From Oculatellaceae cyanobacterium bins.114 (GTDB lineage Bacteria > Cyanobacteriota > Cyanobacteriia > Elainellales > Elainellaceae): 13,720 nt of DNA. The translations under genes were made by a program, and so were the position numbers. The notes under the pieces were generated by a model, which made no database searches, was not told where the DNA came from, and saw only the letters and a list, made by a program, of their open reading frames with translations. This document shows, piece by piece, positions 1 to 13,720 of this stretch. Where the stretch lies: positions 1 to 13,720 of the forward strand of contig JANRJA010000040.1 of NCBI GenBank assembly GCA_033764315.1. Reading direction: 5' to 3'. The number at the start of each line of letters is the position of its first letter. Within the stretch, counting starts at the first letter, position 1.

Positions 1-66
1 ATGATGAACCCGTTCCCATACCTCATCTGGCAATCGATAGGCAGGGTTGATCTCTGTGAAGGACAT
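1..66 (-). CDS. N-terminus of a probable IS5-family transposase (runs off the left edge of the window)
   Basis: Minus-strand ATG at 66 reads MSFTEINPAYRLPDEVWERVHH..., resembling the '(Y/W)R(I/L)PDE(L/V)WER' start of IS5-family transposases. Only 22 codons are visible, too short for the ORF track. Confidence 0.6.
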   Translation of the reverse strand, partial: MSFTEINPAYRLPDEVWERVHH

Positions 67-137
67 CGCTCGTTAATCCCTGAAACATCCTTCTTAAAAG
101 CATCTCACCCATTGAGACGTTTTCGGATAGGTTCTAA
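1..137 (-). mobile_element. Left end of an IS5-like insertion sequence (putative terminal IR GAACCTATCCGAAAACG at 134->118, flanked by TAA at 135-137)
   Basis: IR-like sequence ~50-70 bp upstream of the transposase start, next to a TAA triplet of the kind some IS5 subgroups duplicate. The partner IR would lie outside the window. Confidence 0.5.
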
Positions 138-140
138 GAA

Positions 141-352
141 CCTAGCGAATAAATTCGCGGCTATCAGAGCGAAGTTCGCCTTCGCGAACTACAGAAAATC
201 AAGGGTTGAGTGAACCGACTCATATAAAATCCGGCTAGTTGCTTACTAATTACTTTCCTACAGACAAAGGTTTTAGCCTAGCCTTACAACAAGTAAGCAG
301 CCAGATTTCATATCAGGTCGGTTTTGCTCCTTTAGTTGCGGTTTCAACCGCC
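141..352. repeat. REP-like palindromic repeat cluster interrupted by a ~110-bp inverted-repeat element (213-323)
   Basis: Hairpins GCGAAT-AA-ATTCGC, AGTTCGC-CTTC-GCGAACT and GCGGTT-TC-AACCGC. Imperfect ~33-bp IR: AACCGACTCATATAAAATCCGGCTAGTTGCTTACT (213-247) versus AGTAAGCAGCCAGATTTCATATCAGGTCGGTT (292-323). Confidence 0.65.
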
Positions 353-379
353 AAAATCCTTATCCCGAATTCACGTTAA

Positions 380-488
380 TATAGCCATAGCCAACTTCGT
401 CAGGACACTCCCTTACGCCTTGATCTGTCATTCCCATGAAAGCGAGAATGACGCTATTCCGACCCAGGTGTCATAAGCAAAGGTGGCT
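380..488. mobile_element. Degenerate TATAGC-ended MITE with a central hairpin
   Basis: Left end TATAGCCATAGCCAACTTCGTCAGGACAC (380-408); decayed inverted copy GTGTCATAAGCAAAGGTGGCT (468-488); internal stem GTCATTC...GAATGAC (427-452). Confidence 0.45.
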
Positions 489-737
489 GCTTATTAGTGG
501 CGAGATATTTCAGCAACAGGGGCGGTTATTTCTGTCCTAGCAGGAATTTTGGTTTTGATATTTGACAGAAGAAGCTTTAAAGAAACGGGGTGGCTTTTAG
601 TCGGGACAGGTATTGTGCTGGTGTTTTTGAGTGGAGGAGTGATCCTGCGCCCAACGAGTTTATGGACTTTCTTTCTAGCATTTGTTGCAATGATGGCTGG
701 ATTTAAGTTGATTACGACTGGGCGGGTCGATTTTTAA
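489..737 (+). pseudogene. 5'-truncated gene for a small cyanobacterial membrane protein, with an in-frame TAG (the ORF-track call 549-737 is its 3' part)
   Basis: The 549-737 frame continues upstream as A-Y-*-W-R-D-I-S-A-T-G-A-V-I-S-V-L-A-G-I-L..., with TAG at 495-497. From memory, a conserved cyanobacterial family reads 'YWWRDISA...GGVILRPTSLW'. No start codon is present and the upstream DNA is MITE sequence. Confidence 0.6.
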
Positions 738-790
738 GCTTCACTGTTCTTTATTAAAAAGCATAAAAGCTTAAATCTTTGGTAAAAATG

Positions 791-830
791 GTATCTATTG
801 ATACAGTTTTTATGGCAAACCTCTTATGAT
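791..830 (+). promoter_or_regulatory. Putative NtcA-activated promoter (GTA-N8-TAC plus -10 box)
   Basis: GTATCTATTGATAC at 791-804 inside the extended palindrome AAAAATGGTATC-TATT-GATACAGTTTTT, followed 20 nt later by TATGAT (825-830, TAN3T). Confidence 0.65.
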
Positions 831-927
831 TGGGTAATGATAAGCCCAAGCTTTAACATTACTGCTCACCATTCCAAAGAATGAAGCATGTAGGTTGAAG
901 TCATTAACAGTCCTTCAAGAGGTTGAT

Positions 928-1122
928 ATGGCAGACATTACTTGCACTGTTCCCACCCCCAAAACTCCTCAAGAATTGGAACGTGCGATCCAGCATTACA
1001 AATCTAGCGATGTCAGTGGTCACGAACTCTTTTGTCAGTGGGAAGCTATTCGCAACGCCTCCCTACAACTCCAGTTACCAGAGCCTGAGGGCGATCGCGT
1101 TCCTGGAGCAGATAGCTACTAA
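928..1122 (+). CDS. Small hypothetical protein (64 aa)
   Basis: ATG at 928 preceded by GAGG (919-922), preferred over the TTG at 895. Contains a HIP1 site and lies downstream of the NtcA-type promoter. No family recognised. Confidence 0.6.
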   Translation: MADITCTVPTPKTPQELERAIQHYKSSDVSGHELFCQWEAIRNASLQLQLPEPEGDRVPGADSY

Positions 1123-1184
1123 CTAACTCATCTGCCCACCATTGACAATTCACGTTGGGTAAGACTCACTTAAGCAGTCAACAT

Positions 1185-1236
1185 AGAGAGTCAGCACATG
1201 ATTGGATGACGCGATCATGAGTGATTCTGGCTCTCT
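1185..1236. terminator. Stem-loop between convergent genes (possible terminator or 3' stabiliser)
   Basis: AGAGAGTCAG (1185-1194) pairs with CTGGCTCTCT (1227-1236), with an inner CATGAT/ATCATG stem. There is no strong U-tract. Confidence 0.35.
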
Positions 1237-1273
1237 CACACTCTCGTCATCCTGATCTTTCTAAAGCTATGCA

Positions 1274-2251
1274 TTAGTTGTAGTTGGTTGCTTCAACAAG
1301 TAACGGAGATGACACATCATCTGAGTTCATCACTCGCTTGTAAGCATTGGCAGAGAGTTGGGCAGACTCTTTTTGCAGATACTCTAAAAACGTGCTGGCA
1401 ACGACCGAAAGCTGTTTGCCCGCTAGATAGACAACATACCACTCTCGTTGAATTGGAAACCCTTCTACATCTAACACAGTCAGTTCCCCAACGGTGTCAG
1501 GGGTTAGTGTATGCCGAGACAAAACAGCTATCCCAAGCCCTCCAGCGATCGCCTGCTTGATCGCTTCGTTGCTGCCTAACTCTAACCGCACTTTTACCGA
1601 AAGACCCTGACTATCTAAGAGTTTTTGTAATGCACTGCGAGTTCCAGAACCGGGTTCTCGCATAATAAATGTTTCCTCTGCCAACCGCTTTAGCGTGATG
1701 TTCTTTTCTTTGGCCAGTGGGTGAGTGGCAGGAGCAATCACGACTAAAGGATTGTCTAAAAATGGATGAGCTTTAATTTCAACATGATCAGGCAACTGAC
1801 TCATGACATAAAGATCATCCTGGTTGTTCGCCAGACGTTCAATTACTTGTTCGTGGTTAGTCACGGTTAGTGAAACGTCGATGCCGGGATATTTTTGACA
1901 AAACGGCCCCAACAGACGCGGCATGAAATATTTAGTGGTGGTAATGACAGCAAGGCGCAGGTGCCCCTGTTTCATGCCTTTCATGTCTGCCACTTTCATT
2001 TCAAGCTGCTCTAGATTGCTAAAAATCTGTTGACAGGTTGAAAATAACTCTCGCCCTGCATCTGTAAGATAAAGCCGTTTACCCACTTGCTCAAAGAGCG
2101 GCAATCCGATTGCTTTAGTCAACTGTTTGACCTGCATGGATACCGTGGGTTGTGTCAGAAATAGTTCTTCTGCGGCTCTTGTAAAACTGCCATGACGGGC
2201 AGTTGCCTCGAATACCTTAAGTTGATGAAGCGTGGCATGAATCACCCGCAA
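1274..2251 (-). CDS. LysR-family transcriptional regulator, CbbR subfamily (CmpR / NdhR-CcmR type, inorganic-carbon regulation)
   Basis: N-terminal HTH 'ATLHQLKVFEATARHGSFTRAAEELFLTQPTVSMQVKQL' plus 'AVITTTKYFMPRLLG', 'MREPGSGTR' and 'LELGSNEAIKQAIAGGLG', all typical of cyanobacterial CmpR/NdhR. TTG start with an AGGAG RBS. CmpR and NdhR cannot be separated by eye. Confidence 0.93.
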   Translation of the reverse strand: MRVIHATLHQLKVFEATARHGSFTRAAEELFLTQPTVSMQVKQLTKAIGLPLFEQVGKRLYLTDAGRELFSTCQQIFSNLEQLEMKVADMKGMKQGHLRLAVITTTKYFMPRLLGPFCQKYPGIDVSLTVTNHEQVIERLANNQDDLYVMSQLPDHVEIKAHPFLDNPLVVIAPATHPLAKEKNITLKRLAEETFIMREPGSGTRSALQKLLDSQGLSVKVRLELGSNEAIKQAIAGGLGIAVLSRHTLTPDTVGELTVLDVEGFPIQREWYVVYLAGKQLSVVASTFLEYLQKESAQLSANAYKRVMNSDDVSSPLLVEATNYN

Positions 2252-2266
2252 ATCTCCTAAATTACA

Positions 2267-2282
2267 ATAGACTGAATTCTAT
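2267..2282. promoter_or_regulatory. ATAG-N8-CTAT LysR (NdhR/CmpR-type) operator, probably autoregulatory
   Basis: ATAG-ACTGAATT-CTAT lies ~15 bp upstream of the LysR start codon, with further ATAG/CTAT half-sites immediately beyond. This matches the motif reported for NdhR. Confidence 0.6.
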
Positions 2283-2493
2283 CATAGACCTATTAACTAA
2301 TGATTTTAATCTATGATTTTTGACGTTATGATTTTTGTAATGGCAACTAAAGTTCCCTTCCAGGAGTGTTGTACCTGGCACATAAAGACAATCTAAGATG
2401 ACACCTTGAATTCCTACTCCTGCAAGTCAAATTATTGGGTTCATCTTGGTTTGTTCTTTGTTCACGTACAGCACTCTTTCCTAATCCCACTTA

Positions 2494-2517
2494 ATTGAAT
2501 ATGGCATTGAATATGGC
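2494..2517. repeat. 12-bp tandem duplication (ATTGAATATGGC x2)
   Basis: Two exact adjacent copies. Confidence 0.8.
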
Positions 2518-2770
2518 AACTAATAGTACTGACTCTGCTGGTTTGGGCAACATCTGAGAACCATAGAGTCCACAGTTGGGGGGTTAACTCTCTGCACCTC
2601 CCGCCATTTAAACATCTCGGCCATAACGATATCTATAGAGCGCATTCTCATCAAGCGATAGGTCAGCTAAAGGGGAATAGTTTGAAGTAATTTTGACAAA
2701 GTCTGCGCGATCGCGTCCGGACTCAGTGTTAACTTGATTGGAGTTGATAAGACACCGAGAAATTACTGGT

Positions 2771-2797
2771 TTATTTAGGCTGGCTTATTTAGGCTGG
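2771..2797. repeat. Direct repeat TTATTTAGGCTGG x2 (14-bp period)
   Basis: Exact copies at 2771-2783 and 2785-2797, directly before a MITE. Confidence 0.8.
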
Positions 2798-2804
2798 TTC
2801 ATTT

Positions 2805-2929
2805 AAGTAGGTGGGTGTCATCAACTATAAAGATGCGTTTCGGACGCGCTCAATGCTCTAATCTCTCTAACAGCGGGTTGAGCGGAGTCGAAACCCGAAT
2901 AAATTGAGTTTAATGAGGCTCTCCTACTT
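2805..2929. mobile_element. ~125-bp MITE with AAGTAGG...CCTACTT ends carrying REP-like hairpins
   Basis: Imperfect terminal IR AAGTAGGTGGGTGTCATCAA / TTAATGAGGCTCTCCTACTT. Internal GTTTCGGACGCGCTCAA and its inverted relative CGGGTTGAGCGGAGTCGAAACCCG. Confidence 0.6.
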
Positions 2930-3153
2930 GTCTATTCGGTTATTGATGACCAACATCATACGCCAATCCTCTTACCTCAAGTTCTACTATTCTCTTCGTG
3001 AGAATAATAATAACTGGGTTTAGAGATAGCCCTCAATCCCAAATCATTACCTTTAAAGGGCTACTGATTTAGGTATGAACTTAGGTATTGAAAATTGCAG
3101 TAACTTTTTCAGTATTTCTCCGTCTATTGACTCGTTAGTTTTGTTTTTAAGGA

Positions 3154-3744
3154 ATGTCATCGCTCATGCAGGTGCACCGAACCGTGCGATCGCTGTATCA
3201 ATTAATTTGGCAACCCAAACCAGATGCCCCGATTCAGTCTGCTCAATCTAGCAAATGGCACTCGGCGATTCGTTGGGTGTTACCCACAGATCTTGCCATA
3301 GGGTCACTTCCCAAACTGGGGTCAAGGGCTTCTTTGACCGAAGCAGGTATCAAAGCAATTCTCTCGTTGTGTGCTCCCTCAGAGGGGCAGTTACCAGAAG
3401 AGGTCGTTCAAAACTTCCGCTGTCATCGCTTTATTTTGCCAGACAGCCAATTTATTGCAGGGCTACAGGCTCATCAACTGGCTACCGCCGTTGAGATTAT
3501 TCATCAAAGCATCCAATCAGGTGAACCGATTTATGTTCATTGCTTAGCTGGAATTGAGCGATCGCCCACCGTTTGTATTGCCTATCTCTGCCGCTATCAC
3601 CATTTAGAATTGTGGGAAGCGATCAATTGTCTAAAACAGGCTCATGCGCGATCGATGCCAACTAATGCTCAGATTCAAGTCATCCGCGAGTTTCTTGAGA
3701 TTCGACCAGCCGCCGCTGAAGAGGAGATTGCCCACTGGAACTGA
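3154..3744 (+). CDS. Dual-specificity / protein-tyrosine phosphatase family protein
   Basis: Intact CX5R loop 'VHCLAGIERS', acid loop 'LPDS', N-terminal 'LAIGSLP...GIKAILSLC' and C-terminal 'MPTNAQ'. AAGGA lies just upstream of the ATG. Confidence 0.9.
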   Translation: MSSLMQVHRTVRSLYQLIWQPKPDAPIQSAQSSKWHSAIRWVLPTDLAIGSLPKLGSRASLTEAGIKAILSLCAPSEGQLPEEVVQNFRCHRFILPDSQFIAGLQAHQLATAVEIIHQSIQSGEPIYVHCLAGIERSPTVCIAYLCRYHHLELWEAINCLKQAHARSMPTNAQIQVIREFLEIRPAAAEEEIAHWN

Positions 3745-4155
3745 AGCTAAAAAATAGACATTGATTCTAAGAAGCAACAGACCCTATCTCGTCTGACTTT
3801 AAGGGCTTGTTAAACAAGCGGTAATTAACCCCTCTAGTTAAACCATCAATTAAGCAAAACCCCAGCGATTGGCATTCTGCATAGAAGTAATGGGGTTAAT
3901 CCAAGAGATTTTAGTTACAAAAATTGACAGAAGCCTGCTCAACCAACTGCTTAAGCTTAAGAACTTATTAAGACAAGCAGAGAATTTGATTTATGCGCTT
4001 AAATTAAATTCAAGATACCTCCTAACTGCGTCTCCAGCCTCATTTTTTTTACTCCAGAGTGAATTTGATGAGGCTGATATTTTTTGGAGATTTGATGTAT
4101 ATCTTTTAAAGGTTGACGCCTACATCTTCTATGAGTAAGTCAGTCTCTAGAAGGA

Positions 4156-4184
4156 TTGACGATCGCTAGAAGCAATGTTAACTT
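4156..4184 (+). promoter_or_regulatory. Putative sigma70-type promoter for the riboswitch/ABC transcript
   Basis: TTGACG (4156-4161), 17-nt spacer ending in TGn, TAACTT (4179-4184), ~40 nt before the aptamer. Confidence 0.5.
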
Positions 4185-4221
4185 ATCGTTTAATAACAAG
4201 TCAGCCTAATCTAGCTCCTCC

Positions 4222-4401
4222 TTGCACTTAGTTCGATTGCAGGAGAGCCAGAGCGGAGGAACCAAATTTTGGGGCTAATCTGGATACCTATCCTGCATAA
4301 AGCAGACGGGAACTACTTTCCTTAAGCTTTAATTGGTCTGCTATCCAGAGGGACACCTCTCAGTCCTAGCCCGTCAGCTAACTCCGTCGGCAGTGAGAGG
4401 A
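4222..4401 (+). ncRNA. Cyclic di-AMP riboswitch (ydaO/yuaA leader)
   Basis: Hallmark blocks in the expected order: AGAGCGGAGGAACCA, TTTTGGGGCTAATC, GAGGG, CCTAGCCCGTCAGCTAACTCCGTCGGC. CCTCTCA (4356-4362) pairs with TGAGAGG (4394-4400). It sits in the leader ~135 nt before the permease ATG. The 5' boundary is approximate. Confidence 0.9.
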
Positions 4402-4535
4402 GACTGAGGAATCAGCATTTATATCGCTTGATCTTCTTCAGTGTCCTCAAATTAGTGTGAGCAATGCTTCATGTCTTGTGAGATGAAGTTGTGTCGATAG
4501 TTTGCGATCGCTCTAGCCACTGAGGAGATACCTAA

Positions 4536-5387
4536 ATGATCCTGCAATCGGGTGTTCAAGCCGTTTCTACGGCTGCAAATACAAGCTGGAGAAAAGTTTT
4601 TCGCCCTGCCTTACTGCGAGATACGATTCTGTTACCATTCCTGGGGTTTGCCTCACTCATTCTAGTATGGTGGATTGCAGCAACTTTCTTTTCAACCTTA
4701 CTGCCTACTCCACTTCAAGCATTGACCGATAACTTTGACTATGTTATCCATCCGTTTTATCGACGAGGCCCCGGTGATTTAGGCATTGGCTGGTTATTGT
4801 TAGCCAGTCTACGACGAGTGTTGACTGGGTTTTTGTTGGGTTCTTTGGTGGCTGTTCCCATCGGCTTTTGGATTGGCACATCCAAACACGCCATGTTAGC
4901 CATTAACCCAATTGTGCAAATCTTGCGTCCAGTATCTCCTGTAGCCTGGCTGCCGATCGCTCTGGCCGTGTTTAACCAGGCAAATCCCTCTGCCATCTAT
5001 GTCATCTTCATTACGTCTCTGTGGTCTACGGTAATCAACACCGCACTGGGAGTGTCTAGCGTTCCCAAAGATTACATCAACGTCGCTCAAGTGTTAGAAA
5101 TGCCTCGATGGCGACAGATTTATAAAGTAATTTTGCCTGCTAGCTTGCCTTATATCTTTACAGGCTTGCGAATCAGTTTAGGGATTGCCTGGTTAGTCAT
5201 TGTGGCCGTCGAGATGTTGACCGGTGGGATTGGCATTGGCTTTTTTATCTGGGATGAATGGAATCGCCTCTCTCTCAGCTCAATCTTCTTGGCCATATTA
5301 GTGATTGGTTTGACAGGGCTAGTTATGGATTGGCTGTTGATTAAGTTGCAACAAGCCGTTACACACCGACCTGTGCAACACACTTAA
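4536..5387 (+). CDS. ABC transporter permease, nitrate/bicarbonate/cyanate family (NrtB/CmpB-like)
   Basis: 'GIGWLLLASLRRV', 'LRPVSPVAWLPIAL', 'ILPASLPYIFTGLRISLGIAWLVIVAVEMLTGGIGIGFFIWDEWN'; several TM helices; GAGGAG RBS. Confidence 0.93.
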   Translation: MILQSGVQAVSTAANTSWRKVFRPALLRDTILLPFLGFASLILVWWIAATFFSTLLPTPLQALTDNFDYVIHPFYRRGPGDLGIGWLLLASLRRVLTGFLLGSLVAVPIGFWIGTSKHAMLAINPIVQILRPVSPVAWLPIALAVFNQANPSAIYVIFITSLWSTVINTALGVSSVPKDYINVAQVLEMPRWRQIYKVILPASLPYIFTGLRISLGIAWLVIVAVEMLTGGIGIGFFIWDEWNRLSLSSIFLAILVIGLTGLVMDWLLIKLQQAVTHRPVQHT

Positions 5388-5556
5388 CAGGCTTTCGGGC
5401 AACCATTCAAAGCTCATCTTGCGTTTTTATCCCATTTCCTGCAAGCGTCACTCTGATTTTGGCTAGAGCACTGTCTATCGGGTAGATCTTGATGGCAGCT
5501 TTGAGAGGTAGCCGAAATGAGAGGCTTCTCACCCACCTACTTTTTCTCTAACCCCT

Positions 5557-6948
5557 ATGAATAAGATCACTCGGCGATCGCTTTTATATGGCATTGGTGG
5601 TTTTGCAGCCACAACTGCTCTATCGTCCTGCGGTAAAACAACTAGCATTCCAGGATTAACCGAAGAAGCCCATGCCGTAGAGCAGCTTGTAGACCCCAGT
5701 ACCCTAGAAAAACCTAATTTGACCGTCGGTTTTGTACCCGTTAATGACTGTGCCCCGTTTGCAGTGGCTTATACCAAAGGGTTTTTCTGGAAGTATGGGT
5801 TAAACGTCCAGTTGAGCCGAGAAGCCAGTTGGGGTACATCACGAGACGGTGTCATTTTTGGACGGCTCGACGCCTCCCCAGTGGTATCAGGAGCAGTCAC
5901 CAACGCGCGAATTGGAGCAGAAGGGGCACGTCACGCCCCCATGTGTGCAGCGATGACAATTCACCGTCACGGCAACGCCATGACCATGAACCGAGCCATG
6001 TGGGATGCCGGAATTCGTCCATTGCAAAGCTATAACGGTGATTTAGAAGCCTTTGGGCGCGATTTTCGTCGCTATTTTGAGAACTTGCCCCCCGAACGAC
6101 GCATCTGGGCAGTGGTGCTCAGTTCTTCAATTTATGAATACTTTGTGCGTTATCTGTCAGCGGCAGTTGGCGTCAACCCGATTGAGGAATTTCGCATCAT
6201 TATTATTCCGCCACCTCAAATGGTCAGTAATGTGCGAATCGGCGCAATGCAGGCATACATGGTGGCAGAACCGTGGAATACTCGTGCCATCTCAGGCAAT
6301 GAAGGAGTCGGTTTTACCTTTGCTCAAGGTAAAGAGATTTGGCAAGGACACCCCGATCGCGTTCTTGCCGTAATGGAACCCTTTATTGAACAAAATCCTA
6401 AAACCTACCGCTCTCTGGTCAAAGCCATGATCGAGGCGTGTCAGTTTTGCAGCGAACCCGCTAACCGACAAGAGGTAGTAGAAATTATCTCCAGTCGCTC
6501 TTTTACACGAGCCAAAGCGCAATATACTAAACCAGCGATCGTGGGGGAATATAACTACGGTGGGTTTGATAATCAACCCCGCATCACAAAAGCAGAAGAT
6601 ACCACTGTCTTCTTTAAAATGCCTGCTGATCTGCCCCACCCAGAAAATGACCATTCCACATTTCTCTGGCAATCACACAGTTTATGGTTGATGACCCAAG
6701 CGGCTCGTTGGGGACAAATTGACGAGTTTCCTGCTGATGCAGAACAACGGGCACGTCAGGCATGGCGCACTGATCTATATCGCGAGATTGCCGCTGAAAT
6801 GGGCATTGCTTGCCCTAGCGACGATTACAAAGTTGAACCCGCAGAAGTCTTCATCGATCGCCAAGCCTTTGACCCCAGTGATCCCATTGGCTATCTCAAC
6901 CGCTTTGAGATTCGAGCCAACCGACCAACCTCAATCTATCTCAGCTAA
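5557..6948 (+). CDS. CmpA/NrtA-family ABC substrate-binding lipoprotein (substrate uncertain)
   Basis: Twin-arginine signal 'TRRSLL', lipobox LSS-C25, 'LEKPNLTVGFVPVNDCAP', 'EASW', 'IPPPQMVSN', 'VAEPWN', 'IWQGHPD', 'WRTDLYRE'. Confidence 0.93.
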   Translation: MNKITRRSLLYGIGGFAATTALSSCGKTTSIPGLTEEAHAVEQLVDPSTLEKPNLTVGFVPVNDCAPFAVAYTKGFFWKYGLNVQLSREASWGTSRDGVIFGRLDASPVVSGAVTNARIGAEGARHAPMCAAMTIHRHGNAMTMNRAMWDAGIRPLQSYNGDLEAFGRDFRRYFENLPPERRIWAVVLSSSIYEYFVRYLSAAVGVNPIEEFRIIIIPPPQMVSNVRIGAMQAYMVAEPWNTRAISGNEGVGFTFAQGKEIWQGHPDRVLAVMEPFIEQNPKTYRSLVKAMIEACQFCSEPANRQEVVEIISSRSFTRAKAQYTKPAIVGEYNYGGFDNQPRITKAEDTTVFFKMPADLPHPENDHSTFLWQSHSLWLMTQAARWGQIDEFPADAEQRARQAWRTDLYREIAAEMGIACPSDDYKVEPAEVFIDRQAFDPSDPIGYLNRFEIRANRPTSIYLS

Positions 6949-7103
6949 AGCCATTGAAGAGTTGATGCAGGAAGCACCGCAAGCCCTCTTGTATCAACTG
7001 TTTTGACGGTTGCCATAAGCACTAATCACTCAAAAAGGCGAAAAGGGTTCAGCTTAGCACTCAGTATTGACCATTGCAAATTTCATCCTCACAGGACTTC
7101 ACC

Positions 7104-7943
7104 ATGATTAAGCCATTTGCTCCCTTTCCTGAAACAACCAACAACGCCATCAATAACAACCAGTTTTTAGTAGTCGAAAACTTGCAAAAAACCTATCCCA
7201 GTCCAGATGGAGGAGAAACCATTGTTCTCGACAATATAAACTTGACCATCGGTGAAAACGAATATATCTCCATCATTGGTCACTCTGGCTGCGGCAAATC
7301 TACATTGTTAAAGATTATTGCGGGGCTAGAGCGGCTGTCATCAGGGTCAGTTCGTTTGGAGGGCAATGAAATCTATAAACCTGGTGCTGAACGCATGATG
7401 GTCTTTCAACATTATTCGTTGTTGCCCTGGTTAACCGTTCGGGGAAATATTCGCTTGGCAGTGGACGAGGTATTAGATCACGTCCCTCCTAAAGAAAAAC
7501 GACGCATTGTAGATGAGCATCTGACAATGGTGAATCTGATGAGTGCAGCAGATAAATATCCGGATCAACTATCGGGTGGCATGAAACAGCGAGTGGGCAT
7601 TGCTCGGGCGTTGGCAATTCGCCCCAAGATGTTGTTGATGGATGAACCCTTTGGAGCGTTAGATGCTCTTACTCGCGGTAAGCTGCAACGTCAAGTCCTT
7701 GATATCTGGGAGAGTCACCGTCAGGCCGTCCTGATGGTAACTCATGATGTAGATGAAGCACTTTATATGTCTGATCGGATTATTATGATGACAAATGGAC
7801 CTGCGGCGACTATTGGCGAAATCGTCGAAGTACCGTTCCCCCATCCTCGCAATCTCCAGGAAATGCGTAAATCTCGTGAATATTATGAGCTACGCAACTA
7901 CATCCTAAATTTCTTGGATCAGCATTTTAGTAGCGACGAATAA
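7104..7943 (+). CDS. ABC transporter ATP-binding subunit, NrtD/CmpD-like (no NrtC/CmpC regulatory domain)
   Basis: Walker A GHSGCGKST, signature LSGGMKQR, Walker B LLMDEPFGALD, 'MVTHDVDEA', 'MMTNGPAATIGE'. ATG at 7104 follows CAGGA and is preferred over TTG at 7074. Confidence 0.93.
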   Translation: MIKPFAPFPETTNNAINNNQFLVVENLQKTYPSPDGGETIVLDNINLTIGENEYISIIGHSGCGKSTLLKIIAGLERLSSGSVRLEGNEIYKPGAERMMVFQHYSLLPWLTVRGNIRLAVDEVLDHVPPKEKRRIVDEHLTMVNLMSAADKYPDQLSGGMKQRVGIARALAIRPKMLLMDEPFGALDALTRGKLQRQVLDIWESHRQAVLMVTHDVDEALYMSDRIIMMTNGPAATIGEIVEVPFPHPRNLQEMRKSREYYELRNYILNFLDQHFSSDE

Positions 7944-8115
7944 AGTTTGTAGAGGAGAAATAGAGGAGGATAGGGGATAGAAATTTTCGCCAAACAACCT
8001 CTTGCTCGATTGCCTCTCACTCGATTCACTGCTTCACCCTAGTTTTAGGGTCAATTGAATACTCACGTCCTCTATTACTCCTCGCTCCTCACTCCTGACA
8101 AGGAAGGTATACGCT

Positions 8116-8823
8116 GTGAAAATTAAACCGATGTTGGCACGTCTAAAGAGTGCACTGGGTCAAGATCATCTGGTTGAACAGATGATCTTATTACCAGGGC
8201 AGTTTGCCTTTAATGTTGATGGCAATCAATCTAAAGAGACGGTTGATTTAGTCATTGGTTATAGCGGCTCAACCAATAGCCAAGCGGCTCTCGATTTGAC
8301 GCTGTGGATTGCCCATCAAACTCGGTTGGTGACTCAAAAACAGGTCATGGTGCATGTTGTATATGTCGTCGATCGCAGCCATAACCATGAAGTGACTCAC
8401 CGAGGGGCTAGTGCAGCGGTGCAGTTGCCTCGTCACATTCGATCTGCTCCGTTACAGCTAACCCGAACTAAAGGAGGCAATACAACCTATGCTCAGGCTG
8501 AACGGATGAATGGGCGATCGCCCCTACAGACCTCATGTTCGAGTGGCTGCTTTGACCTAGAACCTTCACCCACGGCTGTGTTAGAGCAGGCTGATTGCGT
8601 CTTGTGGCAAGCTCGATGCCTCGCCGAAGAGTGGCGTGGCTCGTTAGAGGCTCATTTACGCTTTGGTACTGTTGCAACTGAACTTCGCAATGTCGTCGAG
8701 GCAGAATCTGCCGATTTACTGGTGTTGGGTTGTAGTTCTTGCAAACACGCCCTGGTTCAGCAGTTGACAGCTCAATTTCCTTGCCCTGTGTTAGGAATTC
8801 CCACTCTCTTAGGCATTTCGTAA
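8116..8823 (+). CDS. Universal stress protein (UspA-like domain split by an internal insertion)
   Basis: '[17 protein letters not shown]...VHVVYV' N-half and 'EQAD.VL.QA...[21 protein letters not shown]...CPVLGIP' C-half. GTG start with AAGGAAGG upstream. Confidence 0.85.
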
Positions 8824-9092
8824 AATAATCTTAAGGTTTTATTAAGGCGCGGCATTAGACAAGAACCTCTGGAATAGTTGCAAAATTTTTGAGCCAAATG
8901 CCGCACCCTGATAGTTCAGCCAATGTTTTTTGGGGTAGCAACTGGCTACCCCTCTGCCATCTCTGAACCCCTTAATCAGGCTTGTTTAAGGGGAAAACTT
9001 TCAATTTACCTGTGGAGAATCTGGGTTTTCAGTAGAGTGCTGGGGATTCCCCAGATACAATAGTCAACAGAATCCCGGATTTGACACTGACC

Positions 9093-9896
9093 ATGACTGC
9101 CCCTTCAGACCTTAAAACAACCGAACCCACGCAAAACGGCAAATCCATTGTTGATCCTGCCGCCATTGACGATGAGATCATTGAGGATGAGGCGATCGAC
9201 GATATTGAGATGTCGCTGTTTGACCATTTAGAAGAGCTGCGACAACGAATCTTTTACGCCCTAATTGCGATTGTGCTTGGCATTGTGGGCTGTTTTGTCT
9301 TTGTCAACAAGATTGTGCAACTACTTGAAATACCCGCACAGGGAGTTAAGTTTTTGCAATTATCGCCAGGAGAATATTTCTTTGTCTCGATTAAAGTAGC
9401 TGGCTACAGCGGCTTATTGGTCGCCAGTCCTTTTGTGCTCTACCAAATTATTCAATTTGTACTGCCAGGGTTAACCCGTCGAGAGCGTCGCTTTATTGGG
9501 CCGATTGTCTTTGGTTCAAGCTTTTTGTTTGCGGGTGGTTTGTTTTTTGCCTATGTTGCGCTGATTCCGGCAGCACTCAACTTTTTTATCAATTATGGAG
9601 AAGACGTCGTTGAGCAGTTATGGTCAATCGATCGCTATTTTGAGTTTGTCTTGCTGCTACTCTTTAGCACAGGGCTAGCCTTTCAAATTCCTGTTATCCA
9701 AGTTCTGTTGGGTCTGCTAGGCATTGTTAACTCTAAGCAGATGCTATCAGGCTGGCGATATGTGATTTTAGGCGGTGCGGTGTTAGGAGCCGTCTTAACT
9801 CCTTCGACTGACCCTGTGACTCAAAGCCTATTAGCAGGTGCGATTTTGGGGCTATATTTCGGTGGCATTGGCATGACTAAATTGATCGGACGGTGA
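9093..9896 (+). CDS. tatC: Twin-arginine translocase subunit TatC
   Basis: '[14 protein letters not shown]', '[16 protein letters not shown]', '[10 protein letters not shown]', 'GLAFQIP', 'AVLTPSTDP'. Start is ATG 9093 or TTG 9081. Confidence 0.96.
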
Positions 9897-10013
9897 TTTT
9901 TAAGGCAAAAGGCAATAGAAAATCACGATTTTGGACAGAGACGATTCATCGCATGATTTTTAAGGATTAATCGTACAGACGCAATTTATAGCGTTTCTAG
10001 CGTCTCTAAACGC

Positions 10014-10331
10014 TCAAAACTCTTCTAACAGCCACTCTGAGGCACGTTCTCCCAAATCAATGGGGATGTTGACCGCTTTGCCTGTGCGGGGGCGATCGCT
10101 CGTCTGTTCAATAAAAACTGCCACTTGATCAGTGCTTCCCCAGGCGTTGAGATAGTTTGAGATGGCATCTAAATGTTCTAAATATTCGCTTTCAGAAAGG
10201 GGGAAAGATGCCTGCTCCAGGTATTTCCACATAATCTGAACAAAAATCTTACCTTGAGTACGACGCAGTTGAATGTCGTACGATCGCCCCCATTTGCTGA
10301 GTAATAGTTGATGCAGATCTTCCCCAGTCAT
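10014..10331 (-). CDS. DUF3067 family protein
   Basis: 'LLLSKWGRSYDIQL...QIMWKYLEQASFPLSE.EY..HL...RPRTGKAV.IP.DLG.RASEW'. This family is commonly found next to petC in cyanobacteria. Confidence 0.88.
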   Translation of the reverse strand: MTGEDLHQLLLSKWGRSYDIQLRRTQGKIFVQIMWKYLEQASFPLSESEYLEHLDAISNYLNAWGSTDQVAVFIEQTSDRPRTGKAVNIPIDLGERASEWLLEEF

Positions 10332-10413
10332 AGTGCCCTTTAATAAATGTCAGTTCGGTTTAAGAGCCTGGCAAATGAATTTGCAGCTATTAGAGCCAAC
10401 GACAGCTCGACTG

Positions 10414-10447
10414 AGCATTGCCGAACGTCTAAGCATCGCCGAACGTC
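10414..10447. repeat. Direct repeat AGCATYGCCGAACGTC x2 (REP-like remnant)
   Basis: Copies at 10414-10429 and 10432-10447 differ at one base. Confidence 0.6.
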
Positions 10448-10591
10448 GGCGAGTTTAACTGCCAAAATCGTGATCTCGAACTCACATTAGCTCATAAGTC
10501 GCACTGAACCCCTTTGGACTTGGCGATTGTTTACGGAACCTCTGCAAAACCTAGTGCATTCATGACCGATTAGGTCAATTGCTTACTAAAC

Positions 10592-10984
10592 TTAATCCAG
10601 CTTATACACCTGAACACTTTCTTGTTCATTTGGGTCATTGCGAGATACTAGCGCGATCGCCTCTTCGGTACTACTGAGATTGACAGGTTGATGAGGCACC
10701 CCATTCGGAATGAAAATAAAATCTCCTTGCTGATTTACCACAGACTTAGAGAGATTTTTGCCATAAAAGGTTTGCACATTACCTTTTAGGAGATAGATTG
10801 CTGTTTCAAATCCATCATGAAAATGAGGTTCTGCCTTTGCACCTGGTGGAATAACTACAATATTCATCGATATGCCAGTTGCTCCAGCCGTTTTCTCTGA
10901 AATACCAACATAGTTTGGTAATCGTTGAACTGTATCGACCGCTTCCGAAGGTCTGACTGTCACTATATCTTTGTCTAGATTCAC
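10592..10984 (-). CDS. Cupin (RmlC-like) domain protein
   Basis: Cupin motif 1 'IPPGAKAEPHFHDGFETAIYLLKG' and motif 2 'GDFIFIPNGVPHQPVN' give an intact 3-His-1-Glu metal site. GTG start with a GAGG RBS. Confidence 0.88.
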   Translation of the reverse strand: MNLDKDIVTVRPSEAVDTVQRLPNYVGISEKTAGATGISMNIVVIPPGAKAEPHFHDGFETAIYLLKGNVQTFYGKNLSKSVVNQQGDFIFIPNGVPHQPVNLSSTEEAIALVSRNDPNEQESVQVYKLD

Positions 10985-11105
10985 TGAAATACCTCGCCTG
11001 TAATCATTGTGCCGCTGGCACCGTTAAACAATTTGAGAGGATTTTAACCTAACACAACTCACTCGGTCAGTTTGAGCAGATGAACTGGGTCAAAAAGTTA
11101 TCTCC

Positions 11106-11133
11106 GTAGAGGCGTTTGTCCAAACGCCCCTAC
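11106..11133. repeat. GTAG-type REP palindrome
   Basis: GTAGAGGCGTTTG-TC-CAAACGCCCCTAC. Confidence 0.7.
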
Positions 11134-11140
11134 CGCTGAT

Positions 11141-11184
11141 CTATAGCAGTCCTAAATCATGTGTGAGATTAGCAGGTTGTGAGA
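11141..11184 (+). mobile_element. Truncated MITE left end (44 bp), direct copy of 13284-13327
   Basis: CTATAGCAGTCCTAAATCATGTGTGAGATTAGCAGGTTGTGAGA is 42/44 identical to 13284-13327. Confidence 0.75.
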
Positions 11185-11528
11185 TTGCTCTGTTACCGTT
11201 ATTTGTTGCATTGACATCACTACCGACACCCCCACCCCAAGATGAACCAAACTTTTTGATCCCGAAAGTCTTCTCCACTGAGTCCGGGGGATTCGTTTCA
11301 ATGAGATAATTAAGTTTTAGGTTTTACAAAGCTGTAAAATACTTCTAGAAAAACTGTAAACCATCGCTTTCGGTAGCGAATCGCTTCCAGTCGGAGCGGT
11401 AATTTTACTCGCACTTCTTATCTTGATTTGTCCATTCTCGATTTAGAAGCAAGCTTCAGAAAGCAATAGGACTAAGTGCCTAACTACTAATTTCATTTGT
11501 TCCTCATCCATCTTCTCGTTCAACTATC

Positions 11529-12071
11529 ATGGCTCAACTCTCTGGAAATCCTGATGTACCCGATTTGGGTCGTCGCCAATTTATGAATGTGCTCTTGCTT
11601 GGGGCTGGGGCAACCACCGTTTTAGGTGCGCTCTACCCTGTGGTGAAATATTTCATTCCCCCTTCAAGTGGTGCGACCGGAGGTGGTGTTGTTGCTAAAG
11701 ATGCTCTGGGTAAAGATATTGCCGTCAGCGATTTTCTAGCCAGCCATGCGCCGGGCGAGCGTGCTTTAGCGCAAGGGTTGAAGGGCGATCCCACTTATAT
11801 TGTGGTTGAGAGTTCTGATGCGATCGCCAACTATGGCATCAGCGCAGTCTGCACTCACCTGGGTTGTGTCGTGCCTTGGAATGGCAATGAAGGAAAGTTC
11901 ATTTGCCCCTGCCACGGTTCTCAATATGACGGCACAGGTAAAGTTGTGCGTGGCCCTGCTCCTCTCTCTCTGGCACTGGCTCATGCTAATGTCACTGACG
12001 ATGGCACAATTGCTCTGACTCCTTGGACCGAAACCGATTTCCGTACAGGCGATGACCCCTGGTGGGCATAA
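11529..12071 (+). CDS. petC: Cytochrome b6f Rieske iron-sulfur subunit
   Basis: '[12 protein letters not shown]', Rieske boxes CTHLGC and CPCHGSQY, 'VRGPAPLSL', '[14 protein letters not shown]'. Confidence 0.98.
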
Positions 12072-12144
12072 CAAAGTGCTTTCCTGTCTGCGGCTAAACC
12101 CCCTCCTCCTGTCTAAATCCTTTGATATTGAACACACACTACAC

Positions 12145-13134
12145 ATGAAATCAACGTTTTGGTCAACGCTGTCGCTTCAGAGCGGTAAGGTTGCGATCAA
12201 GAGTGTTTTAGTGGCGATCGCCACCCTCACCCTCCTGTTAACCAGCGATCTCGCCCTACCCCAATCTGCTGCTGCTTACCCATTTTGGGCACAGCAAAAC
12301 TATGAAAGCCCTCGTGAAGCCACTGGGCGGATTGTCTGCGCTAACTGTCACTTGGCTGCAAAGCCAACTGAGGTAGAGTTGCCACAAGCCGTATTGCCCG
12401 ACACGGTTTTCAAAGCGGTGGTTAAAATTCCTTATGACACCAGCGTCCAACAAGTTCAGGCCAATGGTGAAAAAGGTCCCTTAAACGTGGGTGCAGTTTT
12501 GATGCTGCCTCCAGGGTTTAAGATCGCCCCCGAAGACCGTATTCCTGAAGAGATGAAGGAAGAAGTCGGTCCTAGCTATTTATTCCAACCTTACGCTGAG
12601 GATAAAGAAAACATTGTTTTGGTAGGTCCTTTACCGGGCGACCAATATCAAGAAATCGTTTTCCCAGTCCTCTCTCCTGATCCAAACGCTGACAAGTCGG
12701 TTTCCTTTGGCAAATATTCAGTCCATGTCGGAGCCAACCGAGGTCGGGGTCAAGTTTATCCCACTGGCGAAAAGAGCAACAACACGGTTTACAACGCATC
12801 TGTCAGTGGCACCGTGACTCAAGTTGCAAAAGGAGATGATGGCGGCTACAAAGTCACCATTCAACCCAAAGATGGCATGGCCGTCGTAGATACCATTCCT
12901 CCTGGGCCTGAGTTGTTGGTTGCTGAGGGTCAAGAGGTTGTCGCAGCGTCTGCTCTCACCGCCAACCCCAATGTGGGCGGGTTTGGTCAGGTTGATGCCG
13001 AAGTCGTCTTGCAAAATCCGATTCGTGTTGCTGGTTTAGTCGCTTTCTTAGCAGCCGTTACGGTGACTCAAATCATGCTGGTCTTGAAGAAGAAGCAGGT
13101 TGAGCGAGTTCAGGCCGCTGAAATGAACTTCTAA
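12145..13134 (+). CDS. petA: Apocytochrome f
   Basis: Signal peptide ending AAA, mature N-terminus '[25 protein letters not shown]', 'NRGRGQVYP', C-terminal TM helix and 'LKKKQVE...AEMNF'. The true start is most likely ATG 12145, not 12052. Confidence 0.98.
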
Positions 13135-13173
13135 GCTGACACTTTTAGACGGTCACTCAAATTTTTCTCCGCT

Positions 13174-13204
13174 AGGTGGGCGATCGCGCTCACCTTTATT
13201 TTTT
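13174..13204 (+). terminator. Rho-independent terminator of petCA
   Basis: AGGTGGGCG-ATCG-CGCTCACCT stem-loop followed by a T-rich tract. A HIP1 octamer spans the loop. Confidence 0.8.
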
Positions 13205-13233
13205 GGGTATCAGGCATGGGTTGTGGGTTCTAC

Positions 13234-13261
13234 GATTTTGGATTTTGGATTTTGGATTTTG
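13234..13261. repeat. Heptamer tandem repeat (GATTTTG)x4, STRR-like
   Basis: Four exact units. Confidence 0.9.
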
Positions 13262-13283
13262 AAATGCCTATAAGGAAATGCTT

Positions 13284-13377
13284 CTATAGTAGTCCTAAAT
13301 CATTTGTGAGATTAGCAGGTTGTGAGAGGCGCACCCCGGAGGGGTGCGCCTCTCACAACCCATTTGGGGTTGCTATA
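13284..13377. mobile_element. Complete ~94-bp TATAG-ended MITE with a perfect 20-bp internal hairpin
   Basis: Ends TATAGTAGTCCTAAAT / ATTTGGGGTTGCTATA. Stem GGTTGTGAGAGGCGCACCCC-GGA-GGGGTGCGCCTCTCACAACC (13318-13360). Confidence 0.75.
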
Positions 13378-13470
13378 TAGCTTTTCCCACTTTGGTGCAG
13401 TACAGGCAAGGGGTTTAAGCTCTTTGTTCTAGAGCCTTTGATGTACTTCACCGATTCGAGAACTGCTATA
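13376..13470. mobile_element. Second TATAGC-ended MITE abutting the first at a shared TA
   Basis: TATAGCTTTTCCCACTTTGGTGCAGTACA ... TGTACTTCACCGATTCGAGAACTGCTATA form an imperfect ~29-bp terminal IR. Confidence 0.6.
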
Positions 13471-13521
13471 GTCCTCGCTCTGCCCAATTTTCAATTTCAA
13501 TCGGTATCAGGTTGAGACTTC

Positions 13522-13584
13522 AACTCAAAACTCAAAACTTAAAACTCATAACTCATAACTCATAACTTAAAACTCAAAACGTAA
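13522..13584. repeat. Heptamer tandem repeat, consensus AACTYAW, ~9 units, STRR-like
   Basis: AACTCAA AACTCAA AACTTAA AACTCAT AACTCAT AACTCAT AACTTAA AACTCAA AACGTAA. Confidence 0.9.
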
Positions 13585-13720
13585 CTACTCAGGCTGAAGA
13601 ATTAGGGGAATGGGATGTCCCAGGAATAGCTGTTCTAGGGCATCAAGTAGAGGATGCCCCTGCTTTTTAAGAGTGGAAAGATAGCCCCGAATCCGACCAA
13701 AGCTTTGTGCTCCTGCCTCT

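Follow-up and report, generated by a model that had tools for sequence, protein, structure and literature searches.

A c-di-AMP riboswitch precedes a non-canonical NrtA/CmpA-family importer operon and a USP-fold gene in an Elainellaceae cyanobacterium

Organization of the riboswitch-led locus

We analyzed a 13,720-nt stretch of DNA from Oculatellaceae cyanobacterium bins.114 (the window), in which a riboswitch is followed on one strand by genes for an NrtB-like permease, a substrate-binding protein, an ATPase and a USP-fold protein, an arrangement that the present analysis confirmed. The Rfam covariance model of the c-di-AMP riboswitch (RF00379) matched positions 4193-4407 of the plus strand at E 6.2e-14, its 66.7 bits exceeding the gathering score of 38, and the match covers the full-length model (positions 1-134) and is not truncated, which bears out the ydaO-class aptamer proposed in an earlier note made from the sequence alone. 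Two long insertions in loops of the aptamer, 35 and 58 nt in size, account for its length of 215 nt. When the whole 6.6-Mb genome was searched, two RF00379 matches were obtained, including this one, and the genome also encodes a DAC-domain cyclase (135 bits).

Upstream of the aptamer, a promoter-like site can indeed be read on the plus strand at 4156-4184, as claimed earlier, with TTGACG at 4156-4161, a 17-nt spacer, TG at 4176-4177 and TAACTT at 4179-4184; however, it appears to be a weak sigma-70-type site, and a consensus promoter scan did not list it. A TG-n-TA...T element was seen at a comparable position upstream of the aptamer in many of 21 orthologous leaders, as judged by eye and uncounted. 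The aptamer ends 128 nt before the permease gene on the same strand, and this interval (4408-4535, plus strand) is the putative expression platform, marked by a conserved hairpin and by alternative pairings of TCCTCA. The hairpin (about 4400-4450) begins inside the 3' tail of the aptamer and is kept in five leaders. In two constrained folds, TCCTCA at 4444-4449 pairs either with the aptamer tail or with TGAGGA at 4521-4526, which overlaps GAGGAG (4522-4527), the ribosome-binding site of the permease gene. A terminator scan found no terminator-like site in the window leader, including 4408-4535. The NtcA-type sequence GTA-N8-TAC, which the earlier note had not seen in the leader, is absent from it and occurs in the window only at 791 and 5689.

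The first gene (4536-5387, plus strand) encodes an NrtB-like ABC permease of 283 aa with a BPD_transp_1 domain (PF00528), which scored 235.5 bits with TIGR01183 (ntrB) against a cut-off of 209.05. It is followed by the gene for an NrtA/CmpA-family substrate-binding lipoprotein of 463 aa (5557-6948, plus strand; PF13379 NMT1_2, 218.7 bits), whose N terminus combines a twin-arginine (Tat) signal with a lipobox (RRSLL...LSSC); the RR motif is found in 117 of 120 close homologs. The third gene (7074-7943, plus strand) encodes an NrtD-like ABC ATPase of 289 aa (ABC_tran), which lacks a C-terminal regulatory domain and scored 359.8 bits with TIGR01184 (ntrCD) against a cut-off of 291.8, with a mean column identity of 78% over 20 orthologs. 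Both the permease and the ATPase thus exceed the cut-offs of the curated NrtB and NrtC/D models.

The order permease-binding protein-ATPase with a single ATPase and without a C subunit was as described earlier, and neither an NrtC/CmpC-type fused ATPase nor nirA, narB or cynS was found within the window. Furthermore, canonical A-B-C-D clusters, one nitrate-type and one bicarbonate-type, sit elsewhere in the same genome and carry fused ATPases of 667 and 693 aa, so that the description of the window operon as non-canonical holds.

The last gene (8116-8823, plus strand) matched PF00582 (Usp) with 29.2 bits, above the gathering score of 24. It encodes a USP-fold protein of 235 aa that begins with a helix and contains a disordered insert around residues 90-148. 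Its structural model has a pLDDT of 70 with a confident core, and its top listed structural matches are all USPs, the best with an E of 5.1e-07 and a TM of 0.78 by target. In the 172-nt spacer that separates the ATPase gene from the USP gene (7944-8115, plus strand), RF00379 had no match even at E up to 10, the terminator scan detected nothing terminator-like between 7943 and 8116, and the fold z-score of the spacer (-0.97) was not significant. A weak promoter-like site lies at 8095-8123, running into the start of the USP gene.

Recurrence across the phylum

Cyanobacteria require c-di-AMP to survive stress and the day-night cycle, and to our knowledge few of its cyanobacterial targets are known. 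We searched 151 genomes of the phylum for RF00379 and for orthologs of the binding protein. As a result, RF00379 was detected in 41 genomes with 66 matches, and all 64 matches outside the source genome were fetched for inspection of their loci. Twenty-one of the fetched riboswitches directly precede the permease gene, with the binding-protein and ATPase genes following where the locus extends that far, and 18 lead into a USP gene, which places the transporter-USP module among the commonest c-di-AMP riboswitch targets in the phylum. In these 21 loci, permease orthologs at 65-70% identity are encoded first 3' of the riboswitch. The other targets in the sample are ion or osmotic-type genes, encoding CitMHS/ArsB permeases (10), GT4 glycosyltransferases (three, plus one in the source genome), Kup, a P-type ATPase and a Na+/H+ exchanger-USP fusion.

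The binding-protein ortholog was present in 25 of the 151 genomes. Among the 24 other than the source genome, 22 have the riboswitch directly upstream of the operon, one of these riboswitches being cut by a contig end (35.9 bits), and the co-occurrence of the riboswitch with this gene order raised in the earlier note is thus real in the sample. Upstream of the two other orthologous operons, both from one genus (G065 and G086), no riboswitch was found at E up to 0.01.

The accessible part of PMC12873609 already lists ydaO-yuaA riboswitches adjoining nrtB (K15577) across cyanobacterial genomes, and the reading is therefore less new than first supposed. In addition, such a riboswitch is placed 5' of an ABC-transporter unit of Synechococcus sp. 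PCC 7002 in the available text of PMC12789804. The accessible parts of these two papers contain no analysis of the transporter and its pocket, or of the USP companion and the second riboswitch, and our literature search found no functional study of the riboswitch-linked importer. The Synechocystis riboswitch target slr0753 (PMC10117731) belongs to a different gene family, the CitMHS/ArsB type of the present sample.

The binding pocket and the candidate cargo

We then examined the pocket of the binding protein, formed by W92, N140, Y193, A237 and R268. This W-N-Y-A-R signature was found without exception in 120 of 120 close homologs from the database, and all 21 riboswitch-linked binding proteins have W-Y-A-R. 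The nitrate ligands of the CmpC regulatory domain, given as W319, H408, G452 and K481 in the accessible part of PMC13287603, align with the W, Y, A and R of the window protein. NrtA and the NrtC and CmpC domains of the same genome have W-H-G-K at these positions, whereas its CmpA has W-Q-G-E, in line with the Glu that the same part of PMC13287603 describes as the specificity residue of CmpA at the position of NrtA K269. Nitrate binders read W-(Q/N)-H-G-K against the W-N-Y-A-R of the window protein, which carries neither the full set of nitrate contacts nor the Gln and Glu of CmpA, having Tyr and Arg instead. Among 145 aligned rows, W-Y-A-R is confined to the cluster of the window protein, and W-H-G-K occurs in 109.

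In a 75-row tree, the seven W-Y-A-R rows formed one clade (SH-aLRT 100) on a long stem, apart from the clade in which NrtA of the same genome groups with CmpA (SH-aLRT 99) and from the clade of the regulatory domains (99). The tree could have placed the protein inside the bona fide NrtABCD and CmpABCD clades and failed to do so, in agreement with the distinct importer proposed earlier. Among solved structures, the best matches to the binding protein were the nitrate-binding domains of NrtC and CmpC (E about 1e-65).

Since the invariant signature differs from those of both nitrate and bicarbonate binders, the cargo is probably a small solute other than either, and because the pocket keeps a cationic residue, it is most likely still an anion. 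Annotations of the module invariably name a nitrate or 'CmpA/NrtA family' transporter, which is vague; given the invariant pocket difference from both known specificities, genome-based models should not treat the module genes as capacity for nitrate or bicarbonate uptake.

It seems unlikely that the operon is a third NRT-type nitrate/nitrite transporter, which would share the cargo of NrtABCD (NrtA 2G29; NrtBCD 8WM7), have lost the regulatory C subunit and use c-di-AMP in place of NtcA and PII. All three components do belong to the superfamily of NrtABCD, a lipoprotein binder is common to both systems, the NCBIfam nitrate-transporter cut-offs are exceeded and the best solved relatives bind nitrate; moreover, the pocket retains W92 and, where charge is compensated, a cationic residue, and Lys to Arg is a conservative substitution. 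However, three of the four published contact positions are changed (H to Y, G to A and K to R) in every close homolog, whereas most of the aligned relatives keep W-H-G-K, and the binding protein stands in its separate, long-stemmed clade. The order is B-A-D instead of A-B-C-D, NrtC with its nitrate-sensing regulatory domain is missing, the leader has a c-di-AMP riboswitch where an NtcA-type site would be expected of NrtABCD, no assimilation genes are nearby, and the genome already possesses a canonical nitrate-type cluster.

A BCT1-type bicarbonate importer, which would couple c-di-AMP signalling to inorganic-carbon uptake in parallel to SbtB, would agree with the superfamily and fold shared with CmpABCD (CmpA 2I48; CmpBCD 9U9Z), with the action of c-di-AMP on carbon uptake through SbtB (accessible part of PMC8654305), and with a CbbR-like LysR gene 2 kb upstream on the opposite strand. 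We nevertheless regard it as very improbable, as CmpC is absent, Arg replaces the bicarbonate-specific Glu of CmpA (PMC13287603, available part), Tyr replaces Gln, and the binding protein does not cluster with CmpA. An organic osmoprotectant, or some other planar solute that is not an anion, is likewise a distinctly improbable cargo. Nelson et al. [quoted passage not shown] On the other hand, each of the three altered residues takes up more room than its counterpart in nitrate binders, in which the closed pocket measures only 47 cubic angstroms (PMC13287603, accessible part), and a larger organic cargo is therefore disfavoured unless the cleft has been rebuilt.

Proposed regulation and the USP-fold companion

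With a probability of about 0.7, we read positions 4156-8823 of the window as one c-di-AMP-repressed unit that encodes an importer with a different small-solute cargo together with a USP companion. The weak sigma-70-type promoter would drive a leader with the complete ydaO-class aptamer. At high c-di-AMP, the bound aptamer would keep its 3' tail engaged, and the freed TCCTCA would mask the ribosome-binding site ahead of the permease gene, turning the operon off; at low c-di-AMP, the aptamer tail would pair with TCCTCA, allowing expression. The Tat-exported lipoprotein would capture the substrate in the periplasm, the permease is presumably a homodimer, and so is the single ATPase without the NrtC/CmpC regulatory domain; the importer would be a reduced form of the binding-protein-dependent NrtABCD/CmpABCD superfamily. 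The USP-like gene in the source genome is probably read through from the operon, and in many relatives it has a second riboswitch of its own. The osmotic or day-night control suggested earlier may apply to this importer.

The read-out of the switch could equally well, or nearly so, be premature termination or decay. In the window leader, the predicted unpaired probability of the ribosome-binding site changed only from 0.54 to 0.45, and in 15 orthologous leaders it shifted little or in the wrong direction, so that sequestration of this site did not recur in most orthologous leaders and is no general switch among the orthologs. The Bacillus c-di-AMP riboswitches of kimA/ktrAB and kdpFABC act through transcription termination. 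These riboswitches, in the leaders of Bacillus subtilis kimA/ktrAB and Bacillus thuringiensis kdpFABC (PMC6488665), belong to the same Rfam family and stand upstream of an uptake system, and the OFF logic is presumed for the window as well; however, they serve K+ systems, whereas the window riboswitch serves an NrtA-family ABC importer and no terminator-like site was found in its leader.

We also traced the USP-like gene, of which 29 other genomes hold 30 copies. Eighteen copies have their own RF00379 riboswitch, nine of them lying immediately 3' of the transporter ATPase gene; seven adjoin the transporter without a riboswitch of their own, like the window copy; and five have neither riboswitch nor transporter nearby, a figure from the counts, their loci not being inspected. 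In nine sampled genomes, the gene was present where the binding-protein ortholog was not found, one of them with a 47-residue ATPase remnant upstream, and its product is therefore not a dedicated subunit. The gene appears to be a conserved, co-regulated companion of the transporter and, judging from the matches upstream of it, itself a c-di-AMP-riboswitch gene in relatives, a point absent from the earlier note.

That the USP-like gene of the source genome forms an independent transcription unit, outside the control of the riboswitch at 4193-4407, is a real but lesser possibility. The weak promoter-like site in and beyond the spacer makes an own start possible, and the 18 copies with their own riboswitch presumably have their own start, to which the five solitary copies may be added. 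Against this, the scan detected no terminator-like site ahead of the gene, and in five genomes of one genus about 50 nt, with no riboswitch, separate the USP-like gene from the ATPase gene ahead of it. Furthermore, in G017, the only genome in the sample from the family of the source organism, the USP gene lies downstream of a riboswitch without intervening transporter genes, and the 3' part of that riboswitch shares 92% identity over 60 nt with the window riboswitch.

The motifs of ATP-binding USPs (UspFG type) and of c-di-AMP-binding KdpD-type USP domains are defined in PMC8214093. In the USP-like family, only the first Gly (G205) of the Walker-A-like G-x2-G-x9-G-(S/T) is invariant in 25 aligned sequences. 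At the KdpD-type (A/G/C)-x-S-x-S-x2-N-(Y/F) motif, the window protein has G-Y-S-G-S-T-N-S-Q without the N-(Y/F) pair, and across the family the position of the first Ser is occupied by D, N or S; nor does the beta1-alpha1 loop consistently keep its usual Asp (D, N or S). The c-di-AMP-binding USP domain of KdpD (7JI4; PMC8214093) shares the fold (rank 35 among the structural matches, E 8.8e-04), and like the window protein it lacks the Walker-A motif and keeps its first Gly, but its c-di-AMP-binding motif is not matched by the window sequence.

It is conceivable, though quite unlikely, that the W-N-Y-A-R clade represents a third cargo class of the NrtA/CmpA superfamily, a small anion other than nitrate or bicarbonate (our guess being chloride or another counter-ion for turgor or K+ balance), with the USP companion as a cytoplasmic regulator docked on the ATPase in place of the NrtC/CmpC domain and perhaps itself sensing an adenine nucleotide, c-di-AMP or another; in that case c-di-AMP would control the importer twice, through the RNA and through the protein. 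A weak hint comes from a predicted ATPase-USP complex, which scored 0.44, the best of three controls reaching 0.00 and one of the three runs only 0.02, and the runs share at least 51% of contacts with a partner pLDDT of at least 65. Of 80 solved complexes, 58 attained the mark applied, as did 2 of 110 mismatched pairs, and scores at 0.60 or under comprised only seven of the 80 solved complexes and both passing mismatches; the predicted contact would be more often wrong than right unless it was likely beforehand.

An osmoregulated, binding-protein-dependent importer with an operon-terminal USP gene is also found in TeaABC-TeaD of Halomonas elongata, although TeaABC is a TRAP transporter and the window importer an ABC system. 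When the USP model was compared with solved structures, TeaD (3HGM) took ranks 2-4 (E 3.1e-06, TM 0.68 by target) at a sequence identity of 13-14%; it binds ATP, whereas the window USP family is without G-x2-G-x9-G-(S/T). The companions with and without their own riboswitch offer a natural series on a stand-alone USP beside a transporter.

The riboswitch and the transporter genes

The aptamer that the earlier note had assigned to the ydaO class was indeed recovered as a full-length c-di-AMP riboswitch (RF00379, ydaO/yuaA) at 4193-4407 (+), scoring 66.7 bits (gathering score 38) with an E-value of 6.2e-14 and all 134 model positions covered. It is an ordinary member of its class, and it reaches its length of 215 nt through two insertions, of 35 and 58 nt, in loops. 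The source assembly (6.6 Mb, 251 contigs) contains two RF00379 matches including this one, and the genome encodes a diadenylate cyclase with a DAC domain (135 bits). Upstream of the aptamer on the + strand, the promoter-like motif noticed earlier is present as TTGACG and TAACTT separated by 17 nt, with a TG one base before the -10, but it is weak and was absent from the consensus-scan listing. A TG-n-TA...T element lies at a similar place before the aptamer in many of 21 orthologous leaders, as judged by eye and uncounted. GTA-N8-TAC occurs in the window only at 791 and 5689, and the leader is free of it, as the note had stated.

The riboswitch is followed, all on the + strand between 4536 and 8823 and in the order originally described, by genes for a permease (4536-5387; PF00528, and NCBIfam ntrB with 235.5 bits against a cut-off of 209), a 463-aa binding protein (5557-6948; PF13379, 218.7 bits), a 289-aa ATPase (7074-7943; ntrCD model, 359.8 bits against a cut-off of 291.8) and a universal stress protein (USP)-like protein. 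The N-terminus of the binding protein carries a twin-arginine motif and a lipobox, indicating that, like NrtA and CmpA, it is exported as a lipoprotein, and homology suggests that the importer would be built of a permease dimer, one type of ATPase and the lipoprotein as its receptor. Neither a fused NrtC/CmpC-type ATPase nor nitrate or cyanate assimilation genes were found among the genes of the window, consistent with the first reading of the sequence. According to the accessible text of PMC13287603, NrtC/CmpC-type systems are subject to nitrate or PII-type allosteric control, so that the window importer, having no such domain, would be without the allosteric control known for those systems.

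The spacer after the binding-protein gene (6949-7073) is predicted to form a strong hairpin with GUUUUGA behind it, which may be an internal attenuator or a stabiliser favouring the binding-protein message; in orthologs, the intergenic spacers of the operon differ widely in length, between 0 and about 500 nt. Genes for a dual-specificity protein phosphatase (3154-3744, +) and a LysR regulator (1274-2251, -) lie upstream of the riboswitch unit; the best match of the regulator is CbbR, with 257.8 bits as compared with a cut-off of 450. An ORF of 89 aa that belongs to no family (3869-4138) stops 18 nt short of the promoter-like site. Downstream of the USP gene lie tatC (9081-9896), genes for a DUF3067 protein (10014-10331, -) and a cupin (10592-10984, -), and petC-petA (11529-13134); the presence of petC, petA and tatC identifies the DNA as cyanobacterial. 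The Tat pathway, to which tatC belongs, is required by the binding protein.

Distribution of the riboswitch-transporter unit

The targets of cyanobacterial c-di-AMP riboswitches are summarised, citing Nelson et al. 2013, as osmoprotectant synthesis/transport or ion homeostasis in the accessible text of PMC5986932, PMC4284465 and PMC8654305. A ydaO-yuaA element beside nrtB (K15577) is listed in the accessible part of a 202-genome screen (PMC12873609), and the association of the riboswitch with nrtB was therefore already known. Our full-text literature search found no functional study of the permease-binding protein-ATPase (B-A-D) transporter, in agreement with the earlier note, or of the USP-like protein; likewise, it returned no analysis of the binding pocket and no mention of the USP companion or of the second riboswitch of this companion, which supplementary gene lists may include.

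We then surveyed 151 sampled genomes of the phylum. RF00379 was detected in 41 of them, the source genome included, with 66 matches in total, and the 53 loci around the 64 matches outside the source genome were searched with the four window proteins. The permease gene comes directly next in 21 of these 64 cases, followed by the binding-protein and ATPase genes where the locus extends so far, with 65-77% identity to the window proteins in full-length matches. The remainder precede USP-like genes (18/64), CitMHS/ArsB-type permeases (10/64), GT4 glycosyltransferases (3/64) and, once each, Kup, a P-type cation ATPase, a Na+/H+ exchanger-USP-EIIA fusion, ExoD, a Band-7 protein and a weak DUF937 match below the cut-off; three have no clear first gene, and one (locus L075) was left out of the scan. 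The last two, from one genus, are copies of the transporter riboswitch beside an opposite-strand histidine kinase gene. In locus L039, the riboswitch, leader and first permease codons are duplicated (300-700 and 2274-2674; about 400 nt at 95% identity), with one copy on either side of a 405-aa kinase gene (RsbRD_N, HisKA, HATPase_c), and locus L040 shows the same layout by coordinates.

Viewed from the transporter, an ortholog of the binding protein (69-73% identity) is present in 25 of the 151 genomes. The co-occurrence of riboswitch and B-A-D order, which had been offered as a check, was found in 22 of the 24 other ortholog-bearing genomes, namely 21 with a riboswitch upstream of the operon and one in which the contig begins within the riboswitch (model positions 86-134, 35.9 bits); these counts describe a distribution rather than independent events, since the genomes are related. 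The other two, belonging to one genus, gave no riboswitch at E-values up to 0.01. In these genomes (G086, locus L091; G065, locus L092), the B-A-D genes are unlinked from the USP gene, which lies elsewhere and has kept its own riboswitch. The riboswitches before the transporter are mostly long owing to loop insertions, with 19 of 22, the window included, at least 170 nt, and those before the USP gene are mostly compact, at most 140 nt in 14 of 18.

The binding-protein pocket

A search of the source genome with the window binding protein revealed two further NrtA/CmpA-type clusters, both ordered binding protein, permease, fused ATPase with an NrtA-like domain and second ATPase, whereas the window importer has the reduced B-A-D arrangement. 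The binding protein of the cluster on contig 21 matches solved NrtA (2G29) with an E-value of 7.5e-184, and the pocket of its counterpart on contig 17 is of the CmpA type. With these canonical clusters present elsewhere in the genome, the window system is a third, reduced relative and not a replacement.

The best solved relatives of the window binding protein are the nitrate-binding regulatory domains of CmpC/NrtC (E about 1e-65), with NrtA/CmpA behind (about 1e-49). As described in the accessible text of PMC13287603, the CmpC domain holds nitrate with W319, H408, G452 and K481, the last of which sets nitrate specificity, is the equivalent of NrtA K269 and is replaced by Glu in CmpA. We transferred these positions through the alignment of structural relatives (chain index plus 259), in which the Trp, His, Gly and Lys fell on the expected letters. 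The window protein thus has W92, Y193, A237 and R268 at the nitrate-contact positions (W-Y-A-R), while alignment of the paralogs from its own genome gave W-H-G-K for NrtA and for the NrtC and CmpC domains, and W-Q-G-E for CmpA. All 21 riboswitch-linked proteins (the window and 20 loci) carry W-Y-A-R. At the position of a fifth NrtA contact, Q155, whose residue identity was confirmed on the 2G29 chain via the K269 offset, the regulatory domains and the window protein (N140) have Asn, and the five-letter form W-N-Y-A-R was retained in 120 of 120 sequences, comprising the window and its 119 best database matches (71-90% identical).

Among 1.84 billion cluster representatives, a profile-free search yielded 2776 relatives at E-values up to 0.001. 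In an alignment of 145 rows, consisting of 135 of the 150 listed representatives (at least 330 aa), the window, five orthologs and the four own-genome paralogs, W-H-G-K appeared in 109 rows and W-Y-A-R only in the window, the orthologs and one representative (P0122). A maximum-likelihood tree was built from 75 rows, namely the window, the four paralogs, the five orthologs and the 65 best representatives, the lower-ranked ones being left out. In this tree, the W-Y-A-R rows form one clade on a long stem (SH-aLRT 100), the own-genome NrtA and CmpA fall together in another (99) and the regulatory domains in a third (99). The window protein thus lies outside the NrtABCD/CmpABCD clades, as expected for the distinct importer proposed earlier. 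The nearest neighbours of its clade (96) are cyanobacterial proteins with W-Y-T-K, W-D-A-Q and other odd signatures, and the closest relatives with such signatures (P0123, P0124, P0128, P0132, P0138 and P0152) are labelled just "nitrate/nitrite" or "CmpA/NrtA family".

The transporter represents a subfamily of the NrtA/CmpA systems that is uncharacterised but sharply defined, with a different architecture, a different regulator and probably a different cargo. As judged from the pocket residues, the retained Trp and cationic residue would favour a small anion, and the three changed residues, all bulkier than in the nitrate binders, argue against a large organic solute; the cargo probably differs from that of NrtA/CmpA.

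Riboswitch read-out and the USP-like gene

In solved ydaO structures, the 3' tail of the aptamer is engaged in the ligand-bound state. In the window leader, a hairpin starts within this tail, and it is kept in the five leaders that we aligned of the 22 available. In constrained folds of the window leader, TCCTCA (4444-4449) pairs with the tail when the latter is free, leaving the ribosome-binding site GAGGAG (4522-4527) open, and pairs with TGAGGA (4521-4526) when the tail is held unpaired. High c-di-AMP would thus let the ligand-bound aptamer hold the tail, so that TCCTCA covers the ribosome-binding site and the unit is turned OFF. An intrinsic terminator was rejected as the expression platform of the window, since no terminator-like site was seen in 4407-4536 and the U-run of some orthologous leaders is absent. 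Sequestration was likewise rejected as a general mechanism, being inconsistent over 15 orthologous leaders, and was kept as the best model for the window alone, where the computed accessibility of the ribosome-binding site changes little (0.54 to 0.45). A look-up of sequencing runs covering 4100-8900 returned none, of RNA or otherwise. To our knowledge, every characterised member of the class is an OFF switch. The accessible text of PMC12789804 also describes the class as OFF switches, and reports that a c-di-AMP riboswitch preceding an ABC-transporter unit of Synechococcus sp. PCC 7002, a strain that may carry the module, is transcribed in all conditions with the transporter genes silent. We thus hold with fair confidence that the transporter unit is OFF at high c-di-AMP, and with low confidence that the predicted translational sequestration is the read-out in this genome, because of the small accessibility change, the inconsistency among orthologs and the lack of a terminator.

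The 235-aa USP-like protein (8116-8823, +) gave a modest USP match (29.2 bits against a cut-off of 24). Its structure was modelled from 25 aligned orthologs, with high confidence in the core and low confidence at residues 31-37 and 90-148 (mean pLDDT 70, pTM 0.67), and the top-ranking solved structures, led by 4WNY (E 5.1e-07, TM 0.78 by target), are without exception universal stress proteins. TeaD, of the osmoregulated transporter TeaABC, occupies ranks 2-4, and the USP domain of KdpD with c-di-AMP bound is found at rank 35. Unlike ATP-type USPs with G-x2-G-x9-G-(S/T), the family keeps only the first Gly of this motif; the first-loop position that is usually Asp is occupied by D, N or S, and the published c-di-AMP motif of KdpD is missing from the family.

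Orthologs of the USP-like gene occur in 30 of the 151 genomes, with 30 copies in the 29 genomes besides the source; 21 genomes have both the binding protein and the USP gene, four the binding protein alone and nine the USP gene alone. An RF00379 match of its own lies upstream of 18 of the 30 copies, nine of them directly after the ATPase gene (riboswitch, B, A, D, riboswitch, USP) and two with riboswitch-to-gene gaps of 0.66 and 1.1 kb. Seven further copies follow the transporter without their own riboswitch, one of them 1.9 kb off, and five appear to have neither riboswitch nor transporter nearby. The window gene belongs to the transporter-following group, and a second riboswitch before it was rejected, as RF00379 gave no match in 7800-8300 at E-values up to 10. 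The 172-nt spacer folds no better than shuffles (z -0.97) and contains no terminator-like site, and a weak promoter-like site lies at 8095-8123.

In two relatives, the USP gene has persisted after loss of the transporter. In G083 (loci L079 and L094, contig C37), the last 47 ATPase codons alone remain before a riboswitch and the USP gene. In G017 (locus L090), the single sampled genome of the same family, the riboswitch lies 0.66 kb upstream of the USP gene, and its 3' part is 92% identical to that of the window over 60 nt, with a short stretch beyond also in common; no transporter remnants above chance were found in the 660-nt gap. This survival supports a shared regulon of the transporter and the USP gene and speaks against a role of the USP protein as a dedicated transporter subunit. 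A predicted complex of the ATPase with the USP protein scored 0.44, as compared with 0.00 for the best of three controls, with at least 51% contact agreement and partner pLDDT of at least 65 among the runs, one of the three scoring 0.02. Of 80 solved complexes, 58 reached the mark for such scores, as did 2 of 110 mismatched pairs; 7 of the 80 and both passing mismatches stood at 0.60 or under. The prediction weakly supports a possible contact between the two proteins. A further USP module attached to a c-di-AMP-regulated transporter was observed in locus L065 (G092), where RF00379 precedes a gene (3199-5694, -) whose 831-aa product joins a Na+/H+ exchanger to a USP domain and a PTS EIIA-2 domain.

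Finally, the other riboswitch of the source genome (51.5 bits; contig C115, 854-1035) precedes a gene for a 468-aa GT4 glycosyltransferase (locus L002, 1093-2499). Its best NCBIfam match is the MshA model (281 bits against a cut-off of 462), and an assignment as sucrose-phosphate synthase was discarded, as no NCBIfam cut-off was reached. The same riboswitch-GT4 pairing is also seen in three other sampled loci (L062, L063 and L077).
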